Shown piece by piece: positions 1 to 64,000 of a stretch of 64,000 bases of DNA. The position numbers and the translations under genes were made by a program. The stretch's first letter is position 1. Each line of letters opens with the position of its first letter. The stretch comes from Octopus vulgaris (Eukaryota): assembly GCA_951406725.2 (NCBI GenBank), contig OX597817.1, positions 11,594,001 through 11,658,000 of the forward strand, given 5' to 3'. The notes below the pieces were generated by a model. The model was given only the letters and a program-made list of their open reading frames with translations. It made no database searches and was not told where the DNA came from.

Positions 1-952
1 TCACAATGAAGTGAGCGTAATAGAACATGAAACTTCGGTTCAACAACAATGACTTAGCCTTGAAATAACTAATGCACCAGAAAATATGTAGGTAAGTTTT
101 ATAGTGTCAATCATTTACGTATTATCGGTCGCAATAAAATGATTTCTTATTCTCTATAAACCACAGATTTATAGAAGGTAAAATAAGCTCAAGTGACAGT
201 CAAGCTTTTTTGCCACAACGCTTAAAGTGTAAAGTTGTCTTTAAACGGAAAATCTCCCGATTTCGGCTCATTAGGAGATTACAAATAGGTACCTATTTTC
301 CTTCCAATGTGCTTGTAACAGAAATGATTTATTACAGGACTAAACATTAATAGAAGAGGAAAGAAAACACATTGCGATGCTTATATATATCTCTCTCGAA
401 AACATAGATGAAGCAAACTGCCGTCAAATAAGAAGCAAAAGCGGGTTGCAATTGACAGCCAAAATGAGAAGACATTTTCAAAGACTTTTTACAGTAGTAA
501 AGCAGCAGCACCAAGTAGAGAAATGGTCAAATGTAAATTGAAACTATGTTCATGTTCAACTTTTTTTTCTCGCGTTATAAGATGATATATATGGGTATGG
601 AGTTGTCACAAGACCTCCCAAATAAAAAGGAACACTTGAGATGAAGTAGGGATGAATGTTGATCTGGTACGTGAGGATGGGTTAAAACATTTCAGGAGTT
701 ATGTGTTTATTCCAGTCTCCAACTCATTCTTGAAATTTCTTTCTCGCTTATTTTCTCTTTCTCAAAGTCCTCGCCGCATTACTCTCTCTCTCTCTCTCTC
801 TCTCACTACCTCACTGTCTGTTCTCTTTCACCTTCTGTCTCTCTCACATTCTCTCCACGACTCTCTGCTCTCCACTCTCTCTCTCTCTCTCTCTTTCAAG
901 TATCTGTCACTCCTTTGCTACTTTTGGTATGTTCATTCCTCTTCCAATTATG

Positions 953-1280
953 CTAGTTAGTTAGTTAGTTAATTTTTTGGCTCAAAAAGCAAAAAGCAAG
1001 GCCATGTAGGGGGACATGGAGTTATGTACAAGGAGGGTGTTCATGCAAAGAGTTCAGACCATTTCGGGTCAAGCGAGGCTTTGAACCGAGCGGTCGTCGG
1101 CATCTTCACCATCTCGTCCGGCAGCTTATTCCACGGATCCGCAACCCGGACGGAGAAAGCCCCTCTCCTTCGATTGAGATGAAATCGTTGCAGATAGAGC
1201 TTTTTGAAGTGGCCCCGCAGCCTACGCTCTGGAGCAGGAGTGAAGAACAGATCTTTCGAGAGGTTACACTTTCCGTTTAT
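953..1280 (-). mobile_element. 5'-truncated CR1/L2-group LINE 3' end (ORF2 C-terminus, 3'UTR, (TAAC)n tail)
   Basis: Uninterrupted peptide INGKCNLSKDLFFTPAPERRLRGHFKKLYLQRFHLNRRRGAFSVRVADPWNKLPDEMV...FKASLDPKW*, matching the RGH..KL...FS.RV...WN.LP...FK..LD C-terminus of CR1-group ORF2; ends in a (ttag)n tail at about 953-971. Confidence 0.85.
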
Positions 1281-1297
1281 ATACAATAACGCACACT

Positions 1298-1347
<50 letters not shown>

Positions 1348-1759
1348 TGTGTGTGTGTGCGTGTGTGTATGATGGACTGCCCTGTCGAAGATGACATATG
1401 AGTGTTCAGCTTTTGCCGAATGACCCGCACAAATGATTTGCTTATAGTGATCAAATGTTCCTTATAGTGATCAAATGTACGGCTATATTGATATATACAT
1501 ACATAGAACTGTATATATGAATAAATACAGATTTATATAATTTGTATATATTTATATGTACAGTGATACGTGTGTATATATCAATATAAAGTAACATGGA
1601 TTTATGTGCTTATGTATATACATACATATAGCAATAAACACGCACACGTACGTTTGCACCTGTGTATATACATATGTAAGTATATATATATATATGTATC
1701 TATTATTTATTGAAGCGGTATGTCAGTTTTAGAGAATATTTGATATTTAAGATAACATC

Positions 1760-3330
1760 TCATCCTCAATTAGAGTTGGTCCCAATTACCGCCAAGCAAT
1801 TGTTTTGCACTCAAGGAGGCAACAATTATTGATGACATAGTGACCATAGATGAAATAACCCAAAACTCTTCTATCGGCCTTGATAGATTTCCAGCGATCC
1901 TTCTGAAAACGTGTGAACGAGCCCTAGCAAAACCACTACAATCTCTATTCCAGAGTTTCCTGGCAAATGGCTAGCTTCTTGACAACTTATAAAACGCTTA
2001 ATATATTCTATTCGTAAAGGCGGAAGTAGGGCAGATTCTAAAATGAACAAATTTCTCACTTTGACTTCACATGTCGGCGAAGTCATAGAACGTATCGTAA
2101 CAAGGAAATTAATCACGTTTCTTGAAAACGACTTGCTAACGCTAAATTAGTTTTGGGCAGTAAGAAGTTACCTAACATAGTCCCAACAGATGTTAAAACA
2201 GTCACTCAAATCCTTAAATTGTTATAAAATTTATCTCGACTTTACGAAAGCCTTCGATGTTGACCACAGAAATATCTCACAAACAGTGTCATCTCGGTAT
2301 TGGGGGAATGGCTGGATGACATAGGGAATGGTATCTCATAGTATACTGTCTTGGAGCAACTGCTGTTCATGGCGGATCTCTCAACATATCATCAGCTATA
2401 AACAGCAGCCACACACCCTAGCAATGAAAATGATACAAAATATTGCTGGTAATAAAGAATCGTAGAGATGCTGTACACCTATAACATAATTCAAATGCTA
2501 AAGTGGGCTGCAGAAAGCAGTATGCAACGGACTACCGAAAACGCCCAAACCCTTCACTTTCAACAAAGGTAAATACAATACAAACGAAATACACAAGAAC
2601 AAGAGAGATTGCAGTCCCAAAGCTGCCTGAGAATTAACATGAGTAGTGATGAATCTTTCCATGTGCCTATTACTAAGATGGCAATGAAGTGTTGGTGGCT
2701 AGGCGGATAGATTCTAAGAACTTTCAGAAGAAGAGGACGAGAAACCATCATGGTCATGTGGACATCAGTTGTAGCCTACTAGATTATCCCTTCCAATTGT
2801 GATCGCTACATACAACAAAATTAATAAGACAACTTGAATCAAATCAATGCTGCCAGACGAAGATTATCTCAATACAACAGATCAGTCGTTAAATCTGAAA
2901 AAGATAAGACTCTCCTCCCTAAAACGATGATTGGGAAGAACTACAGTATTATACGCCTGGAAGATCTTAGAAGAGCTTGCGTCAAACTTTCACATTCAAA
3001 ACTATGCTAATTTACGAAAAGGGTACCACATCATAGTACCGTAGACCAAATCTATGCCATTCAGATTTAAGGCCAGAAATTGCAATAACCTAGCGTTCAA
3101 AGGTCTACAGCCTTTCAGTATCCTACCGAAAGAGTGAGGTAAGCGACATGGGATGAATGTAAGAGTGTTCAGAAAACCCAACTCTACCTTCTATTGTCTA
3201 GAATTCAAGATGTGCCTGTTTCTCGGCAAGAAACACAACTGAGGACAGTAACTTTGAATTCTCTCACTAAATGACAACAGAAAAAGGAAGATCAATAAAA
3301 GTGTAGCAACACAAAAGGGCCTAGCATGAT
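1760..3330 (+). pseudogene. Highly decayed LINE reverse transcriptase (CR1/L2/Crack group) with many stops and frameshifts
   Basis: Recognisable RT motifs: LLKTCERALAKPLQSLFQ (about 1900), KGGSRAD...LTSHVGEVIERIVTRKLITFLEND (2017-2135), IYLDFTKAFD (about 2229-2258), a decayed GVPQG.VLG.LLF (about 2330-2370) and WILRTFRRR (about 2705). Confidence 0.85.
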
Positions 3331-3402
3331 AGCATAACCATATTTTACGGGATGAAACAAGTAAAAGATGAAACACACACACACACACATACATAGTTAC
3401 AA

Positions 3403-3406
3403 AGAC

Positions 3407-3457
<51 letters not shown>

Positions 3458-3464
3458 GATATAC

Positions 3465-3532
<68 letters not shown>

Positions 3533-3536
3533 TTAC

Positions 3537-3593
<57 letters not shown>

Positions 3594-3599
3594 CACACG

Positions 3600-3680
<81 letters not shown>
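3403..3680. repeat. Compound microsatellite (GATA)n-(CA)n-(TA)n
   Basis: Directly visible. Confidence 0.95.
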
Positions 3681-3683
<3 letters not shown>

Positions 3684-4618
3684 TAAATTCATACATAGGT
3701 GTATATATGTAATACAAAAGACGGAAACAGTTTTAATAGATACATATGCATATACACATATGCATTATACATTATAAGTAGGCAGAATGGGGACTGGTGG
3801 CGTCCCTGTAGTATTCTTTATTTTCCCTCCTTTTCTTCCTATTGCACTTTACATCTGTTGCTTTTTCTCCCTCTCTCATCCACTCCCTTACTTTCACTCT
3901 CTCTCTCCCTCTCACTCCTCTCCTCCCACCTTCTACTATATCTTACATTACTTTCTAAATTTTCCCTTCCATTTGTTTTCCCATTTCTACTTCTACATAC
4001 TTCTCTTTCCCCACCCGACCCCCACTTCAACCATTCTTTCACTCTCTGATATCGTTTATACTCTGTCTTTCTCTTTCTCTTTCTCACCTCTATTTACTCT
4101 CAACATTTTTTGCTGTTGTTGTTATTATTCCTTTTATTTGTTTTCTTTCCATTTATTTATTTATTTTTCTGTACTAAATGCTCCGAACATGGAGGCATCA
4201 AAATCCCGAAATAAATTCTACGGTGTCTTGGCTTGTGTTGTATGAGCCATTGAGCATGAGGGAGGTGGGATAGTGCTTCTTGCGTTAAAGAAGTGAAGAA
4301 AAGAGGTGAAGAAAAGACAAAAATTGAAGACACGGGTGATAGAAAAGCAGAAAAACAAGCAGAAAAGATAGATACAGGATAGAAAACAAACAACAGAAGT
4401 AGATTGGAGCGGGAGCCATGAAAACAAAAACAAAAAAAAAAAAAGAGGAAGAGAGACAGTGAGAGAAAAACATAGGGGGGGGGTCGGAGAAGGAGGCGAG
4501 TGTGTAAAGTCAGTGAAATGAGACAAAACAAATGAGAAACTGGAAATACGGTGAAGACGAAAAAATTTGTTTAGAAAATATCGTAACAAGGTTGGTGTAA
4601 GAGAAAGACAGATGAAAG

Positions 4619-5390
<772 letters not shown>

Positions 5391-5678
5391 AGAGGCTAAT
5401 TAAACTCGCCCTTCATCACTACTCGTTACCGTTCTTTTCTGAACAAGCAGTAAATGGGATTTCAGAGTAGCTGATGATGATTCGGGTAAGGATGTACTGC
5501 GACTGCGACAAGAATTTTTCGAGTGTTTCAGAAACAAACTGAAATTAGGATTCTTCAAGCCTTTGAGAGTTTGGTGAAAACATATAAATTATAGAAACAC
5601 AAAATCACAAACCAACTCACACATGTACACAAGCATACGCATACCTATACACACATATTTACACAAATATATCATACA

Positions 5679-6051
5679 CTAGCAGTATCGCCCGACGTTG
5701 CTCAGGTTTGTAAGGGAAATAACTATAAAGCATTTTTAGAGAGTTATAGCCAAAAAATAGAAAAAAATGATGGTAAATTTTATTTTTTAGTTAAAAAAGG
5801 TGGAGTTGCGTCCCCTAGACGGTCTGTGGTTTGGGTTTCTGATTCTCGACCCCATGTCGAATTTATCGATTTTTTTCAGAACTGGGGGAACTTTTCAAAA
5901 TTTTCGCTGCGTTAGTTTTGAATTATGACATTGGGCTATGCGTGTGTCAAGTTTCATCAGAATCGGTTGAAAGCCGTGGTCAGGGTGAGGGTACAAGCAA
6001 ACAGACACACAGAAACACGCACAGACAAACTGCCGTTTATATAGAGAGAGA
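5679..6051 (-). mobile_element. Non-autonomous Helitron
   Basis: On the minus strand it starts A|TCTCTC.. and ends with an imperfect GC hairpin (CCTGAGCAACGTCGGG) followed by CTAG|T, i.e. an A/T insertion with no TSD; its 3' end is shared with 36049-36347. Confidence 0.75.
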
Positions 6052-6069
6052 TACATACATATATTTCTT

Positions 6070-6138
6070 TTGCCACATGTTTCACTGACGAAGAGGGGGC
6101 TCTTAGTAGCTAACTCTGAAATCGGTCCGATATGGTAA
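6070..6138 (+). ncRNA. Decayed type-I hammerhead ribozyme motif in a Penelope-like or retrozyme-like fragment (about 6060-6392)
   Basis: CTGACGA(6085)-AGAG...CTCT-GAAA(6118)-TCGG-TC; distal stem I ttgccacat/atatggtaa; proximal stem I mismatched. Confidence 0.55.
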
Positions 6139-6396
6139 TAATGGAATTGTTTAGAAATTTCTGTCGACCTTTTTTCGAGTAGCGTGCGTATTGTGAAAAA
6201 ATTATATGGTTAATGGACAATATGTCCAATTTTTCGACATATTTGGCATTAGAAATTTTTTCCTTTGCCCTCATTTATGAATTGTTTATAAATTTAACCG
6301 TTAAAGGTATTTTTTTAATATGCTGGCCATTGATGAAATTTTTTTCGAGAAAATATTTTTTTTCGAAAAGAATTTTATCCTCACATTTGTTATATA

Positions 6397-6444
<48 letters not shown>

Positions 6445-6708
6445 CATTCATATGTATCCATGTGTGTGTATGTGTACGTGTGCGTGTGTATGTGTGTCTG
6501 CATGTGCATGTGTGATACACTCACACGCACATACGCATACTCACATACGTCTACACATACATAGGATAAAAAAATGAATAATAATAGAAGTGAATGATAG
6601 AGAGAAGTACGTCTCCAAGCAAAAGGCTCTGTATTAAATTATAAATTCCTTCGGGATGTTTGTATTTTAGATCAAATAGAAGGTTAAAGTGCATACACAG
6701 GAATATAC

Positions 6709-6759
<51 letters not shown>

Positions 6760-7015
6760 CCCCTATAAATAATTCTGCATGCTTGTACATAAAACACGCT
6801 CACGTACACATATACGTAAATAAGTACATACGTAGATACTTACACAAGTATATAAATGAGTACACACACACACACACACACACACATGCATGTATCCGTG
6901 TATGAATTCCTTTAAATTAAGGCAGATTAAAGTGTCTAGAAATGTCGGTGTGGCACATACGCCATATGAGAACAAGAATGGCAGGTCACAATGCAGTTTA
7001 ACCAAGAGACTAATG

Positions 7016-7317
7016 TTTGTTCCCTCTCGAGCCACGCCTGGCTCATAAAGGCCGGTTTCCCGGTTTCCTTGGCGCATAGGTTCCCCACCTGGACGGGACG
7101 CCGGTCCGTCACAGGTGAGCTGCAAGATGCAGGAAGAAAGAGTGAGAGAAAGTTGTGGCGAAAGAGTCAGCAGAAGTTCGCCATTACCTTCTGCCGGAGC
7201 CGCGTGGAGCTTAGGTGTTTTCGCTCATAATCACACACATCACCTGGTCTGAGATTCGAACCCGCGATCCCTCGACTGCGAGTCCACTGCTCTAACCACT
7301 AGGCCATGTGCCTCCAC
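7016..7317 (-). mobile_element. tRNA-headed SINE (family C, OR-like)
   Basis: Head GTGGAGGCACATGGCCTAGTGGTTAG...GGTTCGAATC (A and B boxes); imperfect TSD aagagactaatg/aagagtctgatg; near-identical copy at 53093-53394. Confidence 0.85.
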
Positions 7318-8848
7318 AAGAGTCTGATGGAGTATGACTCTTAAGGAAAGACATTTTTTCCCAGTAGACAGTATTCTGCAAGTGTTTCTGGATAACATCT
7401 CTTGCATTGAATAGATGATTAGCAAGGACAGAAAAGTTCAAAAACATGAACAACGGAATTTTAAAAAAAAACATCGTATTATTCCCCATCAGCATTATCA
7501 AATATAGATGTTATTGCATATTGTGATTTGAAAGTTAACTCGCTATTCCCGTTATTCCTTCGTAACTCGCGTTAATCACTGAAAATAACTCTTGAATGCA
7601 GTTACGATGGATTTAATTGGAGATGTGCTTGAAAGATCCAGGAACTCTGTTTAAAGGTCATCAAAATAAAATGCTAATTTTAAGGGGAAGATTTTAATTA
7701 CTTAAGACCATACACATAATTCATCCTTAAATTAAACTCCCATTTGAAAAACTGAGCAAACTCAAGAAATTAAAATAATTTAGCTGTAAAAGTCATGCAA
7801 GTACCATTATGAGAGATATCCAAACTACAGCGGAAAAGGCAAGCCACTTGATTTGGTTAAAAAGAGACAATGAGCAATGGCTAGAAGTATATTGAGAGAA
7901 ACTGAATAACCAGTTGATCTAGCAAATGGGGCCTCATTTCAGTGCGGTGGAGCCGGTGCGCAATGATGCCGTCGAGAGATAGGCCTCAAAACAGCGCGCA
8001 TTCTCTCCTGATGACCCCATAAACTTGCTAGCGTCCGGTATGCGGAACTTTCAACTGGGAACATTTGCCTCTGCGAGTTGTTTGCAAAAAATCTCAAAGC
8101 AATTGAAGATTTATTAATGTATCATGGACGGCGGAAAATACTCTAAAAACGCTAGAAATAGCTAATGTAATCGCTTGTAGAGCAAGCATAATTTTATTTA
8201 AGGGTTTTTTCGAAATTCACTATCAATACATTCACGTCAACAAGTTTTACTCACTCTGAAAGAATGAACGGCGTAAAGTCATTCAGCAGATTTTCCAAGG
8301 CTACAAAAACAATTGCTCATGGTTTATAATATTTTATGCAAGTATTCTAACAATGCTGGGTTGTCAGCATGATAAAATTTCTTGATAAGGATCGCAAAGC
8401 ATGCCACTTTGCATAAAAGCTTGTGAGATTAAATTCTCCAGTATTTTACTCCAAAAGCGAATCGATACACCAGATATATGTATAAATCTAAACACAAAAT
8501 GTTAAAAAAATGACAAGCTTTTACATTAGAATTTTGAATGCTGTGAACCTCAAGCACGGCGCTGACACAAACAACAATACTGAATTGGGATAGAGATTGA
8601 ATTGAAATTTTTACCGTTTTTTTTTTATTTTCCTTTTTAAGAAACGAAGCCTTATAGTTGCCTATTATTTATGCCTATATGAAAGAACTTGAAATAACAC
8701 TCCACAAAATAATTCTAACTCTTTACACAACACAGTGACACCCCAATAATGATCTTCATTTTTGTATATGACGACACTCCTGATGTCAGTGAGGGTTACA
8801 CATATTTTCCAGTATAGCTAGAACAAATATAAGAGAAAACAATTTTAT

Positions 8849-9225
8849 AGGTGCAGACGTGGCTGTGTGGTACGACGCTTGCTTCGTAGTCACGTGCTTC
8901 CGGGTTCAGGTCCTTAACGCAGCACCTTGGGCAAGTGTCTTCTACTAAGCCCTGTGCTAACAAAAGCCTTATGAGTGGATATGGTAGACGGAAACTGAAA
9001 GAAGCCCATCGTATATATTTATGTATGTGAATCTTTGTGTTTGTGTTTATGTTTGTCTCTACCCATTGCTTGACAACCGGAGTTGATTTCTCTACATACT
9101 CGTAACTTAGTGCTTCGGCAAAAGCGACGGATACAAAAAGTACCTGGTGTTAAAGAAAAATAAGTATGGATTTAAACCCTTTTGAGGCGTTCCCTAGCAT
9201 GAATACTGTCCAAAGACAAGTGAAA
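8849..9225 (+). mobile_element. Diverged SINE-A copy
   Basis: gtggctgtgtgg...gggttcagg...accttgggcaagtgtcttc...gacggaaactgaaagaagccc, shared with younger copies. Confidence 0.8.
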
Positions 9226-9636
9226 GATGTTCGTTTATTCTATATCTTTCATACTTCTTTCTATCATTGGGCTGTGGCCATGCTAGGCTACCGCCTTGAA
9301 GAATCTATTCGTCGTCAGTGTGCATATGTGTGTGTGAGTGTGTGTGTGTGTGTGTGTGCGTGTGCGTGTGTATACTTAATCATTTGCCTACACTTCATCT
9401 GCACCCACATACACACACACATACACCTGTAGTAACCAGTGCACCTTGACCTATGCATAACTGCTATGTCATATATAACAGGTGACAAAACGGAGAACAA
9501 TTCTTACTGTTGATGACAAAGATGAAAAAGTGATGTGAATAGAAAAAAATACAATCATCCAAACGGTATTGTTGAGAAATTACTGACAAGGCTAAAAATA
9601 TGATGAAACTATACATACATACATACATACATACAT

Positions 9637-9766
<130 letters not shown>

Positions 9767-9943
9767 GGATGAATTTGTTGAACTTTGTTTAATATGTTAA
9801 GTCATATACTGATTATTTCTATAAAAACTTTCATACCTATACGATTTTTTAAGTAAAAAATTCGAAAGTAAAGTATAAAGGAGAGACATTAGAAATCTAA
9901 TGACAAAATTCCAATGAAAGGACGAATATACTTTCATCCGATA

Positions 9944-9985
<42 letters not shown>

Positions 9986-9986
9986 A

Positions 9987-10330
9987 TGAATTTTTTGCGT
10001 AATGAGATAAAAAAAACCAAGGCTGTATAGATATTAGAGCATTTATAAATAGGTCTTACAGCTGTTTCTAGGATATTAATTAATAATAGTATCCCTTCAT
10101 CGGAGACGGTGTGAGAGGAAAAATTATGACATAGTTAGTTTCGATGTGATACAAATAGAGAGTGAGGTGGAGGAAAGAAAATAGATGTAAGATATGTATG
10201 GTTATTGGAGTTCATAAATCCGTTTTATAGGCATCAGGGTATATATGTGGAACATTCCAATATCCTTTGAGTAAAGTCCAACAGAGTTTAATATGAGTCC
10301 ATCCAGATGTAAAGTTATAAGCAATGTAAG

Positions 10331-10333
<3 letters not shown>
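9987..10333 (-). mobile_element. Penelope-like element 3' fragment (possible ORF end plus pLTR with hammerhead), flanked by microsatellites
   Basis: Minus-strand peptide ITLHLDGLILN resembles the TL.P.GLN end of PLE GIY-YIG ORFs; HHR lies downstream; (TA)n(TG)n and (TA)n flanks. Confidence 0.6.
10053..10107 (-). ncRNA. Minimal type-I hammerhead ribozyme
   Basis: GTCT-CCGATGA-AGGGATA..TATCCTA-GAAA-CAGCTG-TA-AGAC: stem I GTCT/AGAC, stem II GGATA/TATCC, palindromic stem III CAGCTG, GUA cleavage site; core has U4C. Confidence 0.75.
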
Positions 10334-10423
<90 letters not shown>

Positions 10424-11045
10424 GGAGCATTTGTTGTATATGCATGTATAGATATAACATATTCTTCTTTCTAGAAACAAAGAATGCTGAAGGAAAGCTT
10501 GGGAAACGAGTGGTTTGCTATGTATTGACAGATTGCTGCTTCAGAAAGTAATAAACAAGAAGATGTAATAATTATTAAGTATCTCAAGGCATATGATCTC
10601 CCGTTCTTGAATACTGGAATGCCTAAAACTTCCCTATATTAATGACGAATATAATATTACTGAGACCACCATGCTATCATGGAGGATGTCAGTATCCTGT
10701 GGTAAAATGTGACGAGTGAAAGTGAGATAAAAAAAACGGGAGTTTCTCAAGGTGATTTATTTTCTTCAATTATGTTGAAGGGACTCCTTTGACATATACA
10801 AAAGGGCCAGCTAAGTTGAGAAGGATTCAGTAACCTAATTTTCATGAATAATTTATATATTTCTCCCGCTGTAAGTAAGAGTTGTATTAAGGATAGTCTC
10901 TTATAAAAGTTCAACAGAGATATTTAGATTAAAATGGAAGTTGACAATTATGTCATACTCGTATTAAAGTGGAGACAAAAGTGAAAATGTGGGAGTGTTC
11001 ACTCTTTCAGTGAAGAGGAGAATTATGCCATTAGATAATACTGAT

Positions 11046-11452
11046 ATTGGTTTCAAGTTTCGTCACAAGGCTGACAAGTTCGGGATGGGTGCCCAACTGG
11101 TACTTATTTTATCGGCGTCGAAAGGATGAAAGGCAAAGTTGGCTTCGGCAGAATTTGAACTTGGAACTTAAAGACGGACGAAATGCCGCTCGGTATTTTG
11201 CCCTGCGTGCTAACTATTCTTATTTCTTTATTTCCCACAAGGGGCTAAACATAGAGGGGACAAACAAGGACAGACAAACGGATTAAGTCGATTAGATCGA
11301 CCCCAGTGCGTAACAGGTACTTGATTTATCGACCCCGAAAGGACGAAAGGCAAAGTCGACCTCGGCGGAATTTGAACTCAGAACGTAACGACAGACAAAA
11401 TACCGCTAGGTATTTCGCCCGGCGTGCTAACCATTCTGCCAGTTCGCTGTCT
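11046..11452 (-). mobile_element. SINE-B: young copy in tandem with an older copy
   Basis: gagttcaaattccgccgaggtcgactttgcctttc.tcctttcggggtcgataa motif occurs twice in the same orientation. Confidence 0.8.
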
Positions 11453-11827
11453 TCGATAATACTAATATTGCGATACACTCTGTAGAAATTATATCTAAAT
11501 ATTAACCATTCTTCACCCAAAAAAGGAGAGAGAGAACGTAGCGAAATGTATAAACGCCCAAGAAAATCTCCTAACGATGCATGTAATTAATTGTAGCCAA
11601 TCAAGGATTTAGTAAAGATAAAATTAATAAATGAAGAGAAAAGACGGAAAAATGGAAATGAAGTGTTGCATTGCAGTAGAGAAATAATGAACAAGTGTAA
11701 AACTTGGAAGCTAAAAAATATTAAAAAAAACAAACTTAGCAATTCAAGATTGAAAAACTATAGCTGTGTGAAAGCCTAATTCAGAAATGCTTGTAAATTA
11801 GCAATATTGGATACATACTGATATGTA

Positions 11828-11881
<54 letters not shown>

Positions 11882-11939
11882 CATACATACATACATACAT
11901 ACATACATACATACATACATACCTACATACATACATACA

Positions 11940-11971
<32 letters not shown>

Positions 11972-11988
11972 CATATACATATACATAT

Positions 11989-12042
<54 letters not shown>

Positions 12043-13176
12043 TTAATACCAAAAGAATATAAATGAAGCGTGAATATATAAACAAACCTGCTCAGTTTAT
12101 GAGAATTATGATTGGAAGGTCTATGAGATTCTTTTTCGGTACAAATTACCATATATAGTAGCATTTGAAGCTAAAACAAAAATCAAAGAACTAAGTAAAA
12201 ATTATCTATATTTGCGCAAGAAACTACGAAAACTCCAGGATATGCGAATGAGTTATTTCTATTGGCAAAAGTGCACCGGGTACAACACTAAAACAGCTGT
12301 TCAAGAGACTGAGTGACATTGGAATGGAGATCCTGACAAAGGATCTGTAGAAAATGTGCGTTCTGTATTTGATAAACATTCCAAGACGTGTACGAGTATG
12401 TGTTTGTTCGTCTGTATTTACAGGCATGTCGATGTATGTATATATTTTTATGAATGTGTAATTTCACACGTTTATCTCAAGAAATATATTCAGAGATTTC
12501 CTTTAGATGTCTAAACGTTGTACTACGATTATATTTGAACGAGAATTGAATGTATGAACCATTGTCATATACTTTATGGTTGTAGCTCAGAAAAAAAAAA
12601 CGATACTCTACTTTGAAGTAGTATTTTTTATCATGCTGAAAATACGGTGCGGGTCCAATGTAGTGGCGGGAAAATTTAAAGTATGGTTAATTATTTTATT
12701 TGTTTCGTAGGTATTGGAGTTCGCACGGAGTCATGAGGACACTAATGTTTATAATACTGGTTGTAGTTTTATTGTGGTGATAGTAGTTATAGTTCCTATT
12801 ACCATTTAGTCAGAGATTAAGTGCAACAACCACAACTTCCAGCATTTCCTTTTTAGGATCCTCGGAAACAAATGGATTGAAGGGAAAAAGTTAGCTTCGA
12901 ACCTCAGACCTGATCTGATCGAAGACTTGCAACAGAGAGATCTCGGTTACAGGAATACAAGGACCAGGGAAGGACATTAAACTAGGCAGCAAATGAAGTC
13001 TACCACTCATGAACGTAGAACACAAAGAGGAGGAAAAACCCCATCCCACGCGCTAATATTCCACCAAACCACCACTCTGGACTGGTACTTTTGTTAATCG
13101 CGCTCGAAAATATAAAAGGTAAAGCTGACATCTTCAGGATTTGAAGTTAAGTGAAGAGAGCCTGAGCAGATCTTCA

Positions 13177-13362
13177 CGGTATTTCGTCTGCTGTTACGTT
13201 CTGAGTTCAAATTCCGCCGAGGTCGACTTTGCCTTTCAGCCTTTTGGGGTCGATTAAATAAGTACCAGTTACGCACTGGGGTCGATGTAACCGACTTAAT
13301 CCGTGTGTCTGTCCTTGTTTGTCCCCTCTATGTTTAGCCCATTGTGGGTAATAAAGAAACAG
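13177..13362 (+). mobile_element. SINE-B (5'-truncated)
   Basis: Same body and tail as 63248-63460. Confidence 0.8.
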
Positions 13363-14068
13363 GTATATTTTTTTACTTGTACTCTAACATTACCAGTTTG
13401 CAGGCTAAAGATGATCATGAACTGATGCTGATGTTTCTGATTTTTATGATAGTGATGATGAAAATAGTGGATGTGCTGCTGTTGTTGTTGGAGATGGTTG
13501 TGATGGTGCAGGGGGTGGCTGCGGAGTTTCATGCGTGACATTTATCAAACTATGTTATAAGTTACAAATTTGCACTTTACACAGTAGAAAATGTACTTAT
13601 ATTTTTCTTGGACGTTTCCACCGAAGTCTATTATGAATTATTCTGTAATCCATAAAGTTTTCGCATTTTCGAAATCTTACTATTAGCCAGATTTTGAAAA
13701 TATTGTTTAATCACCCGACACTTCAGTATGTTTGTGTGTGTGTGAGGGTGGGGTGGGGGGCTATAGAAGTATCTAGAACAATCACAATGATGTCCTCTAC
13801 AATATAAAAACAATATTTGCAATTTATAATTTACCATGCGCAAAACACTAGGTTCATGAGTGATATACGTGGCTTAACTGCCTTCCATTTTCCTAACCAC
13901 AGAGGAATTTTTCAACCTAATATTTACATTCTATTAATAATTTATTTGTCTATTATATATAGCTTTATATGTACTTCCCAAACCAATTTCAAAACAACAA
14001 TAATTCCACGCTCTCTTAAAAGTTTATGAATTTTTATGTCAAATGTGTATATATATATATATATATAT

Positions 14069-14255
14069 AGGGAGAGTTTACGAAAAAAACAAAAGACGAA
14101 GAGAGGTGGTGTACAAAACAAACAGATGTATTAGTATAACGCTCAGGAATAGAAAAAGTCTTTTACGTTTCGAGCCTACGCTCTTCTACAGAAAGGGACA
14201 CAGAAAACAAGGAGAGAAAAAAATGTGTGTAGTGGCTAACGATCTATCATGGCGA
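14069..14255 (-). mobile_element. About 190-bp hammerhead-bearing element (PLE pLTR or retrozyme-like), same family as 34898-35108
   Basis: Reverse complement of 34898-35108; contains CTTT-CTGTAGA-AGAGCGTAGGCTC-GAAA-CG-TA-AAAG at 14158-14199; 3' end abuts (TA)n. Confidence 0.65.
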
Positions 14256-14267
14256 CTAGTGCCGGAC

Positions 14268-14790
14268 TGGGTTGGCAAGGAGGTAAGTTTTTTTCTTTTA
14301 GTGTGAAATAAAAGTCATTTGCTTTTTCATACAAAGAATGAACTTTAGTCAGTTATATATTTTCACTTGTATTCGATAACCTTTTGACATCTTTCTAGCA
14401 ACTTTATGATTCTGCGCTCATAGAACTTCTGGTCTTAATCTGAAGAGCCAGAATGAGGATATCTTCATAATTGAAAGTTTTGTCAGTGAAAGAATTTTGC
14501 AAACTTCGAAATAAATGGTAATCCGATGGCACAAGGTCAGAGCTATATGGAGGATGTGACATCACTTCACACCCAAGCTTCAATAATTTTTCACGAGTTA
14601 GCAAAGACAAGTATGGTCTAGAATTGTCATGGTGGAACACGATTCCTTTACGATTTGCCAATTCTGGCCGTTTTTCTTTGTTTGCTTTCTCCAGTTTCAT
14701 TAGTTGTTGACAGTAAACATCTGAATTGATCGTTTGTTTCTTTGGAAGCAGCTCAAAATACACAACACCTTTGTAACCTCATCAGCCTAC
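14268..14790 (-). pseudogene. Mariner (Tc1/mariner DD34D) transposase C-terminal remnant with probable 3' TIR
   Basis: YFELLP..QTINSDVYCQQL..L...RKGIVFHHDNSRP...HPPYSSDLVPSDYHLFRSLQN. Confidence 0.9.
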
Positions 14791-15086
14791 GCTTATAAAA
14801 GAAGACACTTCCACAAGTTGCCATGCAGTGAGACTGAACCCGGAAGCATGATGTTGGGAAGCAAATGTCATACCCAACAACCACACCACGAGTGAATGGT
14901 GAAACGAAAGAAAGTGGCACGCGACATATTTGGTAGGACTTACAGATATATTTCATACCAGTCTGACTTAGCTCCATAAAACTTAAAGTTTCGTGGACGC
15001 GTAGGACACCTCCAGCTCATCAGATGCTAAAAGATGTCATACGAAGTTGAATCAAACTGTTATTAGTCTCTCTCTCTCTCTCTCAC

Positions 15087-15132
<46 letters not shown>

Positions 15133-15216
15133 GACGGATGGACACACTTTAAATGAAGCTTGATCTTATTTTTAAGTGACCCTCCCTTTTAGTTATGCGC
15201 GTGTTGGTTAGTGTGC

Positions 15217-15293
<77 letters not shown>

Positions 15294-15940
15294 TTTGAGC
15301 GCGCGCGCTTGTATTTATGTATGTAGAACGAAAATGAACCAACACTTGAAATTAAGATGAATCCACATGTTGAAACGAATACATAAAGTAGTCTATAACT
15401 TCGAATATGTTCATATCTTTAGCAACCAAATGCTCACACTAATATATGAACGCATGATGCCTTCATCAGCATAACTGTGGTGAGAGGCGTATGAGAATTC
15501 TATTACCTACACCGTAACGTACAAATCCAGATATACGGAAATAGCTGAAACATGAAGTTCACAAATTCGGTCAGTATGTTGTGTTTTTTTTTAACTGTTT
15601 CCGTTAAACAGTTAAACGGATTACGATTTTACACCAGAATGCATAATTTCGCCGCTGGAGGCATCACTGGTCCATATATTCATATAAACAGTCGTATTGC
15701 TAAAAACACGACCATTTTCGAAGTCTGGGTGCTAGCAAGTTGAATCCACAATAACAAGCTCAACGAAATATATTCTGTCTTGCCTGGGACGAGCTCACTG
15801 GCAAAACAATAAATTTGGTTGGACTCAGGGTTAAGGATTAAACAGAAAGTATTGTGTAGTTGTGTAGTTGTTTAATATAAATATTGATTATATTTTGAAA
15901 CGCTTTTCTTCCTTTTAGCTACTCTTACATATCATTTTAT

Positions 15941-16050
<110 letters not shown>

Positions 16051-16937
16051 CGTGAGTGTGTTATAAGGCCACAAGTTGTCGGAACCATTAGAGCGTCGGA
16101 CAGACTGCTTCGCAGTGATCGTTCCGGCCCGCAACGCCCCCCAGTATTCAAATCCAATGGGGGATCGATCAGTCCTCTTGTGGGTTCCATTCATTTCATT
16201 TCCTTACTTTTTTTCTTTTTCTGCCTATCTCTCTTCGGGTTCCGCCAGGTCTAAAAATGTCACTCACCACATGTTATGAAGCTATGACAGGGTTATCCCT
16301 AAAACCCCACGAAGGAGTTGAGGTATGTGTATGTGTATGTGCATAGAGACAGACAGTGGAATAGAGGGGAAAATGATCTTCTCGACTCCGCCGTTCCCTC
16401 TTGCTCAGCATAGTTATGAGGGAATGACGATGTCGAGATGATCGTTTGTTTCCTTTTTGAAGCGGCTGGGATGGAATATGAAAGGAAATTCATGCGGAGT
16501 GGTGAGATAAGAATTTAATTAATTAAGCAACTCGGCTTCTTGATGAGAACAGGATGACAGACATTAGAAACTCTTCAATTAGGCTGTTGTATACTTTTAG
16601 AAACGGAAAAAAAATTTCTGAAAAAAAAAATGAATGACTGAACAGACTTACTGACAAACAGACAAACGGACGGACAAACTGACAGACGGACAGTCAGGGA
16701 GACAGGCTGAAACTCGAACATACAGACTGACTAACATGCTGGGTGGCTGCCTGATGGATGCAAAGATGGTAATGGAAAATGAATACAGGACGTAAAAGAA
16801 AAAGAGTGAGATAAGAAGGAAGGAAGAAAGAGAACGATCGACAAACATAAGGAAGGAAGGAAAGCATAAAGACGAGAAGAACGATACAAAAGCCGAATGA
16901 AATAATTTCAAAAATGAACGAGAATACCTATATATAT

Positions 16938-17140
16938 TCTCTTTTACTTGTTTCAGTCATTTGACTGCGGCCATGCTGGAGTACCGCCTTTTAGTCGAGC
17001 AAATCGACCCCGGGACTTATTCTCTGTAAGCCCAGTACTTATTCTATTGGCCTCTTTTGCCGAACCGCTAAGTTACGGGGACGTAAACACACCAGCATTG
17101 GTTGTCATGCAATGCTAGGGGGACAAACACAGACACACAA

Positions 17141-17177
<37 letters not shown>

Positions 17178-17343
17178 CATATATACGACAGGCTTCTTTC
17201 AGTTTCTGTCTACCAAATCCACTCACAAGGCATTGATCGGCCCGGGGCTATAGCAGAAGACACTTGCCCAAGATGCCACGCAGTGGGACTGAACCCGGAA
17301 CCATGTGGTTGGTTAGCAAGCTACTTACCACACAGCCACTCCT
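16938..17343 (-). mobile_element. SINE-A, near full length
   Basis: tRNA-like head, internal (TA)n(TG)n, tail gcagtcaaatgactgaaacaagtaaaagag. Confidence 0.9.
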
Positions 17344-17402
17344 AATATATATATATATATGTCTAGGTACATGCATATACACGTATGTGCATACACGTAT
17401 AT

Positions 17403-17928
17403 TCTTTTATTCTTTTACATTTTTCAGTCACTTGATTGCGGCCATGATGGAACACCGCCTTAAAGCTGTTTTGGGTTGAAAAAATCGACCCCAGGACTTA
17501 TTCTTTGTAAGCCTGGTACTTATTCTGTACGTCTCTTTTGCTGCCGAACCACTAAGTGACGGAGACGTAAACACACCATGGTTGGTTGTCAAACGATGGT
17601 GGAGGGACAAACATAAACACAAAGACACACACACATATATAAATATACATGCATACACGCACACACACACATACATACATACATACAAACATACATACAT
17701 GCATACATACATACATTCATACATATATATATATATGTGTGTGTGTGTGTGGGTGTCTGTGTTTGTCACACCCACCCCCAGCTTCGCTTGACAACCGATG
17801 TTGGTTCGTTTACGTCCCCGTGACTTAGTGGTTCGGCAGATCTATAGAATAAATCCTTGGGTCGATATTTGTTCGACTAAAGGTGGTGCTCCCGCATGGC
17901 CGCAGTCAAATGACTGACACAAATAAAA

Positions 17929-17930
<2 letters not shown>
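17403..17930. mobile_element. Two SINE-A 3' halves joined back-to-back through a microsatellite
   Basis: 17403-17640 is a minus-strand 3' half and 17750-17930 a plus-strand 3' half; neither has a head. Confidence 0.75.
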
Positions 17931-17959
<29 letters not shown>

Positions 17960-18711
17960 GTAAAAATCATGTATTGTCGCACAAGATAACTGCCATGTAG
18001 ATTTGAATATCGCTCCCAAAATCAGCGAAAAGCAGAATATTTGTAGACAACTGTTTCGAAACCTACAGCTTGTGTAACCTGATTATAAATTCGTATTTAT
18101 ACAAATAATTATTGATGCATTTGGTTTTATTAGTAAATGCTTCATGTAACAATTCTAGCCTCAAAATTGCTTTCCAAATTCCATTAACGGAAACAACCAA
18201 AAGCAAACAACCAAAAAAAAAAAAAAAAGGGATTCAGATATACGTATAGATTGTCTGCATGTAAAGGCTAACATGTAGGTCAACAATAAAACGCTTGAAG
18301 ATACTTGTTTTTGAAGTGAGTAGGGGAATATATACAACTAATAACGAATGAAGATGGAAATATCTACGTGATCGCTCATCCTGATAACAAATAAAAGCCA
18401 AATATCCATTAAATAACATCTCACCATTTAAGAAACAAGAAAGTACCAGAAGAGTGAACTAAGTTAAAATGGAAGCCAGATTGTAGCCTATTGTCTTTAA
18501 AATATTGTCCTTAGGTTAAGGGAGATATGATGATAATGGAATGGTCAAAGTTTGGGTGGGGTCTAATATCATAAGTCTGCACGTTCATCATCTTTGATCC
18601 AAGATCTGCTTCGAGGAGGTTACATAACTGTAGCAACAAAAACAATAGATCTGTTTTGAATGGTTTAACTCGAGGCAAATAAAGTTACTCTCACACACGC
18701 ACACACACACT

Positions 18712-19017
18712 CATGTGAACTCTAGTGAAAATTGCAGCAGAATAAGAAAGCAATAAAAAAAGATGTCCTTCTCGAGCCTGCCAGGCTCATAAGAGCTGGT
18801 TTCCGGTTTCAGTGGCGTAGAAATTCCCTACCGGACGGGACGCCGGTCCGTCGCAGGATTACTCATTTTTGCCAGCTGAGTGGACTGGAGCAACGTGAAA
18901 ATGAAGTGTTTTGCTCAAGAACACAACGCATCGCCCAGTCCAGGAATCAAACCACAACCTTATGATCATGAGTTCAACACCCTAACCACTAATCCACGTG
19001 TCTCCACAGAAAGCAAT
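18712..19017 (-). mobile_element. tRNA-headed V/CORE-like SINE plus flank; left arm of an inverted duplication
   Basis: SINE bounded by TSD AGAAAGCAATAA; reverse complement of 19577-19891. Confidence 0.85.
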
Positions 19018-19067
19018 AAGAGAGTGAAAATAGATTCATCTGGTTTGATAGAAATGAAAATAACATG

Positions 19068-19133
<66 letters not shown>

Positions 19134-19576
19134 ACACATAGCGTGTAAACATTGGTTTTAAAAAAGCCATTTGGATAAGAAAATTCGAAGAGCGACCTCA
19201 ACGAACGGCAATAGACCTATGAGTTTGTGATATTTTCAAGATCCAGGTTATCATTTTGGAGGCAGGCTGGTCCACTTGACGCCGTTTTTCCTTCAAAAGA
19301 AAAACAGGCACCTTAACCACTATCACCACTCTATCACTACCACCGACACCACCGGTACCACCGCCAACACCACTTACTATGATCATTCCCGAGCCAATGT
19401 AGGAGTCACTATGCTACTCGATCTGCTAGAAATAACATCCAAATCTTCCTTAAATTACACTTAACTGTCTTTTGACACATAAGTGTACATTATGCCTAAA
19501 AGATGGCATGTCTGAAAGATTATTGGTTAAAATGGTTCGATCGATAAGACTGCTCGATCAGAGGGATTTTATGTTT

Positions 19577-19891
19577 TGCTTTCTAGTGGAGACACGTGGC
19601 TTAGTGGTTAGGGTGTTGAACTCGTGATCATAAAGTTGTGGTTTCGATTCCTGGACTGGGCGATGCGTTGTGTTCTTGAGCAAAACACTTCATTTTCACG
19701 TTGCTCTAGTCCACTCAGCTGGCAAAAATGAGTAATCCTGCGACGGACCGGCGTCCCGTCCGGTAGGGGAATTTCTACGCCACTGAAACCGGGAAACCGG
19801 CTCTTATGAGCCTGGCATGGCTCGAGAAGGAACATCTTTTTTTTTTTTATTGCTTTCTTATTCTGCTGCAATTTTCACCTAGAGTTCACAT
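19577..19891 (+). mobile_element. tRNA-headed V/CORE-like SINE plus flank; right arm of the inverted duplication
   Basis: GTGGAGACACGTGGCTTAGTGGTTAGG...GTTTCGATTCC head; same TSD word and about 35-40 bp of the same 3' flank as the left arm. Confidence 0.85.
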
Positions 19892-20065
19892 GTTTTCTAT
19901 GGTACCATATGATCCCATTAGTTATGTTATTTTTGACTGTTGCTTTGATATAATTTTGTGGGCATAGAATCTTCAGTTCAAATATTTATCAAGTTGCTGG
20001 TATCGATTATTTACTGAGGACAAGACATTATGATGCAGTGAACACTTTAATACGATTAAAGAATA

Positions 20066-20274
20066 ATGGTTTCAAATTTTGGCGCAAGGCCAGCAATTTC
20101 GGGGGTGGGGATAAGTCAATTACATATAACCCAGTGCTCAGGTGGTTCTTATTTTATCGGGCCCAAAAGAATAAAGGGCAAAGTCGACCTCGGTGAAATT
20201 TGAATGTAAAGACAGACGAAATGCCGTTAACCACTTTGTCCGGAGTGCTAACGATTCTGCCAGCTCGCCGCCTT
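20066..20274 (-). mobile_element. Older SINE-B copy
   Basis: ggcggcgagctggcagaatcgttagcac head on the minus strand; gtcgactttgccc body. Confidence 0.8.
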
Positions 20275-22382
20275 ACGACTAAAGAATATTGTGACTGATT
20301 GTTATGTTGTTGATAATCGACCTAAAGCATATAACTTTCGAAACCACACAAGTAGTCATTTTTTAAGTTCTCTGGTTGCTTTTTTTTGCGGGATTGGGGG
20401 AAGAAAATTGTAGCTTTATTTTATATCTAAATGTTTCTGTATGTAAATTATTCCATAAAATGTCGTTTCGACAACTATGTGTCCAACGAAAAGTTGTGTT
20501 ATGATTTTCTACATATATCTAGAAAATACGTTCCGGAGGGTCATATGTAGTTGCTCGATCTGCTAGAAATAGTTGCGTAATACTTCTCAAATTTCACTTG
20601 CACTGACTGAAAGAAGAACGGATAGAGTTGATAATCTTGATTTATCATATCAAATAATAATTTTTTTTTTTTTTTTAAAAAGCAGTATTTTCATAGTTGG
20701 AAATCCTTTGGTCATTCATAGGCCAAAACGGTTGACCGTGGGACGAATAACAGTAAATTTATTGTCTGTAAATGGAAGTTAGCGCTATTGCTCATGACGT
20801 CACTACTAAGCCTTCATTGAATACTCCTGATAAAAGACATACTAATCGTGACTATCTCAGCTTTTTTCCAAACATTGTATGAAGGATTGGTAAGGTGGGA
20901 AGGGAGTGAAACTTGACTGCTATTTCTAGTTTATAACGACACCTCGTTGAAATTCCATCGCTGACTTTTACTTTCATGCGATTAAAGAGATTAGTGGCTG
21001 AACTACCATCTGTTTTCTGATCATATCTAAAACCCGTTACTTTCAAATGATATAGTTATATTTCCCTCACTCCTCCCAACTATGTTTCGTAAATTAGTGT
21101 TTGAGCCTTTTGTTGTGCTTAATTATAATAAATCTATGGTTAACTTTCAGAGATAACTGGGTACTACCGGGATGATTTGCCTAAATACTACATGAAAATA
21201 AAGACAGTATGAGATTAAATACACAAAATATTACTATTCATCTAATATATGCTAATAAAGACCGTTATCTAAATATTAGACAGCACAAATCGGTGAAATA
21301 GATCCTTCTCATTACTATAGATGATATCATCTGAATCCCTGAAACAAATAAGCTCTCCGTAGGATCTCTGAATATCGAAATAAAATATACGTATATTCTG
21401 TATAATTGAGTATCAAGTTCTTATTTGAAGTATGGTTTCCTAGATCTTTACTAGGTATATTCTGTATAAACTATAGATGATACAGAGGTATCAAGGTGTG
21501 TGTATATATATATAGCAGTGGGAGAGAGATATTGAAAGTGGTAAAGTTGCTGGCGCTTTACTTGCACTTAAAAAAGAATATGTTAGGGTATGTTAGACAA
21601 AACATCTCAAATACTGATCCCTTTTAAAACAGTTGAAGGAAGTGTTGCGGCCCCACACATACCTTCCTATTCTCCCCACTCTCTCGCTCGCTCTCTCTTA
21701 TACACAAACACACGCAAATATACGCACGGTGCGTGTACACAACACATCCACACATTTACATATTTAAGAGACAAGATAAAGGTTGTTTGGTGAGTTTGTG
21801 ACGATGTAACGAATGCGTCACAGAGGACGCACACCTACAAACACACCACTCTACAAACATTCTGGAATACAGAAGGGACGGTCGAGTGGGAAGGGGGGGG
21901 TCATTTTATGTCTAATTTCAGTTGTTCAAGACTAACAACAAAAACGGAAAAACAAAAAGGAACGGAAAGGGTGGGTTAGCAGCAGCGGTGATTGTGGTGA
22001 TAGGTAGAGGAGGTAGGAGTAGTGTCACTTGTGGAGGTAATTGAGGTAGTAAGTAAACGAAGGAGGGGAGGGAGGATGAAGGAGCAGGGGGGGAGGGGTG
22101 GCAATTTGGGTGGGGGAATGAGGTAGATGAGGGCAGAGTTTGTAACACTGTTGGTGGTGATTGAAGATGTTGGGAATGGTGAAGCTGGAATGGTGAGGGT
22201 GAGATGATGGGGTAGGTGGACTAGAGTTGGTTCGGTTGAAATAATGGCGTAGTGATGTTGGTAGTAGAAACTTGAGGGTTCTATGCGTGGAAGTAGGGTC
22301 TTATATGAATTTTGATGATCAGGAAAAATGGATGGTGGCGGAGGAGTTAAGTAGTGGAGGTCATGGCAACGACATGTTTTCT

Positions 22383-22817
22383 TATTGTCGTTGTTGTGTA
22401 GTCTTAAATCCTATAGATCTATGATTCAAAGACGTTCCACTCATGACTATCTCGTCTTTCTGTTTATCTATTGTCGTTGTTGTGTAGTCTTAAATCCTAT
22501 AGATCTATGATTCAAAGACGTTCCACTCATGACTATCTCGTCTTTCTGTTTATCTATTGTCGTTGTTGTGTAGTCTTAAATCCTATAGATCTATGATTCA
22601 AAGACGTTCCACTCATGACTATCTCGTCTTTCTGTTTATCTATTGTCGTTGTTGTGTAGTCTTAAATCCTATAGATCTATGATTCAAAGACGTTCCACTC
22701 ATGACTATCTCGTCTTTCTGTTTATCTATTGTCGTTGTTGTGTAGTCTTAAATCCTATAGATCTATGATTCAAAGACGTTCCACTCATGACTATCTCGCT
22801 TTTCTGTTTATCTATTG
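22383..22817. repeat. Tandem array of an 86-bp unit x5, near-perfect
   Basis: Unit tattgtcgttgttgtgtagtcttaaatcctatagatctatgattcaaagacgttccactcatgactatctcgtctttctgtttatc starts at 22383, 22469, 22555, 22641 and 22727. Confidence 0.97.
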
Positions 22818-23069
22818 CATGTTTGCAATAACATGCTCTTGTTTTTGAGAGGCTACCGCATGAGTTGAGGAACATTTAGCTGCTATTTTTATCACGATGG
22901 TGATGGTACATGGTTGATGAGAATAATAGTGATGTTGATAGTGATGGTGTTGGTAAGAAAATAGGTGTGTTGATGTCAGAGGCGGCGGAGTTGATGATGC
23001 TGTGTGAGTGAGGACTGAGGCTGCAGTATTGGTAATTGTATTGTTCGTTATAGTGATTATTAATTGTAA

Positions 23070-23108
23070 CAGTAGTAATAACAGCAGTAGCAACAACAGT
23101 AGTAGAAT

Positions 23109-23153
<45 letters not shown>

Positions 23154-23253
23154 GAGGAGGAGGAGGAGGAGTAGTAGTTGTTGTTGTAGCAGCTAATAGT
23201 AGTAGTAGTAGTGGTGGTGGTGGTGGTGGTATTGTTGTTGTTGGTAGTAGTAA

Positions 23254-23289
<36 letters not shown>

Positions 23290-23520
23290 TAGTAATAGTA
23301 GTAGTAGTAGTAGCACCCGTGATAGTGGTAGTTCTTGATGATGTTGGTAATAACAAGTGATAATGTGCTGTAGAATGAGGTGGGAGTAAAACGATAATGA
23401 TGTCGAGGAGGGAGTAAAACGGTAATTATGTCGAGGAGGATAAGGAGCCAGACGGTGGTGGTGGCGGTGGTGGTGTTAGTGGTGATGATGAGGATGGTGG
23501 TGGTGGTGGTGGTGGTAGCA
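23070..23520. repeat. Compound trinucleotide repeats (AGT/AGG/GGT/GTT)n
   Basis: Directly visible. Confidence 0.9.
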
Positions 23521-24195
23521 CTAGGGCTTGTGCTGACGGGTAGGACAGGGGAATGCTTCGAATTCGCATAAGGAAAGAAGAGAATGGCCTAGATGCTTGG
23601 TAGAAATGAGTGAATAATGACTGACCCGAGACAACACACCAACATCATCTCTGACTGATTCACCGTTTCTGTACCAATCTCACCGCTAATTTTTCTCATC
23701 TTCTGCCCCACTGTGCCCACAATCAGTCTGTCTGTGCGTGTACAGAGGTGTAACATCAGTGTATGTATGAGTATATGATGGATGATGTGTGTGTATGGTT
23801 TTAATGCGTGTATGTTTGTCTACGGTCTCTGTTTGAGTTTGAATATCTCTGTTTATATGGCGACGTTTGCTTATTTGTATGGACATGCTTAGTGTCGGCT
23901 TCTGTGTCTGTCTATACGAGTATGTATATTTATGTGTGGATTAATGTTTATTCATGTACCTGTGTATTTAAAGGGGGTTTCATGTGTCTATTTGCATTTG
24001 TTTTAGTTTTCTGGGGGTTTTTGTGTGTGTATACGTTTCGTTTTCGTTTAGTAGACGTGTGCTTGCATACGTATGTCTCTTTAGGTGTCAATGATTGTAG
24101 ATTTAACCTTCTTAGTGCATGCAAAGCTTCACAACCTATGCATACGTGCAAATTTGTAGGTGTAGGTACGCCCCTGTATATATATATATATATAG

Positions 24196-24241
<46 letters not shown>

Positions 24242-24607
24242 ACCTATTTAGCTATCTATCTATCTATTTATCTGTCTATGTTTATTGAAATGGATAAATG
24301 AATTATCTTGTTAAGGATTATTCAAAATTTAACCGATACCTGGGTATTTATCTGTCTATATATCTATCTATCAATCTGTCTGTCTGTAAGTGTGTGCATG
24401 CATACACATACACACGCATACACATATATGTATATATAAGTACACACACACATATATATACACATATACACGCGCGCACGTGCATGCACACACACACACA
24501 CAGACATATTTATCTAATAAATATATATCACTATCTGTGTATCATACTAAATGTATACACAATTGTAAAAGGCATGAAGCTGTGAAATTGTTTGCGATAA
24601 AATCTCA

Positions 24608-24815
24608 TCATAGACTTGCTGCGTTAGAAACACAATATACAATGGGGCCACGCGCGAGTACGATAAAAGCGTTTTGTCCACGTTGATGCTTGACAATGCT
24701 TCTCTTTTGATTGTTACCTGCTTGAATGAAAGTTTTGCTATAGGAAACAATGAATCTGGCAGGGCGATGTTCCTCTTACTCAGCTATATATTGTGTTTTT
24801 AACACAAGTCTATGA
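24608..24815. mobile_element. Old MITE-like element with about 30-bp imperfect terminal inverted repeats
   Basis: tcatagacttg..ttagaaacacaatata (24608-24639) versus tatattgtgtttttaa..caagtctatga (24787-24815). Confidence 0.5.
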
Positions 24816-25027
24816 AAGTATCTCATTTCAGACAAGTCCACGGCTTCATGCCAAGTGTGTGTACATTTATGAAGATAAACAAACGGCGATTCTGCGCCAG
24901 TTACGCTAAGAAGCATTGCAGGGTACCAGGATTTTCGTCTCTAGTCCTATATGATAAAGTACTCCAAATTGTGGAATCTAAACCGGCTAGTTTGTACTGA
25001 CATCGAGTCGTAAAATTTATATATATA

Positions 25028-25757
25028 CTAGCTGACCCTGTGCCGTCGAAAATGACGGCTAATTGTAGTATTTTATATATAAATAAGATATAAGATTAGG
25101 TACATAATAATCACAGATACGAACATTTGCATACACACATAAACTCAAACAGAGATGAAATGCTGTTTGATTTTTCTTTTCAGCGTTGAACGTTCGCTAT
25201 CCCATTTCCATTGCACACACACACAAACGTACACACACACACTCTCTCTCTCTCACACACACACACTCACACATACACAAACAAACAAACGCACACACAC
25301 ACACAAATATTCACATACCTCCCTTTTACACACACACACATATGCTCACACAGACTTGAAACGCTGATTTTTTTTCACCTCTCCTTTCGATATTCATCTA
25401 TCACCCGTTCCTTTCTCATTCATATGTTGTGACGGACAAAAATAGAAGGTACAGGACGTGCTCTTTGCGACTTCCTTTCTCTCATTGCTATTACTTTCTC
25501 TTTCTTTCTCTCTCTCTCTCTCTCTCTCTCAGTCAGGGCTATTACTCTCACTACTTCTCCTTCACTGAATTAGTATTTTCAAGCCTTTCTCTTGCCTTTT
25601 ACTCCTCTTTCTCCTACTCCGTCCTACACCTACTCTGTGACTTTGGACATATATATATATATATATATACAGTATTTATATATATATATATATATATATA
25701 AATACTGTGCTCAATATATATATATATAAACACGACGGTCATTATCATATTAGGAGA
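25028..25757 (-). mobile_element. Non-autonomous Helitron (second family)
   Basis: Minus-strand start A|TCTCCTAATATG; 3' hairpin GCCGTC-attttc-GACGGC about 10 nt before CTAG|T. Confidence 0.7.
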
Positions 25758-26110
25758 TATTTATCACATAAATCTGAAATGTACGTATCAGGCGATTTCA
25801 AAATATTACCATTTGGGATGACTTCATTACTTCAACTTGAAAGACAATGACCAAAATATCTGATAAGTAAATAACGATTGACTCTAACATCACCCTTTCT
25901 ATAGTCATCTTAGTGACATTTTCTTCATCTTTCGCAAGTAGGTGTGTGTATGTAATTGACCATATATAGAAGCTGACCAGAAACAATTGATTGCAAAGCA
26001 AACATAAGAAATGAACAAAACACTTTATCAAAATGAGTTTACTATTGAAGAATATTGCTGACGCAATCGCGTGAGAGTTAATGGCGCAATTTTCTAAAGA
26101 AATCATTTGT

Positions 26111-26273
26111 AGCGGGAGTGGCTGTGTGTTAAGTAGCTTGCTAACCAACTACATGGTTCCGGGTTCAGTCCCACTGCGTGGCATCTTGGGCAAGTGTCTT
26201 CTACTATAGTCCCGGGCCGACCAATGCCTTGTGAGTGGATTTGGTATACGGAAACTGAAAGAAGCCTGTCGTA

Positions 26274-26354
<81 letters not shown>

Positions 26355-26563
26355 TTGTATGTCTGTGTTTCTCTCCCTAGCATTGCTTGACAACCGATGC
26401 TAGTGTGTTTATGTCCCCGTCACTTAGCGGTTCGGCAAAAGAGACCGATAGAATAAGTACTGGGCTTACAAAGAATAAGTCCCGGGGTCGATTTGCTCGA
26501 CTAAAGGCGGTGCTCCAGCATGGCCGCAGTCAAATGACTGAAACAAGTAAAAGAATAAAAGAG
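26111..26563 (+). mobile_element. SINE-A, full length
   Basis: gagtggctgtgtg..gggttcagtccc head, (TA)n(TG)n, canonical tail. Confidence 0.9.
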
Positions 26564-26827
26564 TAACATACGAATTTAAAAGCAAATGCCCCCTCCATCT
26601 ACCGCACCACACACACACACACATACACGCGCACGCACGCACCCAACCTTTACATTAAAGTGTTGCTGACGCGATGTGAAATACCATCGTTTGTGATAGG
26701 AGTCTGTCCAAAACGTTTGCTGAGACGATTGTTCGATCACAAAGTTGTATAGGACTGACAGTGGTGGTAGCAGTGGTAAACAGTCCACCACTACCACACT
26801 AACAGTATCATCCCGCCGTCAATATCA

Positions 26828-26880
26828 CAACCACCACTACCACCATCACCACCACCACCACCACCACCACCACCACCACC

Positions 26881-26911
<31 letters not shown>

Positions 26912-27047
26912 CCACCATCAACACCATTACCATCAGGAACAATATGACGACGGTCGGTAAACCTCCCACATTCATCACCACCACCACCCCCACCACTACC
27001 ATTAACTCCCACTTCTCCCAAAATCTAACAATAAAAAAACCAATAAT

Positions 27048-27089
<42 letters not shown>

Positions 27090-27241
27090 GATCAAAACTA
27101 CAACTGCTGCTGTTACTACTACTACTACTACTACTACTACGATCACCACTACAACTGCTGCTGCTACTACTACTACTACTACTACTACTCCCGATGCTAG
27201 TACTACTACTACTACTACTACAATCACCACTACAACTGCTG

Positions 27242-27323
<82 letters not shown>
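26828..27323. repeat. (CAC)n/(CAT)n and interrupted (ACT)n triplet repeats
   Basis: Directly visible; yields the spurious poly-His and poly-Thr ORFs. Confidence 0.9.
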
Positions 27324-27325
<2 letters not shown>

Positions 27326-27652
27326 CAAGGAATGGAAATACTGCAGAGGACTACATTTGAGAACATGCATCAGTGCATATGTGACATTGGTGTGGACGGT
27401 AGTAAGAAGCTAGTTAAGACAAATGGAACATTAATTAGTAGGGGGGAGAGGGGGAAGAGGGGGGGAGGTAGCTGTGGAGATGAACAGACTTTGTTTGAAC
27501 AGGAGTTCATATATTATAACATGTTTACTCTTCAATAGATAGGTTATTGCGGTCATTCCGTACAGTTGCACCGACCATAAAAAGTAAACGACTCTCTCCA
27601 TTCTTTACGAACCCCATCACACACACACACACACAACACTTACACACAAACC

Positions 27653-27725
27653 CATACATACGTACATACATACATATATACATACATACATACATACATA
27701 CATACATACATACATACATACATAC

Positions 27726-27756
<31 letters not shown>

Positions 27757-28280
27757 CAAAGATCCATACAAACATACATACAAACATACATATATACATA
27801 CATACATACATATACACATACATGCATACATGCACGCGCGAACACGCCTTTGCATATGTACATACATACATACAAACATACATACATGCATACATACACA
27901 CGTACATACATACATACATACATACATACATACATACACACATGCATATATACATGCATACAAACATATATATATATATATATACATACAAAGATCCATA
28001 CAAGCATACATACAAACATACATACAAACATACAAACATACATACATACATACATACATACATACACACATACATACACACGTACATACATACATATATA
28101 CATGCATACAAACATATATATTATACATACAAAGATCCATACAAACATACACACAAACATACATACAAACACATACAAACATAGATACAAACATACATAA
28201 AATACATACATACATACATACATACACACATACACACATACATACATACATACGTACATGCACACGCGAACACGCCTTTG
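27653..28280. repeat. (TACA)n-based satellite with higher-order units
   Basis: caaagatccataca occurs three times and cgcgaacacgcctttg twice inside (TACA)n. Confidence 0.85.
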
Positions 28281-28487
28281 CTCTGATACCTCTTCCCCAA
28301 GTCGGGGGGGGATGCTTGTCTCTTTTGCTCTTTCAAGATAGTCTTCACGAATGATGCTCCAAGCTAAACCTGTGTATAGTTATTGAGTACACGCACACAT
28401 ATGCATAAAGCATCAATTGTGAAAGTGTGTATTATGTGCGTGAGAGAGACAAGAAATAGTGTTTTACATATATTTATATATATATTT

Positions 28488-28695
28488 TCTACTGGAGGCA
28501 GGTACAAGGCCTCGAAATTGTGGGCGGGGGACTAGTCGATTACATCGACCTCGGTGTTTCACTGGTACTTAATTTATCCACCCTGAAAGGATGAAAGGCA
28601 AAGACGGTCCCGGCGGAATTTGAATTGAGAACTTAGCGACAGGCGAAATAGCACCATGCATTTCGTCCAGCGTGCTAACGATTCTGCCAGCTTGC
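28488..28695 (-). mobile_element. Older SINE-B copy
   Basis: actggtacttaatttatc..gaaaggatgaaaggcaaag..cggcggaatttgaa. Confidence 0.75.
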
Positions 28696-28724
28696 GTTGT
28701 GTATATGTATGTGTATATACATAT

Positions 28725-28898
28725 TAGTCGAAGAAATCGACTCCAAGACTTATTCTTTGTAAGCCTAGTACTTATTCGACCGATCTCTTTTGCTGAACCG
28801 CTAGGTTTCGGGGACATAAACACACCAACATCGGTTGCCAAGCGATGGTTGCGTGACCAACACAGGCACAATGACGTACACACATAAACACATATACA

Positions 28899-28968
<70 letters not shown>

Positions 28969-29058
28969 ACAGGTTTCTTTCAGTTTCCGTCTATCATATC
29001 CACTCACAAAACTTTGGTCGGCCCGAAGCTATAGTAGAAACACTTGCCCAAGGTGTCA
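28725..29058 (-). mobile_element. SINE-A, partial and diverged
   Basis: Body and internal (TA)n match the family. Confidence 0.8.
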
Positions 29059-29739
29059 CACATGCATTTATATATGCTTTTAGTAATATATTTATCTAGA
29101 TATACCGACAGTTTCACAATTTATGCATTTAATGCATTAGAACTGTCGAAGTAGAAATGTAGGAAGCTTGCGGAAAGCATTTTTTTTTCTGAGGTAGAGA
29201 AATAAACTTTTCCCATTTATCATCTCTTTTCCTTTATAATATAGGTCGTATGTATGTTACCGAATTAAAACTGTTTTTCATCCGCATGCATCACTGAGTA
29301 AAATGAGTGTATAAATAATTCTATTTTTATACACTATCCAATGTGCAATATTGTACATCTGCTCAAAGGTTCATTCACCGCTACATTCTCAGTTACAATG
29401 ACGCTACGCTTCCCTGATGAAGTCATGAATCAAAGGAAAACAAGTCCTAGTTAGTCTCCCTATTTGTGTTATAATTGGAATAATATTAGTCATTGTCTAA
29501 TGCGTTTAATATTGGGTTTTTTTCCTGAATTCAAATCTATTTTTAGTTATTTTTTTTTATATTCTCTGTAGAGTTAATGAGTACTAAATCACTGTTTGTT
29601 TATAACACTTGTCTGTTTGAAGTTATTTGTTACAGCAGAAAATGTAATATCTAAATATGAACTAAGACAAAATAATTGTATTATATTACTTTGAGATTAT
29701 CTAAAACAGCGGCTGGTTGAGCTTCTACACAAAACCCTT

Positions 29740-30135
29740 TTCTACTCTGGGCACAAGTCCCGAAATTTTGGGAGAGGGGACCAATCAATTAGATCGATCC
29801 CAGTATGCAACTGGTACTTAATTTATCTACCCCGAAAACATGAAAGGCAAAGCGGACATTCGCGGAATTTGAACTCAAAACGTAAAGACAGACGAAATAC
29901 CTATTTCTTGACTACCCACAAGGGGCTAAACACAGAGAGGACAAACAAGGACAGACAAACGGATTAAGTCAAATTATATCGACCCCAGTGCGTATATGGT
30001 ACTTATTTAATCGACCCCGAAAGGATGAAAGGCAAAGTCGACCTCGGCGGAATTTGAACTCAGAACGTAACGGCAGACGAAAAACCACTAAGCATTTCGC
30101 CCGGAGAGCCAACGTTTCTACCAGCTCACCGCCTT
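29740..30135 (-). mobile_element. SINE-B: young copy in tandem with an older copy
   Basis: Same dimer architecture as 11046-11452. Confidence 0.8.
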
Positions 30136-30180
30136 GCACAAAATCCAAATATTGCACATGTTTATATACAGAAACTGTTG

Positions 30181-30436
30181 AACACACCAGCATCGGTTGT
30201 CAAGCAATGCTAGGGACAAACACAGACACAGAAACACACACACACATACATATACATATATATACATATATACGAAAGGCTTCTTTCAGTTTCCGTCTAC
30301 CAAATCCACTTACAAGGCATTGGTCGGCCCGGGGCTATAGCAGAAGACACTTGCCCGAGATGTCACGCAGTGGGCCTGAACCCGGAGCCATGTGGTTGGT
30401 TAGCAAGCTACTTACCACACAGCCACTCCTGCGCCT
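30181..30436 (-). mobile_element. SINE-A 5' part
   Basis: aggcgcaggagtggctgtgtggtaagtagc head on the minus strand. Confidence 0.85.
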
Positions 30437-30523
30437 GTTACATGAAATTGAATGCGTCGTTCTGACCCGTTTCTTTAAATCGCCATCTCCTTCTCTTTTT
30501 CCACCGATAGACAAATACATATG

Positions 30524-30557
<34 letters not shown>

Positions 30558-30687
30558 AAAGAAAAAGAAATGACGCAGGGAAAACAATGGTTATATTATG
30601 GGCTTCATTAATTTACAGCAGGTTTACTGCTATAAGCTGCAGTGGACTCTTGAGCACCTGAGTAACATTCTATAACTTCCTCGAATT

Positions 30688-31506
30688 CTGATCAATAAGA
30701 ATCAGGACTGTTGCCATAATAACGAAGTTAAAGCGTGCAGAGTGAAACTGTTTGGCACAGATTATCCTTGGACTCTGCTGTGCATGCACACTGGGTTTTG
30801 ACATTCTAGCTTAGTTCCGCTGTTTACAGCAATCCTTGGAAGGAACGTGTGTAGCGTGTGATCATGGCATTGACCATGACAGATGAAGTTGTTATGGTGA
30901 TACGTGTTCAAAGTTCTACGCAAAGTTGCAGAAAGTGTATGGAGAGGAGTGTATGAGCCGCACACAAGTATACGAGTGGTTCAGACGTTTCGAAGATGGC
31001 CAAACAATGTCGAAAATGACGAACGTTCTGGGAGATGTGCGTGCAGCTACGAGGGGAAATCGTTGAACCACTTTTCGTGATTTATCAGAGGATGTGCAAA
31101 TTAGTTATAATTCAGTTCAGTCCATTATCACTGAAGATTTAGGCATGAGATGCGTGTCTGTCAAGTTTGCACCAGAACTACTTTTAGCTGACCAAAAAGA
31201 CACTCGGGTTTCAGTTGTGTCGAGAACGATGACAACTTTTTGAAAACTTTGCATAGGCCTCTGAGCAGGTATTGCCAAGCTTTTGGCGAAATTTGAGGTG
31301 AATTCTCTGCTCAACTTTCTCCGTCATGGTCAATGCAACAATCAACACGCTACACACCTTCCTTCCAAGCACTGCTGTAAACAGCGGAAGTGAGCTAGAA
31401 AGTTAAAGCTTAGAGTTCAAGGATTATCTGGGCCAAGCAGCTTTACTCTGCATGCTTTAGCTTCGTTACTATGGCAACAGTCCGGACACTTATTGATCAA
31501 ACTACG
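30688..31506 (+). mobile_element. Internally deleted mariner derivative with about 190-bp inverted ends
   Basis: tgatcaataag..ggactgttgccata.taacgaag.taaagc.tgcagagt mirrored at 31412-31500; transposase remnants QKVYGEECMSRTQVYEWFRRFEDG and SIITEDLGMRCVSVKFAPELL. Confidence 0.85.
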
Positions 31507-31544
31507 TATGTATACATACATACACACACACACAGGCACATATT

Positions 31545-31868
31545 GTGACCCCCTTCGGTCATGACACTGACCATGAGCTTGCACCTAGAAATTTACCCTC
31601 CCAGGCACAAGTCTGGGTATGGTTGTTTATGGAAGACCAGCAGTCGCCCATGCATACCGGCCTCCCCTCTCCATGCCACCAGTGTTATCCAAGGGAAGGA
31701 CAAAGGGGCCGATACAGCTTAGCACTTGTGACGTCGCAACTAATTTCTACAGCTGAGTGAACTGGAGCAACGTGAAATAAAGTGTCTTGCTCAAGAACAC
31801 AACACGCAGCCCCCTCCGGGATTCGAGGTCACAACTTCACGATCATAAGCTCGACGCTCTAACCACTA
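31545..31868 (-). mobile_element. tRNA-headed SINE with V/CORE-like body and a distinct 3' tail
   Basis: tagtggttagagcgtcgagc...gacctcgaatccc head; tgtgttcttgagcaagacactttatttcacgttgctccag shared with the 19587 element. Confidence 0.75.
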
Positions 31869-31907
31869 ACCACACACACACATATATATATATATTGATA
31901 CACACAC

Positions 31908-31939
<32 letters not shown>

Positions 31940-32116
31940 TGATACACACATATATATATATATGTATATCGATAGTTATATGGGGTAAGAAGGTAGCCTG
32001 CCAACCATATGGTTCGGGGTTCAATCCCGCTGCATGCAGCTTGAGCAAATGCCTTCTGCTATAGCCTCGTACTAACCAAAGCCTTGTGAGTTGAGGGAAA
32101 CTGAAAAATTCCCATC

Positions 32117-32176
<60 letters not shown>

Positions 32177-32389
32177 GTGTGTGTCTATGTGTGTGTGTTT
32201 ATATGTAAATATCTATGTGTGCGTGTGTTTGTCTTCCACCACCGCTTGACGACCGGTATTGGTGTGTTTACGTCCCCATAACTTAGTGGTTCGTCAAAAG
32301 AAAACCAATAGAACATACACCAATCTCTGAAAGAATAAGTCCTTGGGTCGATTTGTTCGACTGAAACAAAAGATAAAAGGTATATATAT

Positions 32390-32793
32390 AGGCGCAGGAG
32401 TGGCTGTGTGGTAAGTAGCTTGTTTACCAACCACATGGTTTCCGGGTTCAGTCCCACTGCATGGCACCTTGGGCAAGTGTCTTCTACTATAGCCTCGGGC
32501 CGACCAAAGCCTTGTGAGTGGATTTGGTAGATGGAAACTGAAAGAAGCCCGTCGTATATATATATATGTATGTGTGTGTATGTGTTTGTGTGTCCATGTT
32601 TGTCCCCCTAGCATTGCTTGACAACCGATGCTGGTGTGTTTATGTACCCGTCACTTAGCGGTTCGGCAAAAGAGACCGATAGAATAAGTACTGGGCTTAC
32701 AAAGAATAAGTGCCGAGGTCGAGTTGCTCGATTAAAGGCGGTACTCCAGCATGGCCGCAGTCAAATGACTGAAACAAGTAAAAGAGTAAAAGA

Positions 32794-32794
<1 letters not shown>
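32390..32794 (+). mobile_element. SINE-A, full length (preceded by a diverged copy at about 31975-32380)
   Basis: Complete head, body and tail. Confidence 0.9.
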
Positions 32795-32843
<49 letters not shown>

Positions 32844-33062
32844 CATATACACATTATATTATATTATATTATTTCATATTAGATTATGCTATATTGTATC
32901 ATATTATATAGGCAAGTACTACCATGATGTACAAAGACACACGCTTTTATCTATTCTTTTCTGTAATATATATATATATTGGCGTGCATGAATCGTAATA
33001 AGATTGTACCCTAAATATATTAATATTTATGTATATGTATATCTTATAGTTTCGAGAGAGAG

Positions 33063-33096
<34 letters not shown>

Positions 33097-33311
33097 CGCG
33101 TACGAGCATATGTGTGTGTGTGCGCGCGCTTGCGTGTGTGTGTGCGTATGTGTGTGCGTGTGTGAGTAAATGAGGCTAGACTACATATGTCACTTTTGCA
33201 AACCTCAGAGATCAAATTTCTAGACACATTTCCCAGACATTTTAGCTTTGTTATATAGTAAAACAGCAGCTACATTTCACCTCACTCACTTACTGCATAC
33301 ACACACACATA

Positions 33312-33356
<45 letters not shown>

Positions 33357-33373
33357 CACACACACACACACAC

Positions 33374-33404
<31 letters not shown>

Positions 33405-33419
33405 GACATACAACATATT

Positions 33420-33630
33420 CTTTTACTCACTTTTACTTGTTTCAGTCATTTGACTGCGGCCATGCTGGAGCACCGCCTTTAATCGAGCAACTCGACCCCG
33501 GGACTTATTCTTTTGTAATACCCAGTACTTATTATATCGGGCTCTTTTGCCGAACCGCTAAGTAACAGGGACGTAAACACACCAGCATCGGTTGTCAAGC
33601 AATGCTAGTGGGACAAACACAGACACACAA

Positions 33631-33689
<59 letters not shown>

Positions 33690-34002
33690 GATATGTAGAA
33701 AATTACAAACTGAGACAAGAACGCATAAGAACTTAGAAGACGATACAACAAACACAGACAGGACATTCGAAGCCCTCAGTCTTCAGTCAAGAACCGGATC
33801 ATCGTAGTAATTTCGGCTGATTAATCTTATATATATATATATATATACGACAGGCTTCTTTCAGTTTCCGTCTACCAAATCCACTCACAAGGCATTGGTC
33901 GGCCCGGGTCTATAGCAGAAGACACTTGCCCAAGATGCCACGCAGTGGGACTGAATCCGGAACCATGTGGTTGGTTAGCAAGCTACTTACCACACAGCCA
34001 CT
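33420..34002 (-). mobile_element. SINE-A interrupted by an about 140-bp insertion in its (TA)n tract
   Basis: SINE halves at 33420-33645 and 33845-34002 flank a non-SINE segment 33686-33828 bounded by (TA)n. Confidence 0.85.
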
Positions 34003-34407
34003 CGTATGAGCGAATATCTGAACGTTTGTATATCTGCGTGCTTACATGAATTTATTGATACGTACGCAAAAAAACTGTAGTGTAATCCTTACACTTGCAT
34101 ACAGGTAGTGAAACGCACAGCGCTGATATAGGGTCTCATGCCATCGAATAAATACGCACGCACGCACGCACATTCATGCATTCATACACTCATACACACG
34201 CGGACGTTCTCACGTAATTAGTTCAACCATCCATACTGAGATATCACGCACAACGTACGCATAAATACGTGAATGCGTGTGTTAGAGAGTATGTATGTAT
34301 GTCTGTGTATGTATGTGTGTGTGTGTATGCATGTTTGTGAGCGTGTATTGCATGCCCGTGTGTCTTTTACTCTTTTACTCTTTCACTCTTTCACTCAACC
34401 CGGGACC

Positions 34408-34462
<55 letters not shown>

Positions 34463-34464
<2 letters not shown>

Positions 34465-34674
34465 TCTTTTATTCTTTTACTTGTTTCAGTCATTTGACTG
34501 CGGCCTTGCTGGAGCACCGCCTTTAATCGAGCAAACTCGACCCCGGGACTTATTCTTTTGTAAGCCCAGTACTTATTCTATCGGGGTCTTTTGCCGAACC
34601 GCTAAGTAACGGGGACATAAACACACCAGCATCGGTTGTCAAGCAATGCTAGGGGGACAAACACAGGCACACAA

Positions 34675-34726
<52 letters not shown>

Positions 34727-34851
34727 GACAGGCTTCTTTCAGTTTCCATCTACCAAATCCACTCACAAGGCATTGGTCGACCCAAGATGCCATGCAGTGG
34801 GACTGAACCCGGAACCATGTAGTTGGTTAGAAAGCTACTTACTACACAGCC
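34463..34851 (-). mobile_element. SINE-A with a small internal deletion
   Basis: Family head, body and tail. Confidence 0.85.
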
Positions 34852-34897
34852 ATATATATATATTTATATTTATACACACACACACACACTATATATA

Positions 34898-35108
34898 TCG
34901 CCATGTTGATTCGTTAGCTACTGCACGCATTTTTTTTCTCTCCTTCTTTCTGTGTTTTTCTCTCTCTGTGTATCTTTCTGTTGAAGAGCGTAGGCTCGAA
35001 ACGTTAAAGACTTGTTTTATTTATATTTCCTGAGCGCCATACTAATACAATTGTTCGTTTGTTTTCCACCTGCCTTCGTCTTTTGTTTATTTTCATAAAG
35101 CTTCCCGT
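34898..35108 (+). mobile_element. About 210-bp hammerhead-bearing element (PLE pLTR or retrozyme-like)
   Basis: TCTTT-CTGTTGA-AGAGCGTAGGCTC-GAAA-CG-TT-AAAGA at 34973-35010; flanked by (TA)n; second copy at 14069-14255. Confidence 0.65.
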
Positions 35109-35139
<31 letters not shown>

Positions 35140-35363
35140 TATGTACGCGTGTGTGTTATCTGAAAGACATTTTCGAGGTTAATTTCTTGACCTGCAGTAA
35201 TTAGCAGTTAAATTACTTCGTCATAAAATACAACAGAGGTTCTCAGCCATTTTTACTTATGGACCCTTATGGTCCCTATTTCACTCAGATGAACACTCGC
35301 AGCCATTGGATGTTTGAAATATCCTATTATAGTTTTAGAATTAAGGTTTTTGGGAAATGTATA

Positions 35364-35396
<33 letters not shown>

Positions 35397-35398
<2 letters not shown>

Positions 35399-35524
35399 CG
35401 TAGGAGTGGTTCGGGGTTCAGTCCCACTGCGTGGCACCTTGGGCAAGTGTCTTCTACTATAGCCTCGGGCCGACCAAAGTCTTGTGAGTGGATTTGGTAG
35501 ACGGAAACTGAAAGAAGCCCGTCG

Positions 35525-35577
<53 letters not shown>

Positions 35578-35780
35578 ATGTTTGTGTATCTGTTTGTCCC
35601 CGCAACATCGCTTGATAACCGATGCTGGTGTGTTTACGTCCCCGTAACTTAGCGGTAAAAGAGACCGATACAATAAGTACTAGGCTTACAAAGAATAAGT
35701 CCTGCGGTCGATTTGCTCGACTAAAGGCGTTGCTCCAGCATGGCCACACTCAAATGACTGAAACAAGTAAATGAGTAAAA
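35397..35780 (+). mobile_element. SINE-A with a deletion in the head
   Basis: Family body and tail. Confidence 0.85.
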
Positions 35781-36048
35781 GCGTATATATTGCGTTTTGT
35801 AGGTGTGTAACTGATTTATTTCGCTTAAATTTTAATAACAAAACCTTATATGGAGCCCCTGGGATCATATGCGCCCTAAGGGTCATATGGACCCAGGTAG
35901 GTAACCACTGTCCTACAGGATTAAAAAGGAAGGCCAGATTGGATAATTAGTTTTAGGGGCCTCGTACAGGAACAAAATCATTGGATGGTTACTGGTCGAA
36001 ATCCTTTACATTATTCGAACGATATTACTTTTACTCCTTTATTGTATA

Positions 36049-36347
36049 CTAGTAGTATCGCCCGGCGTTGCTCGGGTTTGTAAGGGAAAAATCTATATAA
36101 GCATTTTTAGAGAGTTACTTCCCTTATATAATAGCAAAAAATTGCATTAAAATGGAAAAAAATGATGGTAAATTTTTTTTTCAATCGTAGACTCATCGTA
36201 GACGCGCGCTAATACCCAGAAGGGCTCGATATGAATCACGACTATAAGATACCCGCTTTTGGTTAAACTGCACCGCAAAATGTGGGAGTAGTTAGGAATC
36301 TAAATCGTAGGAGACAGACACACAACCTTGACTTTTATACATACAGA
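36049..36347 (-). mobile_element. Non-autonomous Helitron
   Basis: Minus strand A|TCTGTATG... to CCCGAGCAACGCCGGG hairpin, GATACTA, CTAG|T; 3' end shared with the 5679 element. Confidence 0.75.
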
Positions 36348-36741
36348 TGTTTAGTAAGTTACTCAATCTTCGCTGGTGAATTCTAAATGCTGTTTGCATT
36401 GGGTTTATGCCATGCAACAAAAGCATTATACTCATTTTTGCTTAGTTGCATGTGTTTGATGTAGGATAGTCTTTAGTGTTACATTTACATTGGACCAAGG
36501 AGGAACTTTTACGTTCATGGATGACCTTAAAATAGCAACGAGATTTCTCTGAAAATGCATCCTACCACCTTAGTAAGAAAAGGTAATATCTGGATCGTGT
36601 TGTTCGAGGTAGACTATGCCTTGAATAAAACTCAGTGCAATCATGGCTGCTTGAATGTCTTTGATATTTTGCTTTGAGCCAACTTGGTGAGAAACAGCAA
36701 AATCAAAAACAATATTAAATGTAATACGAAATATTTTGATG

Positions 36742-36840
<99 letters not shown>

Positions 36841-38074
36841 TGCACGCGAAGCATACTGCGAAAGGAGAATAAACCAAATATTCAATACGAGTCTGCATAA
36901 CGCAACTGATTTATTACTTATTTCTTGGAACGAGCATTTCTTTTAACACCTCCGCATGTTGGAAGATAAATTTGAATTTTTAAAGTTTTGGCTTTTCAAC
37001 GGCGAAAGCAGCGAAATTAAAATGAAATGGCATCGAAAGAAGCAAACTGAGTCAGTATGTCTGTGTGTTGTTTCGTTCCCTTGGGTCTTCATCTATACTG
37101 GTTTCCTTGAATACATCACAAAGCAGATTTACACATGGAAAGAAATTATTAGACGAAACTATCCCTAATAAAGACTAGCATTTAAAGTCATGTGAGCATG
37201 AATAACACACACTACTATAAATTTCTCTGAACTCTCAAAAAACTCAGTGATCTACTGCCCTCAAGTGCAAGGAGGTACAGAATCGTTGGTTAGCCTGTTC
37301 GTGTCCGCTACCTACAATTCTGTCAAAAACCAAACCTGAAAGAAGCAGATTTCGATGCACAGATACACTGAAGAGGGACTTCTCTGCCACAGGCATGCAG
37401 TCGATTCCATGATGGAAAGCCAGAAAAAAGAGAAACGAAGGAAAGATTTCTTATTGGTACTTTTATTGATAACAAGCAAAGTTAACTTCAGCGATATTTG
37501 TGCCCAGAACGGAGGGGAACCAAAATAATAGCAGAAAGTGAATATTGTTGTAAAGATACGCTAGCACGAAAATCTCGCAATGGAGCTCAAGTCTTCATTT
37601 ACGGGCGATATTTTTTATAGTTTGTTTCACATCAGCAGTGTCATTTTATGTATGTTTTGGTCTCATGTTTTAAATTTGTCAACCAATAAAGTATGCATGT
37701 AATGTATGCGTGTATATATGTACGTATTTATCTACTTACGTATGCTTGTATGTATGAATGCATATACACGTATTTACATATGTAGATTTTCAAGCCAGTA
37801 AGTTAGAAATTGGCGAGATTTTTTAAATTTGAACCAAAGTAGTTCCAAGGACGAATAAAGATGTGAGTCACAGAACGCATATCTGAATGTAAATAGATAG
37901 AAATAATTAGACTCTCTCTCTCTCTCCCTCTTCCCCCCTTTCTCTCTCTCTTTCTCTCTCTCTCTGTCTTACGTACACATGGCTGTGAGTAATTACTCTA
38001 GGTATGTACATATATGTGTACAGTACCTATGCATATGAGTGTACGAATATATCCATTCCAGGAAACACAAATGA

Positions 38075-38480
38075 GGGATCTTTAAAATGTTCTATAAATC
38101 TTCACTGAAATGATTGGATTTTGAGAATACAAGTTGGATTGCTTTGTTCTTTCTTGGAAAACCCTAGCACTTCAAAGGTTTTATATGGATTTGTGGTAAT
38201 AAAGTGCACATCACCTATGAAAATAAGTACATATAGAACGTATAACCTGAATGAAGAAGCTATAGGTACAACAGTAGTTCGCCAGAGATGTTTTCTTTTT
38301 CCACAACTTGAGAGAAATTTCGACATCATTGGGCAACTGACCGCTACAAAATTACATGAGTTTTGTGCTCTGTCTCACAAAGCAATATTAGGTCTATTGT
38401 GTTTGACCCTGTCGTCTGCCAATGGCTTTTCTGCATCTCCACGCTCAGATGCAATGTTATTTTCATATGTCAGTTAATCC
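38075..38480 (-). pseudogene. Decayed restriction-like endonuclease (RLE) domain of an R2-group (R4/NeSL/Hero-like) non-LTR retrotransposon
   Basis: VKHNRPNIAL*DRAQNSCNFVAVSCP (RPD...E motif), EKENISGELL, VLIFIGDVHFIT (compare PIIIGALG), EVLGFSKKE, and terminal VKIYRTF. Confidence 0.7.
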
Positions 38481-40751
38481 ATCGTTGGGACCCTGACACA
38501 CGACATTACACCAGTTTAGGGTAGACTTGAAAACAATAGTTACTAAAAGGTGATCTCACACTCCTTAAAACCCTGCAACTTCTGAACCAGAGCCCCACTA
38601 ATAGACGCAGTTTAAAGTCATATTTATCGCACATACCACATAGACACATACGCACTAACACACTCGCACAAACAAACACACACAAACTCACACACATAGA
38701 CACAAACACACAACACACACACACACACATACATATATATGAATGAGAGAGAGAGAGAAAAGAAAAGCGAGAGAAAGGAAAATAGATAAAGAGAGAGCAG
38801 AACGTGAGGAGGAGAGGGAAGAGATAAAAGAGACAGACAGATATACAGAGAATTGATTTCATGATATTGTTTTGATACCTAAACGAAAATATCTAATTTT
38901 ATGTGCGTTGCTGACACCCTTAGGGAGATATCAATGCAGTAAATCCCTATTTTCTTAAAATCAAAAAGTCCCAATGATTTTGGCGGATTCTTTCTGAATA
39001 CGGTCAGTTATCTAGGTCAGTACACTCACAAGATCATCGACCTCACTTAATGCTTAATTTTCAGCTTAATAGATAATTAAAATTTACCGTTTGTTTTGGA
39101 CTGTGGTATGTATTTAAACTCGAGGACTTATAATTTCAGCATTTATATCTTTAGCTTCGTATATAGTCTACGTTATATAGTCTATTTTGTCAAAAGATGC
39201 AAAACAGTATATATATCAAGGAAGGTGATATAGGAAGTGCAACATAGGATGTAAGTAAAGAAAAGCATATGAACTAGTAATCGAACTTTCAAACAGGCTT
39301 AAATATTCCTCTCCTGTGTCCATCCCTCTTTGAATTATTAGTAACAATCCTGCAGTGTGGACAGTTAAGTCGAGCTGTCCACGAATTTTTGATTCCTAGC
39401 TGGATTCATTTAATTTTATTCAGATTGTTAATATCATTAAAAAAATACGACATATTTTCTCATTTGCTCACTTCAAATAAACATGAAACGCACGAATCAC
39501 GAATCAACCAAGACTCACTATCTTAATAAAAAAGACAGAATGTTCAAGGGAAGAATGCCTTTGAACATATTTAGTCAATCAGAGCTGTCCTCAATATAAA
39601 CAATAACATCAAACATGATGTCAGAAGTAATTACTTTGAAAAGCACCTTATGTATTAGTGGGTTACCTTCAATTAAATCTTGGAGCCATTTGATTTACCA
39701 ACGACATGGATGACTTTGGCAAAATGTTATATAACAGTATTACTTTACCTCGTCATTAAATTGTTTCTGGGTTTACTCGTTATACGAAACGATTGAAAGA
39801 GTTGTGAAGTCCACGTCTTGGCAAACTGATCCCGTAACACTGTTACAAGTATACTTTTGAACCATTATAAAAGACTTAACGAAACACTTATGTCTACGTT
39901 CTGTCCTTTTGTAAAACTGAACACTCTGCATGTATGAAATCTACAAACGATATGAAAAGTGTTGTAATGGGTCTATAACATCCTACTATACTAAATCCGT
40001 ATCTAGATTTTTATTTCTAATTAAGGTAGTGTAATTTCACAAACGTTATCAATATCTTGAAACTGCATGAATGTCACAACAATATCTTTATCACTCTCCA
40101 TAAGTAGACTGGAGTTTTGTGTCGATTTAAGAAGCCACTATAATGAGCTTTGCATAAGCAAGTGAGAAGTGATGGAGATATTCATAAGGAGTACCTTAGT
40201 TTAGCTATTTTCAACGGGGCAAACCCCGATCTTCTTTCCTTTCTTACTTCAAATAATTTATATTGGGGGTGACGATGACCTAATTTCCTCAGAAACTTCA
40301 AAATATTTTGACAGAGGGCAACGACGACCCAGTTTCATCACTCGTGAAGCTGCAGAGCATCCATTATTTTGAGCATCAGTGAATTCCAGGTTAGCAGAGA
40401 AATGGGCGGGGATCGAATAAATAAGCAAATAAGTTGGTGTCTGTTTGGGGTTGGGTGTCGGGTGCTTAATGTTGAGAGCGGAGGGCTGGGTGATGTGGTA
40501 TTGGCTGTTGGGACTTAGAAACTGGGTGGTGGTTAAGTTTGGATGCTGGTGGTTGGGTGCAGTGTTTAGATGCTAGAGTCTCTGATATATGTGAAAAGTT
40601 AGAATATATGTTCGTGTTTTTGCGTGTTTTCTATTTCTATATATCATATATATGTGAATACACACGATATATATATATATATATATATGTATGTATACAT
40701 ATATGTGTGTGAGTGAGGGTACGCGTACATATATATATATACACACACATA

Positions 40752-40834
<83 letters not shown>

Positions 40835-40989
40835 TAGATGGGAAAGAAGAAAGAAGTATGGGTGACGCTAGGGAAACTAGTAACAACTATATCAACAACA
40901 TTAACTAAAAGCAGTAATATCACTTGATGAAGACGGCAGAGAGGGTTGACGGGTGGCGTAATAATGGCGTTTGGGTAGAGATTTTTACG

Positions 40990-41008
40990 TGCAGCGCCAT
41001 CTGGTGAG
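40990..41008 (-). promoter_or_regulatory. CTCF-type core motif
   Basis: Minus strand CTCACCAGATGGCGCTGCA closely matches the CTCF consensus CCACCAG(A/G)GGGCGCT; lies in unique, GC-richer sequence. Confidence 0.45.
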
Positions 41009-41370
41009 AAGGACTTCAGACCACCCGGCTTGTCATATTCTTCATCACTATCATCGCAACTCTTCCTCGAACAGCCTGAATACTTATTTATAAAACATGC
41101 CCCTTCCAATAGGACCACCCATCCGGAACCAAAGACGCCACCCAGTTGCAGCAACTCATGCTGCTGTTGTTACCATTCCTGCTGCCACTGCTCCTTTTTC
41201 TGCTACTTCTTTTTGCTGCGGTTGCTGCCTCCTGCTATTGCTCATGGTTCCTAAAAGATAATGCGCTGCAGTCTTTCATCTACGCCGCCATCCTCCACCT
41301 TCGCTCAACTTCGTGTCTCCTATTCTTTCTGTTTGCCATTTATTTCATATCTCGTGCCCTTTATTTATCT

Positions 41371-41401
<31 letters not shown>

Positions 41402-41595
41402 CTTTTCCTCCCATGCATTATCGTAGATGCAGAGACCTGCGACATATTAATTATATCCATTGTCAGTATAATTACAATACTTCGTCATGTCATGCATATC
41501 GACAGGAGGCGACAGAAGAACAGCATTGACAGAGTAACGGTAACGACATCACTGAAACGAACACAACGATTCGTTTATTTTGCTATAAAGAGCAA

Positions 41596-41605
41596 GAGTA
41601 GTAGC

Positions 41606-41649
<44 letters not shown>

Positions 41650-41673
41650 CAGCAGCAGCAGCAGCAGCAGAAG

Positions 41674-41709
<36 letters not shown>

Positions 41710-42126
41710 CAGCAGAAGAAGAAGAAGAAGAAGAAGAAGAAGAAGAAGAAGAAGAAGAAGAAGAAGAAGAAGAAGAAGAGAAGAAGAAGAAGAAGAGGAG
41801 GAGGAGAAGAAGAAGAAGAAGAAGAAGAAGAAGAAGAAGAAGGAGAAGAAGAAGAAGAAGAAGAAGAAGAAGAGGAGGAGGAGGAGGAGGAGAAGAAGTA
41901 GAAGAAGAAGGAGGAGGAGAAGAAGAACAAGAAGAAGAAGAAGAAGAACAACAACAACAACAACGACAAGAACAAGAACAATAAAGAGGAGGAGGAGGAG
42001 GAGGAGGAGAAGAAGAAGGGGAGGAGGAGAAAAAGAAGAAGAAGAAGAAGAAGGGGAGGAAGAAGAAGAAGAAGAAGAAGAAGAAGAAGAAGAAGAAGAA
42101 GAAGAAGAAGAAGAAGAAGAAGAAGA
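41596..42126. repeat. Long compound purine-rich triplet array (AGT)(AGC)(AGA)(AGG)(AAC)n
   Basis: Directly visible; source of the 357-aa poly-S/R/E/K ORF. Confidence 0.95.
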
Positions 42127-42437
42127 CCAGCGACGAAGACGAATGTCAGTCAACTGTGAGAGGCATATACGATCAACAAGGAAAAGCTTGCCTTTGGATT
42201 CAGTTAGACTGCAGGATATATATAGGAGCAACTCACAAATAAAGGAGCTAAAACATTTTCTGAAAAATAAGTTGCAGAACTCGTATGTCTTGCGTTTCAG
42301 GCTTATAATGGTAATAGTGATCGTCGGTAAATAGTTTTAGTAAAGTGTAGTATCTGGATTGTTTGAAGACTTTTCAGTTCGTTTCTATACGTGGATTATA
42401 TAAATAATTTCTTTCTCCTCTCTCTCTCCTTCTCCCA

Positions 42438-42538
<101 letters not shown>

Positions 42539-42666
42539 TATGCCTCTTCGGGAATTCCCGAATATATTTTGTCGGGCTAATGATTACGGGTTACATATTT
42601 TATTCGCTCTCAGAATCATCTTTGAGTTTTTTACCCTGAGTGGCTGGATATAGCTTCCTTTGAACT

Positions 42667-42733
<67 letters not shown>

Positions 42734-42738
<5 letters not shown>

Positions 42739-43327
42739 AAATATTGAATTTCTAAATATCTCGTAGAGACCTGTACGGTGGTGGGGCGATAGAATGGTTG
42801 TATACTGTCAATCTAACAAGAACGTGACAGTAGGGGGTACACCACCGTTGTATAGCCCTAGGAGGCATCGAACGCCTCCTGACAGCCTCCTAGGGCTATA
42901 CAACGGTGGTGTACCCCCTACTGTCACGTTCTTGTTAGATTGACAGTATACAACCATTCTATCGCCCCACCACCGTACAGGTCTCTACGAGAGATTTAGA
43001 AATTCAATATTTCTTATTTTGATAATCAGTGAATAGACTTCACAGAGTTTACATATGTACAGATACGAAGTCCAGACAAATATCACCAGCCGACCGGTGT
43101 CTGCTACTCTAGGCCGATGAAGGACAATGATCCTGAAACACGGTGTCCCTAGATGCAGTTCTGGCGGTTGGGGGTGTTTGTCTCCCCTTCGTATATGTAT
43201 ATAAGGACACAGGGAAAAAATGTGTCGAAGCTGTCAGGAGGTGTTCGATGCCTCCTAGGGCTATACAACGGTGGTGTACCCCCTACTGTCACGTTCTTGT
43301 TAGATTGACAGTATACAACAATTCTAT
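42734..43327 (+). mobile_element. Retrozyme or PLE-pLTR-like element: 365-bp unit with 78-bp terminal redundancy, one HHR and a 133-bp inverted arm; inserted in (TA)n
   Basis: Inverted arms 42734-42866 and 42885-43017 (1 mismatch); direct repeats 42885-42962 and 43250-43327 (1 mismatch); HHR at 43101-43158. Confidence 0.8.
43101..43158 (+). ncRNA. Type-I hammerhead ribozyme
   Basis: CTGC-tac-TCTAGG-CCGATGA-AGGA-caatga-TCCT-GAAA-CACGGTG-TC-CCTAGA-t-GCAG: 6-bp stem I plus internal loop and extension, 4-bp stem II, short quasi-palindromic stem III, GUC site (cleavage after 43147); core has U4C. Confidence 0.8.
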
Positions 43328-43384
43328 ATATATATATATTTACACAAATTGTTAGCATGTATAAAAACTTAGATATATTTCGAC

Positions 43385-43680
43385 CAGGTCATGTCTAACT
43401 TAATAGCACCACCTGATAGGATTATCTAAATCCTTTTTAAGTCAAGTTTTGTTTATGCTCCATTCAAGTAGTGAGTTCTTGTTGAATGAGTTGTATCCAG
43501 GTATGGGTGGCTTGTCTGGTATTCCTTGATGAAATCTGTCCATTTAACGTTTAAAGGTGATGGGATCCTTTTCCTCTTTAATCAGGGTTGGGACAATGTT
43601 AAACAGGGCAGGGCCTGTTGAGGAAAATAAATTATGTCGCAGTGTACCTATATGTTGTGATCTTGAATTGGACAGAGTGT
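43385..43680 (-). mobile_element. LINE 3' fragment (CR1/L2/Crack group ORF2 C-terminus)
   Basis: TLRHNYFSSTGPALFNIVP..IKEEKDPITFKR*MDRFHQGIPDKPPIPGY..FNKNSLLEW. Confidence 0.75.
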
Positions 43681-43789
43681 CAGGATATTATTTTTGCTGA
43701 TCTGTCTGTTCTACTCTAAATATTTCAGTTTGTATGTATATGCATGAACGTGTTTTGCATTCGTATGCTTGTCCCCCTACAGTAAATTA

Positions 43790-44973
43790 TGAGGGTGAGC
43801 TGAAAGGTTCAGAGGCTGACTATGAAGGAGTGACACTAGAACTGAAATTTTGCATGCTTTAATTTCAACACTGACATCTGACTGTTCAAAGAGGACTTCA
43901 AAATAACTAGTAGTGACTCCTTCTGAAAATGGACAAAATTTGGCATCGATATGTTATCAAGTACCAGCAGAAAACGACATTCATGGTGACATGGTTGCTA
44001 CATTAGGGGCTGATGCTCCAGCTTTATCAACAATGCATAAGTGGGAAGCTGAATTTAGGCGAGAAGGGATAATCCTAGATGACCCAAGGTCTGAACGTTC
44101 TGCACCTGTCACCACCGGGGAAAACATTAATCGTTTTCACAACTTGATGAATGACAGGCGATTAACTAGAAATCAAATAGCCAATGCTCTCATAATCGTG
44201 AGAGTGTTGGAAATATTCTGCACATTGAAATTTTTATAACGAATGTTTCTGCTCGGTGGTGAACACACCTTCTAACACCTGATCAAAAGCGCACCAAATT
44301 GATCACGGGGAAATCTGACATTAATTGAGATAGTCCCAGTTGCTTTCCTTGAAATATTCTAAGTCGGAAAGAGTGTTGGGTTCATTACTTTGTGTCAGAG
44401 ACAAAGTGACAGTCCATGCAGTGGAAACACCCCTTCTCACCTGGTCCAAAGTACGCCAATGTCGTTTCATCTGCAGGGATTGTGACGGCCTCAAAGTTTG
44501 GGGATACAAAAAACATTGTGTTTATTGACTATCTTCAAAAGGTTCACCCTAAGACAACCTGCTAAGGTAGTTACGAAAGGCTGTCAAGAGCAAGCGCTCA
44601 GAAAAAACTTAGATATCTTGATGAAACAGATGTCTTGTTTCATCGGGACAATACTCTACTACACAAGTCCTTACTTTCAATGGCTGTAATGCGTGACTAT
44701 AGATTTGAACTGGTTGATCGGATTCCCTATTTTCTTGATTTGGCCTCATGTAACTATCATCTGTTCCCCAACATGAAAAAACACTTGGCTGGAAACCAGT
44801 GTCGCAGTGGTGATGACATCGTGTCTGCTGTTGATGAATTTCACCAATGAGATCCAAGTACTGTAACACCGATGAAAGAAGTGTGTGGACCACCAGGAGG
44901 ACTATGTTGAAATATAAACCTCATTCGATGACATTCCATGAGAATATCTTGGTCAGCCTATCAGCCGACCCCG
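43790..44973 (+). mobile_element. Near full-length decayed mariner with TIRs and TA flanks
   Basis: TA|tgagggtgagctgaaaggttcagaggctgac ... gtcagcctatcagccgaccccg|TA; peptides DMVATLGADAPALSTMHKWEAEFRR..DDPRS, DRRLT, FHRDN, PYFLDLASCNYHLFPNMKKHLAG. Confidence 0.9.
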
Positions 44974-46357
44974 TAATTGTGAATATTGCAAATATTTTCA
45001 TACTTGTTTTCCCAAGTCCCCTCGATAATAACGTACCTTCTCATCACCTCGAGTTCAATAAAAAAGTACCAGTAATATTTTGTTTCAATTTTTGTTACGG
45101 AACCGAGTGCTTTACAAAACTAAAATATTTTCATATTTGTTCAGTTTTGTGTGTCAATGTAATTATCCAGCAATATGTCAAAGTATGTAGTATCGTTTCA
45201 ATGAGCTTCTGAATATAAAACCATGCTTAGTACATGAAGTAAAGTAACTTGGTGTGCCATGAGAAGAATGGGATAATCTTTGTAGGAATATATATTCATT
45301 GAAGAATGAGAGCTTCTGCTTTAACACCAGATCGTTTTCTCTTTGGAAAACTCTGTATTACTCCATGCATTCTCTTCTTGTTAAATTAACTATTGTTTAT
45401 AAAGACCACCACTAGTCAAGATTAGTTCTTAAGATTCTCTATCCATCTCCGTTCTGTAGGTGTTTATGAGTTTCAGTATGTAAACATATGGATATGTGTA
45501 TGTGTGTGTTTCATGTGCGAAAGCCCATGATTTTCTGCTCACGTATACGTTCGTGTATTTGTATGTGTTTGTGCGTATGTAAGGTTATATATCTTTTAAC
45601 CCTCAATCTCCTGACATTGCTAACATACTTAACATTACTACGGGGCGGATCTCACGGCCGCACATATTGTTTACTTCTCAGGAAACAAATGAAAAATGTC
45701 AAATTTCTACAGATCCTTATGAGTCCGAACGCATCACTGTAAACGTTCTTTTCTTATTTTTGAAATCCACATTAAATAATGGAATTTTTTGTTTGTTTTG
45801 ACTCGAAACCGCACTCTTTGGAATTTTTCTATGAAATTTTACTCGAAATTTTGCCGACACAGTGAAAACGTCATAATAACATAAAGAAAAATAATAATAA
45901 TAATAATAATAAATAAATGAAAAATAGATGCTGGAATTTAACCCCCACCCCCAAACAATATAATACTACAGTCGTCAGCAGGAAAAATTATATTGCGCTC
46001 AATAGGTCAAAAAGTTACTTCTAAAAAATTAGTAAACAAAGTACATCGAATATTATTACTAATGTTTATAGGTTGTTAGGTGGCGAGCGCTGTTACATTT
46101 AATAAAATTTCACTTTGCTAACACTGTTTGGAAAAGAATCTACACTATAACCTTTCTAGCCTCTCTTTTGACTACGAATCAATATTTCATGTGATCATAG
46201 AAAAAAGTGAACTTCCAACGACCCATCTGAAGTAGAACAATCGGTATTCTTTGAGAAAACGCAACGTGAAGGGACAATAAAAAGAAGTAAACAAAAACAG
46301 AAAATTGCATCTATTGCTTGGTTGAATGAATTAACTCATAATCGTAAAATACGTTAT

Positions 46358-46765
46358 ACTCTTTTACTTGTTTTCAGTCATTTTGACTGCGGCCATGCTG
46401 GAGCACCGCCTTTAGTCGAGCAAATCGATCCCCGGGACTTATTCTTTCGTAAGCCCAGTACTTATTCTATCGGTCTCTTTTTGCCGAACCGCTAAGTGAC
46501 GGGGACGTAAACACACCAGCATCGGTTGTCAAGCAATGCTAGGTTGACAAACACAGACACACAAACACACACAGGTATATATATATATATATATATATAT
46601 ACGACAGGCTTCTTTCAGTTTCCGTCTACCAAATCCACTCACAAGGCATTGGTCGGCCCGGGGCTATAGCAGAAGGCACTTGCCCAAGATGCCACGCAGT
46701 GGGACTGAACCGGGGACCATGTGGTTGGTTAGCAAGCTACTTACCACACAGCCACTCCTGCGCCT
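46358..46765 (-). mobile_element. SINE-A, full length
   Basis: Complete element. Confidence 0.9.
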
Positions 46766-46967
46766 ATACATACAAAAATATATGCATGTATATACATACA
46801 TATATGTACACACAGATACATACGCACAGACACTCAGACACACAGACACACACGCACATATATATGTTTATATGTGTGTGTGTTTGCATGTGAGTAGGTG
46901 AGCGTATGTGTGCGCGAGTACTTGTGTGTGTGCGTGTGTTTGAGTAACTAAAACATGGAAAAAGAAA

Positions 46968-47133
46968 AGGAGTGGCTGTGTGGTAAGTAGCTTGTTTACC
47001 AACCACAAGGTTCCGGGTTCAGTCCCACTGCGTGGCATCTTGGGCAAGTGTCCTCTGCCTTAGCCCCGGGCCGACCAATGCCTTCTGAGTGGATTTGGTA
47101 GACGGAAACTGAAAGAAGCCTGTCGTATATATG

Positions 47134-47168
<35 letters not shown>

Positions 47169-47380
47169 TTGTGTGTCTGTGTTTGTTCCCCTAGCATTGC
47201 TTGACAACCGATGCTGGTGTGTTTATGTCTCTGTCACTTAGCGGTTCGGCAAAAAGAGACCGATAGAATAAGTACTGGGCTTACAAAAAGAATAAGTCCC
47301 GTGGTCGAGTTGCTCGACTAAAGTCGGTGCCCCAGCATGGCCGCAGTCAAATGACTGAAACAAGTAACAGAGTAAAAGAG
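46968..47380 (+). mobile_element. SINE-A, full length
   Basis: Complete element, head-to-head with the previous copy. Confidence 0.9.
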
Positions 47381-48825
47381 TATATATATATATATACACA
47401 AATATAAGAGGGTGACCACCATATGGTCGACTCTTGCGCTAAAAATAGATCCGCTATGGTATTAGCCACTATATATATATATATAGACTAAAGGCGGTGC
47501 CCCAGCATGGCCGCAGTCAAATGACTGAAACAAGTAAAAAGAGTAAGAAGAAACAAAAAGGAGTGAAAGGCGTTTCATTCTGATATTCGAATTAATTTGT
47601 ATGTTGTGTTCTATAGCAAAAGCCCCATTTGTAAAATGCACCAAGTCTGCATTTTGCCGTTCTGTTGTTAAATGCCGCTGTTAAGGAGACGAAGCCAAGT
47701 ATTACATACACGCTTCTTTTCTTTTTAGTTTGTCTCTTTACAAAATCTCTTAACTACTTAGTATTCAATCGACTATATTATTATATATAACCCCGCCACT
47801 TATCTCTGATACTTAGGATCCTATCTCTTTCAATCTCTTTATTTCTGGGTAGCATTAATGTTTTCATTCCCCACTCTTCTCAACAATTCTATGATCCTTT
47901 CCTTTAACACATCTTTCATACACTCAATTCTGTTTAAGCGTGTTCTTAGATTAGAAAGAAAAAAAAAAAAAAGACAAAAACAAAAACAAAAAAAAAAACG
48001 AAAAGCTATAGCTATATTCATCGACACTTTACTCGTTGAAAGGGCTTCGTCATATTCACAAAGTACACCTCTTCGCAACAATATCAAATGTCTCTTGCAG
48101 ACAACATCTTGTTTTTAAACAACGGAATTGTGGTTAAAAATCTTATGGGAGTTTGCTGCTTGTGTTTCTAATTGCTTTTCTTTTCTTTTTTATTTGTCTT
48201 TTATATAGTTATTAATTGCTTCTCCATCGACAGAGCCAAGCAGATCTATTAAGTTTTTGATTCAGAAATAATTGTTCTAAGAAAAATAAAAAAAAGACAC
48301 GGAATGCCTTTGCTGCCTTGTAGGGGTTTTTCGACTGTTCCCTTACACGTTATCATGTTTTCTAACCCCCTTATTCAAAAAAAAAGTTCAATGTAATATC
48401 CAAAGAAAAAGGAATACTTAAAACATATGAATACACAAATTTGACGACGAAAATCCTGTGTATTTTTTAATATTCAAATTACTTAAGGCGGCAAGATGGC
48501 AGATCTACTCGGTTTATTAAACATTGTCCATTAAAATACTTTAAACCTCTCTTTATAGCGTCAAACCTTAACGTGCAGAAGAAACACGTCTGGCAACTAA
48601 AATATCGTGTTTTTAACTGCTATTGTAGCTTCTGTGTGTTCCCTAGATAACTGTAAATAGATACATTTTCTTTCATAAATTCTATATGAATTCGGTTATG
48701 AATCAGAGAAGATGGAATCAATTTTATGTTACAGTTTACTTTCGAGTGAACTGGGAGTAAAATATCACATGATAAAGTCGCTCAGCAGAAATAACGGAAA
48801 CACTAATATATCATAAATAATTAGT

Positions 48826-49234
48826 AGGAGTGGCTGTGTGGTAAGTAGCTTGTTTACCAACCACATGGTTCCGGGTTCAGTCCCACTGCGTGGCATCTTG
48901 GGCAAGTGTCTTCTGCTATAGCCTCGGGCCGACCAAAGCCTTGTGAGTGGATTTGGTAGACGGAAACTGAAAGAAGCCCGTCGTATATATGTATATATAT
49001 ATATGTGTGTGCGTGTGTGTGTTTGTGTGTCTGTGATTGTCTCCCTAGCATTGCTTGACAACCGATGCTGGTGTGTTTATGTCCCCGTTTCTTAGCGGTT
49101 CGGCAAAAGAGACCGATAGAATAAGTACTGGGCTTACAAAAGAATAAGTCCCGGGGTCGAGTTGCTCGATTTAAGGCGGTGCTCCAGCATGGCCGCAGTC
49201 AAATGACTGAAACAAGTAAAAGAGAGTAAAAGAG
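48826..49234 (+). mobile_element. SINE-A, full length
   Basis: Complete element. Confidence 0.9.
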
Positions 49235-51300
49235 TAACTGGTCCACAGGATAGATGTAAAATAAAAGGGTGTATAGAAATGTCTAAACACTTTGGGAGAG
49301 CGAGATAGATGATAGATAAATAGAGAGAGAGAGGGGGGTAAGAAAGAAGAAAGGAAAGAAATACGGGAAAGTGAAGCGATGAGAGATAGAGAGAAAATGA
49401 AAAGAGTACGCATGATTCTACTTTACAACATATTTATGTTGCCTGTGAATGTCATTGATCAACCATATGAGAAAGTAAAAGTTATTTGATTCTGTTTTAT
49501 TGACGGGGTAGTACCTAATACCAGTTGCAGCAAGTGTGTCAGACTATTGAATAAAACTCCAGCAAGGGAATAGAACTGTGTAATACGAGAATACGTTGCG
49601 ACCTCATTAAATCATTATCTCGTAAACACGCAAGCCTCATACACGACGTTGAGGGCAATTAACCCTAATATATCTTCAATTGGACAAGCTGTTTATACAT
49701 TATAGCAGAAAACAGGAAAACATCCAATTTGTGTATATAACATAAGTCTGCCTTCGATATTTTTTTTTTCTGTTAATAATTCAAACGTTGGAAGTTTTAT
49801 ATCATGTGGAAGAAGTGAATACCAAATTTCTGAGCAGGACCTTTTGACGGTGAAAAATGTCAACTGGGTTTGAAGGGTGTATAAACCGGAATTAGTGAGA
49901 CAGAGGTGGGTGGAAGAGAAATAAATGTGGAGAGCAACGGTGGAAAAGAAGAGAAAATAAAAAGAACGCTGATAGAAGTGGAAGTCATTGAGAGATGAAC
50001 AAGGGGGAAACAACGAGTGAAAATGCTACATAGACATACGAACACACACATGCATATTCATTAGAAAGAGAAGACCGATAGCCATGTTTTTTTGCAGCTC
50101 CTTCCCCGTTTGAGGAGTTCGTTTCGGTACAATGCAGTATTGTAGAAGAACTGTACTAAGCCGAGTGTGAGATTCCAGAAAATGTGATAAAGTACTTAGT
50201 AGAAAATCAGATTAAATATACAGGGAGAGACAATTGTGCCGTATGTGCCCGAATGGGACTGATAGGTAGTGGCAGTAGACGAAGGAGAAACATTTTAGTG
50301 AATTTTTGCCAATCATTTGGATCACGATCGTGTCTGCTTGTAGAAGAGACTCCAAGTTACGTGAGCGGGTGTTAAATTTAATTTTACTTGAGTTTTGTAA
50401 AAACAAAAAACAGTTTAGAATTGAAGTATTTTCTGGCATCAGAGAGGCAGTTTCGCATTTAAAAATCAAATTCTAAAGGTAATGGAAAAGGCATGATAAA
50501 AAAAATGGACGATCAATAGTCTCTTAGAATTAGACATCCTTAATTTATGTTATTTACAGAATATAATGTTGCATAGAATGTGAATGTACCTTAATTTTCA
50601 TTACACCATACATGATGCAATGCGTGGATGAAGACAGAATTAATCACTTATATACGTTCAGAAAAAAATAAATCGTTTATGAGATCTGGGTAAGAAAACA
50701 CGAATCTCGACATGAAATAACTGAACTGAACAGATTTCATGGATTATTAATCATCCGATCGCTCAGCCGCTGACCATATGATCAATTTGATTTTATCACG
50801 ATATCTCTCTAACAAATATTGCGTGTTTCTCTGGGTTGCCAATGTGCTTCAAGTAAAACTCGCAGAAAATCATCTATTTCCCATAGTTAGCTTAATTGTG
50901 GTACTTACAAACAATAAAACAAAAATAACGGATATCAACACATATGATGAAGGTTGGGCAGAGGATGGTGGTGGCAGTGGAGATTGTTAAGTTCTGCACA
51001 TAGATAACTAGAATTCAAAATGGGTTATTATTACAATCCAGAAGAAAGTCAGCGTACAATACTGCTACAAGTAGTGATACATGCATCATGTGAGGGTAAC
51101 TACGGTGCTAAACTTTGGCTGGATTTAACAGGATTTATAATAGACGAGGAGAGGAGTATGTATAGACGCAGGAAAAAACTGAACCTTGCATTAAATACTG
51201 GAATTTTCTAAATCTAGTCAGCATTTCTAACCTTGAGTTACATAAAACTTATAATTGTATGACTATTCCCCCAATATGTATTTGTTATGCAAATACTCAA

Positions 51301-51695
51301 TGGCTGTGTGGTAAGTAGCTTGCTAACTAACCACATGGTTCTGGGTTCAGTCCCACTGCGTGGCATCTTGGGCAAGTGTTTTCTGCTATAGCCCCGGGCT
51401 GACCAATGCCTTGTGAGTGGATTTGGTAGACGGAAACTGAAAGAAGCCTGTCGTATATATGTATATATATATATATGTGTGTATGTATGTGTTTGTGTGT
51501 CTGTGTTTGTCCCCCTAGCATTGCTTGACAACCGATGCTGGTGTGTTTACGTCCCCGTCACTTAGCGGTTCGGCAAAAGAGACCGATAGAATACGTACTG
51601 GGCTTACAAAGAATAAGTCCCGGGGTCGATTTGCTCGACTAAAGGCGGTGCTCCAGCATGGCCGCAGTCGAATGACTGAAACAAGTAAAAGAGAG
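51301..51695 (+). mobile_element. SINE-A, near full length
   Basis: Complete body and tail. Confidence 0.9.
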
Positions 51696-52415
51696 TAACT
51701 GCAGAGATCAAATAATTCTAAAAAAACCAGGTTGAGAAAATGAAGAAACTTTCAGGCTTTTTATCTGATTGAATAATATTCAGACGGACCGAGTTAGAAG
51801 AGAGTCAAGTTACCGGTTGAAGAGTTAATGATATCTACTCTGCCACCTGAGATAATAGTGTATATCTCCTATATTCTTTACTTTCAGTGACTTAATACAG
51901 ATAATCGTGCCATTGTTATGGTTCAGTTAAGCGCTATAAGTAACAAGAATACTGTATAATTAACAGCATTTTTATTACCTTAATGAATCTGGGCATGAGA
52001 CGACTACTCTCACAGTTTTACTATTTCATCCTGCTCTATTGCTTTAGTATTAATAATGGTTGGAAATAAGCAGAATGTAGGGATAGGTAAGTCAAAACAA
52101 TACCACTAGTAATTGGGGCACTAAGTATAATATAAATGGTACAAGAAATATATCAGAACCTTACTGGAACTTATACATTTACACAGATTTAAAATGCCCT
52201 TCTAAGCATAGCCCATATTCACACAAGACACTTTTAATTCCATAGCGCAACCCATGCATCACGTTCTACACATTCAACGTCCAACGTCATAACACAATCA
52301 ACACAACACGATACTTCAACACAACTCGCACAGCTTTTAGTCTTCACACTCACCGTCTAATGTAAATAACCACTCATGCGACACATGCTCTACACATCTC
52401 ACGTTCTATATTATA

Positions 52416-52805
52416 GTGGAGGCGCAATGGCCCAGTGGTTAGGGCAGCGGACTCGCGGTCGCAGGATCGCGGTTTCGATTCCCAGACCGGGCGTTGTGAG
52501 TGTTTATTGAGCGAAAACACCTAAAGCTCCACGAGGCTCCGGCAGGGGATGGTGTACTTGGTGATCCCTGCTGTACTCTTTCACCACAACTTTCTCTCAC
52601 TCTTTCTTCCTGTTTCTGTTGTACCTGTATTTCAAAGGGCCGGCCTTGTCACTCTTTGTGTCACGCTGAATATCCCCGAGAACTACGTTAAGGGTACACG
52701 TGTCTGTGGAGTGCTCAGCCACTTACACATTAATTTCACGAGCAGGCTGTTCCGTTGGTCGGATCAACCGGAACCCTCATCGTCGTAACCGACGGAGTGC
52801 TTCCC
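52416..52805 (+). mobile_element. tRNA-headed SINE (OR-like head, different 3' body)
   Basis: A box TGGCCCAGTGG, B box GTTTCGATTCC; exact 12-bp TSD ttctatattata at 52404-52415 and 52806-52817. Confidence 0.9.
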
Positions 52806-53092
52806 TTCTATATTATAACACAATCTGCACATCATAGATTCTAATTAATCACAATCCCACAATATAACACAACTTACAGAATACAGATACTAGATCATCG
52901 ATAGCAGAATTATATCACAACTCACACATATTCTACGCAATTACCATTCAATAAACACAATCCACACAGCATATATGAAACACTAACGTAACATGAGGAG
53001 TTACAAAATAAACTCTACAATATCCAATATTGCAAAAACAACATCCTACTCCCTCGAACGCAATGCTGCTCACAATTCAGAAACATATAGGT

Positions 53093-53394
53093 TGTTGTTC
53101 ATTCTCAAGCCATGCCTGGCTCATTAGGGCCGGTTTCCCGGTTTCCTTGGCGTATAGGCTCCCCACCTGGACGGGACGCCGGTCCGTCGCAGGTGAGCTG
53201 CAAGATGCAGGAGGAAAGAGTGAGAGAAAGTTGTGGCGAAAGAGTCAGCAGAAGTTCGCCATTACTTTCTGCCGGAGCCGCGTGAAGCTTAGGTGTTTCG
53301 CTCATAAACACACACATCGCCCGGTCTGAGATTCGAACCCGCGATCCCTCGACCGCGTGTCCGCTGCTCTAACTACTAGGCCATGTGCCTCCAC
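53093..53394 (-). mobile_element. tRNA-headed SINE (family C, OR-like)
   Basis: 12-bp TSD aaacatataggt; near-identical to 7016-7317. Confidence 0.9.
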
Positions 53395-53929
53395 AAACAT
53401 ATAGGTGATGTAGAAGCACGCCCGAATCTGTTTGAAAAAGTGATTATTATAATTTTAAAAATAAGATCTATGCCACGAATCCTAGAGAACAATAGAGCAG
53501 TTTCTTATCGACACCAATACCTGACTGGTACTTACTTAAAAGACTCGAGAAAGATCAAAAATAAAACCAGAACCAGTGGATTTTTAACTCAAAATGTGAA
53601 AAAGCGTAACTAAATAATCTAAATGGCATGGTGTCCGCCACTCTGTCAAAGTTCTGGATTTGGACATAATTTTGTGGAAGAACGAAAATGAAAATAAAAA
53701 GATAATTGTTTTTAACAGTTAATGCTTCTAATATAACCACAACGTCAGAAATTTGAAGGCACGTTTTAAAGTTTGAATGGTAATATATTTTATTTACCTG
53801 GAAAAGTATAATGGTAGTATAACATCGGTGGGTTTTGAACTCAAAGCATAAAGATCTTGAATGAATACTGTAGGGGTATCTTGCCTGACTCTTTAACAAC
53901 TGAGCCCGTTCAACTTAAAATGATAATAA

Positions 53930-54134
53930 TCTTTTCTGCTATAGGCATGTGGCCCAAAATATTGAGGAAGTGGGATAGTCGATTACATCGACATAGTACT
54001 CAACAGGTACTTATTTCATCGACCCCAAAATGATGAAAAGCAGAGTCGAATTCGGCGGAATTTGAACTCACAACGTAAAGACAGACGAAATGCTTCTAAG
54101 CATGTTCTTCGGCGTTCTAGGTATTCTGCCTTAC
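53930..54134 (-). mobile_element. Older SINE-B copy
   Basis: gtcgattacatcgac..ggtacttatttcatcgacccc..gtcgaattcggcggaatttgaactc. Confidence 0.75.
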
Positions 54135-54137
54135 TTC

Positions 54138-54304
<167 letters not shown>

Positions 54305-55805
54305 AATGCCCTGATGCAGTACCAGGCACTGGCTCTCATGGCTTTTGATCTTAACTGAATGGAAGTGTTATCGTATACATGTTTTGTCTTGTTATAAAAA
54401 TTGGGCTACAACCAATATTCTGCTTAAAACCACAGATTTGCGTGTCAGTTGCTTGCCCTTAATCAGTTGAGCAGGTCCCTTGGTGGCTGACGATATGTGC
54501 ATCTCTGATCACGAGCAGAAATAGCGGAGGAGCATCATAGCCATGTGTTGAGAGGAATTCTTTGGGGTTTGAAAAATTCACCCATGGAAACATGGGTATT
54601 TTTTTAGACATCTTTTACAACCTTTGTTCAGGGACCTTTTGAGCTGGATAGGCTACCCGAACTGAAGGGAAGTCTAGTTGGGCGTCACCTACAAGGTCAT
54701 GTGCTGTTTATCAAGATATAAGGTCACCATGTCGTGCACATAGGGTTGTGATGCATGTGCCTGGTGTATCCTTGTCAAACGGGTAGTCATGATGGGTATA
54801 TTGGGCTTCGTATATTTTACCCCAGTGTCACTTTGACGACATGCGCTGCTCACTCATTCAGTAATAATAATAAAATTAAATAGTAAGAAACATCGAAACT
54901 CATACAGGTTGAAGTATAGATTGATAGTAAAAAAAGGTATATTTAATGAGCTGGAACAGTATTTCGTACGTATGTAAACTGTCATCATGTTGATATGCAG
55001 CCACCTAATTCAAAATGTAATCATAGCCAATGTTCGAATACACTTTGACACATGTTTGTTGTAATTACTGTTTGGCTGTTCGAGAGTAGAGTCATTTTTA
55101 ATAATAGGAAACACATGATAATGAATATCAAAGTGAATGTTTCTGATTTGTCCTGAATTGGAATGAGGGAATAATTAACAAATAATTGTGAACATTCTTT
55201 GTTGATTGGACTGGAATACCAAAGATGTTTACAAATAATGAAGTGGAGAAGGAGTGAGCTTATTAAGCTATGTGAACAGTGGGTAGCGAAATCTGTAAAG
55301 CCTTGAGGTTTCTATTGATTTCATAACCCACCGTCTTTATTTGTTACTAAACATTAATTACTATTAACTACATACTGGTTGTTTAAAGCCGAGAGTTCAG
55401 ATTAATAATTTCATATTGTCTTCATAATATGCTTTTCTGTTTGAAAATAACAGCGTACTTCGATGTGAAAACTTGTGATATCAAACTTTGCCGTTTTTGT
55501 TGTATATATTTATCTGTATTTCTTGAACTAATTTATTTATTTATTGAGCTGATTCAGCATCATGTGTGGAGATAGATTGTTTATTGTTGTAGTTTAGCTC
55601 CAGCTTGGCCCTAATTGACCAAATCTTTCATCAAAAGCATTCCAGTCTTAATCATCTCTCCTCTAAGTATGATGTACTCTTGATTGTATAATACGGTGTT
55701 TACTTCCTTTTTCCAAGAGAGTAGGGGTGAGATTTGAAGGACATCTAACTATTATAACCAGCAGGTAGAAAACACACAAAAGCACCTTCGATGGTTCCTA
55801 TAAGG

Positions 55806-56006
55806 CAGTGCTTTTCAAACTTTTTGCTGGAGCGGAACCCCAAGGAAACATTCCACTGGCTCGAGGAACCCCTGTGCAATAATTTAATAGTCTTATGCAC
55901 ACATATCTGCACAGGAGAATTAAAAATTGCTGCCGATTTTAGCAGTTTTGTAACTTCTTGCGGAACCCGTAGACTGTTCTGGCGGAACCCTGGTTGAAAA
56001 CCACTG
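55806..56006. mobile_element. hAT-family MITE
   Basis: TIRs cagtgcttttcaa/ttgaaaaccactg, subterminal gcggaaccc repeats, exact 8-bp TSD ctataagg on both sides. Confidence 0.9.
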
Positions 56007-56335
56007 CTATAAGGTATAATTACTAATGATCAAGCACTTCCAATAATTCAATGTTTCACAAAATTGGAGATGATATTGAATTCTGAGTTTCATCAAACGT
56101 AAGCTTAAATGGACAAGATTTCTAATGTAATCCCCAATACGAAGACAGTTTGAAATGGTGGAATAGGACGTAGTAAAGAGAATTTTATTACCTAAGTATT
56201 TATGTTTTATTAAATAATTAAATACCAAACATGTTAGTTTGATATTGATCATCATTGAAATATGCAATCACAAACACACACGAGCACACACGCATGTACA
56301 CACACACACGCATAAGTATATCTATCTATCTATTT

Positions 56336-56407
<72 letters not shown>

Positions 56408-56525
56408 ACTGTATCGTATACAGTATCAGTTTCACGTATGAGTTCAAATTAAGTCTTAATGTTCCGAATGTTTGTACTTCATCAGAAACAAAAGAATAGC
56501 ATGACGAGATGGAGAGAGAGAGAGA

Positions 56526-56582
<57 letters not shown>

Positions 56583-57468
56583 GTAGAGAAATAATACCTG
56601 TTGGTGAAGAAAAAAATATGATATAATTTATTAAATTGATTACACTAAATACGAAGTTCTGGGGAACGGTCGAAAAACGTGAAAACGACCGTCAAGAGAT
56701 TCCCTCTCACTTTTTTCCCCATACATCGATAGCATACAATGATTGCGTTTACCTTCTTACATCGCCCAAAGTAAGGCCTTATAATAATTAGATTACATTG
56801 AAAGTCAACCAGCAAAGTTTGCTTTAGAATTGTTGAGATGTATTGAGAGACACTGATAAGGAAATGGTTTTATTCTCAAACGCAGGATAAGGAAATAAAA
56901 TCCTTTCCTTGTCTGTATCTTTCAATGCATCTCCTCGCTTCTAAAGCAAACTTTGTTGACTTTTGACCAAAGTTGAATTTAACGTACAACAGCGTCTTAT
57001 AAAGCTAGATTTGTGTATCGTAAATTTGCAGACGAATTTGTCGTTCGGGCAGTTTAGCTTAATAGTAAAGCACTTGACGCATAATCACAGGGATGTGAGT
57101 TCGAGTCTTGTGGCTGGCTGCCGACAGATCTTTCTGCAAAATATGGATAGTTTATCCTGTGCATGCCATATCATTATCCTGCGTTTGAGAATAGAATTAT
57201 TTCCTTATCTTTTAATTATATTTATACATATGTACATACATGTATATGTATACATAGACATCTATATTCATATATACAAACACACTCGTATATACACACA
57301 CACACACACACCATCATTATTTACCCAATTTTCACTGGCAGAAACTCAAGTGACGAGACAATTTCAAAATGAAATTATACTTAATATCCATTTGAATGAC
57401 CCCTTATGTCATAATCAATTATATTAATTGTTACTCCTTGTTTTCTCACTTTTATATAATCTAGGTAT

Positions 57469-57611
57469 ACTCTTTTACCCTTTTACTTGTTTCAGTCATT
57501 TGACTGCGGCCATGCTGGAGCACCGCCTTTAATCGAGCAACTCGACCCCCGGGACTTATTCTTTGTAAGCCCAGTACTTATTATATCGGTCTCTTTTGCC
57601 GAACCGCTAAG
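57469..57611 (-). mobile_element. SINE-A 3' fragment (5'-truncated)
   Basis: Tail only. Confidence 0.85.
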
Positions 57612-58694
57612 TATCATGCATGTCTAAAAATTCCATCGAAGTTATTTGCTCAAAAGCTTTCAGAGATGGCGGGCAGAAAGGATTGAAAGTGGGTTGACGG
57701 ACTTCCACATTTGATAAAATTATGATAGTTTTAAACTTTAAAACATGTCAAACACCATGGCGATGATTGAATAGTTATTAAAGATACAAAAATCTTTTGT
57801 CCTCTCATTACCAAAGCAACAAGGGGTGCTTAAAGTTTCACTTTCACAAATATTAGAGAATCACTGTTTTATATTTGCTTTATAACATTACATCCACAAT
57901 TGCATTAATAAGTCAAGAATTTGAGCCAGATAATAACAAATGTCATTTCTTAGCGAGTTTGCTTAACATTTATTAGCTGCTAACTACAACATGAACAGAT
58001 AGAACACTCAATGGATGTGATGCAAATATCTCGCAAAACATGTTCTCTCAAATCTGTTAGAACTGGGATTCGTAAGATATAGGCATGACACAACAAATGA
58101 AATTTAGTGAATTGCACGCATAATTTATATTAATCCACACTCCTATTATAAGGAGCCAAATATATTTAGCTGATCATTTTGTTTCTATTTCAAATTATCA
58201 CTATATCTATCTCTATGCCTATTGTGAACTTTGGTTAAAATGCCTACTTCACAACTACATGATTACCGGTTCGATCTTCTTCGTGGCATCATTAGTAGAT
58301 GTTTTCAATGATAGCTTAGTGCTTACGAATACCTTTTGAGCTAAATTTGGTTCACCAAAACTGCTCGCATATTCATTATATACAAATATGCAAGCATCAC
58401 TAAATGCATATGAACTTTGCTTCGCATTCATTAAGTCCCCGTTTCAGTCCTACTACGTGGCAACTTGGTCAATCGCATTTATCATAGTCCCATGTCTATG
58501 GTAAATAGACACGGAACTATTTATCATAGACGTTTGTGAAAGCAGAAAACACTTTGTTTTATGAACAAATTTTGGGGAGGAATTTGTTTTGCATCGATTT
58601 ACAGACACTCCATTGCAACTTTCGTTTTCAAAAATATTGTGATTAGCTCGGTGGAAACCTGTAACCAGAAGCCCTTTCACCAATTGTGATATCA

Positions 58695-58737
<43 letters not shown>

Positions 58738-59245
58738 ATGAATAAATAAATAAATAAATATACGGTGACCCACACCAAATCATAAGTTTTAAAGAAACAT
58801 GATGGTAGATTAAGTAGATATTTAAGGAGTTCTTCATAGGAATTTATGGGAATTCTTGTTTGATATAGACAGTAATAGCAGTTTCTCCAAGTCTAAATTT
58901 TTATATAATGTATCTTAAGAGTTGTTTTTATTTTAATTTCTCACAACAGTTTGTATACTTATACGCATGCGTTCTAATCACAGTCTTAGAATTTCATAAG
59001 TAGATTCGGGTTTCATCTTGAACTATGTGACAAAGTTCATTTATCGGACTTTAGTACAATAGCAATTAAGTAGAGTCACTTAATAAACTTCAGAGAGTCT
59101 TTGTTTAAGTTTTGCTAACCCGCAAGTGAAAAATAATGTCGATACAATGTATATATGCAAGTAAGTATATACATGAATATGTGTGTGTGTTCTATAAAAT
59201 ATATATCTGTACATGCACACACATTCATATATATATATATATATG

Positions 59246-59358
<113 letters not shown>

Positions 59359-59777
59359 GTGTATGTATGCGTGTGTATTTATCCCCAACACACTTGAACC
59401 AAACTTCTCTCAATCTCGAGAAGAATCACACGTGCCATTCTATCTCAGCTTAACCAAACTTCCCCACCCTTTCATTCTTTTAAACTCTTAACACTCCGTC
59501 ATTCCAGTTCCCATTCCAGCTCGCTCGCCCGCCCCTCCTCCTCCTCCCTACATGAAATCGCCACCCAGCGCAACTTTCTCTGACACCGTCACAGCCGCCA
59601 CCCAACACATTTCATTTACCTCGTGCCTCCGATCCACATATTTTCCACCCCTCTCCGTTGTCTTCTTCGCTAGGTAAAGTGTTCACACATGGCACCTAGC
59701 TCTCTATTTATTTGCTCACATCTACTGTCCTTCTACGAACTTTCAGGGTAACAAAGAAAAAAAGGGAAACATAAAAG

Positions 59778-59856
<79 letters not shown>

Positions 59857-60242
59857 ATATATATATATATATATATGAAAGTTGTTCCAAACTGTCGGAA
59901 TCGGGGTCGTTGGTGTGTCTATGGGGTGCGCTTCAAACGTATAGAAATTGAACTCTTACTATCTCATTTGTTATGCTTTGCCAACCCTAGACAGAGCCCA
60001 CCCACTCCATTAACTTGAAAATTGCACCGATCAACTCTAGATTGCCTTCAAACGCCAACATTATTTTTTGTGAAGAATAGCGTCGTTGATAAATTTCTGC
60101 TGGATCAGCCAATAGATCACTGCAGCTGCGGTGACGGGAGCGACAAGGGAGCGACTATGTCGCTCAGGCGAAGCGGATACCACACAAGGTATATTTGCTC
60201 GAATTCAGTTGTTCTTAAGGATGTTTGATGTTTTATGTCTAC

Positions 60243-60644
60243 AGACGCAGGAGTGGCTGTGTGGTAAGTAGCTTGCTAACTAACCACATGGTTCTGGGTT
60301 CAGTCCCACTGCGTGACATCTTGGGCAAGTGTCTTCTGCTATAGCCCCGGGCCCACCAATGCCTTGTGAGTGGATTTGGTAGACGGAAACTGAAAGAAGC
60401 CTGTCGTATATATGTACATATATGTATATATGTGTATGTGTGTTTGTGTGTGTGTGTTTGTCCCCCTAGCATTTCTTGACAACCGATGCTGGTGTGTTTA
60501 TGTCCCCATCACTTAGCGGTTCGGCAAAAGAGACCGATAGAATAAGTACTGGGCTTACAAAGAATAAGTCCCGGGGTTGAGTTGCTCGACTAAAGGCGGT
60601 GCTCCAGCATGGCCACAGTCAAATGACTGAAACAAGTAAAAGAG
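60243..60644 (+). mobile_element. SINE-A, full length
   Basis: Complete element. Confidence 0.9.
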
Positions 60645-60861
60645 TAGACGTTATATACCACAGGCAAAGCCGTAAGTTTAAAGGATTTCGTTCCCCAATG
60701 ACGAGCTTCTAGGTTCGTTCCCACTCCGTCACAAATATATTGTGGACACATACACAGACACACACACATACACATACATCCTTACATACACACACACATA
60801 TATATTTGTATATACACATATGTATGCAGACACATTGGTTATATATGCGCTTGTGCGTGTG

Positions 60862-60898
<37 letters not shown>

Positions 60899-61063
60899 AT
60901 GTGTAACATATGGTATAATTATAAACAGGGCAAATTTTAGCCATTTCTCAGCAGATTGAAAAATGATGAACAACCTTAATCGATTTCCGAACCTTATTGG
61001 ATTCTTATCACACGCGTCCACATCATTTTGACAGTCTCCAGAGAAACAAGCAACCAAACTGTT

Positions 61064-61147
<84 letters not shown>

Positions 61148-61184
61148 GATATAAATAGATATGACCGGTATGTGTAGTTACCCA

Positions 61185-61243
61185 GGATCTGAAGAAAGTT
61201 GTAAAACTAAGCTCTTTAAGAACGTGAAAACCTAGGTAATCTC
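61185..61243 (+). ncRNA. Degenerate type-I hammerhead motif
   Basis: GAT-CTGAAGA-AAGTT...AACGT-GAAA(A)-CCTAGG-TA-ATC; palindromic stem III, one extra A, stem II mismatch; inside an about 100-bp segment flanked by (TA)n. Confidence 0.45.
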
Positions 61244-62164
61244 ATATATATACATGTATATAACCCTGTGCCTGAATTATCGAAAAGCTGGAATTTTTTC
61301 TAAAAAGTTTACGCAACTGAAATACATTTCTAAAGTAAAAAATAAGCATGATAAAAACTAATTAAAATAATCATCCGTAGGACAGAAATAAAAATTTCAA
61401 TGAATATTGACAGCGATTATAATCACTAACTTTCTAAGATTATAATTTCTTTGACATTTTATTTTCAGAGACGACGGTGTAAAGGTCTGAATAATTTTGT
61501 CTGCGTGAATTTGGCTTTGCTCTTTAAAAGAAATCACTGATCTCTTTTAGAGAAGTCATTTTCTAGAACCTTCTGGCAACAAATATTTGCCTTCTTACAT
61601 GAATATGAAGATTCAGATTGATATTGAAGTAAAATAATATTATATCGTGTTCATATCTAGAAATTCCTATAATTGCAATCGAAATTAGGTCACAGACTCA
61701 ACAAGTCGAGATCTATCTTTAAATAGAACTCATAACATCAAATGTAGCTTATTTCATTGTTAGACGTAAGAAATCAAATCTATAAGGAGGAAGAGATCAT
61801 GTGATATTCATGTCATTTTTAAAACAGTTGAAATAGAAAGTAAGTGTTTTAGTGTCGTAAGTAAAAAAATGCTTACGAACTTGAGCTGGAAACTGTTTCC
61901 TTGATACGGATAGAAGAGAACATACTCAGAACGGAACAGAACAAGGTTAGACGTAATTGATTTCGTGCAATGCATTTAAGAGTTAAAAGAATTTGATGTT
62001 GCCTGCACATATTGTCAAAATGTCTGGGGAGAAATGCACGAATAGGAAACAGGACATATGCCTAGTGTCTATATCTGCCGTTCGTGAGAAGTGAGCACTA
62101 GCCACGGTTCCATTTTCCAAATGATTCATCGTTTTTATAAACCTAGTGCTTATTAGTAACAGTT

Positions 62165-62777
62165 TATGTATGTATGTATATATGTATGTATGTATGTGTG
62201 TATGTATGTATGTATGTATGTATATTATGTATGTATGTATTATGTATGTATGTATGTATGTATGTATGTATGTATGTATGTATGTATGTATGTATTATGT
62301 ATGTATGTATGTATGTATGTATGTATGTATTATGTATGTATGTATGTATGTATGTATGTATCATGTATGTATGTATGTATTATGTATGTATGTATGTATT
62401 ATGTATGTATGTATGTATGTATGTGTGTATTATGCATGTATGTATGTATATATGTATGTATTATGTATGTATGTATGTATGTATGTGTGTATTATGCATG
62501 TATGTATGTATATATGTATGTATTATGTATGTACGTACGTATGTATGTATGTATTATGTATGTATGTATGTATGTATGTATTATGTATGTATGTATGTAT
62601 ATATGTATGTATGTATGTATTATGTATGTATGTATATATTATGTATGTATGTATGTAGGTATGTATGTATGTATGCATGTATTATGTATGTATGTATATA
62701 TTATGTATGTATGTATGTATGTATTATGTATGTATGTATGTATGCATTATGTATTATGTATTATGTATGTATGTATG

Positions 62778-62808
<31 letters not shown>

Positions 62809-62820
62809 GTATGTATGTAC
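62165..62820. repeat. Interrupted (TATG)n satellite
   Basis: Directly visible. Confidence 0.95.
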
Positions 62821-62999
62821 ATCTTTGAGATCGTCTACGATGTATATTGTTTCTGACGAGTGTAAATTAGTTCTTCCAATGAATTTAAAGGCGTCTTTAT
62901 TGGTACAGTGACCTTTGCTCTTTGAGTTTCTGTATTCAGTTCTTAAGATGTTTCCTCTTACGATGTGACAGCGACTTATCTATTTTCATACGTGGTAAC

Positions 63000-63063
<64 letters not shown>

Positions 63064-63247
63064 CAAACATACGAAGAATAGATGAGACATCCTCTACATG
63101 GTCGTTGGATTTGCTACAAATGGCGCCCAAATCAAATCGCCTCTTATCATCTTCAAAAAAGAACACGTCAGATAATGAAAACCTAAATATAGTATGCCTA
63201 GTAAAAGAAAGGATGATTACGAGTGTATTTCCTTTGATTGTAAATTT

Positions 63248-63460
63248 GGAGCTGGTAGAATCGTTAGCACGCCGGGCGAAGTGCTTAGTAGTATTTCGTC
63301 TGCCGTTACGTTCTGAGTTCAAATTCCGCCGAGGTCGACTTTGCCTTTCATCCTTTCGGGGGTCGATTAAATAAGTACCAGTTACGCACTGGGGTCAATA
63401 TAATTGACTTAATCCGTTTGTCCCCTCTGTGTTTAACCCCAGGTGGGTAGTAAAGAAATA
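63248..63460 (+). mobile_element. SINE-B, young copy
   Basis: gagctggtagaatcgttagcacgccgggcgaa...gagttcaaattccgccgaggtcgactttgcctttcatcctttcggg. Confidence 0.85.
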
Positions 63461-64000
63461 GTAAATTTGCTTGATCAGCACTTATTGACTAAACACTAGC
63501 ATAAGTTAATTTCACATACCGAATTATAGATAATAAATTTTATCTCCATAATAAAATTCAATAAAATATTTAAAAGCAAAAAAAAAAAGTATGAGTCATT
63601 AAAAATTCGTGACTCCACACATTTTCCTTTGCCTAGTCATAAAGCTGCGACCTTTAGGTTAAACGAGATGCTAAGATGGGACGTTGGTTTTGTTCTTGTT
63701 TCTTTTTGTTTTTATTTCTAACACATTAGGCACCAACGAAATGAAGTGTTGCCAACAACAAGCAATATTTAATACAAGTGAATGAAGAAATAGAACGTTT
63801 TGACGTAAATGTTTTATTCAAGAATATATTAAACCCAGTAATTAAAGTTAAGAAGATGTCAGCCGAGATTCAAAATTATGTCGCAGATTCTATTCTCCCT
63901 TGACCCACCTACTACTCTATAAAACTCGTCATAATTACTTTTATATCAGTAATAAATTCTAATTGTTTCAGAAAACTTGGTCAAGAAAACCTACTTTTTT

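Follow-up and report, generated by a model that had tools for sequence, protein, structure and literature searches.

The closest described relatives of the element analysed here are the non-LTR retrozymes of animals, which form circular RNAs (PMC7229834), and the Penelope-like elements (PLEs). Li et al. (10.64898/2026.07.22.740005) argue that vertebrate non-LTR retrozymes represent PLE derivatives that are non-autonomous, no mollusc being among the groups which they list. So far, mobilisation of animal retrozymes by PLEs has been argued from co-occurrence and from pseudo-LTR (pLTR) homology. For the PLEs, Craig et al. (10.1101/2021.04.23.441226) describe a two-armed insertion as their pattern. 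In the work of Frangieh et al. (PMC11167929), the protein of a PLE acts on both strands of AT-rich DNA, which it cuts and extends, and reverse transcription (RT) starts at two internal sites of an AC-rich stem-loop; the stretch between these sites is the tail, which was traced to the two starts on uncleaved RNA. For the anole PLE in vitro, uncleaved RNA was the main substrate and the ribozyme was dispensable (PMC11167929). The circle origin of PLE tandem and inverted structures and the role of the hammerhead in the PLE cycle are both treated as open in the literature consulted.

Within a 64,000-nucleotide stretch of Octopus vulgaris DNA (assembly GCA_951406725.2, contig OX597817.1, positions 11,594,001 to 11,658,000), called the window here, we observed a locus made of 1.2 tandem units of a 365-bp repeat (GC 44.9%) and a head-to-head inverted arm, inside a (TA)n target microsatellite that is long on the left (42669-42736, 34 copies, 100%) and short on the right (43325-43340). 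With unit position 1 set at window position 42963, the plus-strand arm is composed of a 5'-truncated upstream partial unit (unit 288-365, 42885-42962), which forms a pLTR-like direct repeat, and of the full non-coding unit 1-365 (42963-43327, 45% GC). The first-pass annotation had described a 78-bp repeat, B, at 42885-42962 and 43250-43327 with a period of 365, and this was confirmed with 1 mismatch. On the minus strand, the inverted arm comprises unit 265-365, 5'-truncated (42789-42889; 3/101 mismatches with the right copy, 0/78 with the first B), and ends in a 55-nt tail, unit 1-55 (42734-42788; 1/55 mismatches). The two arms overlap by 5 nt at the head-to-head junction (42885-42889). The first reading had divided the plus strand into blocks B-C-D-A-B and had taken the unbroken A-B-C run of the inverted arm as the sign of a template spanning the unit junction. 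The run is present (42734-42889, minus strand), but it corresponds to a standard PLE tail. What it demonstrates is that copying began internally, on a template exceeding B-C-D-A in length, and no circle as such. The youth deduced from one mismatch per repeat pair holds for the family, but the actual mismatches per pair range from 0 to 3. The statement that the unit has no meaningful ORF stands, the longest Met-started frame counting 38 codons in a tandem reading of the unit. Elsewhere in the window, 34897-35112 and 14064-14255 are 3' ends belonging to a GC-rich family of PLEs, with 99.5% and 75% identity to locus L258, and 22375-22817 is an 86-bp tandem repeat (5.2 copies, 98% identical). Broken frames at 43900-44850 resemble, by eye, a decayed mariner transposase; two pieces of this region gave no Pfam match.

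The genome (2.80 Gb, 227 contigs) contains over a thousand dispersed copies of this 365-bp repeat family. A 443-bp query returned 1,898 first-look candidates, of which 40 were scored, the best copy per locus being 93-97% identical. A 23-nt unit-end motif had 2,060 exact matches in the genome, counting the window family together with its sister, to which it is about 77% identical, against 0 for the reversed control; the repeat is therefore present far beyond chance. A more distant sister family has a 360-bp unit and 2,990 candidates (for example L308:3937-4490 on G000:C13, and L326-L350). In place of LTRs, the copies have tandem units that are truncated and vary at the 5' end. Overall, the tandem and permuted copies found in the genome support the initial proposal of a young, dispersed, non-coding and hammerhead-bearing retrozyme-like family.

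We mapped the arms in 142 loci, representing 150 insertions once five duplicate loci and one locus without alignable arm had been dropped; in these counts one insertion (L193/L225) appears twice and a few segmental duplicates remain. The outer 3' ends occupy two sites 55 nt apart, E1 at unit 365 and E2 at unit 52-56, and the inner 5' ends are scattered. At the window locus, the direct arm ends at E1 (43327) and the outer end of the inverted tail is E2. The arms stand head to head in 78 of the 150 insertions, and E1 and E2 lie on opposite arms in 59 of these 78, with E2 found twice in 2, E1 twice in 0 and an unclassified end in 17, so that 59 of the 61 classifiable two-armed insertions follow a rule of one end per arm. 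In a position-ordered subsample along contig C1 (64 loci and 70 insertions, an intact end motif being required), 34/70 insertions were two-armed and all of the 24 classifiable ones (24/24) obeyed this rule. The distant 360-bp sister obeys it too, with ends 59 nt apart (25 loci, one duplicate among them). About half of the insertions are single-armed, the arms are unequal in length, and their median length in the position-ordered sample is 157 nt, only 4/70 exceeding 420 nt. (AT)n borders at least one side of 84 of the 150 insertions. Direct repeats of 9-14 bp (upper bounds on the duplication lengths) flank 17 of the 47 two-armed insertions in which at least one side was clear of (AT)n; of the remaining 30, 19 have no duplication, 9 have one of 5-7 bp and 2 show microsatellite matches. 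E1 at 42962, an AC-rich site, is enclosed by a predicted 8-bp helix (42904-42911 with 42968-42975, plus strand; 92% of cells paired, no double-sided change), followed by predicted tail hairpins that reach E2 at 43017. Overall, the partial tandem, the inverted 5'-truncated arm, the tail at one end and the AT-rich target are those of PLE-mobilised sequences, and the element is very probably non-autonomous and PLE-mobilised. A tRNA-derived Pol III SINE was rejected as its identity: ARAGORN found 0 genes, and in the sister family one base is absent from the B-box-like word located at 43243-43251. Subfamilies at a greater distance lack the T run that follows E2.

The type I hammerhead motif (43101-43158, plus strand) stands at the tip of a predicted long rod (approximately 43052-43203) and has a bulged stem I, a core at 43114-43120, stem II at 43121-43134 followed by GAAA at 43135-43138, a near-palindromic stem/loop III at 43138-43146 and a predicted cut at 43147/43148. 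It had been called well-formed. The anatomy and the GUC site at 43147/43148 are indeed in the sequence, but the motif is no textbook hammerhead: the core sequence is C3-C4-G5 (U4C), a near-palindrome is all that closes stem III, and the check with Rfam models proposed in the first-pass annotation, run at two scales, gave no match for the window hammerhead. Among 106 motifs in 147 loci (the motif, loop III pairing and tree counts omit five non-duplicate loci), the core is C4 in 80, canonical U4 in 17 and other in 9, the GUC triplet is present in 100/106, and the variants of stem III are palindromes or near-palindromes. U4C is reported to lower activity in vitro but to support viroid infectivity (PMC3088659). 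The core of the distant sister shows U3-A8 covariation, U3-A8 being a natural hammerhead variant (PMC3088659; PMC4209133). Across 24 aligned units, a 92-pair structure is paired in 93.8% of cells against 31-48% in slid controls, and 19 pairs show double-sided changes against 9.5 in shuffles, figures obtained from about four subfamilies that are related to one another and whose sequences also served to draw the structure. Compensatory pairs occur in hammerhead stems I and II of these units, and the closing pair of stem II is unpaired in 11/24. Conservation of the hammerhead by covariation is thus supported but not proven. The gacttc/gaagtc hairpin listed earlier is not a conserved pairing, its bases belonging to other conserved helices.

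In the window-subfamily monomer, C3-C4-G5 is predicted to pair with loop III with a probability of 0.99 (mean of 12 motifs), against 0.32 in the U4 subfamily, and the predicted self-pairing of loop III amounts to -9.3 kcal/mol, in a folding model without tertiary contacts. Folded as a circle, the unit reaches z = -5.5 relative to 60 shuffles. From the U4C core and the palindromic stem III together, cleavage is predicted for the dimer alone. Core position 4 and the loop III base facing it are C-G in 78 motifs, U-A in 16 and other in 3, pairing in 94/97; the change maps to a single event on the tree (trait columns included, support 42/76), and the match therefore counts as one event and not as repeated covariation. 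A hammerhead off as a monomer and on as a dimer is our working hypothesis; a point against a hammerhead-released circle is that, of 9 predicted retrozyme dimers from Xenopus, 8 failed to cleave (10.64898/2026.07.22.740005). The window locus has one hammerhead only, so that it cannot itself release a circle, and any 365-nt circle would have to stem from siblings that carry two. Loci with at least two complete hammerheads numbered 8 among the 147 scanned, and L297 and L301 are of this kind too.

We also observed other hammerhead-bearing or tandem elements. An isolated window-family hammerhead with a perfect palindromic stem III lies between unrelated flanks at L104:1526-1596 (G000:C30); the flank pattern occurs once in the genome, and runs X2 and X12 have contigs in which it appears attached to the motif. 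L309:4386-4813 is a head-to-head inverted element with another type I hammerhead motif of canonical core, and L308:1468-3311 is another tandem element, with a period of 594 bp, three units and an inverted arm. Two short inverted elements, L035:196 and L143:2652, carry a C4-core hammerhead with stem III as in the Neptune-type pLTR described below, and are probably ends of another Neptune-like family. A covariance model run over the window and 99 PLE loci matched only two other non-coding hammerhead elements.

The insertion grammar described above is identical to that of autonomous PLEs, as it would be if the copies were solo pLTRs or terminal fragments of an unsampled ordinary autonomous PLE. 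PLE coding pieces are also present somewhere in 11 of 126 loci (tblastn), and at L225 (G000:C1:50310000-50319000, minus strand) the unit tail is gaplessly joined to a truncated RT-GIY-YIG frame, with no TA spacer and a 1-2 nt overlap, the PLE being young and 5'-truncated and the whole being flanked by (TA)n. However, the L225 PLE has a pLTR of its own and 36/36 rows of its other copies carry the native sequence at the junction, which may result from template switching, as a chimera, or from an insertion that came later. The pieces in the 11 loci are neighbouring, unrelated ones, as a shared target would lead one to expect. No RT and GIY-YIG ORF lies between the repeats, as it does in an autonomous EN+ PLE. 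The unit shows no similarity to 48 GIY-YIG loci, to 98 PLE loci (at E<0.5), to 37 PLE-3 loci or to the Neptune-type unit, the best 150 candidates of each protein search having been scored. Every arm longer than one unit (44 insertions, arm >420 nt) continues into the preceding unit and never into an ORF, which designates a non-autonomous element and not a pLTR. The first-pass annotation had named constant attachment to a PLE ORF among the observations that would together overturn it; what we found are long arms that wrap into the unit, and solo pLTRs are very unlikely. A DNA-level origin can be considered extremely improbable. Terminal inverted arms and TA-rich targets resemble those of MITEs, and a foldback or MITE-like element, or a satellite that recombination had spread, could bear an incidental hammerhead-like motif. 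Yet, read along the hammerhead strand, the arms have fixed 3' ends and variable 5' ends, roughly half of the insertions are single-armed, arm lengths are unequal, the copies are dispersed, and the RNA helices covary.

Within PLE mobilisation, the template is likely, though not proven, to be a circular RNA; the same two-site mobilisation could instead use a linear one, either uncleaved read-through of tandem copies or template-jumped linear RNA, with a hammerhead that acts late or merely trims transcripts and a circle that is not needed. Both arms copy one template lineage, as indicated by their low discordance at 69 polymorphic sites (inverted 115/2,455, 4.7%; direct 54/1,483, 3.6%; same-family loci 22%). 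The arms cross the cut site without indels, which counts for a circle, and 1 of 111 family-1 arms starts at unit 186, the cut site. A cleaved linear monomer is accordingly disfavoured as template, since the arms cross that site and the 5' ends are not clustered there; for uncleaved linear RNA, the lack of such a pile-up is a point in favour. The loci with 2-3 hammerheads are possible sources of read-through, and the successive passes at L298 and L301 carry different alleles, which speaks against a circle, as does the use of mainly uncleaved RNA by the anole PLE (PMC11167929). In addition, the autonomous 2,590-bp Neptune-type element also forms 3-unit arrays, so that multimers need not mean a small circle. 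On the other hand, with a median arm of 157 nt, arrays copied linearly would shrink at each generation, whereas arms reach more than 1,000 nt in spite of this median, and no long master array was found among the best 40 of 2,220 candidates with a 2.3-unit query. At L025 two full passes are identical and have a private allele in common; at L013, too, a private allele is common to both full passes. The hammerhead is kept through compensatory changes, core covariation included, and related animal retrozymes are found as circles (PMC7229834). Taken together, we regard a linear template as rather unlikely. Words of the stretch occur in 14 runs guessed to be RNA and contigs of four of these cover it, a result uninformative on transcription, strand, ends or circles.

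Three PLE families with intact frames are present in the genome: one of 781 aa with RT and GIY-YIG, one of up to 1,214 aa with RT, and one of 717 aa with a Cys-rich linker and a 2,590-bp unit. None of these sampled families shares sequence with the repeat unit. From its linker we take the 717-aa PLE to be of the Neptune/Nematis kind; its frame had no match in Pfam. In small samples picked by protein match, the Neptune-type PLE was head to head in 10/19 loci on recount, 8 of them with one end of each kind (9 were used in the test), and the other two families in 1/11 and 0/13 loci. The Neptune-type pLTR also contains a motif resembling a hammerhead, in which the core is C4 and a near-palindrome of 9 nt is present. 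By insertion signature, the Neptune-type PLE fits best and is the most likely partner. PLE-3 had been suggested by the gapless L225 junction and by a 6-bp gap at L021; it was rejected as partner on its own insertions, which have one 3' end and no inverted arm in 13/13 loci, and is kept as a weak lead. Several observations concern the PLEs themselves. L320-L325 contain the very young autonomous Neptune-type PLE, with multi-unit arrays 99-100% identical and long inverted arms within single insertions; this PLE, too, may be copied from a circle, and its stem II includes a 6-bp complement of the hammerhead-like core. At L064:444-5690 a young PLE carries, upstream of the 781-aa RT-GIY-YIG frame, a distinct frame of 479 aa (no Pfam match). 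At L348:2026-3200 a distant-sister arm stands head to head with a Neptune-type PLE that is decayed and 5'-truncated, only a few bases lying between them; this PLE belongs to another family and has about 38% identity to the young one.

Overall, our main reading, to which we give a probability of about 0.6, is that of a non-autonomous retrozyme copied by a PLE RT/GIY-YIG protein, probably from a hammerhead-released circular monomer. A sibling locus with two hammerheads would be transcribed, likely by read-through; the two palindromic stems III would pair as a dimer and cut, and a host ligase would close the 365-nt circle, in which the monomer core is predicted to be inactive through pairing with loop III. 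A PLE protein, most likely Neptune-type, would then nick both AT-rich strands about 10-12 bp apart, and each 3' end would prime internal RT on the same template, one at E1 and the other at E2. The cDNAs would run for variable lengths, sometimes over more than one round, before joining head to head. A bolder version, unlikely as it stands, makes the element a viroid-sized circular RNA parasite that borrows the Neptune-type PLE protein by structure alone, with the hammerhead as a dimer-triggered switch: one circle would be copied from two fixed internal starts at once, one per nicked strand, the pairing of the U4C core with loop III would keep the monomer circle uncut, and the paired palindromic loops III would switch the tandem transcript on. 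If true, such a switch would explain how animal retrozyme circles persist despite their ribozyme.

The kind of element is already known, and the value of the present family lies in testability and not in a new category. PLE mobilisation can be read from the insertions, with one RT start per arm and the same template for both arms in two distant families, which provides a useful footprint. The 365-nt substrate with mapped start sites, the three intact candidate PLE proteins and the natural core variants (U4, C4, U3-A8) form a resource for testing the circle origin of PLE tandem and inverted structures and the role of the hammerhead in the PLE cycle. No cephalopod retrozyme was found in print, although Repbase, Dfam or the supplements of PMC7229834 and 10.64898/2026.07.22.740005 may list the family; the words 'ribozyme' and 'retrozyme' do not occur in the available part of the main text of the octopus repeat annotation PMC13282606.

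Judged from sequence alone, the family has the size, GC content, hammerhead, tandem copies (in the family, not at the window locus) and target-site duplication above 4 bp that define metazoan non-LTR retrozymes. As described in PMC7229834, the latter are likewise non-coding, of about 350-390 nt in the mussel, and below 50% GC; they carry a single type I hammerhead in each unit, occur as tandem copies, have long target duplications and share their genome with PLEs. The axolotl retrozyme has a weak palindromic helix III and cleaves as a dimer (PMC7229834), and helix III is similar here. In contrast to the metazoan retrozymes, the window family forms mostly dispersed, two-armed insertions shorter than one unit instead of long arrays, has a U4C core, and has fixed RT start sites readable from its ends, whereas metazoan retrozymes, according to a review (PMC7761336), lack any motif that would point to a partner. 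Among PLEs, the anole Poseidon PAc also has a partial tandem, an inverted 5'-truncated arm and a tail at one end only (PMC11167929), and EN+ PLEs share the AC-rich stem-loop with two starts, AT-rich or (TA)n targets and a hammerhead in the repeat (PMC11167929; 10.1101/2021.04.23.441226). Unlike these, the window family has no ORF, its tail is 55 nt against 30-40 nt, and its hammerhead is extended, with a bulged stem I, against the minimal pLTR form. The MRC1-like non-autonomous PLEs of Chlamys have 3' sequence in common with their autonomous partner, whereas none was detected for the window family, and most Chlamys PLE families are reported without a hammerhead, whereas this family has one (10.1101/2021.04.23.441226). 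Finally, the sibling loci have the two consecutive units and complete hammerhead by which Li et al. call a retrozyme 'active'. Unlike the Xenopus elements, the window family has no homology to any sampled pLTR; the evidence of Li et al. is co-occurrence and pLTR homology in Xenopus (10.64898/2026.07.22.740005), whereas here it is the structure of the insertions.
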